Positions 1-64,000 are shown, numbered from the stretch's first letter. The stretch: 64,000 nt of DNA from Epithemia pelagica (GCA_946965045.2 OX337238.1:1612001-1676000); one strand, 5' to 3'. Notes: generated from the letters alone by a model not told the origin. Program-made: numbers and translations.

Positions 1-2076
1 GAAATTATTCCCTATGGAGAGGAGGAAGAACCGGAAATTATTCCCTATGGAGAAGAACCGGAAATGATTCCCTACCAACACGAAACCGTCACACAACCAC
101 TTCTGCAAGACGAACCCGTACCACCCACCATGACCACAGCATCCTCCACAAGCGAGTCGTCCGAACCACAACAACTCCCGGCCGTGGACCCTTCCCTCGG
201 AGCACCCGTGGATCCAGCGAGTCTGGGTGTGGCTCCGGTTGCTGCTTCTGCTGCGGCGGTGCCCACTCCCAATGGTGCCACTGCTACTATGGGCGCTTCC
301 TCCACCGGGAATACCGCGTCTCCACCACCAGTGGGCGGTACCACCCCTGCAGCCCCACCAATGGAACCACAGAGCGGTGTCACCACCAACAGCATGATGG
401 TTCCACCCACCACCATGACGACGATTAGTACCACCACCAACTCGAATGCTCTTTTGGATGCGCCTCCTCCTCCCACGGGATCGGAACAAACCGTGCCGCT
501 TCCCTTGGTCCCTCATACTACCAGCAGCACCACAACGGCCATGAATACGATTCCTGGCGAACCTACCGGAGGAGTGACGACCGCCGCGACGAGTACGGCG
601 TCGCCAGGCCAATGGCAAGCTTCCTCCTCTTCCATGTCGTCGTCGTCGAATCCTCCTCTTTCTCCGGCCACGGGAGTCTCGAGTGTGTCACCACCACCAC
701 CACCTACCATGACAAGCGCAGCTGGAACCGCCGTTCCCGAATCCGTACCAGAAGTGACTGGAGCAGCTCCCACTCAAGAAGGACAAGTTCCCGAATCCGT
801 ACCAGGAGTATCTGGAGGAGCTCCCACTCAAGAAGGATACGTTCCCGAATCCGTACCAGGAGTATCTGGAGCAGCTCCCACTCAAGAAGGATACGTTCCC
901 GAATCCGTACCAGGAGTGACTGGAGCAGCTCCCACTCAAGAAGTAGAAGTTCCCGGCAAGAATCCTTCCATTCCGTCCGGTCCAGCCGTGAATGAAGCAG
1001 CCACGATCCTGCCTCCGATTCCGACTACTTCCACAACAACGACAACACCCATGACGGGCACGGCCGTGTCTCCCACCTCGACGAGCGTGTCCACGACCAA
1101 TCCGTATACTCAGCCGCAAGGAGCTGTTACGATCGAGCCGCAGCAGCAGCAGCAGCCGCAACCTCCATTCAACCAAGGACCAGAACCACCCGTCACGATT
1201 GAGCCGCAACAGCAATCGGAACCCTACCAACAAGAACAATCCTCCAATTCGGAACCTGCTTTGGGACAAGCACCGGAACCGGGCTTGACCATTCCTGCTA
1301 GTTCGACGGAAGTGAATCCATCGGCTCCGACATCCATGCAAACGTCGTCATATGAGTGGTCCCAACCACAAGCACCAAACAAAGCATCCGAGGCCACCAG
1401 ACCCGCCACCTTGGCCCATCCTCAAGGAGTATCGGAATCTCCAGAACCCGAAGAACCTGCCGTCGTGGAAACTCCCCATGAACCGGCCATTGTGGAAACT
1501 CCGCAAGAACCAGTCGTTGTGGAAACACAGCAAGAGCCTGTAGTGGCCCAAACCGAAGCAGCACCAGCCGACGAAATCCCCGACATGAATGATGATTTCC
1601 AAGTTGTGGATGGGGCCGGTCCTTCGACGACGAATCCGGCAGTTACCGAGGAAGAGATTGGCGATTTCAATGCCGATAATGTCCAAGACGAAGATACTCA
1701 ATGGGAAGAATGGAAAAAAGAAAATTCCAATACCTATCAAACTCCCACCTCGACCCTCTTTGACAAGAAAAATCAAGGTGGTACTTCTTCTTCGTCCAGT
1801 TCGAGTCCAAGCGCCGAGGAATCACAAGTCCCCACCGTATCATCCTCCTCCTCGTGGCAATCGGCCGATTGGGCCGGTCATCATACCGCATTGGCAATTG
1901 TCATGGTGACCATTTTGGGACTCATGGCACTCTTGGTCTGTCGTCGTCGTCAAGCACACTTGCAACAGAAGCAACGCAAGAGTCATTTGGATCAGTACCG
2001 CACTTCGGGTGGCAGCAGCAACAATAAGAATCGTGGCGACTATCAACCCGTCCATACCGCACGGCCCGTGTATTAA
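1..2076 (+). CDS. Ser/Thr/Pro/Glu-rich mucin-like single-pass membrane protein, 5'-truncated by the window edge
   Basis: Frame 1 is open from base 1 (EIIPYGEEEEPEIIPYGEEPEM...). Low-complexity S/T/P ectodomain, then a C-terminal hydrophobic helix HTALAIVMVTILGLMALLVC followed by an RRR stop-transfer and a short tail; TAA at 2074-2076. Confidence 0.8.
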   Translation, partial: EIIPYGEEEEPEIIPYGEEPEMIPYQHETVTQPLLQDEPVPPTMTTASSTSESSEPQQLPAVDPSLGAPVDPASLGVAPVAASAAAVPTPNGATATMGASSTGNTASPPPVGGTTPAAPPMEPQSGVTTNSMMVPPTTMTTISTTTNSNALLDAPPPPTGSEQTVPLPLVPHTTSSTTTAMNTIPGEPTGGVTTAATSTASPGQWQASSSSMSSSSNPPLSPATGVSSVSPPPPPTMTSAAGTAVPESVPEVTGAAPTQEGQVPESVPGVSGGAPTQEGYVPESVPGVSGAAPTQEGYVPESVPGVTGAAPTQEVEVPGKNPSIPSGPAVNEAATILPPIPTTSTTTTTPMTGTAVSPTSTSVSTTNPYTQPQGAVTIEPQQQQQPQPPFNQGPEPPVTIEPQQQSEPYQQEQSSNSEPALGQAPEPGLTIPASSTEVNPSAPTSMQTSSYEWSQPQAPNKASEATRPATLAHPQGVSESPEPEEPAVVETPHEPAIVETPQEPVVVETQQEPVVAQTEAAPADEIPDMNDDFQVVDGAGPSTTNPAVTEEEIGDFNADNVQDEDTQWEEWKKENSNTYQTPTSTLFDKKNQGGTSSSSSSSPSAEESQVPTVSSSSSWQSADWAGHHTALAIVMVTILGLMALLVCRRRQAHLQQKQRKSHLDQYRTSGGSSNNKNRGDYQPVHTARPVY
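733..945 (+). repeat. Coding tandem repeat, 54-bp unit x4 (VPESVPGVSGAAPTQEGY)
   Basis: Units start at 733, 787, 841 and 895 and are near-identical. Confidence 0.95.
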
Positions 2077-3276
2077 CCACACAAAACAACAACAACAAGG
2101 GTGTGAATGTGAGAGAGAGCGAGAGCGGGAAAACGAGACGAGAGATTCTCGTCGCTATCATCATCAACATCATCACTCTCTCCGTTACCAACACACCCCC
2201 CACACAAATAAAAAACGTTCCTTTTCCACAGAAACACGCATTCACCACAAAACACGCATACTCATATACCATTCTTTTGACACAGCATACACCAACCAAA
2301 AATACTCCCCGAAGCAATCCATGCGTGGATTTCGTTTCATGCCCACTGTGGGATCATATACTACAGTATAACGATTCTTAGAACAACAAAAAGTACTCTG
2401 TGACAGTCATGACACTGTCTTTTGATATTGTCCATAGAGATTCTTTCGAACGAGAAACGGAGATGATAGCACGAGGACAACCAGCTACACACTATTAGTA
2501 GAGAGTTTTTTTCTTTTGCTGGATCTTGTGGTTGGGTCGACCGCCCAGAACAGGAGAAGAGATCCTTGTTTCACCCTCTGTTTTGGGTACGACGAGGCAA
2601 AGTCGATTTTACTAGATAGAGCAAATTCGAATCGAAACGAATCCATCCGACACACACACACACATATATACATGGTTCTATTCGTTGGGGACCGTAGTAT
2701 CAACTTTTCCCCGCTTTTCATCATTACATTTCATTCTGCCTAGCTACTACATACTCAAAGAGAAGGGGACACGAGTGAAGGGAGATGGACGCCAGCGCTG
2801 TTGTCGGATATATCGTACAAAGTCACGTGTGTGCCCAAAACATGTTGTGTGTCGCCGACAAGTTCTACTCTGTTTGGTTAGGATCATGGTTTCCTACTCG
2901 TTTTATGGGTGTGGGGTCTACGACCTACAAGAGTATTACCCTCATGGGTCTCCGACTTGAATGAAACGCGTCATACTACGTTATAGTAACTCTTACAAAC
3001 GTGGGTGGATCACTACACTATTGGGAGAGTTCCGGTATCCTCCAACAACGACCAAGTCCTACGACCCCCGAAACCACCAACCAACCATGGGGCAGAGGAG
3101 TTGAACCGGCAGGTTCCAGTCACGTGGGTCCATCTCCCTCCATTGTGTCGACGACGACCAGAAGAAGAACCACCACTGCGCGTCATTCTTTTCCTACCAC
3201 TGCACACACACTCCTATCCTCTTTGTGGCTCAAGCATGAGCCTGCTTCCATACTAGGTAGTTCCTCCAGTTCCAGA

Positions 3277-4374
3277 TCAACAAGTCGTTGTTGGTGTGGT
3301 GGGTGTGGTTGGCTTCGACTCGCCCTTATGGTTGGGATACAAGGTTTGTTTTTCAAAGCGAAAGACGGTCAATCCCGAATACCGAATCCACAAGGGTGCC
3401 TTGGTCGGTCGATAGGAGTCCACAATCGTGTATCCACACTTGTGATACAAGAAACTGGCCGCACGTTGAATGGTACTGCAGGTCAAATAAATACTTGTTC
3501 CCTGTCGTTGCAAGGATTTGGTCTGTTGCTGTTGTTCGTGTTGTTGATTCAACAAGCTTTCTTCCAAGACTCTCATCAAGTGGCGTGCCAAGGATCTTCG
3601 TCGATGGTCGGGATGGACGGCCATGCGACGCAATTCAAAGATACCCAGGTACGGCTTGGTTTTGTCGTCGTCGTCCTTGTGCTGTTCATTGGTACGATCA
3701 TGACCACCCACACAGCCAATCAATGCTCCACTGGCCTTGTCAATGGCGACAATGAAATTGCCATAATTGCCGTGATCCACCACCACCTTGTTGGTGTCGT
3801 CGTCGTCCTGGCCGTTGACGGAGGAGTCGTGGGTGGCGGCGGGTGGGTGTCCCAAATAAACGGTTCCAATTTGCCACATGTCGTCGCTCAAATTCCGATG
3901 CATAAACTTGTCCACGGCTTGGACCGTGGAGCGATGGAGGGACCAATAGGACAAGAGCAAGGTGGCCATGGAGGCAGACCAGGTCCACCAATTGGCATGT
4001 GTCGTCAAGGAGGTGAGGACACCCGAGAGGGGCGAATCGTCGTTTCCTCCGTTGGAACGAGGCGTGCCGTTTCTTTGTGCCGTGATGAGTGGTACCAGTC
4101 GTTGACAGGCCAGTCGAACCGTCGAGTGGACGACCGCCACGGCCAAGGCGGTGCCTCCCAAAAACATGGGCGACATGCCAAATTGCCACAAGGCTTGAGG
4201 GAACATGGACGTGCGATTGGCCACACAAAACAAGTCTTGTACCGCCCGTGTATCGTCGGGTTCAAACCGTCGAATCAACAGTGCATCATCTTGCCAATAG
4301 ACAATGCGATTCTTGTCGTCGCCAAGCAATGATGTGGTGGTGGTGGAGTCGGCACTGGAAGAAATGGACGACAT
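3277..4374 (-). CDS. GNAT N-acetyltransferase, NAT8/Camello-like, with N-terminal hydrophobic segments
   Basis: GNAT motif A (FELRRMAVHPDHRRRSLARHLM) and motif B (LTCSTIQRAASFLYHKCGY); two hydrophobic stretches upstream. ATG of MSSISSS at 4374 taken as the start. Confidence 0.85.
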   Translation of the reverse strand: MSSISSSADSTTTTSLLGDDKNRIVYWQDDALLIRRFEPDDTRAVQDLFCVANRTSMFPQALWQFGMSPMFLGGTALAVAVVHSTVRLACQRLVPLITAQRNGTPRSNGGNDDSPLSGVLTSLTTHANWWTWSASMATLLLSYWSLHRSTVQAVDKFMHRNLSDDMWQIGTVYLGHPPAATHDSSVNGQDDDDTNKVVVDHGNYGNFIVAIDKASGALIGCVGGHDRTNEQHKDDDDKTKPYLGIFELRRMAVHPDHRRRSLARHLMRVLEESLLNQQHEQQQQTKSLQRQGTSIYLTCSTIQRAASFLYHKCGYTIVDSYRPTKAPLWIRYSGLTVFRFEKQTLYPNHKGESKPTTPTTPTTTC

Positions 4375-6283
4375 GATGCGAATGGTGATGGAGGAGACTT
4401 GTGGTGGTGGTTGGTTAGGCAATTTCGGCACTGGATGCCTCTGTTGCTGATTCGTCTGACAATCAATGGTTGGTTCCCACTGGTACGTTTGTTGGTGTGG
4501 TTTGTCTACTAGAGTCTGTATGTTGGTATACGTTTGGTCTGTGGGTGGTACCTCAAAATGGCAACAAGTCTCTCGGTCAAATCGCAATCACTGGAACCTC
4601 CAGAAGCAAAACAAGAGATGAACGTGCCTTGATTTTCCCGGTGACGTAACCAGAGTGTTATGGTGAGGATTCGGACGATGTATAGTAGCCACCAAACTGA
4701 TGTAAATCTGTTATAGAGAGAAACACGAAACACATAGCCACAAATTCGTCTCGTCGCGTTGGACGACAAGAGATTCTAGATTATGGGTGATGGATGACAA
4801 CATCAATCACCACATCGCCGTGATCCTGTATGAAGTATGAAGCTTATGTGGCCAACCGGCTTCCTGAGCGGTATCCACTCCACTACGAGTGTGTGTAATA
4901 AGAGCGTCGACAACATGGAGAACTTTTTCCGTTGTTGTCTCTGTTTGTATCAAGTCATTCGTCTCGTTCTTCTATGATCTATGACGTACGATCAGGGCTC
5001 TATTGGAATGAGTTTGGTATACGAGCACGAGTACAAAATACGAGTACCAGAACGAAAATGAAGCTGTAAGCTGTAAAATGTATGACATGGCCCATAAAGT
5101 TCCGGTAGTTTCAAGCGGTCATTGTTCAGGCCCAACAAGAAACGTTCTGGCCCCACATGGAATCGCGATCGAAACGCGTCCAATTTCCATCTGTGAGGGT
5201 TGGACGAAGAAGGACGACGACAACATCGACAACAACAAGAATGCCCTACTAGATAGCTAGCGAGAGGGAACGAAGAAGGCAATGGAAGAACAATGGAACT
5301 ACACTGCGCGGTGTTATCCAAAGGGCTGGAATCGTCTCTCGATGGGTCTCCTCGGACGTTGGATGCTCTCTACTAGAGAGACGCCTAAAGTGAAAGAAGA
5401 CGAGATTGCCAATTTACGAGTATCCACAGCGTCGCATCCATAACGTGGAAAGGCTGGCTTTCCTTTCGAAACTATCATGTTGTTAGGAGTTGTAGGATAT
5501 TCCATTTCCATCCGTCGATAATATCGCTCTCGGAGTCTCTAGAGTGGCGGAGCTCTACTAGCTAGTAGGGGGGAGGCGTAGGACCTACGCTACTAGCTAC
5601 TAGGAGTACTCTACAATTACTCCTACGTAACTAGAGGGCTAGCTACTTGAGCTAGCGTTGTCAGTTTGTGAACACGTGGAGGAATCGCCTGTGAGCACGT
5701 GGAGGAATCGGAGAGACGAGATTGCATCTGTATTCGTATTGGGCCTTTTTGCCCACTACAGCCCATACAGTCCCCCAAGCAGTCGGCGGGACCATGTTTG
5801 GTCCCGTCGTCGACGTGTTACTGCTCGGAGTGTAGGGTAGTCTTTATTATTTTACTCCTTGTATAGCTCGAAAAGTAGGTTGATCGCTTTTGGGACGTGG
5901 TTGACTGGGAGTCTTTTGGTCACTGTTTGACCTTGTGTCTCCCATTCTTCCTCCACCCCAAACAAACCACACCAGAAAAGACGACAACGCTCTTTCCAAA
6001 GTTACAACAACATCCTACAAAACCCTTTTGGTGTCGTGCCCTTTTATCAAGAGGTTCTCTCTCTCTTTCTCCGTGTTGGCTTGGTTACGTTCCAACTTGT
6101 TTGTTTGTTTGGAGGAGGAGCGGATGAATTGCAGCTGCTGCTCCTGACTAACTCGGCGGAGAAAGCAACAATCACAACAAGAGCGAACGGCTCTGTTTGC
6201 CAGAAACTAACCTGAATTGACGGTGCGCCCTCGATACAACGGAGAGTCTCTTGCCGGTGAAGAAGAGAAGAGAACCATCAATC

Positions 6284-9034
6284 ATGGACTCAAACAACGA
6301 ACCCGCCTCGCCTCGCATTATGGATGTGGCCTTGGAATTTGTGGGACCCACTTCATCGTCGTCCTCCTCCTCCTCTGCCATGCCAAGCATTAAAAAATTG
6401 GCCAAATCGGCCACACTGGTACGATTTATTGTTCAACAATTGTCCAGTGTCGTGATTACCGGTGAAGTGGCCAATCATGTCATTGTCCAATTGTGGGATG
6501 AATTGGAACGATTGCCCGTTCCGGGTCGTTTGGCCAAGATTCATGTCGCTCATGTGCAATTTACCGAAGCGGGTGCCACGGCCTGGCACGCCTTTTTGGC
6601 CAGTCATGCCACCAGTATTCGACATGTCGTACTCAATCAATTGTTACCACCGCCTCAAACCACCACCAGTTCATCGTCCTCGCCCAACTCGAAGCATTCC
6701 AAAAAGTCGTCGTCGTCGTCCAAAAAATCCAGTAAAAGCAAAAAGAAAAAATTGTCCAAATCATCATCCTCGGCGCAACCACAATCATCCGAGGACACGG
6801 AAACGAATGACAATGGTCCGCAAGAGGATGGTGGATCCCCGCAACAAGAGGAAGAGGAAGACAACGAAGAAGAAGAAGACAATCAAAAGGATGAAGATGA
6901 TAATGACGACAGTGTGACAAAGAAAAAGGCCAGTCCACAACAACAACAAGACAATGATGATGATGACAACGACTCGGAAGAGGACCATGTCCGACGATGG
7001 GCCCACATCTTGACCGCCTTTGAACAATCGCCCTTGACTGTCTTGGACATGTCACGCAATACCTTGCATGGTGCCACTTTGTGGAATGTATGGAAACAAC
7101 GACAAGACTTTCAACAACGACTACAACAATCCTCGGATACTACATCATCCATATCGTCTTCCAATACTAGGACTCAATTGCGCCAATTGATTTTGGATTC
7201 GGTCGATTTAAATGCCGATTCCTGGAAGGCCTTGTCCACCACCTTTGTCTGGTCTGGATTGGAAGATTTGCATATCGTCTTGGATGAACCCATTCCTTCC
7301 GAAGAAGCCGCCTTGGAAGCTGCCCAACAAATTGTTCGACAAGCCACCAAATTGTCTAGTTTGCGATGGATTCAAAAACAGGGATCCGACCAACCCTTGC
7401 CCTGGACTGGATTGCGAGACATGGCTGTGGCACGAGCTGCGGCTGCGGCGGCACAACCATCGACGACGGCGACAACAACAGCTGCACCACAATCGCCTCA
7501 TTCCACGTCCAACAACAACAACAACAACAACAATGGATCATCTGCTGCAGGAGGGGATCCTTCGTCGCACAGTAATAAATCATCGTCTTCTTCGTCGCTC
7601 CCTCAATTAAAACATTTGGTTTTGGAAGGTCCTGGGACGCCCGACTTTTGTACGGCTCGTGATTTGCAAGAATTGACGGCCACACTCAAGGAATTGCCGC
7701 GTCTCAAAACGTTGAAATTGCGACATTTGGGTTTGACGGACGTGACAAGTATTTGTTCGGCTCTGCGGGCCAGTCGTCCACCCCTCGAAGTCTTGGATTT
7801 GTCCTACAATGAGTTGTCTTCGACCGGATGTCGTCGATTGGTTGATTTGAAACGCGTCTCTCGCATTTCGCAATCCTTGGCCTTGTTGGTTGTCAATGAC
7901 AATCGAGTGGAAACTGCCGCGGCACGAGAATTGTGGGAAACCTTTGGAACAACCATTACCTTGGACAATAACCCGGGTATTGATTGCGGACAAATCATTG
8001 CCGATCTCATGTCCAATCAAGCTCAATTGGAGCGAGAACGCGAAGAACTACGAGCCCAATTCATGGAACGCAACAGCAACAACAACACGAACAACAATAC
8101 GACTACTGCAAATACTAGCAATAATACTACGGCGGCCGCCGTGTCGGCAGCAGCCGAATTGGCGGAATCGATGAGAAAAGAAAACCGTCGTTTGCGGGAA
8201 GAACGCGATTTGTTGGCCAAGGCCTTTTCCATCATGGGTATTAGTCAACAAGTTGACGAACACAAACGATTGCTCGATCGGGTTCAGCGGCTCGAAGATG
8301 TCATGGTGTTGGGGGCATCCTCCTCGAAACGAAGCATGGGAAGTGGAGGCAGTGGGCATAGCAGTGCGGGAGGAAGTCATCATGGCGGATCCAATTCCAA
8401 CGTCGGTAGTTTGGATGCTCTCCTGTCGGGTGGCGGTAAGACTTCCTCGCGACGACGCATTCATGTCAATGAATTGCCCTTGGATCGTTTAACAGCGGCT
8501 GCAGCCGCAGCGGCTGCTGCAGCTGGACGAATTCCTTCGGCTCGATCTGTGGGATCCCTCAATCGATCGCATTCAGGACGGTCTACCGCCAGTCGAGGCT
8601 TTGCAGATTTGGACGAAGCCTCTCGAGCCGTCACGGCCGATTCTTCGTCCTCACCGCATCATTCTCAACATCATCATCCCCACCACCACCATCCTCACTC
8701 ATCGTCCTCTCATTCTCGAAAACAACAACAAACATCGTCTTCCTCGTCCGTCCGAGGAAGATCGTCCTATCATGCTCGAGGAACACCGACCAGTCCAGGA
8801 GCACGCAGTGTGGCTTCAACGGGTGGCAGCAGTTCTCTTCAGCATGCCATGATGGATTCTACCATTGTCGCCACAGCCGAACGATCCGATGCAGCGCCAC
8901 AACAACAACGACGATCGTCCAATTTGCGACATTCGAGCTATACCACGCCATCCTCCTCCTCTTCGGTAGGTGGTGGTGGTGGTGGGAGTCGACGCGCCAG
9001 TACGCGACACTTGTCATCCCTCGATATGGAATAA
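6284..9034 (+). CDS. RNI-like leucine-rich repeat protein with coiled coil and low-complexity Ser/His/Asn tracts
   Basis: LRR units LTVLDMSRNTL, LKTLKLRHLGL, LEVLDLSYNEL and LALLVVNDNRV; coiled coil around ELAESMRKENRRLREERDLL; first ATG at 6284. Confidence 0.85.
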   Translation: MDSNNEPASPRIMDVALEFVGPTSSSSSSSSAMPSIKKLAKSATLVRFIVQQLSSVVITGEVANHVIVQLWDELERLPVPGRLAKIHVAHVQFTEAGATAWHAFLASHATSIRHVVLNQLLPPPQTTTSSSSSPNSKHSKKSSSSSKKSSKSKKKKLSKSSSSAQPQSSEDTETNDNGPQEDGGSPQQEEEEDNEEEEDNQKDEDDNDDSVTKKKASPQQQQDNDDDDNDSEEDHVRRWAHILTAFEQSPLTVLDMSRNTLHGATLWNVWKQRQDFQQRLQQSSDTTSSISSSNTRTQLRQLILDSVDLNADSWKALSTTFVWSGLEDLHIVLDEPIPSEEAALEAAQQIVRQATKLSSLRWIQKQGSDQPLPWTGLRDMAVARAAAAAAQPSTTATTTAAPQSPHSTSNNNNNNNNGSSAAGGDPSSHSNKSSSSSSLPQLKHLVLEGPGTPDFCTARDLQELTATLKELPRLKTLKLRHLGLTDVTSICSALRASRPPLEVLDLSYNELSSTGCRRLVDLKRVSRISQSLALLVVNDNRVETAAARELWETFGTTITLDNNPGIDCGQIIADLMSNQAQLEREREELRAQFMERNSNNNTNNNTTTANTSNNTTAAAVSAAAELAESMRKENRRLREERDLLAKAFSIMGISQQVDEHKRLLDRVQRLEDVMVLGASSSKRSMGSGGSGHSSAGGSHHGGSNSNVGSLDALLSGGGKTSSRRRIHVNELPLDRLTAAAAAAAAAAGRIPSARSVGSLNRSHSGRSTASRGFADLDEASRAVTADSSSSPHHSQHHHPHHHHPHSSSSHSRKQQQTSSSSSVRGRSSYHARGTPTSPGARSVASTGGSSSLQHAMMDSTIVATAERSDAAPQQQRRSSNLRHSSYTTPSSSSSVGGGGGGSRRASTRHLSSLDME

Positions 9035-9656
9035 TCCCAGAGTGAGTACATGTGGAAGAACCGAAACCCACACACGGGAACATTCCTAATACTACCAGAA
9101 ATAGACACATTACTACCAGGAATAGACACATCCTCACATGCAACGACACAATCGAATACTCGTTTCTGACAGTGTTGTTGCTGTTGAATGCCAATCATTG
9201 CACTTGTAACTTGTAACCTCTTTCTATTAGCCTTCATGGAAGAAGATTCAATGATTTACTGGAGACTGGAGTCTGTCTATATCCCGTGGCCACCACAAAG
9301 AATAAAGCTACCTTACGTAATTTGGGTCCCGCACGCGCACGTGCTGAAAATAACGGTGCCAAACGGTCAATGCGCCGGGTGAACGAACACTCGCAGACGA
9401 CCGACGGCACATGTTTTAGCGAGGGAATGAGTCTTCCCCACAGTTCATATGAACGATAAACGCATCGCACGCAGAGAAAGAAAAAGAGGAGCAACAAGGT
9501 GATGGGTATTGTGTGTATGTAATAAGAAAGATCACAAAAAGGAGTAGCCACAAGAAAGCAACCAACCACCCAACCAAGGGAACCCAGGGAAGGAGTGTGC
9601 TATCTCGTTGCTGACGCTTGCAGTACAAGTCGTCGTCATTCCGTAGTACACGTACC

Positions 9657-11068
9657 ATGGTGGAATCATCATCACCACCATCGTCACCAGGGAAACTAGT
9701 ACCATCATCGCCCCGATCGGCACAAGCATCCAGGCGCCGGAAGCATTATGCCTTATTGGGCGCGGTGTTGATCTTTTCCTACAGGCACTTATCCTAGTAT
9801 TTGAAACATGAAATGCCACGACAATTGACGAATGATGTTTGGACGGCCATGTATCACCATTACTCCTTCCTTGCCGATGCCAGTAACAGTCTAAAGAGAA
9901 AGTCGGAGAACACCGACAATCAGAACCCCCGCTTCTCCACCAACTTTACCTTTCCGACCGTCGAAGAACGAGTCCGCTACTATATCGGTGACTGGTACGA
10001 ACGTACCTTGGATCCTGCCAAATACCGCATTCCCTGCGAGACTTTGTACTCGGTCGATCGTCTCATCTCGGATCATGATGTCCTTTGGACGATTGGAAGA
10101 TTACGGTCAGAAATTAAAATGAATCGAAATTGGTTGGCACATGTCTATCTCAATGATACCTACAAGACGATTTATCCACCACATTATCCACAATACAATC
10201 AAGCAACGAAACCCCTCAATCATGATGCCGTCATGATCCATATTGGCGATAGTCATTCCACCAATCCTCGACTGCCCGTCGTGGCCAAAACACGATTTTC
10301 CAAGTACATTCGAAATCATCATCGAACCCTCAACCCAAATCTCGCCTATACTCCCATTATATGGCCGCTAGAAGAAGAACGGCATTATGCTCCCGTCGAT
10401 GAATATTCACAACTCCTCAATCAAAGTCGAGTACCGGAATGGAAAGCCAAACAGGCAACATTGGTTTGGAGAGGAGCCGTCAACGGAGTCAAGGAAAACA
10501 AACGAATTGCATTGGGGTTGGAACATGGACCGAGATAGAAGCTGTTCGCGTCAATTACTACAAGAATGTTTCCAATGTGGACGTCGCCTTTAATGGAATG
10601 GCGCTCATGCCCTACAAATTAACTCCTTTGAGGAGTCATGTCCGACCACCGAAAACAATGTTGGAACAATTGAAATACAAGTATATATTGAATATTGAAG
10701 GGAATGACGTTGCGACAGGATTGAAATGGCAGTTGGTATCGAATAGTGTGGTCTTTATGGCGACACCGACGACTGTATCGTATGCCATGGAAGATACGTT
10801 GATACCCTTTGTGCACTACGTTCCAGTTCGGAATGATTATTCGAACTTGGAAGAAATGGTCGAGTGGGCGAGAAAGAATGATGCCCAATGTCAATGGATT
10901 GCCGAACAGTCCAACTTGTATATGGAAAAACTATGGATGAGTGAACAGGCCCGAAAGGACGATGTTCTCATCAAGAATGCCTTGTGGGACAATTATCGTC
11001 GTCAGTTTGGAGTCGCCAGTAAACATTGCGTCAAGGAGAGGGCCGGGCCTCGTCCAGAAGAGACTTAA
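9657..11068 (+). pseudogene. Glycosyltransferase family 90 (CAP10/POGLUT-like) with an in-frame stop and a 1-nt frameshift
   Basis: ATG at 9657 gives a type II anchor (RRRKHYALLGAVLIFSY). In-frame TAG at 9795-9797. Frameshift near 10533 (HGPR|IEAVRVNYY restored by one extra A). GT90 motifs LVWRGAVNG, KYKYILNIEGNDVATGLKWQL and LIPFVHYVPV. Confidence 0.8.
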
Positions 11069-11243
11069 GTACCACAAGTCTGAGCGAATGAGACGTGCGA
11101 TTGAGACGTGTTGTCTGTTGTCGCCTCGATTGAGACGTGTGATTGAGACGTGTTGTCTTTTGTCGCCTCAAAAACGCAAGATTTCGCGCAGTTCCGACAA
11201 CACACTACACACTCAACATCATCTCATTGAACATCCAATCACA

Positions 11244-11970
11244 ATGGCGTCGGAAATTCCTGCTAGCAAAGAGTCGCCATCTCGCTTCGACGAGTCCCCC
11301 GTGGTTTCTCTTATCTACACAGAATCAATCCCGCGGGCGTCCTACGAGCAATGGTTGGTGGAGAAAACCAAACGTTTGTCCCCCATCAAACCAGCTGGGT
11401 CTTCCAGCTTGGCGGATATGGATTCTCCAACGAGGAAACGACATGACATCGGGTATATCTGCGAAAATCTGGAATCGTGGGTCTCACAGCTGAATCAACC
11501 GACTGAATCCGGTAGCGGTGGAGGCACCGTCCTTCCTTCCGTGGCTCAAGTTCGAGCTGTTTTGGGTGGTGGCGACACGGGCGCTCAGATGTCCGAACGT
11601 GCGTCCTCCGAGATAACAAGAATGTTCTTTGGAAAAACGTTGTGATCCATTTGCCCAACGATGGATCGAACAAAGCCTTCTCCCAGTTGTTGCCACGAAT
11701 CGCCGTAATGAGCGCCGCATGAATACTTGCAGCGAAGGTTGGGCGTATCTCGACAAACAGATTTGGCCCAAGCTAGCTCCCTTTGAGGATTTTGCTCGCA
11801 ACTGGTTTGGCTATGATCCTTCCAAAAAGCTCCAACGTCAAATAATGTACAATGACACCTCGAACCGCCTGGATATATCCCTTCGTTGCCCTGAACTTCA
11901 TGTTGGGATCGACTTCGTTTTTGAACCAGGTTATCCCGTTCCAGATGTACCAGAAGACTTTTGGTTTTGA
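11244..11970 (+). pseudogene. Hypothetical ~240-aa protein split by a frameshift in an A5 run (pseudogene or assembly error)
   Basis: ORF MASEIPASKES...MFFGK joins KRCDPFAQRW...EDFWF if one A is removed from ggAAAAAcg near 11630-11634. Confidence 0.55.
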
Positions 11971-12158
11971 GCGGATAATTGATGATGCTTGAATGAATGC
12001 GTAATGGTGAAAAAATAGAACATAGATGATTGATAGAAAACGCATTCTCCTACTTATTTTCAATCACTGGATTTATTTTTCGCAGGTACACCATTTCCAT
12101 TACATTCTACCGTTTTCGCCATCGCCGAACGATCCTTTGCAGGGACACCCGCTATATT

Positions 12159-12681
12159 TCGCACAAGGTAGATGACCGTGACTGATCGTACGATGAGTCA
12201 CGATCAATACCTAGTGGTTTCATCTGGCTGTGACGTCATAATATACAAACACCTAGCACATGTAGATCGTAGTTTAGACAATGGGGAGAAAGGGAATACG
12301 ATAGGAGGCGCTTTCAATGGCCTTGGACATGAGCTAGACATCATCCATGAACATGTGCGATATCTTGGGACGATTGAATGCGATCTAGATGTCAGATGCA
12401 CACGAACCAGCAATGCTGCGTGTAGATTTCTACGTACCTAGTACAAATGGATGAAAAAGGGGAAACAACAACAACGAGCACTAACATAGACGATAACACA
12501 CACAATTCTAAAAAGCATCATCATCACATCTCTTTGTGTCCTACCTACTCTTCTAGTAGTTGTTGGCCTTTTCCTTGACCCGTGGGGGATTGGCTACGTG
12601 GTTGGTGCCTTGAATTGTCTAACGCTTTGTTGTATCTTTGATTGTTGTGTCGTAACGACCGGAGTCCTTCATCTTTTGTCA
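12159..12681 (+). repeat. 5' LTR (523 bp, TCGCA...TGTCA)
   Basis: Direct repeat of 19355-19877 at offset 7196; ORFs inside both copies translate identically. Confidence 0.97.
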
Positions 12682-12694
12682 GATTAACAGTCTC
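12682..12694 (+). promoter_or_regulatory. Putative primer-binding site GATTAACAGTCTC, complementary to a tRNA-Asn(GUU) anticodon stem-loop
   Basis: Lies immediately 3' of the LTR. Reverse complement GAGA-CTGTTAA-TC reads as stem + Asn anticodon loop + positions 39-40. Confidence 0.65.
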
Positions 12695-13753
12695 AACAGC
12701 ACGCCTGTTGATTGTTGTTCTCGTTTCCTTTCCGAATCGTTTGGTGGATTGTTGTCTTTGACCGATCTCTTGCGTTGTTTGTGTTTGTTGGGTTTGCTCT
12801 TACTTCCGAAGGTGAAATTCGTTCGGAGGGATTGATTCTCATATCCCGTCCTCTCCGTCTCGTCATATTCGATCGATTCATCCATTTGGTTGGTTGTTGG
12901 GTCGGTTGGTTGTCGTCTTATCGTTGTCGAAAAATCTTCATTGTCGGCATCGAATTTTGTTTTTCGTCGTTTCTTGTCTGTGTCGGAAAACAGAGTTGGG
13001 GGAACTATCCGAGGTAACCAATCCCACGGGCAACCCAACTCCCAGTCCCCGCGAGACTGTCGTATCCCCATCCCGTACTTTACGTACAAGTAAGCCGCAA
13101 GGCCGAAAAGAGGGCGATCCTTGCCAGACCGGCTGGATACCGTCAGGGGGCGAAGTTAAGGTACTCAACAGGTACTACTTCGCGTGCTCCGGCACACGTG
13201 TTCGTTACTAACAACGCATCTGTTGCTGTCGCCCGCCAAGCGATCAGGCTCTCTATCTTTGCGCTGTGGACAGATTGCTTAACCGCCAGACGTTACCTTC
13301 CTGGTGCGCGATTGTTCTTGGTCTTTCCCGCCTTTTGATCGCTTCTTTTTCCTTCCTACACGTGGAGTTTGGGCTAGGGATTGGCAATCCCGGTGTGTGG
13401 AGTCAAGAACAGACACCGTCAGATCTTGCTAGTTCTTCGTTACCCTCGGGTAGCAACCTAGCCTAAAGACTGCAGTGGAAGCGCGTCACATTCTAATTAG
13501 CTTCGCTCAGCGAGCCCCGTGACATTGCTCCCGGTTCTGAATAGCACCTCTGCTTGGAGTTTTATTTTCAATCGGTTTGATTTCAAGTGTTTTATTTGGT
13601 TTTATTTTCAAGTTTTTCAAGTTTTTGGAGACGGATACAAGTAGGCTACTACCTGGTGAATTTGATTCAGAGGGCTCTTCAGTAGTAACTTCATCCTATC
13701 TCCGCTCAAGATATTCAAGTTTTTCACCTAGTTCTACCTAGTTTACTGATATC

Positions 13754-16700
13754 ATGACGGAACCGACTGAGAATGCAGTAGATCTTTCCCAGGATCCAGT
13801 TTTTCAGCACATCTTTACTACGATCTTGAATCAACCCCCAGATCGCCTTTCTGATTTCCAAGACTGGTTTACTCATCACAAGTTTTTAAACTTCTCTGAG
13901 TTTCTTGAGTTGTATGTCTTCGAACCTGAAACCCTTGCAGATGACCTTGAATTTAAAACTAAGCGACAGCCTAAGACCCAGAAATTACATCCTACCTTCG
14001 CTAAGCAAATTCGTGCTTTCCTTCTTTGGGCTAATCATCTTCACTCACTCGCCCAGCGTTTCTTTGGTGCTGATGACTGGTTAGCACTTACTCGCGAGGA
14101 TTATGGTCGGTTTCGCATCGGGACTTATTTCCCTACTTCTTCTCAGTCTCGGGCCTTAAACGTGCCGTCTACTCCAGGTACTCCATCTCTTGGCACTCCG
14201 GGGGGGAAGTCTACTATGTCTAACTCGTCTCAGTCCCAGCAAGATTTGACTACCTTTCGTAAAGGCATTAAACGCGACTCAACGGCATATGAAGTACTCA
14301 AGGAAGAGAAAAACTATGACCCCTTTATGCGTAGTTTTCGTGCTACTGCACTTGCTCAAGGATTAGGCAATGTTTTGGATCCTTCTTTTGTTGTGGATTC
14401 CACAGATCCTGCTGCCTCTGCTCTTTACCGAGAACAACAGATCTTTCTATATTCAGTTTTAGTTCGTTGTTTACAAACTGATAAAGGTCGTGCTATCATT
14501 CGTGCCCATACTACGGACATGGATGCCACAGCCGTCCTAGATGAGTTACGCACTCATCATACGGACTCCGAGTTGTCACGCAAGGAAATCATGCGTCTCA
14601 CTGCCTATCTTACAAACATTCGTCTTGATTCAGCATGGAGAGGCACTACATCCCAGTTCTTGCTTCATTTCAATGAACAACTACGTCTTTTAGATAGTCT
14701 ATGTGATTCTAGCCAAAAGCTACCTGATTTTTCACGTACTACTTTTCTCATGCAAGCTGTGGATGGTAATGAAGATCTTCGACGTGTCAAGATTTTCGAT
14801 GATTTTCTTAAATCCCAATCTGGGACTCATGCAAAGATGTCCTATGATGACTACTATCGTGTGTTGACTAATGCTGCTTTTCAATTTGATCAGCACTTAG
14901 CTAGCAAGAATGGATCTAAACGACGAGCTTATGCTTCCCAACAGTGTGATCACGATATTTTTGACTCTGATCATTCTAGTTCTCATGATGATTTCATTCA
15001 AGAGGATCTTGTATCTATTTTTCAAGCTAATCGGTCTCGTAATCGCATTGATACTCGTACTCAGCGTATTTTTCTCCCTAAGGATATTTGGGATGCTACT
15101 TCAGATGAAGTTAAAGAGATGCTAAAAGCACACAATAAACGTATCTTGGCTAACTCACCTAATTCTAAACCTCGTCAAACGAACCTACATGAGGTTAGTG
15201 AATCATCTGCTGATGAAAATCCAACAGCTACTGATAATACTGAAGAAGCTTGCCAAGAAGCTGCTGTTGCTACTGAGTCTGATCCTAGTCCTGATCAGCT
15301 TCTCACAATGTTACATGAGCAAACTGATTATCCTGAATCTGATATTCAGCGCGTCCTTTCTGCCAACAAGGCTAAATCTAAGGGTGTTAGTTTCTCTATC
15401 AATGCTACCTATCGCTTCTCCAAGGCTAACCTTAATCCTACCTTTCAGTTGATTGATAGAGGGGCCAATGGTGGTTTAGCTGGGAGTGATTTGAAGATTA
15501 TCCACAAAACTGGTCGAAAGATTAACATTATTGGCATTGATAATCACGAGGTAACTGGTTTGGACATTGTTACCGCTGCAGGTCTTTATTCTACACAGCT
15601 AGGTACAATCGTTGGTATTTTCCATGAGTATGCTTACCTTGGCAAAGGTCGTTCGATTCACTCTCCGCCACAAATGGAATATTTCAAGACTCTTGTTGAT
15701 GACAAGTCAGTTCTTGTCGGTGGTCGACAGCGTATTGAGACTCTAGACGGTTATGCCTTACCTTTGATCTTTAAGGGTGGACTTGTCTATTTGGATAGTC
15801 TCGGCATTCCTACTGATAATGACCTAGCTACCTATCCTCATGTCGTCTTTACGTCACCCGATGAATGGAATCCTGACGTCATGGATCATTCTCATTCGTC
15901 CAATCCTGATACACATTCTGATTGGATGGATCTTGTCAACCCAGACCCTATTGATCGTGATTTTTCTGCGACTGGAGACTATGTTCATCGCGTCAACCTA
16001 GTTTCCCAGATTCTTACCCTTCATCAACAGACAAACCTAGCTGGTGCCGTCGACTTTCAACACAGTCGTTATCATCAACAATCTCTGAAATCTGAAGATT
16101 TTGAAGCCCTACGTCCTTATTTTGCTTGGGCATCGGCTGATAGCATAGCTAATACCTTTAAGGTTTCTACACGCTATGTGGGATTTTCCCCTCATGATTA
16201 TCTCAAGAAGCACTTTCGCACTCGTAACCCTGTGCTCAATATCGGTCGTCGTCGTGAAGGGGTTGCCACTGATACAGTCTTTGCTGATACACCTGCTATT
16301 GATAATGGTTCTAAGGCTGCTCAGATTTTTGTTGGAAGAGATACCCTTGTTTGCGATGTGTATGGAGTCAAATCTGATGCTCAATTCGTCAATACCCTTG
16401 AGGATAATATCCGACTAAGGGGAGCTATGGACGTTTTAATCAGTGATCGTGCTCAGGCTTTAGTTTCTAAGAAAGTACAAGACATCCTACGGTCTTTGTT
16501 TATTTCTCAGTACACATCTGAACCTCATCATCAGCATCAGAATTTTGCTGAAAATCGGTACTCTACTCTTAAGCGCTGGACTAATCTTATTCTCAATACC
16601 TCTGGTTGTCCACCTAGCTGCTGGTTACTTGCTCTAGACTATGCGTCGACCGTGCTTAACCACCTTGCTTCGCCGGCGCTTAACGGTCGCACCCCCATTG

Positions 16701-19381
16701 AGTGCCTGACGGGCTCCACTCCTGATGTTAGTTTCTTACTTGCTCATTATTTCTGGGAACCAATTTATTTTTCTTATGATCCTGATCGATCTTCTTACCC
16801 TTCTACTGGTAATGAATCTAAAGGTCGTTGGGTAGGTTTTGGTACTGGAGTTGGGGATCCATTAACATGGAAGATCCTTACTGATGCGACCTCTACGATT
16901 TTGTTTCGATCTACTATTCGTAGTGCTACCTCTTCTTTACCTAACCGACGTCTAGATCCAGAAAAAGGGGAGATAGTTCATGTCAGAGGTCGTCATGAAG
17001 ATAGTTCTTCTGGATCTACACCTCCTATGCCTACTATAGATCCACATGATCTACTTGGCCGTAAATTTCTTGGCCCTAAACTGGAAACTGGGGAGCGTTT
17101 CCGTGGGTTAGTTGTTGCTATGGTCCAAGATCAAGCTTATCGTGACCGAAAACGTTTTGAAGACCTCAGTTTTGAAGTGGAATATGATGAAGGTCGCCTT
17201 CGTGAGATTGTCACTTACAACGAACTTCTCAATCATCTAGATCATGATCCTGACGACGTTGTTTTCTCTGAGCAAGAGTATCGCATGCGGCAAATCACTG
17301 CTCATCAAGGTCCTCTCAAACCTACTGATGCTCATTACAAGGGATCTAGCTACAACGTTCTTGTCGAATGGGAAAATGGGGAGACTAGCTATGAGCCTCT
17401 TTCTTTTATAGCTAGTGATGATCCTTTGCTATGCGCTATCTACGCCAAGAATAATGGACTACTCGACTTAGATGGCTGGAAGCACCTAGCTAAATACGTC
17501 AAGACTGAAAAACGACTCATCAAGACACTCCGTCGACATTTGCAGCAAGCCAAGAAAAAGATGATCCGGCGTAACTCTCGCGCGCAAATCAAGTACCGTT
17601 TTGGCGTGCAAGTCCCACGGGATTATGATGAAGCTATCCTGCTAGATGTTCAGAACAAGAATAACTTATGGTCAAAAGCAACTGAACTCGAGCTAGATCA
17701 AGTCATTCATCAATATAAGACATTCCTAGTTCGGGATAAGGCTATTTTTCAAAATGGGAAGCTTATGAATGCTCCTGAAGGATACCAACGATTGAGAGTT
17801 CACCTAGTTTTCGATGTCAAACATGATGGACGTCGAAAAGCTAGACTTGTAGCTGATGGGCATTTGACTATACGAGACCCGTCTATGTCAAGCTACTCAG
17901 GAGTGGTATCAATACGTGGCCTACGTCTAGTTATCTTCCTCAGTGAACTGAACAAGCTGGAGATCTGGGCAGCTGACATTGGAAATGCTTACCTAGAAGC
18001 ACAAACAAAGGAGAAGCTATTCATCATAGCTGGTCCTGAATTTGGAGATTTGGAAGGAAAAATCTTGATTTTTGATAAGGCACTTTACGGGCTTGTGACC
18101 AGTGGAGCACGATGGCATGATAAACTCTACGACGTTTTACAAGAAATGGGATTTAAACCATGCAAGATTGAACCTGACATCTGGTTTAAGCTAAACGAAG
18201 AGCACGGCGTCTACGAGTACATAGCAGTTTACGTAGACGACCTAGCAATTGCTGCAAAGAACCCGAAAGAAATTTGTGATACTTTCACTGAAAAATTTAA
18301 ATTCAAACTCAAAGGTGTGGGCCCAATAGCATATCACCTAGGGTGTACATACAAGAGAGAACCAGATGGAACATTGGTTGGGGACCCCAGACGATACGTT
18401 GAGAAGATACTCGAAGGATACGAAATCTTATTCGGGAACAAACCGAAAAAGTACAAGACTCCATTAGACCGGCAAGATCATCCTGAACTAGATGATAGCG
18501 AGCTATGTGAAGAAAAGGACATTGCCATCTATCAATCCATTATAGGGCAACTGCAATGGGTGGTGACTATAGGTCGTTTTGACATCTTCACTTCCGTCAT
18601 GACATTGGCTAGATTCCGTGCCGCTCCACGAATTGGCCATTTGGAACGTGCAAAACGAGTTGTTGGATACCTAGCAGGCATGTATCATGGAGCAATCCGT
18701 TTTAGACTACATGAACCAGACTACTCCAATCTGCCAGACCAAAACTATGACTGGTTCCGCGTTTACGATGGAGCACGAGAGGAAGTTCCAAAAGATGCAC
18801 CGGAACCTAAGGGTCTACCCGTTGTTACAACTACCTATGTCGATGCTAACCTAAAGCACGACATGATTACGGGGAGATCAGCATCTGGGATTCTACACCT
18901 AGTCAATGGAACTCCCATGGACTGGTACTCCAAGCGACAGGCAACGGTTGAGACTGCAACCTTTGGCTCTGAATTTGTCTCTGCACGGATTGCATGTGAT
19001 CAAATCATGGAACTACGCATTTTTCTTCGTTACCTAGGAGTACCACTACGAGATTCTAGCTACCTATTCGGAGATAACAAGTCAGTGGTAACCAATAGTA
19101 CGGTACCACATTCAATCCTTAGCAAACGCCATCATTTTCTGAGCTACAACCGTGTACGTGAGTGTATGGCATCGAAGGCTATCAAGTTTTACTGGAAGGA
19201 TGGCAAGACCAATCCCGCTGACGTGTTGACTAAAAATTGGGATTTTGTCACGGGATGGCCACTCCTTAAACCTCTGCTATTCTGGCGAGGTGATGTTAGT
19301 GCTTTGAACGATAAGATCAATGAACCAAAACAAGACAGACAGACGAAAGGGGAGTCGCACAAGGTAGATGACCGTGACTGA
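13754..19381 (+). CDS. Copia Gag-Pol polyprotein (1875 aa): gag, protease, integrase with chromo-like tail, RT, RNase H
   Basis: Protease IDRGANGG; integrase TDTVF/SDRA/QNFAENRY; RT VFDVKHDGRRKARLVADGH, ADIGNAYL, VYVDDL; RNase H YVDAN, TFGSEF, GDNKSVV, NPADVLTK. Confidence 0.97.
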   Translation: MTEPTENAVDLSQDPVFQHIFTTILNQPPDRLSDFQDWFTHHKFLNFSEFLELYVFEPETLADDLEFKTKRQPKTQKLHPTFAKQIRAFLLWANHLHSLAQRFFGADDWLALTREDYGRFRIGTYFPTSSQSRALNVPSTPGTPSLGTPGGKSTMSNSSQSQQDLTTFRKGIKRDSTAYEVLKEEKNYDPFMRSFRATALAQGLGNVLDPSFVVDSTDPAASALYREQQIFLYSVLVRCLQTDKGRAIIRAHTTDMDATAVLDELRTHHTDSELSRKEIMRLTAYLTNIRLDSAWRGTTSQFLLHFNEQLRLLDSLCDSSQKLPDFSRTTFLMQAVDGNEDLRRVKIFDDFLKSQSGTHAKMSYDDYYRVLTNAAFQFDQHLASKNGSKRRAYASQQCDHDIFDSDHSSSHDDFIQEDLVSIFQANRSRNRIDTRTQRIFLPKDIWDATSDEVKEMLKAHNKRILANSPNSKPRQTNLHEVSESSADENPTATDNTEEACQEAAVATESDPSPDQLLTMLHEQTDYPESDIQRVLSANKAKSKGVSFSINATYRFSKANLNPTFQLIDRGANGGLAGSDLKIIHKTGRKINIIGIDNHEVTGLDIVTAAGLYSTQLGTIVGIFHEYAYLGKGRSIHSPPQMEYFKTLVDDKSVLVGGRQRIETLDGYALPLIFKGGLVYLDSLGIPTDNDLATYPHVVFTSPDEWNPDVMDHSHSSNPDTHSDWMDLVNPDPIDRDFSATGDYVHRVNLVSQILTLHQQTNLAGAVDFQHSRYHQQSLKSEDFEALRPYFAWASADSIANTFKVSTRYVGFSPHDYLKKHFRTRNPVLNIGRRREGVATDTVFADTPAIDNGSKAAQIFVGRDTLVCDVYGVKSDAQFVNTLEDNIRLRGAMDVLISDRAQALVSKKVQDILRSLFISQYTSEPHHQHQNFAENRYSTLKRWTNLILNTSGCPPSCWLLALDYASTVLNHLASPALNGRTPIECLTGSTPDVSFLLAHYFWEPIYFSYDPDRSSYPSTGNESKGRWVGFGTGVGDPLTWKILTDATSTILFRSTIRSATSSLPNRRLDPEKGEIVHVRGRHEDSSSGSTPPMPTIDPHDLLGRKFLGPKLETGERFRGLVVAMVQDQAYRDRKRFEDLSFEVEYDEGRLREIVTYNELLNHLDHDPDDVVFSEQEYRMRQITAHQGPLKPTDAHYKGSSYNVLVEWENGETSYEPLSFIASDDPLLCAIYAKNNGLLDLDGWKHLAKYVKTEKRLIKTLRRHLQQAKKKMIRRNSRAQIKYRFGVQVPRDYDEAILLDVQNKNNLWSKATELELDQVIHQYKTFLVRDKAIFQNGKLMNAPEGYQRLRVHLVFDVKHDGRRKARLVADGHLTIRDPSMSSYSGVVSIRGLRLVIFLSELNKLEIWAADIGNAYLEAQTKEKLFIIAGPEFGDLEGKILIFDKALYGLVTSGARWHDKLYDVLQEMGFKPCKIEPDIWFKLNEEHGVYEYIAVYVDDLAIAAKNPKEICDTFTEKFKFKLKGVGPIAYHLGCTYKREPDGTLVGDPRRYVEKILEGYEILFGNKPKKYKTPLDRQDHPELDDSELCEEKDIAIYQSIIGQLQWVVTIGRFDIFTSVMTLARFRAAPRIGHLERAKRVVGYLAGMYHGAIRFRLHEPDYSNLPDQNYDWFRVYDGAREEVPKDAPEPKGLPVVTTTYVDANLKHDMITGRSASGILHLVNGTPMDWYSKRQATVETATFGSEFVSARIACDQIMELRIFLRYLGVPLRDSSYLFGDNKSVVTNSTVPHSILSKRHHFLSYNRVRECMASKAIKFYWKDGKTNPADVLTKNWDFVTGWPLLKPLLFWRGDVSALNDKINEPKQDRQTKGESHKVDDRD

Positions 19382-19877
19382 TCGTACGATGAGTCACGAT
19401 CAATACCTAGTGGTTTCATCTGGCTGTGACGTCATAATATACAAACACCTAGCACATGTAGATCGTAGTTTAGACAATGGGGAGAAAGGGAATACGATAG
19501 GAGGCGCTTTCAATGGCCTTGGACATGAGCTAGACATCATCCATGAACATGTGCGATATCTTGGGACGATTGAATGCGATCTAGATGTCAGATGCACACG
19601 AACCAGCAATGCTGCGTGTAGATTTCTACGTACCTAGTACAAATGGATGAAAAAGGGGAAACAACAACAACGAGCACTAACATAGACGATAACACACACA
19701 ATTCTAAAAAGCATCATCATCACATCTCTTTGTGTCCTACCTACTCTTCTAGTAGTTGTTGGCCTTTTCCTTGACCCGTGGGGGATTGGCTACGTGGTTG
19801 GTGCCTTGAATTGTCTAACGCTTTGTTGTATCTTTGATTGTTGTGTCGTAACGACCGGAGTCCTTCATCTTTTGTCA
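19355..19877 (+). repeat. 3' LTR (523 bp)
   Basis: Follows the PPT; followed by TSD ATATT. Confidence 0.97.
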
Positions 19878-20037
19878 ATATTTGTAACCATGACCCCACT
19901 GGGCTTATTTCTGATTGGTTGAGATGACTGTACCCGATTTTTGTACACTATCAAAAGAGGAACCGGCACGTGTCTAAAAAATTACTTAAATGTACCAATT
20001 ATTGAACTTCGGGAAGCCTTGCGCTGAGCTCGCCAAA

Positions 20038-20230
20038 TGTATCGGATTCTGTATCGATGCACATACAACTGTATCCAGTCGTGTATCGGGGTTGTATCTA
20101 GTTGTATCGGGGGGCTTAGGTACTGTATCGATACAACGGATTTGTAACCGTATTTGTATCGGGGGACTCGAGTCCTCTGTATCGGGTCTTCCGAATTTGT
20201 TGCGATTTGTATCGGCCTGATGTATCGGGT
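20038..20230 (+). repeat. Array of ~10 dispersed TGTATCG(G) motifs (left subterminal array)
   Basis: Repeated tgtatcgg/tgtatcga separated by variable spacers. Confidence 0.85.
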
Positions 20231-20241
20231 TGACGGTCACC

Positions 20242-20323
20242 ATGGAATAAACAGGCGACTTTTGAAATGAGAGCGATACAAGATGGAATAAACAGGCGAC
20301 TTTTGAAATGAGAGCGATACAAT
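20242..20323 (+). repeat. 41-bp tandem duplication
   Basis: ATGGAATAAACAGGCGACTTTTGAAATGAGAGCGATACAA starts at 20242 and at 20283. Confidence 0.9.
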
Positions 20324-20454
20324 GATAAAGCGATGGATCAAGCAATCGAAGAATTGGTTCCTGCCAAACTCGCCAATGAAATTGCTTGCGACAACAGCAA
20401 CACAACAATCAGACTCATTTTTCAAGACGAAAGCAAGAAGAAGAAGTCGCAATC

Positions 20455-20901
20455 ATGGCCGAGAAGAAGAAACCGAAGGTTTACCCCGCCGACCGGAAGG
20501 GAGCCAAGATCCGGATTGTTGGTGGGACGTACCGTGGAAAGAGGGGCTTCCTCGACAAGAAGAAGGGCAGGACAGAGTTCTTTACCTACGTCATTATTGT
20601 CATCAAGCCGAACGAGGAGGAGATTGCAACACGGCTTCATCACGAATCGATCCGAGTCGGAGAGGAAGCACCACCGGCAAGCTATGAAGAGGCTGTTCTC
20701 CAGCAGCACTGTGACATTGAAGAGCTGCTACGCGACCTTACGAGGAGGCTGTCCCAGTGTGAGGGCATCTCCTCCGAAGGAGAAGCTGGCCATCGGATTG
20801 GGAACTTGTTCCTAAATTATTTGACGGTTGCTGTGCAACGTCAAAGTAACCTACGTGTGGACAAGGCTCGTTGGCGTCGTGTGCGCTATGGTCACGGTTA
20901 A
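20455..20901 (+). CDS. 148-aa basic protein with an N-terminal KOW-like motif
   Basis: KGAKIRIVGGTYRGKRGFL fits the KOW consensus (beta-strand, GxxxGxxG, beta-strand); ATG at 20455. Confidence 0.65.
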   Translation: MAEKKKPKVYPADRKGAKIRIVGGTYRGKRGFLDKKKGRTEFFTYVIIVIKPNEEEIATRLHHESIRVGEEAPPASYEEAVLQQHCDIEELLRDLTRRLSQCEGISSEGEAGHRIGNLFLNYLTVAVQRQSNLRVDKARWRRVRYGHG

Positions 20902-21043
20902 TGCAACATCATGGTCAATGCAAATTCTCAACTAATATAGGATAAAGGAAGATTACTAACTACTCGTCAATGTAGAAACTCTCATCATGTAAAAACTCAT
21001 CATGTAAAAACTCATCATGTAAACACTCGTAGGAATTGGTGGC

Positions 21044-22501
21044 TTACAAGTCACCAAACATGTTCTTGGCAGCCTCCGCATTCTTCTTGCCTTTGGTGGC
21101 AATCTTGGTGCCACCCTTGCATGCAATGCGCCAAAAGATAGTCATACCAAGGAGATCACGGCCGAAATCATTCTCCGAGTCATTTGATTTCATTTTGATG
21201 GGGTTGTACTCCGTAGGGATGACAGTCTCATCCTTGGAGAAAATCTGGTTGTCGAGTTTGATAGACGGGTGAAAGGCAAACCTATAGTGGGCCCAGTAGC
21301 TGCCATCGTCAGAATCCTCAATAGCCACCATAGTAGCACTATGGGCCTTCTTTGTAGCGGCACACTTGATCTTGGACAACTTCTCGTCCTTGTGGTACCG
21401 CTCGGGATCGCGGATCCAGAAGTCCTGCGCCGGCCCCCTCATCGAGATTAAACGACCACGCCAGCTTTCTCCGAAAACATCGTCGGGAATGCTCGCATCC
21501 CATAAATGATGGTCCTGGCAAGGGACTGAACGGCGTAAGTGGAAGCCGTTGCGAGTGAAAAGTTCGTCCTGGTCGATCCCTTCAACGTATTGAATGTCGA
21601 AATCTCTGTTACGTTCGGCACACAAATGGTTGACGGCGATTATCCAAGGGTGCTTGACCGTCCCATTTTGATTCACCAACCAACTTGTCGGAACAAATGG
21701 GTGCAACACGTCGTTAGGCAGTTGTGGGGGACGAGGAGGGATACGAGAAAGAAGTGGAGACACCCTCCCGAAGACATGTTGCGGTGGATCACCTCCATTG
21801 AGGTCAACACCATGGACAGCATAAGCGGCGGCAACGTTGTGGCGTGCTGGGCTGGGACTTGCGAAGAAGTTGGAGGCGTTTACCTGTCCCATCTGCTGAT
21901 CGTGGGCATCGTGGGCATCGTTGCCAAGAAACACCGCCGGTGATTCTCCTCCCTTCACAGGTGTGCGGTTGAGATTGCGGGGAGCTGGCTTCCTGTCGTC
22001 GTCTTGCTCAGCCATGCCAGCAGCATAATCTTGATCACCATACAAGCGCCCATAAGCGTCCTTGTACATCTGCTCCTCTTCGGGGCTGACGTCGTCGGCA
22101 ACATCAGTGGTGTAAGTGTCATTGTCGGAAATCTTGTTGCTCTTCACCATGGTTCCTGACTCTTTGTTTTCAAGTTCTTTGAGAGTCTTCTCGTTTGGAT
22201 CAACTCCCAGTCGATGGAGGTAGTTGACGTAGGCTTGGATGGACCGGGACTTGCACTTGCCCCAGCGAAGTTGTACTTGTCGTCGCTTCAACGAGCCTTC
22301 AAATCCCCAGTCGGTGGGATTATTACTGCAAAACGAAAGGAGATCAAAGGAGTGTCTCGACTGGCCTTGTTTTTCGATGGCCTTGATTAATTTTCTTGTT
22401 TGGTCAAACGGCAATCCACCTGGGGCGGGGAACTTGGCTGGCCTCTTTGGCGGTGGTTTCTTCTCTTCGTCCAATTTATGATCATGTTGTTGCTCTGTCA
22501 T
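21044..22501 (-). CDS. 485-aa hypothetical protein inside the Harbinger-like unit; possible N-terminal helical DNA-binding region
   Basis: Long uninterrupted ORF with a globular N-terminus (LPFDQTRKLIKAIE...RRQVQLRWGKCK), a disordered middle and a globular C-terminus. Divergent from the transposase. Confidence 0.65.
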   Translation of the reverse strand: MTEQQHDHKLDEEKKPPPKRPAKFPAPGGLPFDQTRKLIKAIEKQGQSRHSFDLLSFCSNNPTDWGFEGSLKRRQVQLRWGKCKSRSIQAYVNYLHRLGVDPNEKTLKELENKESGTMVKSNKISDNDTYTTDVADDVSPEEEQMYKDAYGRLYGDQDYAAGMAEQDDDRKPAPRNLNRTPVKGGESPAVFLGNDAHDAHDQQMGQVNASNFFASPSPARHNVAAAYAVHGVDLNGGDPPQHVFGRVSPLLSRIPPRPPQLPNDVLHPFVPTSWLVNQNGTVKHPWIIAVNHLCAERNRDFDIQYVEGIDQDELFTRNGFHLRRSVPCQDHHLWDASIPDDVFGESWRGRLISMRGPAQDFWIRDPERYHKDEKLSKIKCAATKKAHSATMVAIEDSDDGSYWAHYRFAFHPSIKLDNQIFSKDETVIPTEYNPIKMKSNDSENDFGRDLLGMTIFWRIACKGGTKIATKGKKNAEAAKNMFGDL

Positions 22502-22769
22502 GATAGAAAATCAATGATCCAACAATCAACGAGAGAAGTAGACAGGTTTGCGAAGCGCAAGCCATTCCCTCTTGATCCAACATGCTCCTCTTGTGTCGTT
22601 GGTTTGTCTACAGCTACTAATATCATAGGAATGTGTTTGATTGCTTGATCATAAGCAGTATTTTAGTTTACTTAGGGCAGATTGGTGTGTATGGACCCAC
22701 GGATCCTTCTACTCGTGTTCGGGATGAAGCACCTTTCCGCCAATTTGTGACACTACTAGGGAATGAGCC

Positions 22770-23759
22770 ATGAAGGCTGTCTTCCTTCCCCCAAGTTGGT
22801 CGCATCGGAATCTTCCTACTGTTCAACATAAAGAGAAGATGGTGCCACTGGTCGAGCCAGACGAGGTTCTCACGCGAGGCTTAGCTTATCTCTCCTTGGA
22901 CGTGGATGGCCGTCTGACGAGGGAGCAACGCATCAACAAGTTCCAACAACACTATGGATCGGTGCCTCTTACAATTGCAACCATGTGGTATGACTTGTGC
23001 CATACGACAATTGAAGAGGCAAAGCTAAGTACTAAGGATAAACAAAAAGGCTTTCGCATGTTCATGGTTGCGCATTTCTTTATCTACAGCTATCCTCGAA
23101 GCAGCGTACAGCTTGGTGACAGGTTCCGAATTTGTGCGTGCAACGTCCGAGGCAAGAATCTCTGGAAATGGATTCGGAAGATCGCAGCGCTTGAGGAGAA
23201 GGTAATTTTCTGGCCTCACGACCTGAACAATCCTGACTCGGAGATTTTCGCGCTATCTGTGGATGGTGTTGATAAGAAAACGTGGGAACGAAAGCACAAG
23301 ACTGAACTGCTTCCGTTTGATCGACGAAATTTCTCACAGAAGCATGCGCACGGTGGAGTGAAATATCAAATCACTCTATGTGCATATCGCCAGCAAGTCG
23401 TGGATATCTTTGGACCAGTGCGCGGAGGCATGGGTGACAAGGAGATGCTCGAGAGGTCTGGTGTGCTGGAGCACCTCGCGGATGGAAAAAAGGTTGTGGC
23501 TGATCGCGGTTACATCAAGAATGCTTTCCGCGACAAGGTTGCTTGGCCCAACCCACAACACGATTCAAGGATGGCGAACAATATTAAGAGTCGCATCCGC
23601 CTGCGACACGAATCGTTCAACGGAAAAATGTCTACCTTTGCCTCCATGCACCAAACTTGGAGGCACAGCGACACGAATCATGGACTTGCCTTTCGAGCTG
23701 TCGCTGTTACGTTGCAATATGCCATGAACAATGGCAGCTCTCATCTCTTTCAACCCTAA
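22770..23759 (+). CDS. PIF/Harbinger (HARBI1-like, DDE_Tnp_4) transposase/nuclease
   Basis: DDE triad in LSVDG, VVADRGY and RLRHESFNGKM; also FSQKHAHGGVKYQI, GPVRGG and the C-terminal WRH...HGLAFRAV motif. Confidence 0.88.
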   Translation: MKAVFLPPSWSHRNLPTVQHKEKMVPLVEPDEVLTRGLAYLSLDVDGRLTREQRINKFQQHYGSVPLTIATMWYDLCHTTIEEAKLSTKDKQKGFRMFMVAHFFIYSYPRSSVQLGDRFRICACNVRGKNLWKWIRKIAALEEKVIFWPHDLNNPDSEIFALSVDGVDKKTWERKHKTELLPFDRRNFSQKHAHGGVKYQITLCAYRQQVVDIFGPVRGGMGDKEMLERSGVLEHLADGKKVVADRGYIKNAFRDKVAWPNPQHDSRMANNIKSRIRLRHESFNGKMSTFASMHQTWRHSDTNHGLAFRAVAVTLQYAMNNGSSHLFQP

Positions 23760-23804
23760 TGAATGTCTAAAGTAGAGAAAAGTTTGTTTGTGTTTTCTAT
23801 TTGT

Positions 23805-24419
23805 TTACGTATAGTCTTGTATATGATTTGCCAAATCATGTCGTCGTCGCAGCTCATCACAGGGGACAACAGGTCCTCGTCCTTGCTCCTCCTCGCGTTT
23901 CAGTGCCAGATAGTTGAAAAAACGTTGGCGGCGTGCTTCCTGGTAAATGCGGTGCTTGAAGATTGCTGGCTTAAAGTCTCTGTAGGCAGGACGTGTCCTT
24001 TGAAGCTCGGATGGCTTCAAGCGTAGGTGCACACCATTCTTCACATCCTGCCGAAGAAGCAGCTTTGCAGGGTGAAGGTCAAAGACAAGTTCACCTTTGT
24101 TGTTGTGTTGTTGTCTTGGATAAAACCTTCTGTCATGAATAAGGGCCCTTTCGTCACTTCTTGCCCTTTCATTCGCGTAGTCTGCTTGGCGTCGATGATC
24201 CTGCAGCCGTGCCTTGAATTGTTGGAAGGGGACACCTTTGAACTCCGGGAGCCGCTTGTAAAACTTGAAAAGGTGGTCTGCCGGCACCATGTTCATGTTG
24301 TAGAGCAGACCACCTGGCTCCAAATCCTCGATGAGGATCGCCCGCCCCTCGCATTTCCTCCAATCAACAAACTTCTCCTTCTCCTTCTCCTTCTTCGATA
24401 CAGAGACCTGCTTGCTCAT
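23805..24419 (-). CDS. 204-aa protein with two similar helical modules; probable Harbinger accessory (Myb/SANT/trihelix-like) protein
   Basis: Module 1 DWRKCEGRAILIEDL...PEFKGVPFQQFKARLQDH; module 2 FDLHPAKLLLRQDV...PAYRDFKPAIFKHRIYQE. Tail-to-tail with the transposase. ATG at 24419. Confidence 0.65.
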   Translation of the reverse strand: MSKQVSVSKKEKEKEKFVDWRKCEGRAILIEDLEPGGLLYNMNMVPADHLFKFYKRLPEFKGVPFQQFKARLQDHRRQADYANERARSDERALIHDRRFYPRQQHNNKGELVFDLHPAKLLLRQDVKNGVHLRLKPSELQRTRPAYRDFKPAIFKHRIYQEARRQRFFNYLALKREEEQGRGPVVPCDELRRRHDLANHIQDYT

Positions 24420-24562
24420 CCTCTTTCTTTGTCCACTACCTGGCGACAAAAAAGGTTGGTTGTTGTGTCGTGTTCCATTTCGTCGATCGTTGTCGATAAC
24501 TTCGACGTGTTTTGCGATCTCGTTTTGTGAAGCTCATTTTTGTTGTGAAGACTCATTCTTGT

Positions 24563-24745
24563 TGTTGTATCGGGTGTGTGTATCGGGGTTTCGTCGATTT
24601 GTATCGGTTGTATCGACCCCCGTGTATCGTTTGTATCGGGGTTGTATCGGTTGTATCGGGTTGTATCGGGTTGTATCGGAATTTGTATCGGTTGTATCGG
24701 ATGTTGTTTCGACCAGTTGTATGGTTTGTATCGGGTTGTATCGAC
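24563..24745 (+). repeat. Array of ~14 TGTATCG(G) motifs (right subterminal array)
   Basis: Runs such as gttgtatcggttgtatcgggttgtatcgggttgtatcgg; same strand orientation as the left array. Confidence 0.9.
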
Positions 24746-24935
24746 CCTCGCCAAATGTTCCGATTCGTGTATTTTCCTCTCTATGTATTCTAATATACAG
24801 AAATATCAATGTCGATAAGTATTTTGTTCTATTATAGTGTACCAAAAAGAAAATAAGCTTGTCCGTCCTTCGCCCTTTTTGGTATATTCTGTTCAAGGTC
24901 CATAAGCACTATGGTTACAAAAATAGCGGGTGTCC

Positions 24936-25158
24936 CAGCGCCACAACAACAACGACGATCTTCCATTTTCCGACATTTTAGCTATTCTACGCCATCCTCC
25001 TCCTCTTCGGTAGGTGTGGTAGTGGGAGTCGACGCGCCACAGTTCGCGACGCTTGTCCCATCGGTCGAAAGGAATAATCCCAGTGTGAGTACATGACATG
25101 TGGACGAGGCAAAACCCACTCACGGGAACATTCCTAATACTACCAGAAATGGACACAT
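24936..25158 (+). repeat. Diverged copy of the 3' end and 3' UTR of the LRR gene (paralogous to 8892-9110)
   Basis: Shared blocks CAGCGCCACAACAACAACGACGATC, ACGCCATCCTCCTCCTCTTCGGTAGGTG, GGGAGTCGACGCGCCA, GGAATAATCCCAG.GTGAGTACATG and CACGGGAACATTCCTAATACTACCAGAAAT.GACACAT. Confidence 0.9.
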
Positions 25159-25947
25159 AACAGTAGCCTCTCCGTATTGCCTTCAGTCAACCTACACCAC
25201 CAAAGGAGAGCGACGTATATGTCAAACTATGGATACGGATCGACAAGAGGAGCAAGAGTTTGAGAGGCAGGAAGATCAAACCTTCTCCATGTGGATCCGT
25301 TGACAGAATTACACGAAACCTGTCAGGTGCTGGGTGTCACTGATCTCCGGCAACGAACTCGTCTGGCTGCTTACATTGCGAAACTTCGCGAAGCTGCGGA
25401 AAGACAGGCCTCACCAATTTGAATTTGTGGTTTTTAGAATTCGTGATCAGAAAAATCTCGAATATTGGCTGCGAGAAAACCTTACGGTGCAGTCTCTTGT
25501 GAAGGACGGATTTGGAAAAAAATTGCTTTGAATTCCTCGTTCATGGCGACACGTACACAATGGGTCCACCCATTCAGCAGCAGCAGCAGCAGGAGGTAAG
25601 GCGGTTGGTAGTTTGCCTTTTTTGGTTCCTTCGTTTGTGTTTGTGATTGTGTATCTGTATTCGATTTTGAGATTCTATGCCTATTTCATCAATTATCTTT
25701 GCAGGCTGGTATTGAGCTACATTGTCGCAGCAACAACAATCAATTGCGCATGACAGCATAAAATGAGTCAATAAATTGAAGCCCTCACATCATCTTTTTA
25801 ATTTACCTGCATCTTTACCGTATCTGTTTTCATTTCTTATTTGGGACTTTCTCGAAATCTATCACCGATCCGACTATGGCATCGTGTGTCGTCAATTGAA
25901 CATTGTTTTGTTGATTGATTGCGATTGCAATCATTTTGAAATCAACG

Positions 25948-27987
25948 ATGCGACGGTGGCGCTATCTGTCACAGCCAGCAATGCAGTTTGACAGTTCAAC
26001 GATAGATACCAAGACCTTTGCCCTCTATTACACGGTCAACACACACACGATTTCGTGTGACGAGAACGGGCGCGATCTCATCACCAAGCAATGGACGAAA
26101 TTAAAACGGCGGGAAGTTGAAGAGGTGTATAAATCCAATAGAATTGCGCAGATCTTTCAAGAGGACAATTGGAAGGAGACTGTCAAGTCGCCCAATTTTG
26201 TTTCACACCTTCAGCAGCATTTTGTTGCGAATGGAATTAAAGCGAATCAGATGGAATTCAACATGTCAAACTTTCATAATGCCGGGGAGATGGCACTCCA
26301 GCAATTCTTCTACTCTTCGTTTAGTATGCTTTTTGCATCAGCCGCATTGTCGCCATCGGGCAGGCAGTGCCTTTCTCTTCGATATCGTGCTGATGAGGAC
26401 GTGCTCTCATCGATCCCATGTATGTGGAGGGAAAATGAAGACAAGGAATACCGAAAAGGTCACATAAAAATCCAGCCAGATTCTGCCGCAGTTCTACAGG
26501 AAACTATGGACGTTTTTGGGATGATGGAAATCAAATCGTCTGGCAATAATTCAAGCCCAAACCGTAGAGACTACGACAAGTGCGTCCTAGCAACAGCTTC
26601 TACTGCCCTTGCGTTATTCCGCGAGTTGAATGAGACGGCGATCAAATCTCTTGCAATTCCCTTCATTGTTGCAAAGGGGGAATATTTGTCGCTTTATGTG
26701 ACAAGGGTGAAAGAGGGTGGTGTCCCTTTTGTCTCCAGGGTGGATCTAGGCAGCGAAATCTACAACAGTGATTCTGTGAATTGCTGTAGATCACCATCGG
26801 ATGCGCGTTTGCGGTGCTTCGTAGCCTTAGCTGTTTTATTGGACGAATTCCTTGGAATCATGCAAGGCTGCGATTTAGAAAAGTACCAACAGAGGAGAGC
26901 CATTGAAGATGGATCTAACATTTTCTCAACAACAAGGGGGAACAAATCTGCACGGTCGACGAAAAGGAGCATACCGTCATCAGAAACTGAGACAAGCAAT
27001 GCAAAGCAGGGTACCGACAGAGAGATGGAAAGGGAAGCTTGCGAGGCGGCAAGTTGCCGCGGGAGGTTTAAAAACGTAGTTTACCCGTTCACGAGGTTAT
27101 TGACTTTTGCCGATGACTGCGTGGTTGAATATCAGAGTAAATCGCCCTTTTACTTCAAAGGGGAATATGATCGTGAGCAGATTATTGATGCCAAGTCGCA
27201 GGGTGTTTTCCTGAAAGTCTGGAGAGTTGACGACCTCTTCTGTCCTGATTCGGTCGAGAAAGAATGGATGATGCAATGGAGGGCGCACAGTTACAATGTT
27301 CCAGTTGCCTCACCACTCTCCAAGGAACTGATCAAATCAAAACCTGAACAAGCTGGGCAAGAGTATCTTGTCGCTGCTATGGAGTTGGTTGATTTTGATG
27401 AAATTGATACTATTGACGATGTCATTTCCTTTTCGATAGCGCTTCTCTCCACTGTGGAAAGACTGCACTCCAAAGCGGCCATATTGCACTGTGATTTGAA
27501 GCCCAACAATGTGCGTTGGAGCAAAGGAGTTGTGAAGCTGATTGATTTTGGCCGTGCTCAGTTGCTTGTCGACGCAAAAAATGTTCTAGGGACAAGGGGA
27601 TACGAAGCACCAGAGGTCGAACGGGGAGAGGTACCAGCCATTGCTTCTGATGCATATTCTGTGGGTAAGACGATTGGTTACTTTTTGGAACAAGTTCTCG
27701 AACGTGGGCATACTCTAGACTCTACATCTCTCGCGATCAAAACGACAGTAGATGGTTTGACAAGGGCTGATTCCATCGATCGCATGTCAGTTTCGGATGC
27801 ACATCAAATCTTATTGAATCTGGTGGATGCAGATGCCGATGATGTTACTGCAAATACCGAGTCTTCGACGAGGAACCAGATGATTTGCGAAGATAAGATT
27901 TCCTCGGAAGTTTCGGTACCGCAATCCAATCGCAGCCAAGGACTTTCAGTTGACCCAACCAAGAGAAAATTAGCCGAGATATCATAG
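25948..27987 (+). CDS. Protein with a PD-(D/E)xK-like central domain and a C-terminal protein kinase domain
   Basis: Kinase motifs VFLKVW, HCDLKPNN, LIDFG, GTRGYEAPE and SDAYSVG. Upstream QPDSAAVL...MMEIKS fits a restriction-endonuclease-like PD..ExK pattern. Start uncertain. Confidence 0.8.
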   Translation: MRRWRYLSQPAMQFDSSTIDTKTFALYYTVNTHTISCDENGRDLITKQWTKLKRREVEEVYKSNRIAQIFQEDNWKETVKSPNFVSHLQQHFVANGIKANQMEFNMSNFHNAGEMALQQFFYSSFSMLFASAALSPSGRQCLSLRYRADEDVLSSIPCMWRENEDKEYRKGHIKIQPDSAAVLQETMDVFGMMEIKSSGNNSSPNRRDYDKCVLATASTALALFRELNETAIKSLAIPFIVAKGEYLSLYVTRVKEGGVPFVSRVDLGSEIYNSDSVNCCRSPSDARLRCFVALAVLLDEFLGIMQGCDLEKYQQRRAIEDGSNIFSTTRGNKSARSTKRSIPSSETETSNAKQGTDREMEREACEAASCRGRFKNVVYPFTRLLTFADDCVVEYQSKSPFYFKGEYDREQIIDAKSQGVFLKVWRVDDLFCPDSVEKEWMMQWRAHSYNVPVASPLSKELIKSKPEQAGQEYLVAAMELVDFDEIDTIDDVISFSIALLSTVERLHSKAAILHCDLKPNNVRWSKGVVKLIDFGRAQLLVDAKNVLGTRGYEAPEVERGEVPAIASDAYSVGKTIGYFLEQVLERGHTLDSTSLAIKTTVDGLTRADSIDRMSVSDAHQILLNLVDADADDVTANTESSTRNQMICEDKISSEVSVPQSNRSQGLSVDPTKRKLAEIS

Positions 27988-28377
27988 GCAAGAGGAACGA
28001 GAGGAGGCTTACCGTAGACAGAAAATAATCTACCGTCATTACGGCTATCTCATTTTGCTCAGTGGAGCATAAATGAGAGCAGGCTTACCTCAAAGATGTT
28101 TCTTGTGGAGAGTCGTTTGCTCAAGTCCCCTGTGCGTGTTGCCTCGTGACAGTACATTGGATTGGATTGCGTTGGCAGTTGGGGAGACGATTTGAATTGT
28201 CATCGGAGATCATTTTTAAGAGCTCACGAAGAAGACCATAGGTTAAACATAGGTAGTAGGGGTAGCAACTTAAAGACGACTTAAGAGCGACCCTGCACCT
28301 AAAATTTCCCAACAAAGATCTCTCTATTGTGTATCGTCGTCATTCGTTCTCGTTCCATTCGAGTCGTCACAACAACC

Positions 28378-30015
28378 ATGGTGGAGCAGAGAACGCCTTC
28401 CACGTCCACGAATCCTCCCGGAGAAGGAGATTTGGCATCTCCCCCTCCTTCCACAACGAAACAGCAAGACGAGCCCTCGGAGCCGCCAGTCAAAGCCGCC
28501 GTGTCGGACGACGACTCGTCGAGTAGCGATGATGACGACGACGATGACAATGCCAATGAGACTTCCAATGGACAAGATGCCCTGATACAAGCTGCCCTTT
28601 TGAAGGAAGAAGGCAATAGTCATTTTCAAAAGGGAAAATGGGACGAAGCCGCGCGATGTTATCGCAAGGGATGCAATCGGCTCAAAAAGGTTTCCAATTT
28701 GGACGCGGATCCTCAAGTCAAGCCATTGCAATTGACGCTACAAACCAATTTGAGCATGGTCTTGTTCAAGCAACAAAAATATCGAGCCTCTCGTGACATG
28801 GCGAGTAAGGCTCTGTCGTTGGAACCCACTCATGTCAAGGCCTTGTATCGTCGGGCCGTGGCAGGTCGTGCCTTGGGCGATTGGGATGTCGCCAAGGCCG
28901 ATTTGCGGGCTGCCTTGGTCGTGGACAAGACCAATGTGGCCTGTCAACGAGAACTGGCCAGTCTCAAAAAACAAGTGGATCAGGCCAACCAAAAACAAAA
29001 GTCCGCCTTGGCCAAGGCCTTTGCGTCATCTGGTTCTGGTGGTGGCGGTAAGTCCTTGTTGTTGTACACGGACAAGGCACAAGAAGAAGAGGACAAGAAA
29101 AAGGCCAAGGAAAAGCAAAAGAAAGAGGAGGAACAAAAGAAACAACAGCGTAAAAAGGATTGGGAAGATGAGTGCGTCAAACGCATGGCGAGTGGGGGGC
29201 AGGCTATTTCGTTTGAAGAATGGGAAACCGAACAAGAAACACAAGAAAAGGAACGAAAGAAGCAGGAGGAACAAGAACGCGAGGCGGAACGCAAACAACG
29301 ACAGGCCCGCCGTCGTAAACAAAAAGAGGAGCAAACTCAAAATGACAATGACGATGACGACGAAGAAGAATTGACGGAGCAGGAACTAGCTAGTTTGCGC
29401 GGTTACAAAAAGACCCGCGATGGTCGAACGACAAGTTACTTTACCCGTGAATTATCCGACGCCGAAAAACAACGGTTGGGAGACATGGCACCCAAAAAGT
29501 TGGAATCATCCTCCACGACGTCTGCCGCAGCAGCCGTAGCCTCAACTACATCGTCGTCTGGAACATCGGCATGGAATCAAGCCGGTACCTGGGAAGAAAA
29601 GGATGTATCTGGATGGTGCAAACATCGACTGAAACACCAATTGTCGTCCACCACCACAACCACCACTGGCAGCTCCTTGACGGCCAAAATTGTCAAGGTC
29701 CAGGAAGTGAATGGTGAAGGATCCGTGGCCAGTGCGGGTGGCAAGAAGAAATATATTTTTGATTTTCACGCCAAACTGCAATACGATATTGTACGTGATG
29801 ACTCTACAGTCGTGGCATCGGGGGTGGCTCGTTTGCCCGATATTTGCAGTACGCATTATCATGACGACGCCTTGGAAGTTGCCTTTGAGGCGTGGACCAA
29901 GGAACCCACACCACCCGACACTCATGGGGAATGCCTCCAGGCACGAGCGCAATTGATTCAGGGACTCCGTCAAAGTGTCCAAGCTTGGGTTCAAGAGTTT
30001 AATGCCGAATTTTAG
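28378..30015 (+). CDS. TPR + Aha1 N-terminal domain protein (Hsp90 co-chaperone-like)
   Basis: TPRs LKEEGNSHFQKGKWDEAARCY, TNLSMVLFK and PTHVKALYRRA; charged linker; Aha1_N-like SAWNQAGTWEEKDVSGW and GEGSVASAGGKKKYIFDF. Confidence 0.88.
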   Translation: MVEQRTPSTSTNPPGEGDLASPPPSTTKQQDEPSEPPVKAAVSDDDSSSSDDDDDDDNANETSNGQDALIQAALLKEEGNSHFQKGKWDEAARCYRKGCNRLKKVSNLDADPQVKPLQLTLQTNLSMVLFKQQKYRASRDMASKALSLEPTHVKALYRRAVAGRALGDWDVAKADLRAALVVDKTNVACQRELASLKKQVDQANQKQKSALAKAFASSGSGGGGKSLLLYTDKAQEEEDKKKAKEKQKKEEEQKKQQRKKDWEDECVKRMASGGQAISFEEWETEQETQEKERKKQEEQEREAERKQRQARRRKQKEEQTQNDNDDDDEEELTEQELASLRGYKKTRDGRTTSYFTRELSDAEKQRLGDMAPKKLESSSTTSAAAAVASTTSSSGTSAWNQAGTWEEKDVSGWCKHRLKHQLSSTTTTTTGSSLTAKIVKVQEVNGEGSVASAGGKKKYIFDFHAKLQYDIVRDDSTVVASGVARLPDICSTHYHDDALEVAFEAWTKEPTPPDTHGECLQARAQLIQGLRQSVQAWVQEFNAEF

Positions 30016-30431
30016 AAAAATATCAACAGCAAAGGACCAACCAAACCAAATGCAGGAATGTTTCGTACAGAAGGGTCAACAGGAATGGAGAGGGGGCGTC
30101 GGATTTCGAGATGACACGAAAATGTGGCTCTGCGATTGCTGTGGCGTCTCATGTGTTTGTCACTTGAGTATCCGTTTTATGGAACGATATTCATTGAACT
30201 ACCTATTAGAGACTGGAAACGTAGGAGTAAAGATGACGGCATCATTATACAACTAGCTATACTATATAGAGTATGGGGCCTTCTTGTGGGAGCCATAAGC
30301 GCGACTAAATCAATTCGGGTGACCGCTTTTGGTATCTTTTGAAGAGGGGGTGTTGGACCATGGCATTCTTCTTCCCTTCTTCCACCACAAGAACAATACG
30401 GCAGCAATGCTGACGTGCTGGTTCGACCATC

Positions 30432-31976
30432 ATGGACTGCAGTAGTCTCTGGTTTCCGCGGTCTGTTCGGACAATGGTTCGGACAAGTTCTCCATTCTCC
30501 ATTCCAACAACAACAACAAGGAGGAGAAGGAGGACTGCCACCAATACAAACAGGACGATGATACATTCCTTTGACAGCTTCATTTTTAGGAGGAACCATC
30601 AAACGAAAAGCACTGTTGAAACAACAACAACAACAACACCTAGGCTGCGATTGGTATGGGAACAACAAAGACCTCCTCCATCTTTTACGACCTCAAAATC
30701 ATCGGACCAAGTAGCAGAAACCAACCAGGACAACAACAACCATCATGATGATGATGATGACGACGGACGATATCGACACATTTCCTTGCAGCCATGTCCG
30801 ATCCAAAACGAGGAGACGGCAACACTAGTGGAAGGTAGCAAAAGCAACGACGCCACTTTTATGAACGAGGACGAAATACCGGGTATTTCCAACACCGTCT
30901 TGCAACAGAAACGCCTCGAACGATACAGGGCGCATATCGATCATGACGGTTTGGTACCAGACACGTTGAATGTCGTTTATGAGGATGACTGGATTGTCGT
31001 GATTGACAAACCGTCGGGGTTGCGTACCGTGCCTGGACGCTATCATCGACCCAGTGTGCTCGATTGGGTATATCGACGCTATGGTCCCGACACTGTCACG
31101 GAGCATGACAAGGACAACAACGACTCCACCGTAATGATTCCGGATCACATGGTCTGTCATCGATTGGACATGGACACATCGGGATTGGTCGTCTTTGGTC
31201 GGTCGCGAGCCATTACCAAACAATTGCAACGTCAATTTCGTGAGCACCAAGTCCACAAGGAATACCAAGCGCTCTTGTTCGGACATTGGCCTGTCGAGTA
31301 TTGTACGCGAGGGTGCATGGATTTGCCACTTCAGCGAGACATGTTTCATCCACCCTTTGGTCGTATTGCCACACCGCACTCGGTCGCGCGGACCCACGAC
31401 CAACTCTTGAGGCAACAACAACAACAGCAGGAGGCTCAGGAACCACCACAACAAGAACGACCACCCAACTGGAGTCGTCCCTATCGCAAAGATCCCAAAC
31501 CTAGTCAAACGTACTTTGAGATTGTATCGCTCGATACAACACGGATTCGTCGTTTGCCTTATACGCGGATTCGATTGCTACCCACCACTGGTCGCATGCA
31601 TCAATTGCGGATTCATTGTGCCGCCGTTGGATATCCCATTATGGGCGACTCCACATATTGTCTCTATGGCGAAGCAGCCTATCTAGGAGGATTGCAAAAC
31701 ATTGATTGCGTTTTGTGGAATCGTTCCGCTACGCACAATCATGACAACAACAACAACAACAACAACGACACGAGTGGTGGTGGTGAATATCGTCCCTTGG
31801 TGCGTGGCGTGCCCTTGTCCATTCACGAGGAATGGAGTAATTTGTTTCCTCCACATGCCAAACCCTTGTGTTTGCATGCTTCGACCTTGTCCTTTTATCA
31901 TCCGGTCCACACACGGCAACGCCTGTCCTTTCATGTGGATCCCACCTATGAAACGGCTTGTTTGCACGATTTGTAG
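30432..31976 (+). CDS. RluA-family RNA pseudouridine synthase
   Basis: IDKPSGL, catalytic HRLDMDTSG, KEYQALL, TGRMHQLRIH, PIMGDSTY and LCLHA motifs. The Ser/Thr/Arg-rich N-terminus may be an organelle presequence. Confidence 0.92.
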   Translation: MDCSSLWFPRSVRTMVRTSSPFSIPTTTTRRRRRTATNTNRTMIHSFDSFIFRRNHQTKSTVETTTTTTPRLRLVWEQQRPPPSFTTSKSSDQVAETNQDNNNHHDDDDDDGRYRHISLQPCPIQNEETATLVEGSKSNDATFMNEDEIPGISNTVLQQKRLERYRAHIDHDGLVPDTLNVVYEDDWIVVIDKPSGLRTVPGRYHRPSVLDWVYRRYGPDTVTEHDKDNNDSTVMIPDHMVCHRLDMDTSGLVVFGRSRAITKQLQRQFREHQVHKEYQALLFGHWPVEYCTRGCMDLPLQRDMFHPPFGRIATPHSVARTHDQLLRQQQQQQEAQEPPQQERPPNWSRPYRKDPKPSQTYFEIVSLDTTRIRRLPYTRIRLLPTTGRMHQLRIHCAAVGYPIMGDSTYCLYGEAAYLGGLQNIDCVLWNRSATHNHDNNNNNNNDTSGGGEYRPLVRGVPLSIHEEWSNLFPPHAKPLCLHASTLSFYHPVHTRQRLSFHVDPTYETACLHDL

Positions 31977-32774
31977 CATGCTATTAGAGAGTATGCGGAA
32001 AACACGCTGGTTCGGCAATCATAACAACCGGCTGTGGTGCACACCGTTGCACGAAATCCATTTTAGGGTTCATCCCACTTCAAAGCACACAAATCTTGCT
32101 CTTGTAGTCAACGGGGAAGCGAGCTTTCATGTGATTCAAGAAATCAGTACCAAGCATGTCAATGTCCGCCAAAGATGTCTGTCATGCGGAGAAAGAGTGA
32201 CCTCCTGGCGGGTTTCCCCGTTCAAGGCAATCCTTGCAGAAGTATTCCCAATCTCCTCGCAACCCTCCATCAATCTGTCCCTGGTTGGATTTCCAACAAA
32301 GGTACAAGTGGCATTCTTCCGACTCTAGACGGTATGTGGCACCTCGGATGATCTCTCTCCGATAGTGCCATGCGCAAAAAAGGACGTATCAGAAAGTTTG
32401 TTGCTTATTCGTAGGAGTAAATTAGTGTATCTGGTCGAGTCTATCCGAGAATGAAATTGACAGTTTCGATTTCAGTCAGTCGACAGACCCATCAATCAAG
32501 CGCGCCTGTCTATCAAGGACGAGACGTTCTCAAACCCTCAAGAAAAACGACTCTGCTCGACAACGTCATGATATTGCATGGAGTCCATGTCCTCTACACA
32601 AGAGTCTCCCTCTGGCTGGATCAGAATGTAGTAGCTTTACAGAGAAGGCCAATCTCTGTCGATATATCTTTGAAACCATCTTGCAAGAAGAACCGACTGA
32701 CGAAAGAGAAATCGAATCCAAGCATCCACAAGTGTTATAATCAGAACTCATGCACACCAGTTTCAATGTCATCT

Positions 32775-34025
32775 TCATGTGTGCATATTCGTGTTCCGCT
32801 TCACTTGTTCCTTGGGTAACTTGGCCAGGAGCGTGCGTCGTTGTCGTCGCAACACAACGAGCAACACCAAAATAATTCCCACCAGCCACAGGGTCACCGG
32901 GGCTTGTTGGACATCGTCCACCATAACATAATCGTCCGTGGCACTCTGTCCCAATTCCAAATTGCCTTCGGACTGGGGGACAGCATGATGATCGGATCCA
33001 ACAAAGCCCAATTCCTGCAAGGTATCGGCAAACACGACATCGTCCACGGCGGCATCGTCGTCCAAAGTGCTGGAGGAAGAAGTGCCAGGACCAGTCTTGG
33101 TGTTGTTGTCGTGGTCGTCCGGATCATTCGTGGAGGAGGACGGAAGTGACTCTGACGAGGGTGGTGGATCCTTTGGAACTAGGGATGGTGCCTGAGGTGG
33201 TGGAAGTTGTTGTTCCTGTTGTTGCTGCTGCAGATACACGGGTGGTGGACTCACAACCGCTTGCGGCAACTGGGGTGGTACGGATTGCATCCATGATTGT
33301 GGTGACTGTGCCGACTGCATCACCCAATTGGGAGGAGCTTGCAGTTGTACTTGCGGTGTCGGTAGGGGTTGTCCCTGCATAAAGACTTGTTGTTGTGGTG
33401 GCGGCGGCAGTGACGCCCCCACAAACTGTTGCTGTTGCAGCTGCTGTTGAAGCTGAAGCTGCAGCTGAGGCAATGCAGGAGATGCACCATCGTTCGTCAA
33501 ACCAACGACACCGCCTGGATTGAACTGAGAATGAGCGACTGGAACAGCAGGGGCATCTTGCGGTGAAGACGGTAGACCTGTTGTAGTAGTAGCAGTCGCC
33601 TCCACATTGTCCTTTTTGGCTTGTTCGGGTGGTGATTGTCCTCCTTCTTGCAAGGACCGTCGCTGTCGAAGCTGGCGAGGGGAAGTTGAGGACGAGGACC
33701 CGAGCGGCACGACGTTTTGGCCAGTTAGCGAGGAATGCGAACCCCCAGCACCACGCAACGACGAAGACATGGTGAGTGTGGTTGTTTCGACGTGATTCGT
33801 CTCCTCCTTTTTCTGGTTGGACCAGGCTTCGTTGTAATGATTCATAATCGTACTGCTGCTTTTGATCTCGGATATCGACTGTATCGGAATGCAGATATCA
33901 GCGGTTCTTCGATTGAGATGATTGATGGTCGAAATGGGGGAATGTTCGAAGTTTTGTACTCCTTTTGGGCGCGTCGAAGTTTTGAAAATGGAAAGGGAAA
34001 AGGGAAGCGTCATAGTCATAGTCAT
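32775..34025 (-). CDS. Gln/Pro/Ser-rich single-pass membrane protein (start uncertain)
   Basis: Low-complexity Q/P ectodomain, C-terminal helix VTLWLVGIILVLLVVL followed by RRQRR. Confidence 0.65.
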   Translation of the reverse strand: MTMTMTLPFSLSIFKTSTRPKGVQNFEHSPISTINHLNRRTADICIPIQSISEIKSSSTIMNHYNEAWSNQKKEETNHVETTTLTMSSSLRGAGGSHSSLTGQNVVPLGSSSSTSPRQLRQRRSLQEGGQSPPEQAKKDNVEATATTTTGLPSSPQDAPAVPVAHSQFNPGGVVGLTNDGASPALPQLQLQLQQQLQQQQFVGASLPPPPQQQVFMQGQPLPTPQVQLQAPPNWVMQSAQSPQSWMQSVPPQLPQAVVSPPPVYLQQQQQEQQLPPPQAPSLVPKDPPPSSESLPSSSTNDPDDHDNNTKTGPGTSSSSTLDDDAAVDDVVFADTLQELGFVGSDHHAVPQSEGNLELGQSATDDYVMVDDVQQAPVTLWLVGIILVLLVVLRRQRRTLLAKLPKEQVKRNTNMHT

Positions 34026-35073
34026 TGGGACATACTCCTCTCTTGTCTAATAAGGGTGCGATTGGGGGGGTACCTTTGTTCGTCCGTCATCCGAAAGGAA
34101 AAAATTGTCTCGTATTTTTTCCCAAAGCGCCAGCCGGGTGATATCGCCAGCCTCCCTTCGATCGTTCGAAATAGACGCGCCGGTCACGCCTTGTATTGCT
34201 GGCACAAGGGCCAGGAATCGTCTCACTTTTCCAGCAACACCACAAAAGACGACCATGAGCACACCAAAAACCAAAAGAAAACCATCCAGCCGTACGAACG
34301 AACACAGCGACAACTTTATGGCCAAAACCATCCACCTAGATCACAAGTGAAGGCGGAATACATCAAAGGACGGATGACAACATAAAACATGACAATCAAC
34401 CACTGCAATGATGAAGCGAAGGTTTGACAGCGTCATCATGGGGTATGTAAGCCCAGGAAGCAGGAAGCCTAAACTAGTAGTGGACTATGCTTTTATCTTT
34501 CCCATAGACAAAGTGCCAGGAGCTTGTGTTGATACTCCTAGAGGTGCATTGCACCATGTGTGTGTATTTCATGGTGTGCGTGTGATGATTCCGTGAAGCT
34601 TGATCCACTACTACGTAAAGAGTACTCGCTTCTGAAACAGTATAGACTTTAGAGTACAAAATGGGCTTGTAGATTTCTCTGTGCATGTCTCGTCAAGTCT
34701 CACGGCTCACGGTTCCTGTTTCCCATTCATTAGCGCAAGCGGCTACACAATACAAGCTGAGTTCAGGGAGTATGTTCCTGACGTAGACCCCTCGTAGATT
34801 TAGTACCATAAAATATAATCCTCAATAGCGTTTGGCCTGACTAGTGAATGAAAGTGTCCGACTCGTGACAACCCAGTGTCTGAATAATAAATTTTTTATT
34901 CGTACCGTGATGTGTGACAGCTTCCGAACGCTAGAATTCCGTCGAAAATGATGAAAAAACGGTTGTTGTCTAACGACCATGGTGAAGGGCCATCCCAACC
35001 GCAAACGATGTTGCCGAGCTGCATCCGGACGCTTTAGGGTTTACTTGAAACACCCCCAACGGGGCAACATCGT

Positions 35074-38000
35074 TTGCGGTTGGCATCATCCTCAATGACA
35101 CGATCATCGGACCCAACCGACGCAACACAGTCTCGGATGGAACGAAGTTTATCTACGAAAGAGGTTCTTGACGTCTTCAAGACGCGATGCTCCCCAACCT
35201 CGTTTGGATTCTGCGACAAGTGGATCCAAGACACCAACATTGTAGGATACATGAGCACTTGGTTGCCAGGACTGTCAACAACCAGACTGCATCTTGTTTT
35301 GTCTAAAGATGTTGTCCTTAAACTCTGTTTCGAAGCTGAGACGTCGGAACCAAACAAGTTTGGCTGGTACCGCCACAAAGTCACAATCCAAAAGAAAAGA
35401 TACACATTCTTTTATGTAAGCTCCGACACAACAACACGGCCAGTGATATTCGACGATCACCAAGAATGGCTGGAGGCTGCAGAAACGAACACGATTCGGC
35501 GGTCGGGACGAGCGAAGCCAACGAAGCGAAGGAACGAAGAGTCACCAGGGTTGCGTGAAGGCACGCTAAATACATCCAAGCAAGCAAGAAACACTTCAAC
35601 TCCACCAGCAATCAAGAGCACTGCAACGCAGCAACATGGTCAACCGCCACAAATTGGAGACAGCCCTACCGAAATGCAAACGTCACCACCTCACGACAAC
35701 ACAAATCAGGTGCTTGTTGGAGCAATCCAACATCCTGAATTGGCCACAGACGAAATCGGCCATGACCATCCACAGAGTTTGCCGATTGGTTTTTCAGTTT
35801 TCGAGAGTGAGATGATCCAAGGTCTATCGCAACAAATGGAAAGCGCCTATTTTGATGAGCCAAGGAACCGTAGGCTCTTTGCCGGCAAATGCGATTCTCC
35901 AGGATCGTCAAAACGAAATCTTGAGCGATGGATAGAAACCCTTGAAAGGGCCATTTCCAACGTGGAGGCACTTCCGAATGTGGTTAACAAGGGAGACATC
36001 TTCCCCCTCAACCAGGAACAGCAACAGAGGGTACTGCTCAAGGCAACGTATTTACAACTTTCTTATAAGATAACGTTGCTTGATATGCCACACGGTCGTA
36101 CATGGCTGAACTGCATAAGCGAAGCCATTAGCAAAATGGAACAGATTTATGGTGAAAAAGTAAAAAAACATCCCAAGACCATTGCTCGTTTTCACAGGTA
36201 CTTTCGGGAAAACGACAGTTTCCCTCATCCCAACTACCACGTTCATATTGGGAAAGAGCCATCGCCCGTCTTATTCGTTCACATACCTGAAGCAAAGGTA
36301 AAGTTTGAATGCTGGGCAAAGGAAAACCTGAGCACTCTTACAACAGAGTCTGCTCTAATGTACCGGAGGACAACATTGCTTCCGGATATGCATACCATGA
36401 TCGTACAAGAGTGCATGGATACGAATGCAACGCCAGTATCGTACGAGGCCTTCTTGGCATCGATGAAGCTTTCCACCATTTCGCAAAGCACAGCGTGGCG
36501 ATGTATTGCTGCTGCAGGGTTCGTGTTCAAGGAACACACGAAAACATACTTCACTGATCAACACGAAAATGCTGAGAATGTTGCCCACAGAGCTGCTTTT
36601 GTCAAGAAGTACTTTAAGTGGGAAGAGTTGTCGTATTGGTGGGTGCAGCTCCCTACCGAGGATGCAATCAAACTTGAAAACGAAGGGAATGCGGGCAAGG
36701 AGAAGCTCTTGCCAAACAGCTTTGTATTTGAGTACACTGATGTAACAACAGGCAAGCAGATGCGGGAGTACCATGTTGATGCCTTCCCAAGCGAATTTGA
36801 ACGGTACATCAAACCAGAAAACACAATTCACAATGGAAACTTGTCACACAGGTTTCCCTCCGACCGCAAACCTGTCATCCTCATCGGCCAGGACGAATCG
36901 ATCTACAAGCAGTTTTCCTTCTCGTCTAAGGCATGGTACACTAAAGATGGCGCAACTAAAATGCTGCCAAAGGATGATGGACATGGGATGATGATCAGCG
37001 CTTTTGTAAGCCGATCATGGGGCTTCCTTATGAACGGAAACCCGTTGCTTGCTGCGAGTCTTTTTCGGATTAATGAACTCCGTCTACATGAGACACACAA
37101 CAAATACGTCTCTACCGAGGCTGCAGTGAACCTCAATGGTCACACTGCCAAGACTCCAATTACCAATGCCCAACCGTTCACTCGCTTTTTTGAATACGGA
37201 GCAGATAAAGAGGGATATTGGAATTATGAATACATGGCCTTGCAGTTGGAGGATATTGTCGATTGCCTCGTGGTCATGTTCCCCGCCCATGACTTTGTCT
37301 TTTTGTTCGACCAAAGCAGTGGTCATGGAAAACAACAATCCGATGGGTTAAATGCTCTGAACATGAATAACGACTGGGGAGGAGCTGTTCCCAGCATACG
37401 GGACACACAAATTATTGATCAAGCTTGCCTTGGCCCGTACAACCATGACGACAAACTACGAGTTGGTGACGTACAACACCTCGTCTATCAGGAGAACGAT
37501 CGTGGTCCAGTTGCTAAAAAAGGCCATCGTCTCAATGACGCGCAGCGTGTCGCATCGGAGAATACACACCGAACTGGTAGAAAGAAAAAGCGCAACCTCA
37601 CAAAGAAGGAGCTCATGGCAAAACTTGTCCGGGTCATGGGACCTGGAATGCAACGTTCATTTCAATCGAAAAATGCTGGTGAACTACAGGACCTTTGTAA
37701 ACGCTCCAACATTGCAACGGTGATTGAAGATGATGTGATCGAGGAAGGCTGGATGAATGCTGCAAAAGGGCTCTTTCAAGTGTTATGGGAGCGGGGGTGG
37801 ATAGACCCTAACAACATGATCAAGTACGTCAAGACAACCAGAGATGCATGGTTGGAAGCGGATAAGAAGACTGTGAAAGAAGCCTATCAGGCGGACTACA
37901 AAAAGTACTCTATGGTTCATCTGATGAGCGAATGCTCCGATTTCAAGAACGAAAAATCTGCAATGGAGAAGCTGGCGGAAGACTTGTCTGAACGACATCA

Positions 38001-38403
38001 TTGCAGGATCGAGATTCTCGTATCGACCAAGTATCACTGTGAAATGGCCGGTGAGGGGATCGAGTATGGCTGGGGTTACTCAAAAAAAGTCTTTCGTGCT
38101 TTCTCACTGAATGAGAAGAAAGACAAAGCTGCCTTTTTACGATGTTTGACAGCGAGCCTGAAGAAAACAACACCCGAAATCATGCGGAAAATGTCAGCAA
38201 AGGCACGTCGCTATATGCTCGCGTACTTGTTAAACGATCAAAATTCCAACAACAGAGACTATGCAGCTGCGGGCCTCTCGTATGCCGAAATTGAAAAGAT
38301 GTCAAAAGCAATCAAGTGTCACCGATCCGCCTTCGACCAAGATCATGGCTTCATCTCACGTCTCTGGAGAGAAACGCAAGGATCTGGTGCAGTAGAAACC
38401 TGA
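35074..38403 (+). CDS. 1109-aa DDE transposase of IS630/Tc1/mariner type
   Basis: D1 in IGQDESIY (36892), D2 in FLFDQSSGH (37309), E in KYHCEMAGEGIEYGWGYSKK (38062), matching the PxxSP(D/E)LNPIExxW-type motif. HTH-like segment LSTISQSTAWRCIAAAGF precedes the core. Confidence 0.88.
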   Translation: MRLASSSMTRSSDPTDATQSRMERSLSTKEVLDVFKTRCSPTSFGFCDKWIQDTNIVGYMSTWLPGLSTTRLHLVLSKDVVLKLCFEAETSEPNKFGWYRHKVTIQKKRYTFFYVSSDTTTRPVIFDDHQEWLEAAETNTIRRSGRAKPTKRRNEESPGLREGTLNTSKQARNTSTPPAIKSTATQQHGQPPQIGDSPTEMQTSPPHDNTNQVLVGAIQHPELATDEIGHDHPQSLPIGFSVFESEMIQGLSQQMESAYFDEPRNRRLFAGKCDSPGSSKRNLERWIETLERAISNVEALPNVVNKGDIFPLNQEQQQRVLLKATYLQLSYKITLLDMPHGRTWLNCISEAISKMEQIYGEKVKKHPKTIARFHRYFRENDSFPHPNYHVHIGKEPSPVLFVHIPEAKVKFECWAKENLSTLTTESALMYRRTTLLPDMHTMIVQECMDTNATPVSYEAFLASMKLSTISQSTAWRCIAAAGFVFKEHTKTYFTDQHENAENVAHRAAFVKKYFKWEELSYWWVQLPTEDAIKLENEGNAGKEKLLPNSFVFEYTDVTTGKQMREYHVDAFPSEFERYIKPENTIHNGNLSHRFPSDRKPVILIGQDESIYKQFSFSSKAWYTKDGATKMLPKDDGHGMMISAFVSRSWGFLMNGNPLLAASLFRINELRLHETHNKYVSTEAAVNLNGHTAKTPITNAQPFTRFFEYGADKEGYWNYEYMALQLEDIVDCLVVMFPAHDFVFLFDQSSGHGKQQSDGLNALNMNNDWGGAVPSIRDTQIIDQACLGPYNHDDKLRVGDVQHLVYQENDRGPVAKKGHRLNDAQRVASENTHRTGRKKKRNLTKKELMAKLVRVMGPGMQRSFQSKNAGELQDLCKRSNIATVIEDDVIEEGWMNAAKGLFQVLWERGWIDPNNMIKYVKTTRDAWLEADKKTVKEAYQADYKKYSMVHLMSECSDFKNEKSAMEKLAEDLSERHHCRIEILVSTKYHCEMAGEGIEYGWGYSKKVFRAFSLNEKKDKAAFLRCLTASLKKTTPEIMRKMSAKARRYMLAYLLNDQNSNNRDYAAAGLSYAEIEKMSKAIKCHRSAFDQDHGFISRLWRETQGSGAVET

Positions 38404-38814
38404 TCTAATCTCCATTTATCATCAAAATGCATGTAACTTAACTATTTATAACAGCAATCCATTTTATTGAATGTATTTCTTGTCAGTTATTGGTATCAAT
38501 GATCACTTCCGTGTTGCGTGCTCGTGTTGCGTGTTGGATTATCAGTTTGTAAGTACCTCGAAAATGTGAGAGAGCGAGAAAATGGACGATTTTTGGAGCA
38601 GACCTCGCGCGAAACACGCCTCCCTCTCCGAAAACGCGCACGCATCGCAAAACTGGCACGCAAATCCTTAAGTAACTCAGCCCACATACCAAAACTTCAC
38701 CGTTTTTTAGTATGTGAGCTCAAGATTTTTTTTTGGAATGTGAGCTGAGGGCTGAGGAGAATGCTGCGTTTCGTGTTTCTTGTGTTTCGTGTTTCGAGTT
38801 TTTGCGTTTCGACC

Positions 38815-41689
38815 ATGGGGAAACCAAGCCCTAAGAAACAGTATTCAAAAGCAGGCGCTCAAAAACGAGACAGCATGAGTGACAAAGGAAATCTTGACGC
38901 TCTTATACTTGCAATAGATGCAGCGGAAGAGCAGTCAGCCAAAGCAGCAGCGGCGCCCGAAGCAGCAGCAGCCGCAGCACCCGAAGCAGCAGCAACAGAC
39001 GAAGCGACAACAACAAAGCACCATCGGTTTCTTTCGGATCAAGACTTTGCCGAAGTGAAGGATAAAAAGCTTGCAGATGTTCGGCGTGGCCATCCAGAGA
39101 AGGACCACAGCAAACAGTAGTCGGAAACTCAAATGCGGCAGCTCCTCACCGATACGCGCACAGCGGACTACAAGAAAGGCGTCGAGGAAGTGGAGAAACT
39201 CCCTTCTTGTTCTGGACGGGATCCAATCAGGACTTTCACCGAAGGCCTCAAGACGCTCTCCAAGATCAAAGACAGTGCTGTACTTGCCTGTGCTATGGGA
39301 GAGTATGTCTCACGGAAGATTTCGGCCACTTTTTTGGTCCAAGAAGCTCCAATTCGGAAGCCCGGTTCTGGCTTGCAAAAGGGGAAGATTGTGCCACTTT
39401 CAAGTGGAATGGGTCTCCCTGTCAAGAAGAACAGAAAACATACCTTCCCGATCGGCAAGCATGTCGGTTACACATTTGCAAACAATCCGGTAGTCAAGAT
39501 CTACCTTGGAAAAGTGCTTCTGTTTGAGGTGAAGGAGTCAAAACTCCCAGGCGCCGGGTTTGGCGTTTTTGCAGTTCGGACAATCAAAGATGGTGAAGTG
39601 ATTGGTGCGTACACGGGAAACGACGTCACGTCTCGGACAGTTGTGCCCAACGAGTACGCGATTCAGTTCGGACGTGACAATCGAAGGCTTCAAGCAGACA
39701 ACGACGATCACTTCGGCATGGGGCTGCACTTAATCAACGACCACCTACACCATCGGTACGGTACAGACAATCCACCGGATGAATCGGATGATCAATACAA
39801 CGTGAGAATCATGCCGAATCTTCTAGTCAAGGCAATCAAGCCGATCGAAAAGGGCGACGAGCTGTCTTTGTTTTATAACCTTTCGGACGAATCGCCGACG
39901 TCCTCCGAACAGGTTATCCGACCGTCGACGAAAGGTGACGACGACGAAGACGAGGGAAAGAAACGCGGTCGACCCAGTGATGAAAATGAAGACGACAGGA
40001 AAAAAACAAAGAAGGCTTTCGCTACCTCTTCTACTACTGTTTTCCGCCCAGTTGCTGCTGTTGCTCGTCCTCCTGCTCTTCCTTCTCCGCCTCCTCCGCA
40101 AGACGTTTCTGGGCACTACAATTCGCCCCCTCAGCTGCCACCACATCATCCTCCGCCGTATCATCCTCATCCTCCGCCGTATTATGATCCACCGCATCAT
40201 CCTCATCCTCCGCCATATTATGATCCACCGCATCGTCATCATCCTCCGCCATATTATGATCCACCGCATCGTCATCATCCTCCTTCGTATCATCCTCCGC
40301 CGCATCATCATCATCATCCTCCTTCGTATCATCATCCTCCTTCGTATCATCCTCCGCCGCATCATCCTCCGCCGCCGCATCATCCTCAGCCGCATTACCA
40401 TGGGCATCCCCCGTCCTATAATCAACTCCATTATGGAGGAGGTTATCAGGGGGCTCTGCCTTTATCGCAGCAACAACAACGCACGACCCAGCCGGTCGTA
40501 GGTTCACCGGAGCGTCCGAGCAATCCCGTCCCACCTGCAGCACAAGCTCAACCCGCCACTCGACCCGATCGCTCCCTTTCTGGAATGTTAGTACGAGTAA
40601 TTGCCTTGCCAGAATTTTCAGAAAGTGACACCACGGATGACAATTCTTTTGATCAGGAGATGTCGGATGACAATTCTTTTGCTCCGGAGATGAATGCGAT
40701 CGACGAGTTAATGCAGGAGGGTGAATGGCAAAAGCAACAGATGTTGCAAAATAGAGAATTGCGCAAGAAGTATTTCAAATCGCTATACGATAGTGAAAAC
40801 AAAATCTATCGAGGCTGTTTTTTTACAACGCCGCCAGACCTCCTCCAGTTGTTGGAGCAAGTGTGGAAAGGCAAACACCTGAACAGTAAAGGAAAGGGCA
40901 CCTTTTTCAAATCTGTTCAAGACTACACCCCAAATTTGTTGATGGCGATGATGGAACATGAGGGCATGGTGGCCAACACTCGGTACTTCAACGACTGCGA
41001 CCCAGAACATGTCCAAAAAGTCACGACAGATTTCAAGCAGTTTCTTGCCTCAGCTCTCCATGGAATGAACTACGCAAAAGATGAATCATTTGCGGACCAA
41101 ATGAGCATTCACCTTTCGCTTATGAAGACCACTCGGGAAGAAGTGCAAGAACCTCACATCGACTTCTTGTTCCTGGCCGTAACAGGAAACATGTCCGAGA
41201 GTCCGCGTTAGGATGACTCGGCGATCGTTCTCAGATCTGCCACTCCGGGAACGCATCCCCTTCATTGTTTTTATGCCCCTGACGGAGGAGGGTATGTCCA
41301 TTGAATTGTGGAGCTACCGTGCTGAGAAGCACGAGAACTATACGCATGAGTTGGGTAACGTGGTACAAATCCCGTACGGCAAGTTTCTCCTCGTTCGAGG
41401 AGATACTGTCCATGCTGGTGGCTTTAAGACTGGAGAGCTGGGAAATCCACGTGCACATTTTTACGTGTACCAAGGAAAAGATGGGACCATCCACGATCCC
41501 ATGCCAAAGAACAGCTACAATCTACCTTCTGGACAAAGGCTTTCAGAGTGCTACTTCCATCAAAAGGACATTCCTGGTGATCGCCCAAGTGGGATCATTC
41601 GGGTTAACCTTACGCTCGATGGCCATCGCGTTGCCGTCCAGGGTGATTATCGTAGAGTGCTTCTAGCTACGAAAAAACCTGGTATTTAG
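38815..41689 (+). pseudogene. SET domain - Pro/His/Tyr repeat - 2OG-Fe(II) oxygenase-fold fusion gene, disrupted
   Basis: SET motifs GAGFGVFAVRTIKDGEVIGAYTG, HLINDH and KGDELSLFYN (~39520-39880). DSBH-type EPHIDF (41155), VHAGG (41411) and NPRAHFY. In-frame TAG at 39118-39120; frameshift plus stop near 41165-41182. Confidence 0.75.
40135..40435 (+). repeat. Coding Pro/His/Tyr-rich repeat (HPPPYYDPPH units)
   Basis: Repeated CATCCTCCGCC.TATTATGATCCACCGCAT blocks. Confidence 0.9.
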
Positions 41690-42197
41690 ATCGCGAACAA
41701 AGAAGCCGATCAAACTTAGATCTTTCCTTGTGGTGAAAGTGTGTTATTGTTGAAAAAGAATACCATGGTACGTTGAGTTGCAGTATGACATTAAGATTTA
41801 CTAGTTTATTCCTTCATATTATACTTTAGTACATTGTCGTGTTGTGTCGAAAACGCAAAATATGAGATAAGAATCATAGCTCGTCTGGGACCAATCACAA
41901 ACTCCCTCGTACATCCATACGAGGCGTGCCGGCAAACCGGGACCCAACTACCGACACTAGCAAGCTGGATAACGACGATGACAATGATGATGAAGAGGAC
42001 AAACAGGATGAGCGATGATAGCTACAACAAGGACGACTACAATACAACGACGACAATGATAGCCACGACAATGACGAGGACTTGGACGACGACAATGATG
42101 ATAATCACAACAAGAATGACTGTAGAAGCACTACCATGATGACAAATCGATTCATATTTAGTGATTAAGGATACCTAAAACGTCCATCAGTAGATAT

Positions 42198-43092
42198 CTA
42201 GTACGCCTTGTCCTCATGATCCAAGTAATCGGGACCAAAAAGCCCGTTTTGCTGCGTACCGATGAAGTCTTCTTGGGTCTCGAGAAATCCATCATCGGCA
42301 TACGAATCAATGGATGTCCGGTATGCACGGGAAGGATTGCTAAAGAACAAAGGAGGAGACGACGGGATGTTTTCTCCCAATGCCAGCGACTCATTCAAAG
42401 TCTGGCGAGGGTCTGTCGCTCCACTTTCCTTCACCTGTTCCTCAGCAATCCGACGCTGGAAAGCATGCTTCTGGGAGGGGGTCAGTGCGAAAGCTCGAGA
42501 CGCCACCTTCGGGGAAGAAGTTACTTTCTTCGGGGTCACATAAGACTCTGGAGTCTTGTTCTCGACGTCGTCCTCCTTCTTGATCTCCTTCTCGGGCTTG
42601 CTGTCGGGCTTGTTGTTGGGTTTGGTGTCTGTGGCAGCAGAGGGCGCGTCGTGAGAAAGGGAGACTCAAAACCAACAATGAACAATCAAACTTACCTTCT
42701 TTGCCGACAGCCTCGATCGCAAGGAGCTCTGCCGCGATATCCGACAGGTTAGCGCATTCGACGTCCTTGTTGCTGACGAAGAACACTGGGATACCATCTT
42801 CATCCCCAATGGTGAGTTGCCACTGTTTTGCGCGCTCGTGCCACGACGAAGGACCCTCAAGGTTGAAGGTCACATGCTTCTTTGTCGAAGCGGGAGACTT
42901 CGTCGTCATCGTCTTCTTCTTCTTCGACGTTTTGTTGTCCACGGCCGTCTTTGTCTTCATTTTCTTGTTTGCCTTGTTTCCCTTGTTTCCCTTGTCGGAG
43001 GGAAATGCGGTTGTGGAGGGAGCTGCGGCGGAGTCCTCCTGCTCCTTCATCGCAGACTCAGCTCGTTTGGTAGCACTACGCGTCTGGCGCAT
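42198..43092 (-). CDS. Two-exon Lys-rich, largely disordered protein (cargo of the 9.7-kb element)
   Basis: ATG at 43092. GT-AG intron 42695-42629 (67 nt; GTAAGT donor, CAG acceptor) joins ...AVGKE|DTKPNNKPDSK... in frame to TAG at 42198-42200. Confidence 0.7.
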
Positions 43093-43263
43093 CGTTGGAA
43101 AGTGAGAACACAATAGGGATTCGTTCGTTTGATTGTTGTGTTTGTTTGTTTGATTGTTGCCCGCTCTCCGTTCTTGTGTCATCTAGGGAATCCCCCCGCG
43201 CTCATTCGTGAACAATATCGGCGCGCGCCACAAAATCAACTTGCAGCATGAAGCAACTTCCGA

Positions 43264-43836
43264 ATGACCCGCCGTGCAATGGAACAATCAAACAGAGACG
43301 ACAGGAAGAGGCAAGGAAGAACAAACAAGATGACCAACATGAGGACGAAGTTCGAGTTCAACGAAGAGGATGGCCGTGAGGGTGGTGCTGGTCTCCCGTT
43401 CAAGTCGTGCTTTTATGCCAGCGATGTTTGCGCGCTCATCGGGCCCATGTCGAGAAACAAGGACACTGGCCACAACATCGTTGACCGTGGCCATCTGCTT
43501 GTGCAGCGGGAGCTTGCAACCGACTACCTACGGATTGCAGTCTTTGACCGGGATGCAACAAGCGAGCATGAGGAACCAGCGTTGGTTGTTCCAGTTGGGT
43601 TCATTGCTCTGTCGCACCTGGACCAGGTCTCTGGAAAGACGAGCAAGAACGGACCTCCCATGGGACGCATCCGCCTCTACACACGCTGCTCCATCAACCC
43701 TAAAGCCTGCATGGAACCCCAGGTTGTTACAATCTACATGGGCAGCAAGGATATGGATCGCTTCAACATTTCGCTTGGTGCGATGATGCTCAAGCACCCG
43801 CTTCAAAATCTCTTCTTTAATCATCAACAAGCCTAG
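43264..43836 (+). CDS. 190-aa hypothetical protein (cargo), divergent from the Lys-rich gene
   Basis: ATG-TAG ORF with coding-like composition and an alternating hydrophobic beta pattern ending in a helix; family not recognised. Confidence 0.6.
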   Translation: MTRRAMEQSNRDDRKRQGRTNKMTNMRTKFEFNEEDGREGGAGLPFKSCFYASDVCALIGPMSRNKDTGHNIVDRGHLLVQRELATDYLRIAVFDRDATSEHEEPALVVPVGFIALSHLDQVSGKTSKNGPPMGRIRLYTRCSINPKACMEPQVVTIYMGSKDMDRFNISLGAMMLKHPLQNLFFNHQQA

Positions 43837-45270
43837 ATAGTGAACAATGTAGCAGCGTTTTATGATTATCATTTGAGTAGGATCTTCATTCTCTATGAAT
43901 ACAATCTAATTCTATAGTTGTGTTACGTTTACCGTACAATACATTGCGTTCAGGTACGGCTGTGTGAGTCACAACAAAGAAAAGAACATCAATCTTTGTT
44001 GTGAACGACGCAACTTCTAGTCTAAGTTCCATATATCTAACGAGAAGAATATCAATTTTTGACGTGAACAACGCTACAAGTGTTCATAGTCTTTGTTCTA
44101 TCTTCTATCATTCGATTCTACAATAGAGGTGCATTGGTTGCACCAAGTTTTGCCGTGAGTCGCCGTAGTAAATCGCGCGGCGACCACCTTCAACTAGATA
44201 AAACGACACCTACAAAACGAATGCAGCGCCGACATCGTTCTCCATGCTCAGCCCATGAATGGAGAAGAGGTTCAGAGCATGGGATCATGGAGCCGTCTCC
44301 TATTTGGCAAGAGATCGGTCAAAAGGACCGTTCACCATGGTCAATTTTTGGTAGAACGGTAGAGGCATAAATAGAAGGGTATATTAAGGGGATGGCTTGC
44401 GCGGATTACGTAGATTTCCTACTGGAGCGCTACGTCAGGAACATTCTGTCTGAACTCAGCTTGTAGGGCGAAGCCAGTTATTACAGTTGGCTTGGACGTT
44501 ATAATAATGTGCTAAATCAAAAGAAATTTGAATGAAATAATTTTTACATTTTTTAGGAAAATTTGGGAATAACCGTATGGACAGCAGACGGGAGGTACCC
44601 CCGCAATCGGAGGGATATCCTCCGTTGCTATGTATACTATGAGCTATGAGCGCTCGATTGTGGATCTCATAGCCCCATTCCGTTGGATGGGGACCATGGT
44701 CATGGCCGATCTAAAAGCATCTTTGCACCCTTTCTCTCTATACTCATCCATGATCCGCACAACAAGTTTTGGCTCGTCCTACCAAGGGGCGAGGGCATGA
44801 CACTAGAAGGTGCTGTTTGTTTCTATTGCGTGCGACTAGCTAGGAGCACACTTCAAAAAGGAAACTTTTGGATTATGTATCTACGATCGTAGGCATCCTA
44901 GGTCCTATTGCTTGAGTATATGGCATCGCTTCTCGATCGGCCACAACAGAGGGAACACATCCATCGTGTTGTGAAAGCTTGGGGAGGAGATCAACGATGA
45001 TCGACTTTTGCACAAACACCACGGGTCTACTAGAGACAACTGCAATGTCCAGAACTCTACCGCAATGATAACAGAAACTCAATGAACGGAGAACGCCTCC
45101 CTCCTGATTCCTAGGGGATGCAAACGAGTCGAAAGCCCCATTCATTAATCGATAGTAGTAACTAAATAGCAATCATATAGATGAAAGGTGCACCAACAGG
45201 ACACCCGCATTTCTTCAGTTTGTGTCCCACACCTCCACCGGCCTCGCCCCGGGAAACGTGGATGACACAA

Positions 45271-45948
45271 TTAGATTTCCACGTACATTTGCAGACCATC
45301 CTCGGCTCGATTCAACAAGGCCTTGCCCATGGCCGGGTACCCGCTGCGACCCCAAAAGTTTTGGAATCCATCCTGGTCGACACCCCACTGCGTTTCCAAC
45401 ATGACAACACACTCTCGCATGTCTTGGTTACAATAATAATCTTGAAAGGCAAGCAACTGTTTGTAGTCAATCCATTCGCCATGATCCACCAATTGATAAG
45501 CCACTTCTGCGCCACTGTTGAGGTATCCTAGGACAGGTTCTGGCATGGGGGACATGTCGACCGTCACGTCCAAGTGCCTGTTTTCACTCTTGAGGATCGT
45601 CGACGCCATGTACACAGTACCAGGCCCATGACTGATGGTACCAGTGGCATGAAGGGCGGCAGCCTCCACATCGTCCTCAAACAAGTCCATTTCGGAACAC
45701 TTAAAACCTCTATGGGGATGCTTGCAGTTTTCAGGCTTGTTGTAAATGAGCCACCATGATGTAACGGCACGAGGATACACCATCATCTTGTCGTCTTCGT
45801 CATCATGCTTGGCCTTCTTGTCCTTTTTGCCACGCTTGTCACTATAACCACTCTTTTGTTTCTTTCCCAAGGCCCGAGCATATTGATCCGCCACACAAGA
45901 GTTGGCCCACAACAAGGTGAAACTTACAAGGAGGGTCGGTACTTTCAT
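45271..45948 (-). CDS. 225-aa predicted secreted protein
   Basis: Signal peptide MKVPTLLVSFTLLWANSCVA, diatom-style RALGKK and Lys/Asp-rich linker, then a globular domain AVTSWWLIYNKPENC...CSEMDL...HATG. Confidence 0.75.
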   Translation of the reverse strand: MKVPTLLVSFTLLWANSCVADQYARALGKKQKSGYSDKRGKKDKKAKHDDEDDKMMVYPRAVTSWWLIYNKPENCKHPHRGFKCSEMDLFEDDVEAAALHATGTISHGPGTVYMASTILKSENRHLDVTVDMSPMPEPVLGYLNSGAEVAYQLVDHGEWIDYKQLLAFQDYYCNQDMRECVVMLETQWGVDQDGFQNFWGRSGYPAMGKALLNRAEDGLQMYVEI

Positions 45949-46130
45949 GATCATCTCGTCCAAAAGAAAACAAACAATGGATACACAATTAGGATTGAAG
46001 CTCGATCCTCTCAGAAAATTGTGTCCAGGGTCCAGGCACACCTTTTTTCGAAATCGAGATCTTTGTGGAAAGGAGGGTATCTTTCGCGCGTGTGTCGTGT
46101 TCTCTGCTTCCTTTCACTTTCGACGAGTGA

Positions 46131-46608
46131 GGCCGTTCCTTGATATTCTGCAAAAACAAAAATCGACACATGACATCACCTTTTTGTAGACAATTGCGCG
46201 ACACGCCCTCCTTTGGCATTTACAAAACCAAAACCTATAACCGCACTTTTTCCCCCAAGGCCCCCAATAGTCCCCATATTCACTTTGATTTTTATAGACT
46301 AAAATTATCAAAGTAGGACATTATGAGCTTCCTCTTCATTGAGGTTAGGGGGACCGTTGGAGTCGAACGCGCGCCGTTCAAATCCTTAACCGTCATTTTT
46401 GTTTCTGTAGGGCCCAATGTACACTAGCAAGAAGAAAGCACTATCCCTAATGTCTGTTCAGCTTTTGCCGGCCTGCAAAAGTTGGACCCAACTTTTGCAG
46501 CCTCAAAAGCTGAAACAGCGTCGAACCCGGATTTGACGCCATATTTCCGGGTATTTTGTGACGTGTCACGCTCCAACTTTTGTTTTTGCAGAATATCAAG
46601 GAACGGCC
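46131..46608. mobile_element. 478-bp non-autonomous PIF/Harbinger-type (Tourist-like) MITE
   Basis: 31-bp perfect TIRs GGCCGTTCCTTGATATTCTGCAAAAACAAAA; 3-bp TSD TGA at 46128-46130 and 46609-46611; no coding capacity. Confidence 0.88.
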
Positions 46609-47167
46609 TGAGTAAAAATTTTCGTCGTTCCGCCCATCTGACCAATGTTCCGTCGATCGACTGGAAGTGACAGTGACCAGCGAAACCGGTCGGACTCGGA
46701 CGACATTTCAGTAACTGACCAAAATATGTCTGACCAAATTTGAAGTTTGTATGCTCCTTTGTCCGTCCTCTAGTTTATGGCTTGAATCCATTCCGCTGCG
46801 TTGCCTTTCATAAAAGGATAACCATATGACATCATGGCATTTAAAGAGGGTTGCTCGGACTGGTCGATTGAGAGAGAAAGCGCCTTTTCTTGTGTTGGTG
46901 TGGGGATGACAAATGTCAAATGATAACTTCATCATGCACTACAACTTAAAGTGGACCTTTCATCTGGTTCTTTATACAAGGATTTATCGAATTAAGAAAG
47001 CGATATTGCAAGCACAATCGGCAGTGATGGCAACGCGTAGGACTTCGACTTATGGCTGCCTACAACTGGTCTAAAATAGCGGGTAGGGGTCTTAGAGTTA
47101 CTCCTAAGGTACCTTATCGATCCGTGGCTAGAGAGGTGACGTGATCGGTCAGTCCGAATGAGATCAG

Positions 47168-47290
47168 TACCCCCAAGCAGGGGTGACTTTAGGTCGCACA
47201 TAAGTCGTACCTAAAGGTACATTCTCGAGAAGGAGAATGCACATCGTGCATTCAGACACGCGGGACTGGACTCACACCTGCTTGGGGGTA
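47168..47290. mobile_element. 123-bp MITE with a 10-bp TSD (Mutator-like TSD length)
   Basis: TIRs TACCCCCAAGCAGG(G/T)GTGA (18/19 identical); direct repeat ATGAGATCAG at 47158-47167 and 47291-47300. Confidence 0.85.
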
Positions 47291-48297
47291 ATGAGATCAG
47301 TCGCTCCGTCAAGTCAGTGATACTCGCATTGTGCTCGCTGGTGACATAGGCCGCTCGATCTCAATGGCACAATGTTAAGCCTCCACATAGGCAAAAAATA
47401 CTAAGCTCCATACTGTTTCGAAAAACATTTCAGAATTCCATATTCCATGGCGCCAAATTTCTTGGTTGCGCGAGAAAAATGAGTGTGTTCTGGTTTCGCC
47501 GGGTTGACGAGAGCGTAGACTCTACTTACCGGTAACCGGTAGGCGGAGGTAGTATCTTTGTGCATCCGCACATTTGGATTTTGGGAAGGACAATTGAAAA
47601 CATAACTCCAAACCCAGAAGGAGAAGGGTCTAGATTTAGGGTTACCAAACAATACCAAGACACCAACAAAGACCAAATCCGGAAAGTTGTTTGTGCGAGT
47701 CGACGCAACAGGGACAGAGGAAAATATCTTGAAAGTTCTCACCAGACCCTGGTTACGAGTACGAGTTGAGAGTGAGACTCCACATTGAATCTTGAATCTG
47801 CAAGATGATAATGGAGTGGGATCTTTCTTTGTCTCAGTTCAAGAATCCTTCGGGTCCTACTCCTAACTATTGGCATCATGGTTCATGGTTCATGGTCTAC
47901 AGGTAGTCTAGATTTTTCTCGTTTGAGTCTTTTGTGCGACTATAAGACGACCTCAATAAAGCGACTCAAAATGAATCTTTCGCATTATTTAAGGAATTCC
48001 ATCGAAGCTGCGAGCGCGTCGATCCACTTAATGAATCGTCACACGAGCGCTCTGAACACTGAAAATCAATTCCATCGAATTCATTTGGCAGTCCATGGAT
48101 CCACCTTCACACGTGCCGTGGTTGTTGTTGTTGGTAACAACATGGCAGATGACAAATGACAGATGACACAGAACTATTGATCGGGGAGGAGATCTTTTTT
48201 ATCTTTTCGACGTTCCATATCATCCCATAAAATCTTTTTTCTTGCCAGTTTGACCTTGAGCTCCGTTCTGCCAACATCACCTCGCCATTCATCCATC

Positions 48298-48730
48298 ATG
48301 TCGTCGGAAAAGAAAAAGAGTGACTTGCAGTTGCTGCAAGAATTTGAAATTGGTGGAGAAAAGCTCAAGAATCGAGTTGTCCTTTCGCCCATGACGCGTG
48401 CTCGGTACGTTGCTTTTGGTTTGGTTGGATCCCTGTTTCCTTGATGTGGTCTTCTCCTCACACACGTCGCTATTGTCATTTTCTCACACCGCTGCGTCCA
48501 ACTATTCCTCTTTAGTTGCACTCCGACGGAAGATCCCTTTGACAAGACCAATACCATGGCCAACGAGGTGATGGCCGAGTATTACGAACAACGAGCCAAT
48601 GCCGGCTTAATTGTGACGGAGGGCACGTTTTTTAGTGAAGAATGTTCGGGATGGCGCAATGCGCCATGGATTCAAACGGAAGAACATGTTGCGGCGTGGA
48701 AACCGGCGATTGACCGCGTCCACAAGGCTG
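48298..48730 (+). pseudogene. Old Yellow Enzyme (NADH:flavin oxidoreductase) 5' part, interrupted by a copia insertion
   Basis: Exon 1 48298-48404 (LKNRVVLSPMTRAR); GT-AG intron 48405-48515; exon 2 YYEQRANAGLIVTEGT...WKPAIDRVHKA breaks exactly at the LTR start, 48731. Confidence 0.88.
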
Positions 48731-48967
48731 TGTCGCAACAGACGATGTTGCTGTTGCTCAAAGTCGTACACAGCGGAGAGTTGATGCTCCACTATGGTCA
48801 ACTTGGTTCGATGATGCGGCTAACGACGAAAAGGAAGATCAAAACAACAGATTTGGAAATTATGGTGACAGTGGGAATTTGAATCTATCTACTTTCCCAT
48901 GCCGACACGCGCGCTACAAGACTGCCCGTCAACCCCACTGATGGACAGTACGCCCCACTTTGTGACA
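48731..48967 (-). repeat. 3' LTR of the second copia element
   Basis: Bounded by TGTC/GACA, abuts the PPT, and marks the OYE breakpoint; no second copy in the window. Confidence 0.8.
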
Positions 48968-51900
48968 CTCCCTCTCAGACGTAGTAGCCGCGTAAATGTA
49001 TAATCGTGCATGATTACCATCCAGCCAACATCTTTCTTGCTCGTTGAAATAAAGTCTTATGCAGTCCTTTTGTCAGACAGTCCGCCACTTGTTCGTCCGA
49101 TGCGACTTTGACCAAGCGGATGTTACCATTGTACACATGCTCTTTGAAGAAATGGTACTTGACTGCAATATGTTTGGAGCGAGGAGTCATTTGTGGTGAT
49201 GTGGCCAACAAGATGGTTCCGTTGTTGTCCTCAAATACTTTTGAATATGCTCTGCAAGGGAGCTCATCGATGTTGAACATGGCTTTGATTTCATCCACTA
49301 AACCCCGTAGTGGAATGAGGTCTCTCATGGCAAGGCTGAGGGCAATGTACTTGGCCTCCATGGTTGATACGGCAATTTCTGTCTGCAACTTAGATACCCA
49401 ATGGACTGGACAATTACCAACCATCAAAACATAGCCGGTCCTTGACTTCACACAAAGCAGATCCTGTGGATCCTCACTATTCCACTGCCCCGCGAAATCA
49501 GCATCCACGTAACAATCAACGGACAGGCAATCCTTTGAGAAAGTCAGGATCATCCCTTGATCTCTTGTTCCCTTCAAATATCGGCAGATGCGTTTGACTG
49601 CTTTGGCATGTGATGCCTTGGGGTTGTGTGTGAGTCTTGCACACTGGTGCACGGCGTAGGCAATCTCTGGGCGTGAGTTGGACGCCAAATGCAGCAACAT
49701 ACCGACCACTGACGCGTAGCTCCACTGTTCTGCGTAGTCCTCTCCGTCTTGATCTTTACCAAGCGGCTTTTGGCTCTCTGGAGTCTTGTCCGGGTTGCAA
49801 TCTTGTAGCCCGGTCGCGTTCAATACTTTGTTGTCGATAAGCCCGTATTGCTTCAACTTGATTTGCCCGTTGTTGAGACGTTCGAAGTCAATTCCAAGGT
49901 ACGCCGATACGTCACCTTCAACTGTCATCTCCAAATCGTCTTTCAATGATTCCAATACTTTCATAATGCGTGCTTTGTCTGGTCCAGCCCAAATTACATC
50001 ATCAATATAAACAAGGCACAGGATTCGTTTGGTTGGTTCGTAGAAGAGACAAGGATCAAATGCGCTCTGCTTGAATCCACGTTGTTCTAAATGACCCTTG
50101 AGATGGTCATACCACGAAAGGGGTGCTTGCTTCAAGCCGTAGAGACTCTTCTTTAGATGCAAGACATACTCTTCGCCATCTTCAGTGTCCGGTGCAAAGT
50201 CCTTCGGCAGTTCCATGTACACATCCTCTGTGAGGAATGCTTGTGCAAAAGCGTTCGTGTAGTCTGTTTGCACCGTTTCCCAGTTGTACACAAGGACCAT
50301 CAACAATACAAGCCGAATCGTTATCCATTGGACAACAGGTGCGTAGGTTTCGAAATAATCCAAGCCGTAGGTTTGCTTGTCACCTCGGACACACAATCGT
50401 GCTTTGAGTTTTCGCACTGAACCTTCTGGATAGCGCTTTCTCCCAAATGCCCAAGTGGACGGTAAGGCTTTGCCGCCATGCTTTTCCATCTCGGATCGGA
50501 GTGTCATCACCCAGGTGCCCTTGTCTTCCAGCTCTTTTACTTCATTTCCCATGGCAGCTACGTAGCCCTCACGGTCATCTCCAGTCATTGCCTCATAGTA
50601 TGACGGCAAATCCGGATTGTTCTTTTTGCTAGATGCTTGGTACACGATTGGATCGCGGAATCCAAAAGTGTCAGAGTCGGTATCCAAGTCAAGGAACGCT
50701 TGGTATGCTGCACTTGTCGTCTCGTTGGTGACAAATGCTGCGAAGCTCGCTAGGGCCTGGTACCCTGCACCCTGTGTGCCATCATACCCCCATCGTAATG
50801 GTGCTTTTCTTGTTCGTCCGGAACGACGGAGAGACGGGGACGGTTCTGGTTGTGGTTGTGGTTGTTGCTGTGGTGAAGAAGGTGGCTCTTCAATGGCTGC
50901 CGGAGGTTCTTCTTCAACTGGCTGCAATGGTTCTTCTTGTTGTTGAGGCGGATTTGGTTCGGATGGTTGATCGTCTGTTGCAGGCTTGTCCTGCTCCCTC
51001 TGTTGAGCCGTTGTATCTGGTTCAGGAGGATCGTTTTGATCGACAAAGCGGACTCGTTGTTGAGTGTTGCGGATTTGAGATGACCGATCTACATGGTCTT
51101 CATGCTGGTCTACCCATTCATCTGCCAAGGTAATCGGATCATCCTCATCGAAGGCGTAGTGGTAACGGGAATCCGCAAACAGTTGTGTCCACTCGCTTTG
51201 ATCAAACGGACGATCAGGACTGGCTCCAATTACGTTCGTAAACCAGTCGTCAAAGACGACGTGGAATTGCGGTAAAATGTGTCCCGTTTTTGTGTTGAGG
51301 ACTAGTGGGACCCTGGACGAGTGTCGTTTGGAAAAACCAAAGAAGATTCCACGACGTGACCTTGGCTTCCATTTTGGGAGCTTGTGTCCATCTTGGAGAG
51401 TTGGATCCAAGACGTAACAGGGGCATCCCCATACATGCATGTCTTCAAGAGCTTGTCTGCCCACTTTTGATTTCATAATCATTTCCATGGGAGACATCAT
51501 GCCGGTGCTGGTACGTGGCATGTGGTTATGTTGGAATACAACATAGTCAACTGCCATCGGCCACAGACTAGTATCTGCAGCGTCTGGCCACCGAATGGCT
51601 GCATGGAGCAAAATGGTGCGTGCCTTTGAAAGGATGGTTCCGATTCCACGTTCGGCAATCCCATTTTGATGATGGGCACCGACGCCACTGAACTTTATGT
51701 TTTGCAAGCCAGATTCAATTTCGTTGACAAAGGCTTTCGACGCGAAGATTCCGTTATCCGACTGGTACGCTTGCACGGTAATGCCGAAATCGAACATGCG
51801 CTTTTCGTAACGCTGTTTAGCGGCAATGGTTTCGGTGGCGGTGAAATTGACCAAGTGTTCAATATGGATGTCCCCGGTGGCGTGGTCGACAAAGATACAC

Positions 51901-53200
51901 CCACCAGAGTACATGCTGTCCTCGTGAGACTGGCCTCGAGACGAATAGAGGCGGCCCTTTTGCTTGACGACAAAATGATCCATGGAAACGCGTTGAACGG
52001 GGAACAACTGGTCTTTCTTCAAGCCATACTCCCTCTCGCGGACAATCGTTTTCGTGGAGGTATCAGTCGGACGCCGTTTTGTTTTGCCAAATTGACAACT
52101 GGCGCACTTGGGCCATTCACACTTGGATGCAGCCTTGATGAGAGAGGACGGACCAAGGGCTCCAGATTGCATGAGACGTTGAATAGCCGCCAAACCATGA
52201 TGGCACAACCGATAGTGCCATTTCATAAGTTCTTTTTGTGCGGTCGTCAGGTTTGGATTTTGTGTGTGGGTGACACATGCTTGATTCACCGACGGAGAAG
52301 GTTGAACATTCGCCATAGTGCACGTAGGAAGGTTGTTTTCTGGATGGTATGAGATGCTTGCAACTTTGCCGTCTACGGTTTCGAACCGGAGAGTCGAACC
52401 ACGGATCACGAAACTTTCAAGCACGTTCTCGGCGGACGTGGCTTCTTTGTGTTGCAAGTAGCTTTGCGGAGAAAATAAGCGGCAACGAGCGGTGGAGACA
52501 TGGTAAGCCGGTGCTTCCATTTCGGTGTAGCTCCCGTCGTCAAGTTGCATTCTCCAGAGGACGATTCCGGTTCCATCTATTGGGAGGCCTTTAGCCAATC
52601 CTTGCAGCACTGAACCAGTTTGGGCAGAGTATTCAACAAAATCGTCTCGAAATGGGGTGATGGTGATCGTTGCACCAGAATCGATCGTGACCGAAAAGGT
52701 TGAGGCGGAGGATTCCGAAAGAAAGTTCCAAGCCAACGGTGCTCCCTCTGTTGACGGTTCGGCGGTGTTTGCTTGTGCTTGATGAGGGACAGCCGTGGGA
52801 AACAGAATGGAGAAAGACAGTTCTTCAAGCGGGTCAGGGTCAGGAGGTTTTGGAAACGGAGAAGGTGGAGGATCGTCGTCTGCTGGGCTTGCATCGTCAA
52901 GGTCATGACGCTTGCGTCTCCGTCGTCTACGCCATCGTGGTGGAAGGTAGAAGGTTCGTCGATGATACTTGAAAGCAAGGGTGATTTTGCTATTGGGTTG
53001 CCCAAACAAGCGTCGATGGTAGACGCGACTTGCAAAGGCAAGCGATGGAAACTTGGTGAGCGGTGCATCAATTCCCAAAACGAAGGAATGTGTGCTCATC
53101 ATCACACCCAAATAGCAACAGAACAGACCAGGCAATACCAAGATCGGCAAGAAGCGAAAGCAGCGACGAGTTTTGCGAGTGGTTGAACGGCGAGGTTTTT
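48731..53200 (-). mobile_element. Second Ty1/copia element; 3' LTR and pol only, gag and 5' LTR absent from the window (upper end approximate)
   Basis: 237-bp LTR 48731-48967 (TGTC...GACA); PPT GAGAGGGAG at 48968-48976; pol ORF immediately upstream. Confidence 0.9.
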
Positions 53201-53282
53201 GTTGTGGCAAGACGGTGCGTCTAAGGGCAGCGTCACGCGCCCCCAAAACGCACACCCCATACGCGCCGTCGGCATGCGCCAT
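49014..53282 (-). CDS. Copia Pol (protease, integrase, RT, RNase H); N-terminal boundary uncertain
   Basis: IDSGAT; WHYRLCH...CASCQFGK; VSMDHF/YQSDNG/QNGIAERGI; KARLCVRGD, DYTNAF, VYIDD; YVDADFAG, EDNNG, ADCLTK. Confidence 0.92.
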   Translation of the reverse strand: MAHADGAYGVCVLGARDAALRRTVLPQQKPRRSTTRKTRRCFRFLPILVLPGLFCCYLGVMMSTHSFVLGIDAPLTKFPSLAFASRVYHRRLFGQPNSKITLAFKYHRRTFYLPPRWRRRRRRKRHDLDDASPADDDPPPSPFPKPPDPDPLEELSFSILFPTAVPHQAQANTAEPSTEGAPLAWNFLSESSASTFSVTIDSGATITITPFRDDFVEYSAQTGSVLQGLAKGLPIDGTGIVLWRMQLDDGSYTEMEAPAYHVSTARCRLFSPQSYLQHKEATSAENVLESFVIRGSTLRFETVDGKVASISYHPENNLPTCTMANVQPSPSVNQACVTHTQNPNLTTAQKELMKWHYRLCHHGLAAIQRLMQSGALGPSSLIKAASKCEWPKCASCQFGKTKRRPTDTSTKTIVREREYGLKKDQLFPVQRVSMDHFVVKQKGRLYSSRGQSHEDSMYSGGCIFVDHATGDIHIEHLVNFTATETIAAKQRYEKRMFDFGITVQAYQSDNGIFASKAFVNEIESGLQNIKFSGVGAHHQNGIAERGIGTILSKARTILLHAAIRWPDAADTSLWPMAVDYVVFQHNHMPRTSTGMMSPMEMIMKSKVGRQALEDMHVWGCPCYVLDPTLQDGHKLPKWKPRSRRGIFFGFSKRHSSRVPLVLNTKTGHILPQFHVVFDDWFTNVIGASPDRPFDQSEWTQLFADSRYHYAFDEDDPITLADEWVDQHEDHVDRSSQIRNTQQRVRFVDQNDPPEPDTTAQQREQDKPATDDQPSEPNPPQQQEEPLQPVEEEPPAAIEEPPSSPQQQPQPQPEPSPSLRRSGRTRKAPLRWGYDGTQGAGYQALASFAAFVTNETTSAAYQAFLDLDTDSDTFGFRDPIVYQASSKKNNPDLPSYYEAMTGDDREGYVAAMGNEVKELEDKGTWVMTLRSEMEKHGGKALPSTWAFGRKRYPEGSVRKLKARLCVRGDKQTYGLDYFETYAPVVQWITIRLVLLMVLVYNWETVQTDYTNAFAQAFLTEDVYMELPKDFAPDTEDGEEYVLHLKKSLYGLKQAPLSWYDHLKGHLEQRGFKQSAFDPCLFYEPTKRILCLVYIDDVIWAGPDKARIMKVLESLKDDLEMTVEGDVSAYLGIDFERLNNGQIKLKQYGLIDNKVLNATGLQDCNPDKTPESQKPLGKDQDGEDYAEQWSYASVVGMLLHLASNSRPEIAYAVHQCARLTHNPKASHAKAVKRICRYLKGTRDQGMILTFSKDCLSVDCYVDADFAGQWNSEDPQDLLCVKSRTGYVLMVGNCPVHWVSKLQTEIAVSTMEAKYIALSLAMRDLIPLRGLVDEIKAMFNIDELPCRAYSKVFEDNNGTILLATSPQMTPRSKHIAVKYHFFKEHVYNGNIRLVKVASDEQVADCLTKGLHKTLFQRARKMLAGW

Positions 53283-53591
53283 TTTTCGTACCCGGTTTTT
53301 TTATACGGATTTACACCATTTTGACTAATCCCCCCCCCCCCCCCCCCCACCACCACCACGCACATACAACATCATACACATTCACGGCGACCCTAGCTTC
53401 CACGCACGCACACTCCCATCTTCCACGCACAGAGAACTTACCTTCTAAGCACACTGACCTTGCCCTTCACGTCCAAAACACTCTGAACACAAAGTACCAA
53501 CCTCATCGGAACAAGGCATCTATACACCCTCTCCACAGGTGCAATAACACAAGGGCAAACCCCCAATCTCTCCTATCCCATTCTCCAATGA

Positions 53592-53790
53592 CACCAGCGG
53601 AAGCCACTCACCTTTTGCATCCCATGCTCCGAAAGCACCGGCGGAAGCCACACACCATTAGCATCCCATGCTCCGAAAGCACTGGCAGAAGCCACCCACC
53701 TTTTGCATCTCAGGCACCGAAAGCACCGGCAGAAGCCACCCACCTTTTGCATCTCAGGCTCCAAAAGCACCAACAGAAGCCACACACTTA
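53592..53790 (+). repeat. 44-bp tandem repeat, ~4.5 copies
   Basis: GAAGCCAC anchors at 53600, 53644, 53688, 53732 and 53776. Confidence 0.92.
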
Positions 53791-53872
53791 TGGTAACTCA
53801 TTTCACAACACAATCGATACCATCCACAGAAGAATGTGAAAACATGCACAGAAGCTAATGAAGAGATACTAT

Positions 53873-55873
53873 TTAAGAAAACCAGAGTCTGTGCTTCCTC
53901 CGCTTTTTCTGCTGCGGTTGATCTTGATCAGCACTGTCCACATATCCCATCCTCTCCCGATGTTTCTTAAGAAGATTCTCCATGAACACATTTTGTCTCT
54001 GAAACAGTCCATCAACTGATACATATTCTCGATCATCCCTCACCTTCTGCTGCAATTCATAAAGACGATCAAGGCCAATATCACTCATACCACGTCCCTT
54101 TTTGTTTGCACAACCTGGCTACTTGTATTGTTCTACTCCATCTGTATCAATGTCCTCATTAATTTGGTGCGCTTGACACCAAGCAGGGTCTTCTTTGTAC
54201 AACTTTTGTTTGAACTCTTGTCTGCTCCTCAGAGCCCATGCATCCCATGAATCTTCAAGAGCCAAGAGAATGAAAGCTTCATCACTTGTAGTAAACTTAC
54301 TCATCGCTTCCTTCCATATTGCTTGCTTTTGTGCTTCTGGTGTATTAGCTGTAATATCTTGATTAATGATATCTCTCACCATTCCATCTCCATAAACCGA
54401 CCCCCCAAATACTTCAAACATGAAAACATAAGCATCATTGTCTCCATTCACTCCTCTCATTTGCATCATCTCTTCAAGACTTGGCATAGGACCTAGATTT
54501 TCATCGTCAACCAATAACTTAGGGAATTGTCGCTGAACAATTCCACCACCATGTGTTCTCCATAGATTCAACGAGAAATGTTCTGCCAGGCAGGAAGGCT
54601 CATGTTAGAGCAAAACTTTCCACAAGAATGAGAACAAGATAGCACCAAGACAGTACCGACTTACTCATGAACCTGAACCTTAGTGATTGTAGAACATTTG
54701 ATCTCTTGCGTCTGAATTCTTTCCTCAAATGGGGGGAATACCTTTCCCACCACTTTGCCTTAGCCACATCACCAATAATCTTTTCTCGTTCGAAATACGC
54801 CTTGAAGTGATCCTTCCCCAAATGCCATAATCCATTATCATCTGCATCACAATCATCGGCAAGTGAGAAATACTTCACGTACCTCCAAGCAACATCAGGC
54901 ACAAAAGTCTGGAACTCATCCGTACGACAAGCTAAGGGTAGATCCTGGTATTTGCTCCTGCTCTTTCTTTGCTGTTCTCTCTCTCTTTCCCGCTTGTCTT
55001 CTCTCCTTCTTTCCCTCTCACCAGCCGTTGCATTAGCCCCAGAACTCTGACCATCACTAGTACCATAGATAGATGATGCAACCATTGAGCTATTGCCTCC
55101 GACTTCCATGGCTACAAGAGATGATGACGACCAAGAGAGATCAGAAAGTGAGGAAACATCATCCATCCAGAAGTCCACATCTTTTTCGATTGTACATTTC
55201 CAAACCCACATCAACCCAGATTAGAGTTCCACTCTAACCAGTCAATACTGATAGGGCACAAACAAAACAAAGGAAGTACACCTTACTTACAAACGCGACT
55301 GACTCCTCCACCACCACCACCACCACCACCACCCATAACCTCTTCCATAATATTTCCAACATCTTGGTGCGACATTACAGTCACACCACTATTGTCATTA
55401 GCTGCGCACTCAATATTATTTGTATCCATATGGTGCATCTGTGTTTGCTGTGGTTGGTGAACACCAGCGCCTCCTTGCATCAGAACGCCCCCATTGGGTG
55501 GGTATGGGACAGACATCATCTGCTGTTGTGGGTATGCTTGATGCACCATAATACCAGTTCCTTGTTGTTGATAAATCGTAGATGATGAGGCGGCCGGGAA
55601 ATGATGATGTTGTTGCCCCCCAACAGGAGCTTGGGAATAATTGAACTGTGTATGGACCTGATGTTGTTGTTGCCCCTGAGGAAGAAATGACAACACCGAT
55701 GGATTTGGTTGCTGGTGAGGATAAGGATGGGTATGATTCGGATATGGAGCAACTCCATTCGCATTATAAGGAACTCGTTGACCATGGTCGACTCCATTCA
55801 TAACAGCAGTATTGTGTTCGGATTCCATAGGTGCTCCTGTATTAGTAACACCACGGGTTCTTGTACAGCTCAT
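53873..55873 (-). pseudogene. Multi-exon accessory gene of the Plavaka-like element, disrupted
   Basis: Intron 54664-54583 (GTAAGT...CAG) joins LRFRFM|KHFSLNLW in frame. In-frame TAG at 54119-54121 separates EQYK from PGCANKKGRGMSDIGLDRLYEL. Contains motif FTTSDEAFILLALEDSWDAW and a Gln/His-rich upstream exon. Confidence 0.6.
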
Positions 55874-56633
55874 GGTACTACCTTGGTCCTGGGATTCGTT
55901 GGATGAAGCTCCCCGTCCTCCTCTTTCCTGAAATATTACCTGACTCTTTTCAGATACGGATCCTGAATCCTCTTGGTTACGGTCATCATTGCTATTCTTG
56001 TTGTTGACATCTCTGATCGTTATTTCTTCGTCGTCTGTTTCATCATCGGTACTGCTTTCTCCAGCATCTTTGCCACCAGATTAACCATGGAACGCTGAAT
56101 TCTTACTGCTTTGGTTGTCCTTTTTATCTTGCTTTGGATCACCACAGTGTTGGCTTCCTTGTTTTCTATTCTTGGTCCCCTGGTTTGTTTCAGAATGGGG
56201 CGACATGACAAGAAGAGTATACCTGATATAAGAAGTGTTGACAATGCAATGAGTTTTGGATGCAACAAGAGGAGAATGTTATGCCAATCCGTTTTCATTG
56301 AGGTCTTACCTTTCGACTATCAACTTTCAAAAGTCGAGCCGTTTGTTCCGAGTACACACGGTTTTTTTTAAATTGAACCAAATCGACAGGCGACAATTAT
56401 ACATTCAAATGTCCAATGCCACATGGGCATTTGTGTTCGTTCCGATCCCATGTACTGATAGACTCATAGTTTATGTGGAATAGTATGGGGGATGGGGGGG
56501 GGGGGGGGGTTAAACCATCCACAACCAATGAGAAAGCGAGCCGGGCGACCATAAAATCGAAACCATTCGTGTCAGTCGTCACACTAGCAATGATTCTCAT
56601 TCCACAAAGACTAAGGACCACAAAACCAATACC

Positions 56634-59600
56634 ATGGGCCGTCCTTGTAAACCAAGGTATTTAAGAAATAAACCTTCCGTCATCAAAGATCAATGGGTGG
56701 GCGAAGATCCAAATGCGAGTACAGGTGGTTCCATTCTTCCATGTCGTAAACGTAGAAATTGTCATGTATTATTCCACGTCTCCGGTATCTTCCAACATGA
56801 AAGGGTTTGTAATACCAAGAGAGAAAACAGCACTTTGGTCTCACATGCATTGGAGCACGAATCGTCCATGATATGCCACGAAACTGCTGGAGTCGAGAAC
56901 AATACCTCTCATGATAAAGATCAGGGAAATCATTTAGAAAATGGAGGAACCGATGATAGTGCTGTAGGGATTTCAGAAAATGGAGGAACCGATGATAGTG
57001 CTGTAGGGATACCCTGGGCGGACGATCGAGAAGATGAGGAAAGAGAGGATCTGCAACCCACTACACAAAAACAACCCATCGTGAGAAAGCCATGTGGGAA
57101 TAGTACAAATATTGCTCATTCCTTGCTGTCATCTGAGAATGAGGAAGAATCAGATGAGGACCAAGAAGAGGGACCACCAGCAGATCATGATGATGGGCTC
57201 CAACAAACTGTCGATGACAATGAGGATGTCCAAGGCAAAGGTTCATCCAGTGATGACCATGTTATTGATGAAAACTCAAAAGACAATCCTTTGGAATTTC
57301 CAATGTATCTTGAACAAAATGGTCTCCGATTTTCCGAAGATGACAAGGCTTTATTGAGGTTGGCCATACTCCTCCGGAATGCTGGGTGTCCGAAGTTCAT
57401 GTTCGATGCCATTTTGGCATGGATTGATTCTACTAACGAGTGTTGTGGCTCACGTTTTTTCAATAAAAAACATCCACGGCGAAAGGGATTCATGGCGAAA
57501 TTCGAAAAAAGAGGTTTCGATTTCCCCAAACCAAAGATTGTCACCGTCCCAATGGAAGTTACAACCAAAAAGGATATAATCGTTCCAGACAGCGAGAAGT
57601 CCGTTGATACTGTTATATTTGATTTTGTGCATCAATTTCGACGTGTCTTGCAAGATCCTGAAGCCACTTCCAAGGATAAAACAATATTATGTGATGATGA
57701 CCCGTATCGCCCTTATATACCGAATAAATGTCTCGAAAACATACAAGATGGCCATGTTTTCCAACGTACCGTACGGAAATACAGACATGACAACGATACT
57801 TTCGTTGTTGGTTTATTGTCTTATGTGGATAAGACACACGCGACGGGGGATGGTCGGTTTAATGCGGAACCAGTTGTTAGGGTACCTTCATTTTTGACGA
57901 TGTCTGAAATGCGAAAACCGAATAGACAAATCATCTTAGGGTTGATCACAGATATGGAACGGAAGTCATCTGCGGCCAAATACATCTTGGATAGGGGGTC
58001 CCCCTGTCGGAATTATTATGCACAGCTCTCGCGAATACACCAAGCTCTTTTGAAGATACAGAATCGAGGTGGATTGTGGATGCGATTACGGATCCATGGG
58101 ATCGAGAAGGTGGTGAGATAAGTATTACCTGTGATCATGATAAAGGGAGATGCGAAGTCACAAGATAACATCGCAGGAAGATATGCATCTCATCATCAAA
58201 GTGTTGGCCGGCTTGTTTGGCAGTGTGATTGCACACCTCGGGAGTCTAGATACCCATGGTCCACATGCAACTACCTCTTCAAAAACCCTATCCATTTCAG
58301 AAGCCTCCGTGTGCTTGGTTTAGAAAAACCATCAGGAAACCCAGTAGTTATCGATTCTGGACAACCCGGTATAGATGATCCGAGAGAGGATCCTTGGAGA
58401 GAACCTGTGAACAATTCCAAGAAAATTTTACATCAGATTGGACAATACCCAGTGAACAACATATACAACCATTAGTATTTGGGTGAGGGTGTTAATAAAA
58501 CACATGGGATTTTTACTGCGGCATGTTGTGATGTATTACATACTTTGAAATCGGGGATCATGAAATATATCATGACTGATTTCTTTGCTCTGATGACAAT
58601 GAGAGAAAAAGCCATGTTTGATTTCTTGTACAGCTCTTTCTTCCGAGCCAACCGGCAGTCGGTATTCTCTTATTCTTCTAGTTGGGGGTACCCCAGAACA
58701 TCCTTCTCTGCAGGTATCAGTAATGTTACGAAGGTAACAGCCAATGAATGGGTTGGTATCATGTTTGTCTCAGCCGCTTTGTGTGTTTCTGTTCGTGGTC
58801 ATCTTATTTTCGCTTCGACTATGGCGGAGAAATGGAAAAAAGTAGTTGCAGAGTGGAAACAATGGTGCAAAGAAGAAGAAGAGAGACGAAAGAAAAAGGA
58901 AGAAGAGAAAGAACAGAAGAGAAAGAAAAAACAATTAGAAAAAAAAAGAAAAAACGACAACGAATGGGCGCTGGACAAAACAACGTATCCTCTACCAACA
59001 ATAAACGTCAACGACAATCGAAAAAGAAACAGGTTGTACACCACAGTATCGCTGATGATTCATCCGATTCGGATGAGAATGACTCATCTGTGGATGATAG
59101 GAACGAAGAAATAACCACAAATATCAACGACAATCTGCCCGGTCATGTACAGGAAAATGAAGATTACCAATATTGTGAACCTGACATTGAGGTACAGGTT
59201 ACGAGCGAAACAGTATTCGACGATGACCCTGTGGCATATGCATCGATCTGGGATGAAGGTGAGCGGGAACCATATCTGGATTTCCTCTTCCTGTTTGAGA
59301 CAATACTCTGTTTCAACAACTGGACAAGGATGGATAGATTTTGGGATAGCGACCCACGTTCTCCTGCCGCGAAGGAAACAGCGCGACGATCAGTTGAATC
59401 TGTCAAGATAATGATGGATGGTATACGGCGGTATGCACCACGATTGGATAAAAAAGGGAAACTGATGTGCAATGGTTGGATGATCCCAAAATACCACAAC
59501 TTGGTACATATAGTTCGACAGGTGTCCAATTTCGGCCCAGTTAAAATATCCGACACTGAATCAGAGGAGAGTAACCACAAAGAAATCGTCAAACTGAATG

Positions 59601-60763
59601 CCAAAACAGTACAAAAGCGGGGTAAGGGTGTCTTCAACAGTCAACTTGGTGATAATATATGGCAGATGCAGGCATGGGATCTGCTCTGTAAAGCATCTGG
59701 GATCAAACAAGATGACGTGGAGCTACTAAAAAATGGTCAATCTCCAACCCTTGCTGCAAGGAAAAAAAGAAGTCAAGTGTATCATAATCATGAGAATGAT
59801 GACAAGGAAGATGAAGAAGATAGATGTAAATTCAAGGGGCGAGGGACAACGATACAAATCCAATTGGTCAGATCAGGACGGACAGAGAGCCCCGTGGTCA
59901 AGTGTACTTACAAGTATATTTCAAAAACAAATACCGGTATGATCCTCCCAAAAGTAATCCTTGACTTTCTAGTGAAACATGCAGGTGCACTCTTCACACA
60001 AATGAATATAATACAACAGAATGACACAAGTGATTACATCATGATCCATGGGTGTACAGAGGTCAAATTCAGGGACGAAAACATAGGTGGTATCCGATGT
60101 CATCCGAATTTCCAAAGTGAGGGTCCTTGGAGAGACTGGGTGAAAGCATGGATCCCACGACACCAGCGAACACCATTCACTGACACTGCAACAGGTAATC
60201 AGGGAACAGACAATATCTTGGTACTCTGTCAGGTTTTATGCTTCATACACAGACCATGGGAACAACGGGAAAGTGCTGGTCTCATGCAAGAACAGGGAAA
60301 TGATGCTCGTACATCAAGAATCCACCAAGAAAATCCGGGAGATGTCACACATGCTTTACTACGAACCACTTATTGTCGTAGTGACAAGGATAAAGAGAAG
60401 TCCTCCGTCCTTTTCATTCGATGGAGCAAGGCCTTTACCCGGAATTCCCGTGTTCCCGATCTTGTAGTGGTTCCTATCACCAATATAGTTGAATTGGTAG
60501 GAGTGATCGATGAAAACCCGGAAATGATCCAACACCGAGATAAGGTACCGGAATACCTGTATTCTGATGCGGAAAGAGAAATATTGCTTGAATATACTCG
60601 GAACCACAGGACCTATTCCGATATTGTATGGGAGGTACTTCCTGCCAGTAAATGGGCCAAGGAGTTCAATGACTCAGCAAGTGATTCGTTGAGAGCAAGA
60701 TATACATCTTCATCAGATCCTTCACAAACAACAACAACAGATCGTAACACTGCTGGATCATGA
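56634..60763 (+). pseudogene. Plavaka-type transposase pseudogene
   Basis: Motifs SYVDKT...EPV, IKGDAKSQD...GRY, DVLHTLKSG, FPR/YPRTSF, PKYHNLVH...FGP...DTESEESNHK and IRCHPNF...PWRDW. In-frame stops at 58119-58121 (TAA) and 58473-58475 (TAG); frameshift in an A-run near 59020. Confidence 0.72.
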
Positions 60764-61163
60764 AGGTGTCAGTGAAAGTTGTTCTGTATAACCAATGGGG
60801 TTGGGGTGGGGGTGGGGGTGGGGGTGGGGGTGGGGGTTTCCAACCAACAACAAAGGTCATGGGGGATGTCCGAGTGGTATCCATTATATTTATTTCAGAG
60901 AAGTGGTCCCAATAATATACTCCCCAACATGTCGGAGTGGTACTCGGTTTATTAAAAAGAGTGACACGTGATGAGGGATAGTATGAGATAGATGTCCATG
61001 TGGTATCCACAAACGGCAGCCGACCCATTATTCTTCATAAAAAAAAGACATCTTAGTAGATGTCTCGTCTCTTCTTTTTCTTGAATGTGATAGGTTCATT
61101 CTGTTTGATCATCAAGTAATCATTTTTACACAAGCGGTGAGATAATACTCTCTGGCTTAAGCA

Positions 61164-62355
61164 ATGTTGAGCAATCCATACAAAAAACCACGCACCATGA
61201 CGAACCCATACAACAAACGCCGAAAACCACAAAGTAACAAACCACAAAACAAGGGGGTACTTAGTGAAAGCCGTGGAAACAATCTTCATCCAGAAGAAAC
61301 CCAGTTCCAAAATGACGGCGACATCACATTTCTCGAGGATTTATTTCAATTGAGAGAAGAGAAATTCCAGAAAGAGAAGAAAGGACATCACAAAAATAAC
61401 AACAGCAACCACGTCGATGAATTGGCACCACGAGTAGGAGATGTCAGCTCTCCTGAACCAGGTATATCCGTCGAAGGGCATCACGAGAAAACAGAGTCTC
61501 CAAAGAAAACAGAGACTCCTGGTAACGTTGTTGTACCACCATCCATTCCCCGATACAACTATCGTTCCACATACTAATCCCAAGAAAACGGTCATTCGCA
61601 ATCCATATGCGGTCAAAAGCCGTATCATTGACCCCTCTGTGGTCACTGCGAAATTTAAGACAATACCATTGGCTCCGGAATCACCGAGTTATTCTGATCG
61701 AGTTGGTGACCGAGATGCAGACTTTCACCCTGAAGTGGTTAAGTTCACCAGACTTGCCAACAAGGTATTGGGTTCTACAGAGAATATAGCAGATGCCATT
61801 TGTCCAGTTTGTTTGTTTCAAGATAACCCAACAACCGATCGGTATCTAACAGGAAAATTCTGGCATCCTTTTGGTACTACTCACCGGTGCCGTGACCATT
61901 GTTACGGTTGTGGGGTACATTGTGATGTATGCGAAACAGGTGGCAATGAATACAAATGCTGACAATGCATTTTCGACCACGATGGTAAACTCCATGATAA
62001 ACTTGTGGATCGCACATGTACTTATGTTCCAATCGTATGTAAGGGTTGCCTCCGACCATGCAATTCAAATGGAGAATGTGTCAGTATTCGGGTCTGTTGG
62101 AAGTCCAACAATAAATATTTCATATGGCGTTTCTGTATGATCGTTCGAAGAGCCTTACTCTTGAATCAATACAGGCCTGACCTGACTTCTGGGGTAGGAG
62201 GGATACCCCGATACACACAGGTGGTCATAGTCAAAGCAGTTCAACAGATGTACAAGGACCTCCGGTACCCCAATGAATCATCACAATTCTCTAGCCCCTT
62301 CATACACATGGGAACAGAGGTCGAGTGGACAAAATGGTTGGTATCAACCTGCTTC
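61164..62355 (+). pseudogene. Cys-rich (multiple CxxC) protein, disrupted; partly duplicated downstream
   Basis: CPVC, CRDHC, CYGC, CDVC, C*QC (TGA at 61960-61962) and CKGC motifs; frameshift near 61545; NPY repeats at the N-terminus. Confidence 0.55.
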
Positions 62356-63503
62356 ATACAACAAACGCCGAAAACCACAAAGTAACAAACCACAAAACAA
62401 GGGGGTACTTAGTGAAAGCCGTGGAAACAATCTTCATCCAGAAGAAACCCAGTTCCAAAATGACGGCGACATCACATTTCTCGAGGATTTATTTCAATTG
62501 AGAGAAGAGAAATTCCAGAAAGAGAAGAAAGGACATCACAAAAATAACAACAGCAACCACGTCGATGAATTGGCACCACGAGTAGGAGATGTCAGCTCTC
62601 CTGAACCAGGTATATCCGTCGAAGGGCATCACGAGAAAACAGAGTCTCCAAAGAAAACAGAGACTCCTGGTAACGTTGTTGTACCACCATCCATTCCCCG
62701 ATACAACTATCGTTCCACATACTAATCCCAAGAAAACGGTCATTCGCAATCCATATGCGGTCAAAAGCCGTATCATTGACCCCTCTGTGGTCACTGCGAA
62801 ATTTAAGACAATACCATTGGCTCCGGAATCACCGAGTTATTCTGATCGAGTTGGTGACCGAGATGCAGACTTTCACCCTGAAGTGGTTAAGTTCACCAGA
62901 CTTGCCAACAAGGTATTGGGTTCTACAGAGAATATAGCAGATGCCATTTGTCCAGTTTGTTTGTTTCAAGATAACCCAACAACCGATCGGTATCTAACAG
63001 GAAAATTCTGGCATCCTTTTGGTACTACTCACCGGTGCCGTGACCATTGTTACGGTTGTGGGGTACATTGTGATGTATGCGAAACAGGTGGCAATGAATA
63101 CAAATGCTGACAATGCATTTTCGACCACGATGGTAAACTCCATGATAAACTTGTGGATCGCACATGTACTTATGTTCCAATCGTATGTAAGGGTTGCCTC
63201 CGACCATGCAATTCAAATGGAGAATGTGTCAGTATTCGGGTCTGTTGGAAGTCCAACAATAAATATTTCATATGGCGTTTCTGTATGATCGTTCGAAGAG
63301 CCTTACTCTTGAATCAATACAGGCCTGACCTGACTTCTGGGGTAGGAGGGATACCCCGATACACACAGGTGGTCATAGTCAAAGCAGTTCAACAGATGTA
63401 CAAGGACCTCCGGTACCCCAATGAATCATCACAATTCTCTAGCCCCTTCATACACATGGGAACAGAGGTCGAGTGGACAAAATGGTTGGTATCAACCTGC
63501 TTC
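61208..63503 (+). repeat. Head-to-tail tandem duplication, 2 x 1148 bp
   Basis: Units 61208-62355 and 62356-63503; all contained ORFs recur with identical translations at offset 1148. Confidence 0.95.
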
Positions 63504-63596
63504 GGTCCCTTTTTCAATCACATGGTGTTATTCCGATACTGTTTCCAAGCCATCATGAACCTCAAAGAGAATACCGCGACTTAAATTAAAACAGAC

Positions 63597-64000
63597 GTCG
63601 ATGTCCCAAACTTCCATGGACATGGAGCAAAGACACCGTCCTATAGCTTGAATCACTCCAAATATCGGTAGAGACACTTGGGAGATCATAGGCATGGATA
63701 ATATAGGCTCTGAACTCATCTACCATGGACTGAAAGTCTTGTTGTAGACCATACCAGTGTGGTGTTGTCGATGTACCAAACTTCCATGGACATGGAGCAA
63801 AGACACCGTCCTATAGCTTGAATCACTCCAAATATCGGTAGAGACACTTGGGAGATCATAGGCATGGATAATATAGGCTCTGAACTCATCTACCATGGAC
63901 CAAAAGTTTTGTCGTAGACCATACCAGTGTGGTGTTGTCGATGTACTAAACTTCCATGGACATGGAGCAAAGACACCGTCCTATAGCTTGAATCACTCCA
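63597..64000 (+). repeat. 170-bp tandem repeat, at least 2.4 copies, continuing past the window edge
   Basis: GTCGATGT anchors at 63597, 63767 and 63937; few substitutions between units. Confidence 0.93.

Follow-up and report, generated by a model that had tools for sequence, protein, structure and literature searches.

Tc1/mariner elements are the textbook minimal transposons, with one gene, a length of 1–3 kb and no host factors. The window (the whole stretch of 64,000 nucleotides of Epithemia pelagica DNA that was analysed) contains a 9.7-kb segment at positions 34753–44463, which raised the question of whether an element of this kind can hold several further genes, including putative chromatin enzymes. 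This segment was very probably a copy of an autonomous, multi-copy diatom DNA transposon family with four genes and a core of the type found in Tc1/mariner and IS630 (ITm). The family is a recently active 9.7-kb cut-and-paste transposon, and the window holds an older, partly decayed copy of it. This copy is a member of an older subfamily; its genes for the transposase and for two accessory proteins, p250 and p190, are intact and its SET-oxygenase gene is inactivated.

The 34-bp terminal inverted repeats (TIRs) claimed in the earlier note were borne out at 34753–34786 (plus strand; CAAGCTGAGTTCAGGGAGTATGTTCCTGACGTAG, the same sequence in all copies) and at 44430–44463 (minus strand, its inverted partner). 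They were identical at 31 of 34 positions, and 0 such matches were expected by chance. The three mismatches between the left and right TIRs were the same in every copy and are therefore a family feature, not decay. The two copies of the TA target-site duplication were located at 34751–34752 and 44464–44465, and TA was present at both ends in 12/12 complete elements of four lineages. The TIR sequence was found solely at element ends. The terminus CA(A)GCTGGTT..CTGACGTAG was shared by the window element, two sister lineages of the same genome (L009 and L010) and an element from Fragilaria. A subterminal palindrome with 24-nt arms and a 47-nt spacer (34992–35086) lay immediately 5′ of the transposase start, and a palindrome of other sequence occupied the equivalent position in another copy (L002), L009 and L010. 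At site L006, the TTA duplication of an adjoining MITE was restored only by excising the element plus one TA, which supports a genuine TA duplication on insertion.

At least nine further copies were found at other TA sites in one ENA diatom assembly. Seven of them, at separate loci, differed by 1–6 nt across their 9.72 kb, and in each of the seven the four ORFs were all open; the family has thus been mobile very recently. Copies L001 and L016 were additional to these seven, and the 90% cluster of the transposase comprised 43 distinct sequences. The gene set therefore recurred at different TA sites, as the earlier note had proposed to check, but no true empty-site allele was seen among the flanks compared: the search for paralogous empty sites covered all retrieved flanks and found only shared repeats that adjoined the insertion points, none that spanned them. 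At the window locus, the junction minus the element would read ..CACAATAGGGCG...

The intact transposase gene (35137–38403, plus strand) encoded 1088 aa. The large ORF at 35074–38403 does contain the DDE transposase reported before, but the length of 1109 aa had been counted from a TTG, and the ATG at 35137 that is common to other copies gives the shorter protein. The structural model predicted a winged-helix-like domain at aa 1–120, a disordered linker, helix-turn-helix (HTH) helices and an RNase H-like core. Its catalytic D,D,E residues were D586, D725 and E976, which were invariant in 62 homologues; E976 sits in GEGIEYxWG, and GIEYxW is the counterpart of the ITm PIE..W. The distance from D725 to E976 was 250 residues (DD250E), with a folded domain in between in the model. 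In ITm transposases, about 30–41 residues separate the second D from the third acidic residue (DD34-41), and at most 82 (DD82E; Sailor). The N-terminal domain was fast-evolving, with a dN/dS of ~2 between subfamilies. The transposase family had at least 141 homologues and carried no Pfam annotation, and the literature searches gave no description of it.

The affiliation of this enzyme differed between sequence models and fold. The Pfam search of the window transposase gave no match to DDE_3, DDE_1 or Transposase_1 at E ≤ 10, and Pfam transposase models matched 0/41 family members at E ≤ 1; HTH_33 matched weakly in 7/41 (best E 0.014) and the Tc3 HTH model in 1/41. No PDB sequence was matched by phmmer with the transposase or by the family profile. 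The structural model was closest to Mos1 (VIA-align Z 15.2; chain residues 6–340, including the DNA-binding part; overall rmsd high) and to the catalytic domain of Sleeping Beauty (Z 14.2; 200/224 residues, rmsd 3.9), and the next-ranked structures were integrases at Z ~8 (8.4). Foldseek against AFDB matched clusters named Tc1-like or DDE-1 (E 1e-24 to 1e-9), and the neighbours in the Atlas were DDE_3 proteins. When the full-length model (1088 aa) was compared with the PDB by Foldseek, Mos1 again came out on top, but at E 0.1, and the likeness to Mos1 rests beyond this on the domain-tolerant realignment and the AFDB comparison. Because the fold and the TA target fit and the sequence models and the catalytic spacing do not, the assignment of the earlier note to the IS630/Tc1/mariner superfamily was right as a resemblance. 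By its predicted fold and its target site, the transposase is ITm-like without being a canonical member, and strict membership is unproven.

The SET-oxygenase fusion was confirmed for both domains, but the earlier note had missed that the window copy carries a disrupted version of its gene. Its 5′ part (38761–39120, plus strand) is stopped by a TAG at 39118–39120, a Tyr codon in L002-type copies, whose reading frame spans 967 aa. Position 39120 was T, not G, in contigs of three public runs, two of which were DNA-like (contigs up to 509 kb) and none of which was labelled RNA; the third had an unrecorded library type and uneven depth, and its joints were only non-canonical and of low support. 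An ORF of 692 aa follows (39133–41211, plus strand), which contains a PR/SET-like domain (39556–39877), a Pro/His/Tyr-rich linker (about 39958–40566) and the first oxygenase half with its HxD motif (41155–41163). The remaining half of the 2OG-Fe(II) oxygenase domain (41203–41719, plus strand; distal His at 41411, Arg at 41450) is out of frame, and a 23-bp deletion near 41203, relative to intact copies, puts the HxD and the distal His/Arg in different frames. The gene was also split in L016, so a copy can at least persist without an intact fusion.

The SET domain scored above the curated Pfam PF00856 cut-off of 22.4 bits, with 30.9 bits for the window copy and 26.7 for L002. Its closest sequence relatives were the PR/SET methyltransferases MECOM, PRDM16 and PRDM12, with EZH2 as a weak match, and PR/SET proteins were likewise the nearest PDB sequences. 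The catalytic motifs GxG, NH(S/C) and ELxxDY were looked for by eye; GAGFG and ELSLFY were found, and the middle motif reads INDH. With NDH in place of the usual NH(S/C), the SET methyltransferase activity is only putative. The oxygenase part, modelled on the intact L002 version (pLDDT 83), had a true 2OG-Fe(II) dioxygenase fold, a double-stranded beta-helix (Foldseek probability 1.0, 294 PDB matches at E < 1e-3, VIA Z 12.7). Over 48 homologues, the HxD...H iron triad H181, D183 and H274 was invariant and the 2OG-binding Arg, R287, was 90% conserved, and an exhaustive search with this part gave 240 relatives. The structural neighbours were AsqJ, AndA, FtmOx1, P4H and PHD2, which are small-molecule and prolyl hydroxylases. 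No TET/JBP, JmjC or AlkB enzyme was among the 50 best matches listed in each of two PDB comparisons, and no TET/JBP or JmjC enzyme among the top 30 Swiss-Prot models. An identity of the oxygenase as TET/JBP or JmjC was rejected by this fold ranking.

The divergent gene pair noted before was present with both ORFs open. One gene (42442–43182, minus strand) encodes p250, a basic low-complexity protein of 246–250 aa, which was 99–100% identical between the window copy and the young copies; weak but significant homologues (E 1e-4 to 1e-19) were found on the same strand and in the same place in L009 and L010. The other (43264–43836, plus strand) encodes the 190-aa p190, the best-conserved accessory gene, with a dN/dS of 0.09 between the window and the young copies. 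The p190 protein shared 41–45% identity with its counterparts in L009 and L010; those two were 63% identical to each other, and no homologue was found outside this group of elements. A C2-like fold was a weak lead for p190.

The two sister lineages were 7.0 kb (L009) and 11.5 kb (L010) in size, with a transposase 38% identical to that of the window element and with ends that read CAAGCTGGTTC directly after the TA. Both had homologues of SET, p250 and p190, and the oxygenase domain was missing from the 7.0-kb lineage. Pairwise identities among the three lineages were 38/38/54% for the transposase, 41/45/63% for p190 and 23/25/33% for p250. The Fragilaria relative was 4.6 kb long and had the transposase alone; no TIRs were found for the metagenomic relatives L012–L015, where the contigs stop close to the gene. 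Nowhere did the cargo occur apart from TIRs and transposase, save that the oxygenase domain had a distant homologue among cellular genes (36% identity), with a conserved host context. On all three points that the earlier note had set as refuting it, the outcome favoured the note: there were further copies with this gene set, the cargo was tied to the element, and the TIRs were confined to its ends. Because the gene order recurs in every copy, the idea that the cargo is nested or came together by accident was rejected. Since the two sister lineages have homologues of SET and of the ~250-aa and ~190-aa proteins, the cargo is, as judged from sequence relationships, not a chance passenger, and SET, p250 and p190 were inherited together with the transposase. 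The oxygenase domain joined later and came from a cellular gene family.

The comparisons show the structure of the element, its insertion at TA with duplication of the TA, its recent mobility, the folds of its proteins and the joint inheritance of its cargo. We propose that the element moves by DDE-transposase cut-and-paste and that its transposase binds the conserved 34-bp ends. The enzyme combines an IS630/Tc1/mariner-type RNase H fold, into which a domain of ~220 aa is inserted after the second Asp and before the Glu, with DNA-binding-like domains that add ~470 aa at the N terminus. The PR/SET-like methyltransferase, the basic ~250-aa protein and the ~190-aa protein are stable accessory genes of the lineage, passed down with the transposase while the lineages diverged, and the SET gene of the 9.7-kb lineage later acquired a cellular 2OG-Fe(II) dioxygenase domain via the proline-rich linker. 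The extra genes might instead be functionless passengers, host fragments captured by chance as in Pack-MULEs and of no benefit. The cellular origin of the oxygenase domain, its lack in the 7.0-kb lineage, the broken or split fusion gene and a dN/dS between subfamilies that was no more than moderately low for the SET and 2OG parts (0.5–0.6) would all agree with that. However, across three lineages with transposases only 38–54% identical, SET, p250 and p190 stayed in one order and orientation, their divergence tracked that of the transposase, the four ORFs were open in all seven young copies, and p190 combined a low dN/dS with homologues in these elements only, which together make mere passengers improbable. 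It is also unlikely, if somewhat less so, that the element founds a separate superfamily that has only the general RNase H fold in common with ITm and converged on TA targets. The silent sequence models, the protein's length of 1088 aa, its large inserted domain and DD250E spacing, and a family of at least 141 homologues that lacks a Pfam annotation point that way; yet Mos1 and Sleeping Beauty scored far above other DDE enzymes (Z 15 vs. 8), the Mos1 alignment included the DNA-binding region besides the core, the AFDB and Atlas neighbours were nearly all DDE_3 or DDE_1, the third catalytic residue lies in GIEYxW, the counterpart of the ITm PIE..W, and the target duplication is TA.

On an inherited, ITm-like element of this kind, the accessory proteins would be expressed and serve the element, most plausibly via chromatin or the transposition complex, and the cargo may have an anti-silencing role. 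A giant ITm-like lineage could have evolved its own chromatin toolkit, with a SET writer, an oxidative modifier in one branch and two partner proteins, an idea that we hold only tentatively. If it is true, the element would label its copies or target sites and so evade or redirect silencing by the host, and the dN/dS of ~2 in the N-terminal transposase domain would be the mark of an arms race between host and element. An equally tentative idea is that the SET-oxygenase acts off chromatin and may modify the transposase, one of the accessory proteins or some other target that is not a histone, and that the oxygenase might be prolyl-hydroxylase-like and modify proline-rich sequences such as its own linker. 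The small-molecule and prolyl hydroxylases AsqJ, AndA, P4H and PHD2 around the oxygenase, the lack of TET/JBP, JmjC and AlkB among the 50 best matches listed per PDB comparison, and the long Pro/Tyr/His repeat joining the two domains would suit such activity, whereas the SET relatives are PR/SET histone methyltransferases and fold neighbours at Z 12 do not pinpoint a substrate.

Compared with known systems, the element resembled ITm transposons in its TA duplication, short TIRs, RNase H-like DDE core and IE..W motif; its predicted structure was closest to Mos1 and Sleeping Beauty, and it may also share the HTH DNA-binding domains that precede the core. It differed from them in a transposase three times longer, with a ~220-aa insert before the E and an extra N-terminal winged-helix-like domain, in the lack of a sequence-model match, and in its size and content (9.7 kb with four genes, against 1–3 kb with one). 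The four co-inherited genes, the enlarged transposase and the inserted core domain of this recently active relative show how far the Tc1/mariner architecture can stretch. In primates, SETMAR (Metnase) is a single domesticated host gene in which SET is fused to an immobile mariner-family transposase domain. The same two kinds of domain are combined here, but as separate genes of a mobile multi-copy element.

The statement in the earlier note that SET cargo occurs in Harbinger-type elements agrees with PMC12730594, which cites Repbase Reports (2014) on HarbingerS and Phytophthora MuDR as DNA transposon families encoding a SET methyltransferase. These are stramenopile DNA transposons in which a SET-domain gene is stably kept next to that of the transposase, like the element here, but with PIF/Harbinger or Mutator transposases, other target duplications and no oxygenase fusion reported. 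Fungal DNA transposons (KDZ, Harbinger-like PHISTA and others) encode TET/JBP dioxygenases, proposed to counter epigenetic silencing (PMC12730594). They share with our element the combination of cut-and-paste transposition and a 2OG-Fe(II) dioxygenase, whereas the oxygenase here is fused to SET, belongs to an ITm-like diatom element and is not TET/JBP-like by fold ranking. In VANDAL (MuDR), according to PMC12730594, the anti-silencing protein VANC acts on the element's own epigenetic state, a function that has been demonstrated. VANDAL too is a DNA transposon with an accessory gene, but such a role is only putative for the cargo here, and VANC is another type of protein in another transposon superfamily. 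The window family is a third independent case of epigenetic-type enzymes on DNA transposons, after the SET of Harbinger/MuDR and the fungal TET/JBP. With seven near-identical intact copies, it could realistically be used in a transposition assay and as a genetic tool in diatoms. The transposase family was widespread in marine metagenomes, and, as it has no Pfam model, it has probably been overlooked by standard annotation.

The element at 34753-44463 of the window is real, and the description of its ends in the earlier note was correct in coordinates, identity and flanks. The left TIR (CAAGCTGAGTTCAGGGAGTATGTTCCTGACGTAG, 34753-34786) had an inverted partner at 44430-44463 with 31/34 identical positions, and TA lay immediately outside both ends. 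The TIR pattern had no further occurrence in the window, where 0 were expected by chance. Five ORFs were found within the element: a large transposase ORF (35074-38403), a short ORF (38761-39120), an ORF of 692 aa in which Pfam recognises a SET domain (39133-41211), and a divergent pair encoding a basic protein of ~250 aa (p250; 42442-43182, minus strand) and a protein of 190 aa (p190; 43264-43836, plus strand).

The transposase had 141 relatives at E ≤ 0.001 in a collection of 5.8 billion proteins, mostly from marine metagenomes and diatoms (Thalassiosira exigua and Fragilaria crotonensis), and a Pfam domain explaining the protein was found in none of them. The 90% cluster of the window transposase comprised 43 distinct sequences, and the loci of cluster members were taken from one ENA assembly, ERZ21939226. 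This assembly held seven full-length copies (the young copies L002-L008) of 9721-9724 bp, each with an identical TIR pair, TA on both sides and a different gene neighbourhood, so the copies with the same gene set at other TA sites that the earlier note proposed to look for do exist. Any two of them were 99.94-99.99% identical, with 1-6 substitutions and no more than 4 gapped columns in the alignment. Apart from single substitutions, the changes were a 3-bp deletion that kept the reading frame and a 1-bp deletion between genes, and all four ORFs were open in 7/7 copies. Near-identity of this kind marks very recent transposition. L001 and L016 were further copies, and both resembled the window copy. 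L001 was 99% identical to it across the left 5.1 kb. From L001 position 14747, which corresponds to window 39876 within the SET gene, it was interrupted by an insertion with TGTAGGAG as its first bases; a Copia-type RVT_2 polyprotein ORF lay downstream of that start. L016 was complete, and its TA site was different again. The right flanks of L004 and L008 shared a ~380-bp repeat in foldback arrangement, starting 9-18 bp off the insertion point (L004 19352-19953; L008 19031-19632 and 8230-8847), which may mark a favoured insertion region or be coincidental.

TA was found on both sides in 12/12 complete elements from four lineages. A real empty-site allele was sought and none was obtained. The right end of L006 adjoined a ~480-bp MITE (L006 19336-19825), which also had a copy in the window (46131-46609). 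Its TIR was GGCCGTTCCTTGATATTCTGC..., and its target duplications were of 3 bp, TGA for the window copy and TTA for the one in L006, like those of Harbinger/Tourist elements. In L006, the far side of the MITE was followed by TTA, and the near side read CATTTA, the element, TA and then GGCC of the MITE; TTA beside the MITE was restored only by taking out the element plus one TA. This junction, a single case in which the T before TA could be due to chance, supports a true duplication of TA rather than a TA belonging to the element end. The right flank of L002, one of the intact copies, started with GGCC as well.

The start common to the young copies was the ATG at 35137, which gives a transposase of 1088 aa; the 1109-codon ORF was an upstream extension from TTG. 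Thus, the 1109-aa DDE transposase of the earlier note kept its identity and not its length. No match to it was found in Pfam, among PDB sequences or by family profile against PDB, and HTH_33, the winged helix of IS630-type transposases, matched weakly in 7/41 family members. The AlphaFold model, built from 62 homologues and of good confidence (mean pLDDT 83), comprised an N-terminal domain with weak likeness to winged-helix proteins (aa 1-120; Z 5-6), a disordered stretch (aa 123-222), a helical region and an alpha/beta core. After realignment of the Foldseek candidates, the Mos1 mariner transposase scored Z 15.2 across chain residues 6-340 and the Sleeping Beauty catalytic domain Z 14.2 (200/224 residues, rmsd 3.9 Å), followed by retroviral integrases and TnsB at only Z 7-8. 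AlphaFold DB fold clusters under the names 'Tc1-like transposase DDE domain' or 'DDE-1' gave matches at E 1e-24 to 1e-9, and the ESM Atlas neighbours were DDE_3 families. These structural comparisons pointed to Tc1/mariner. The invariant acidic residues were D586 (GQDE), D725 (FLFDxSxGH) and E976 (GEGIEYxWG), the last motif being the counterpart of PIE..W in the IS630/Tc1/mariner (ITm) superfamily. Unlike ITm members, however, D725 and E976 were 250 residues apart, with a separate folded domain between them in the model. The superfamily assignment made earlier is therefore upheld, as a resemblance, by fold and TA target, but not by sequence models or D-to-E spacing. We treated the transposase as a putative, very divergent ITm-like family, leaving formal placement to phylogeny.

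Two sister lineages were present in the same assembly: L009, 7.0 kb long and bounded by TA|CAAGCTGGTTCAC..., and L010, 11.5 kb long and bounded by TA|CAAGCTGGTTCGAG..., whose transposases were each 38% identical to that of L002 (at full length for L009) and 54% to each other. Both carried a SET gene without oxygenase, a minus-strand basic protein and a p190 homologue in the same order and orientation, in agreement with the earlier view of a large multi-gene element with its own cargo. The identities of L002 to L009, L002 to L010 and L009 to L010 were 41, 45 and 63% for p190 and 23, 25 and 33% for p250, whose matches among lineages were weak (E 1e-4 to 1e-19). On these sequence comparisons, the parallel identities of the three proteins are what co-inheritance would predict, and not what independent capture would. 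No p190 homologue was found outside this element group; its dN/dS was 0.09 between subfamilies, and a language model gave a tentative hint of a C2-like fold. A relative in F. crotonensis was a 4.56-kb element (TA|CAGCTGGTTTCAC...CCTGACGTAGG) with a transposase gene only, 32% identical, and the metagenomic relatives also looked like single-gene elements. This suggested a likely history in which SET, p250 and p190 were gained in one branch from a one-gene ancestor and the oxygenase was then fused in the 9.7-kb lineage.

A single ORF of 967 aa made up the SET gene of the young copies. It comprised a PR/SET-like domain (aa 266-373; Pfam SET, 26.7 bits), nearest among PDB sequences to MECOM, PRDM16 and PRDM12, a Pro/Tyr/His repeat linker of ~190 aa and a C-terminal domain of 378 aa that matched nothing in Pfam. 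For the latter, exhaustive HMMER searching of 1.84 billion representatives gave 240 relatives; in 48 of these, H181, D183 and H274 were invariant and R287 was 90% conserved. Its model (pLDDT 83) gave a Foldseek probability of 1.0, 294 PDB matches at E<0.001 and a VIA Z of 12.7, with AsqJ, AndA, FtmOx1, P4H and PHD2 as neighbours. By its modelled fold, the domain is a predicted 2OG-Fe(II) dioxygenase. TET/JBP, JmjC and AlkB enzymes were absent among the 50 matches listed in each of two PDB comparisons, and thus a role as DNA or histone demethylase was not indicated by the fold neighbours listed. None of 47 aligned oxygenase relatives had a SET domain, and one relative (36% identical) had conserved cellular neighbours (PGK, WD40, TPR, CN_hydrolase) on three independent contigs. 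This indicated that the oxygenase domain derives from a cellular gene family and that the fusion is specific to this element.

The window copy was 95.4% identical to the young copies overall, and its divergence was a mosaic: it was mostly 99-100% identical, with two diverged blocks. The block at 39850-41850 (linker and oxygenase) was 80-88% identical, with a dS of 0.31. The block at 35052-35650 was 83-89% identical and covered transposase aa 1-160 (35137-35616), which held 45 of the 59 amino-acid differences; its dN of 0.17 and dS of 0.08 (ratio 2.1, Fisher p ~0.04) are suggestive, at few sites, of diversifying selection on the N-terminal domain. The elevated dS points to recombination between subfamilies. 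The winged-helix-like domain was the hypervariable part of the transposase between subfamilies, yet neither TIR differed between them. The SET-oxygenase fusion gene reported in the earlier note, intact in the young copies, was broken here by a TAG at 39118-39120 (Tyr in other copies) and a 23-bp deletion near 41203, whose frameshift puts the distal His and Arg out of frame with the HxD motif. Position 39120 was T, not G, in contigs of three public runs. In L016, the oxygenase was of the window subtype, and SET and oxygenase were separate ORFs with the break elsewhere. Transposase, p250 and p190 were intact in the window copy.

HarbingerS and Phytophthora MuDR families have taken up SET genes (PMC12730594), which bears out the Harbinger-type precedent mentioned in the earlier note. 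TET/JBP dioxygenases are carried by diverse fungal DNA transposons and discussed as counter-silencing devices (PMC12730594). Our literature search turned up no account of this transposase family, of a SET-2OG fusion or of SET cargo in an ITm-like element; Repbase Reports may hold earlier descriptions. The present analysis adds the TA-duplication evidence, a fold-level ITm assignment alongside sequence models and a spacing that do not fit ITm, cargo co-divergence across three lineages, the derivation of the oxygenase domain from a cellular family, and the mosaic, partly decayed state of the window copy.

The three public runs that hold element sequence had no recorded library type, and no RNA-labelled run was among the matches listed. 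Two of them were DNA, judging by their even depth and by contigs as long as 509 kb. The third (X3) had 10-20-fold uneven depth over the cargo (38500-44463), with peaks at 38.9-39.5, 41.9-42.3 and 42.7-43.9 kb and only weak, non-canonical joints. Such peaks would be expected if the 5' part of the SET gene and the p250/p190 pair were transcribed, or if further partial copies were present.

In L010, ~3.3 kb from the left end to the transposase gene was filled with tandem acidic/basic-coding low-complexity repeats (GAAGAAGAAG..., CATCAT...; L010 9500-9990) that the other lineages lacked. A palindrome was located inside the left end, 200-340 bp in, in all three cargo-bearing lineages (window 34992-35086; L002 9844-9952; L009 9816-9902; L010 6948-7036), with arms of 19-41 nt; the spacer measured 47-49 nt in three lineages, against 7 nt in L010. 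The palindromes were unrelated in sequence, and thus the structure was kept rather than the sequence; it may serve in regulation or in transposase binding. Hairpins were also found upstream of the transposase gene in the metagenomic relatives L014 and L015.
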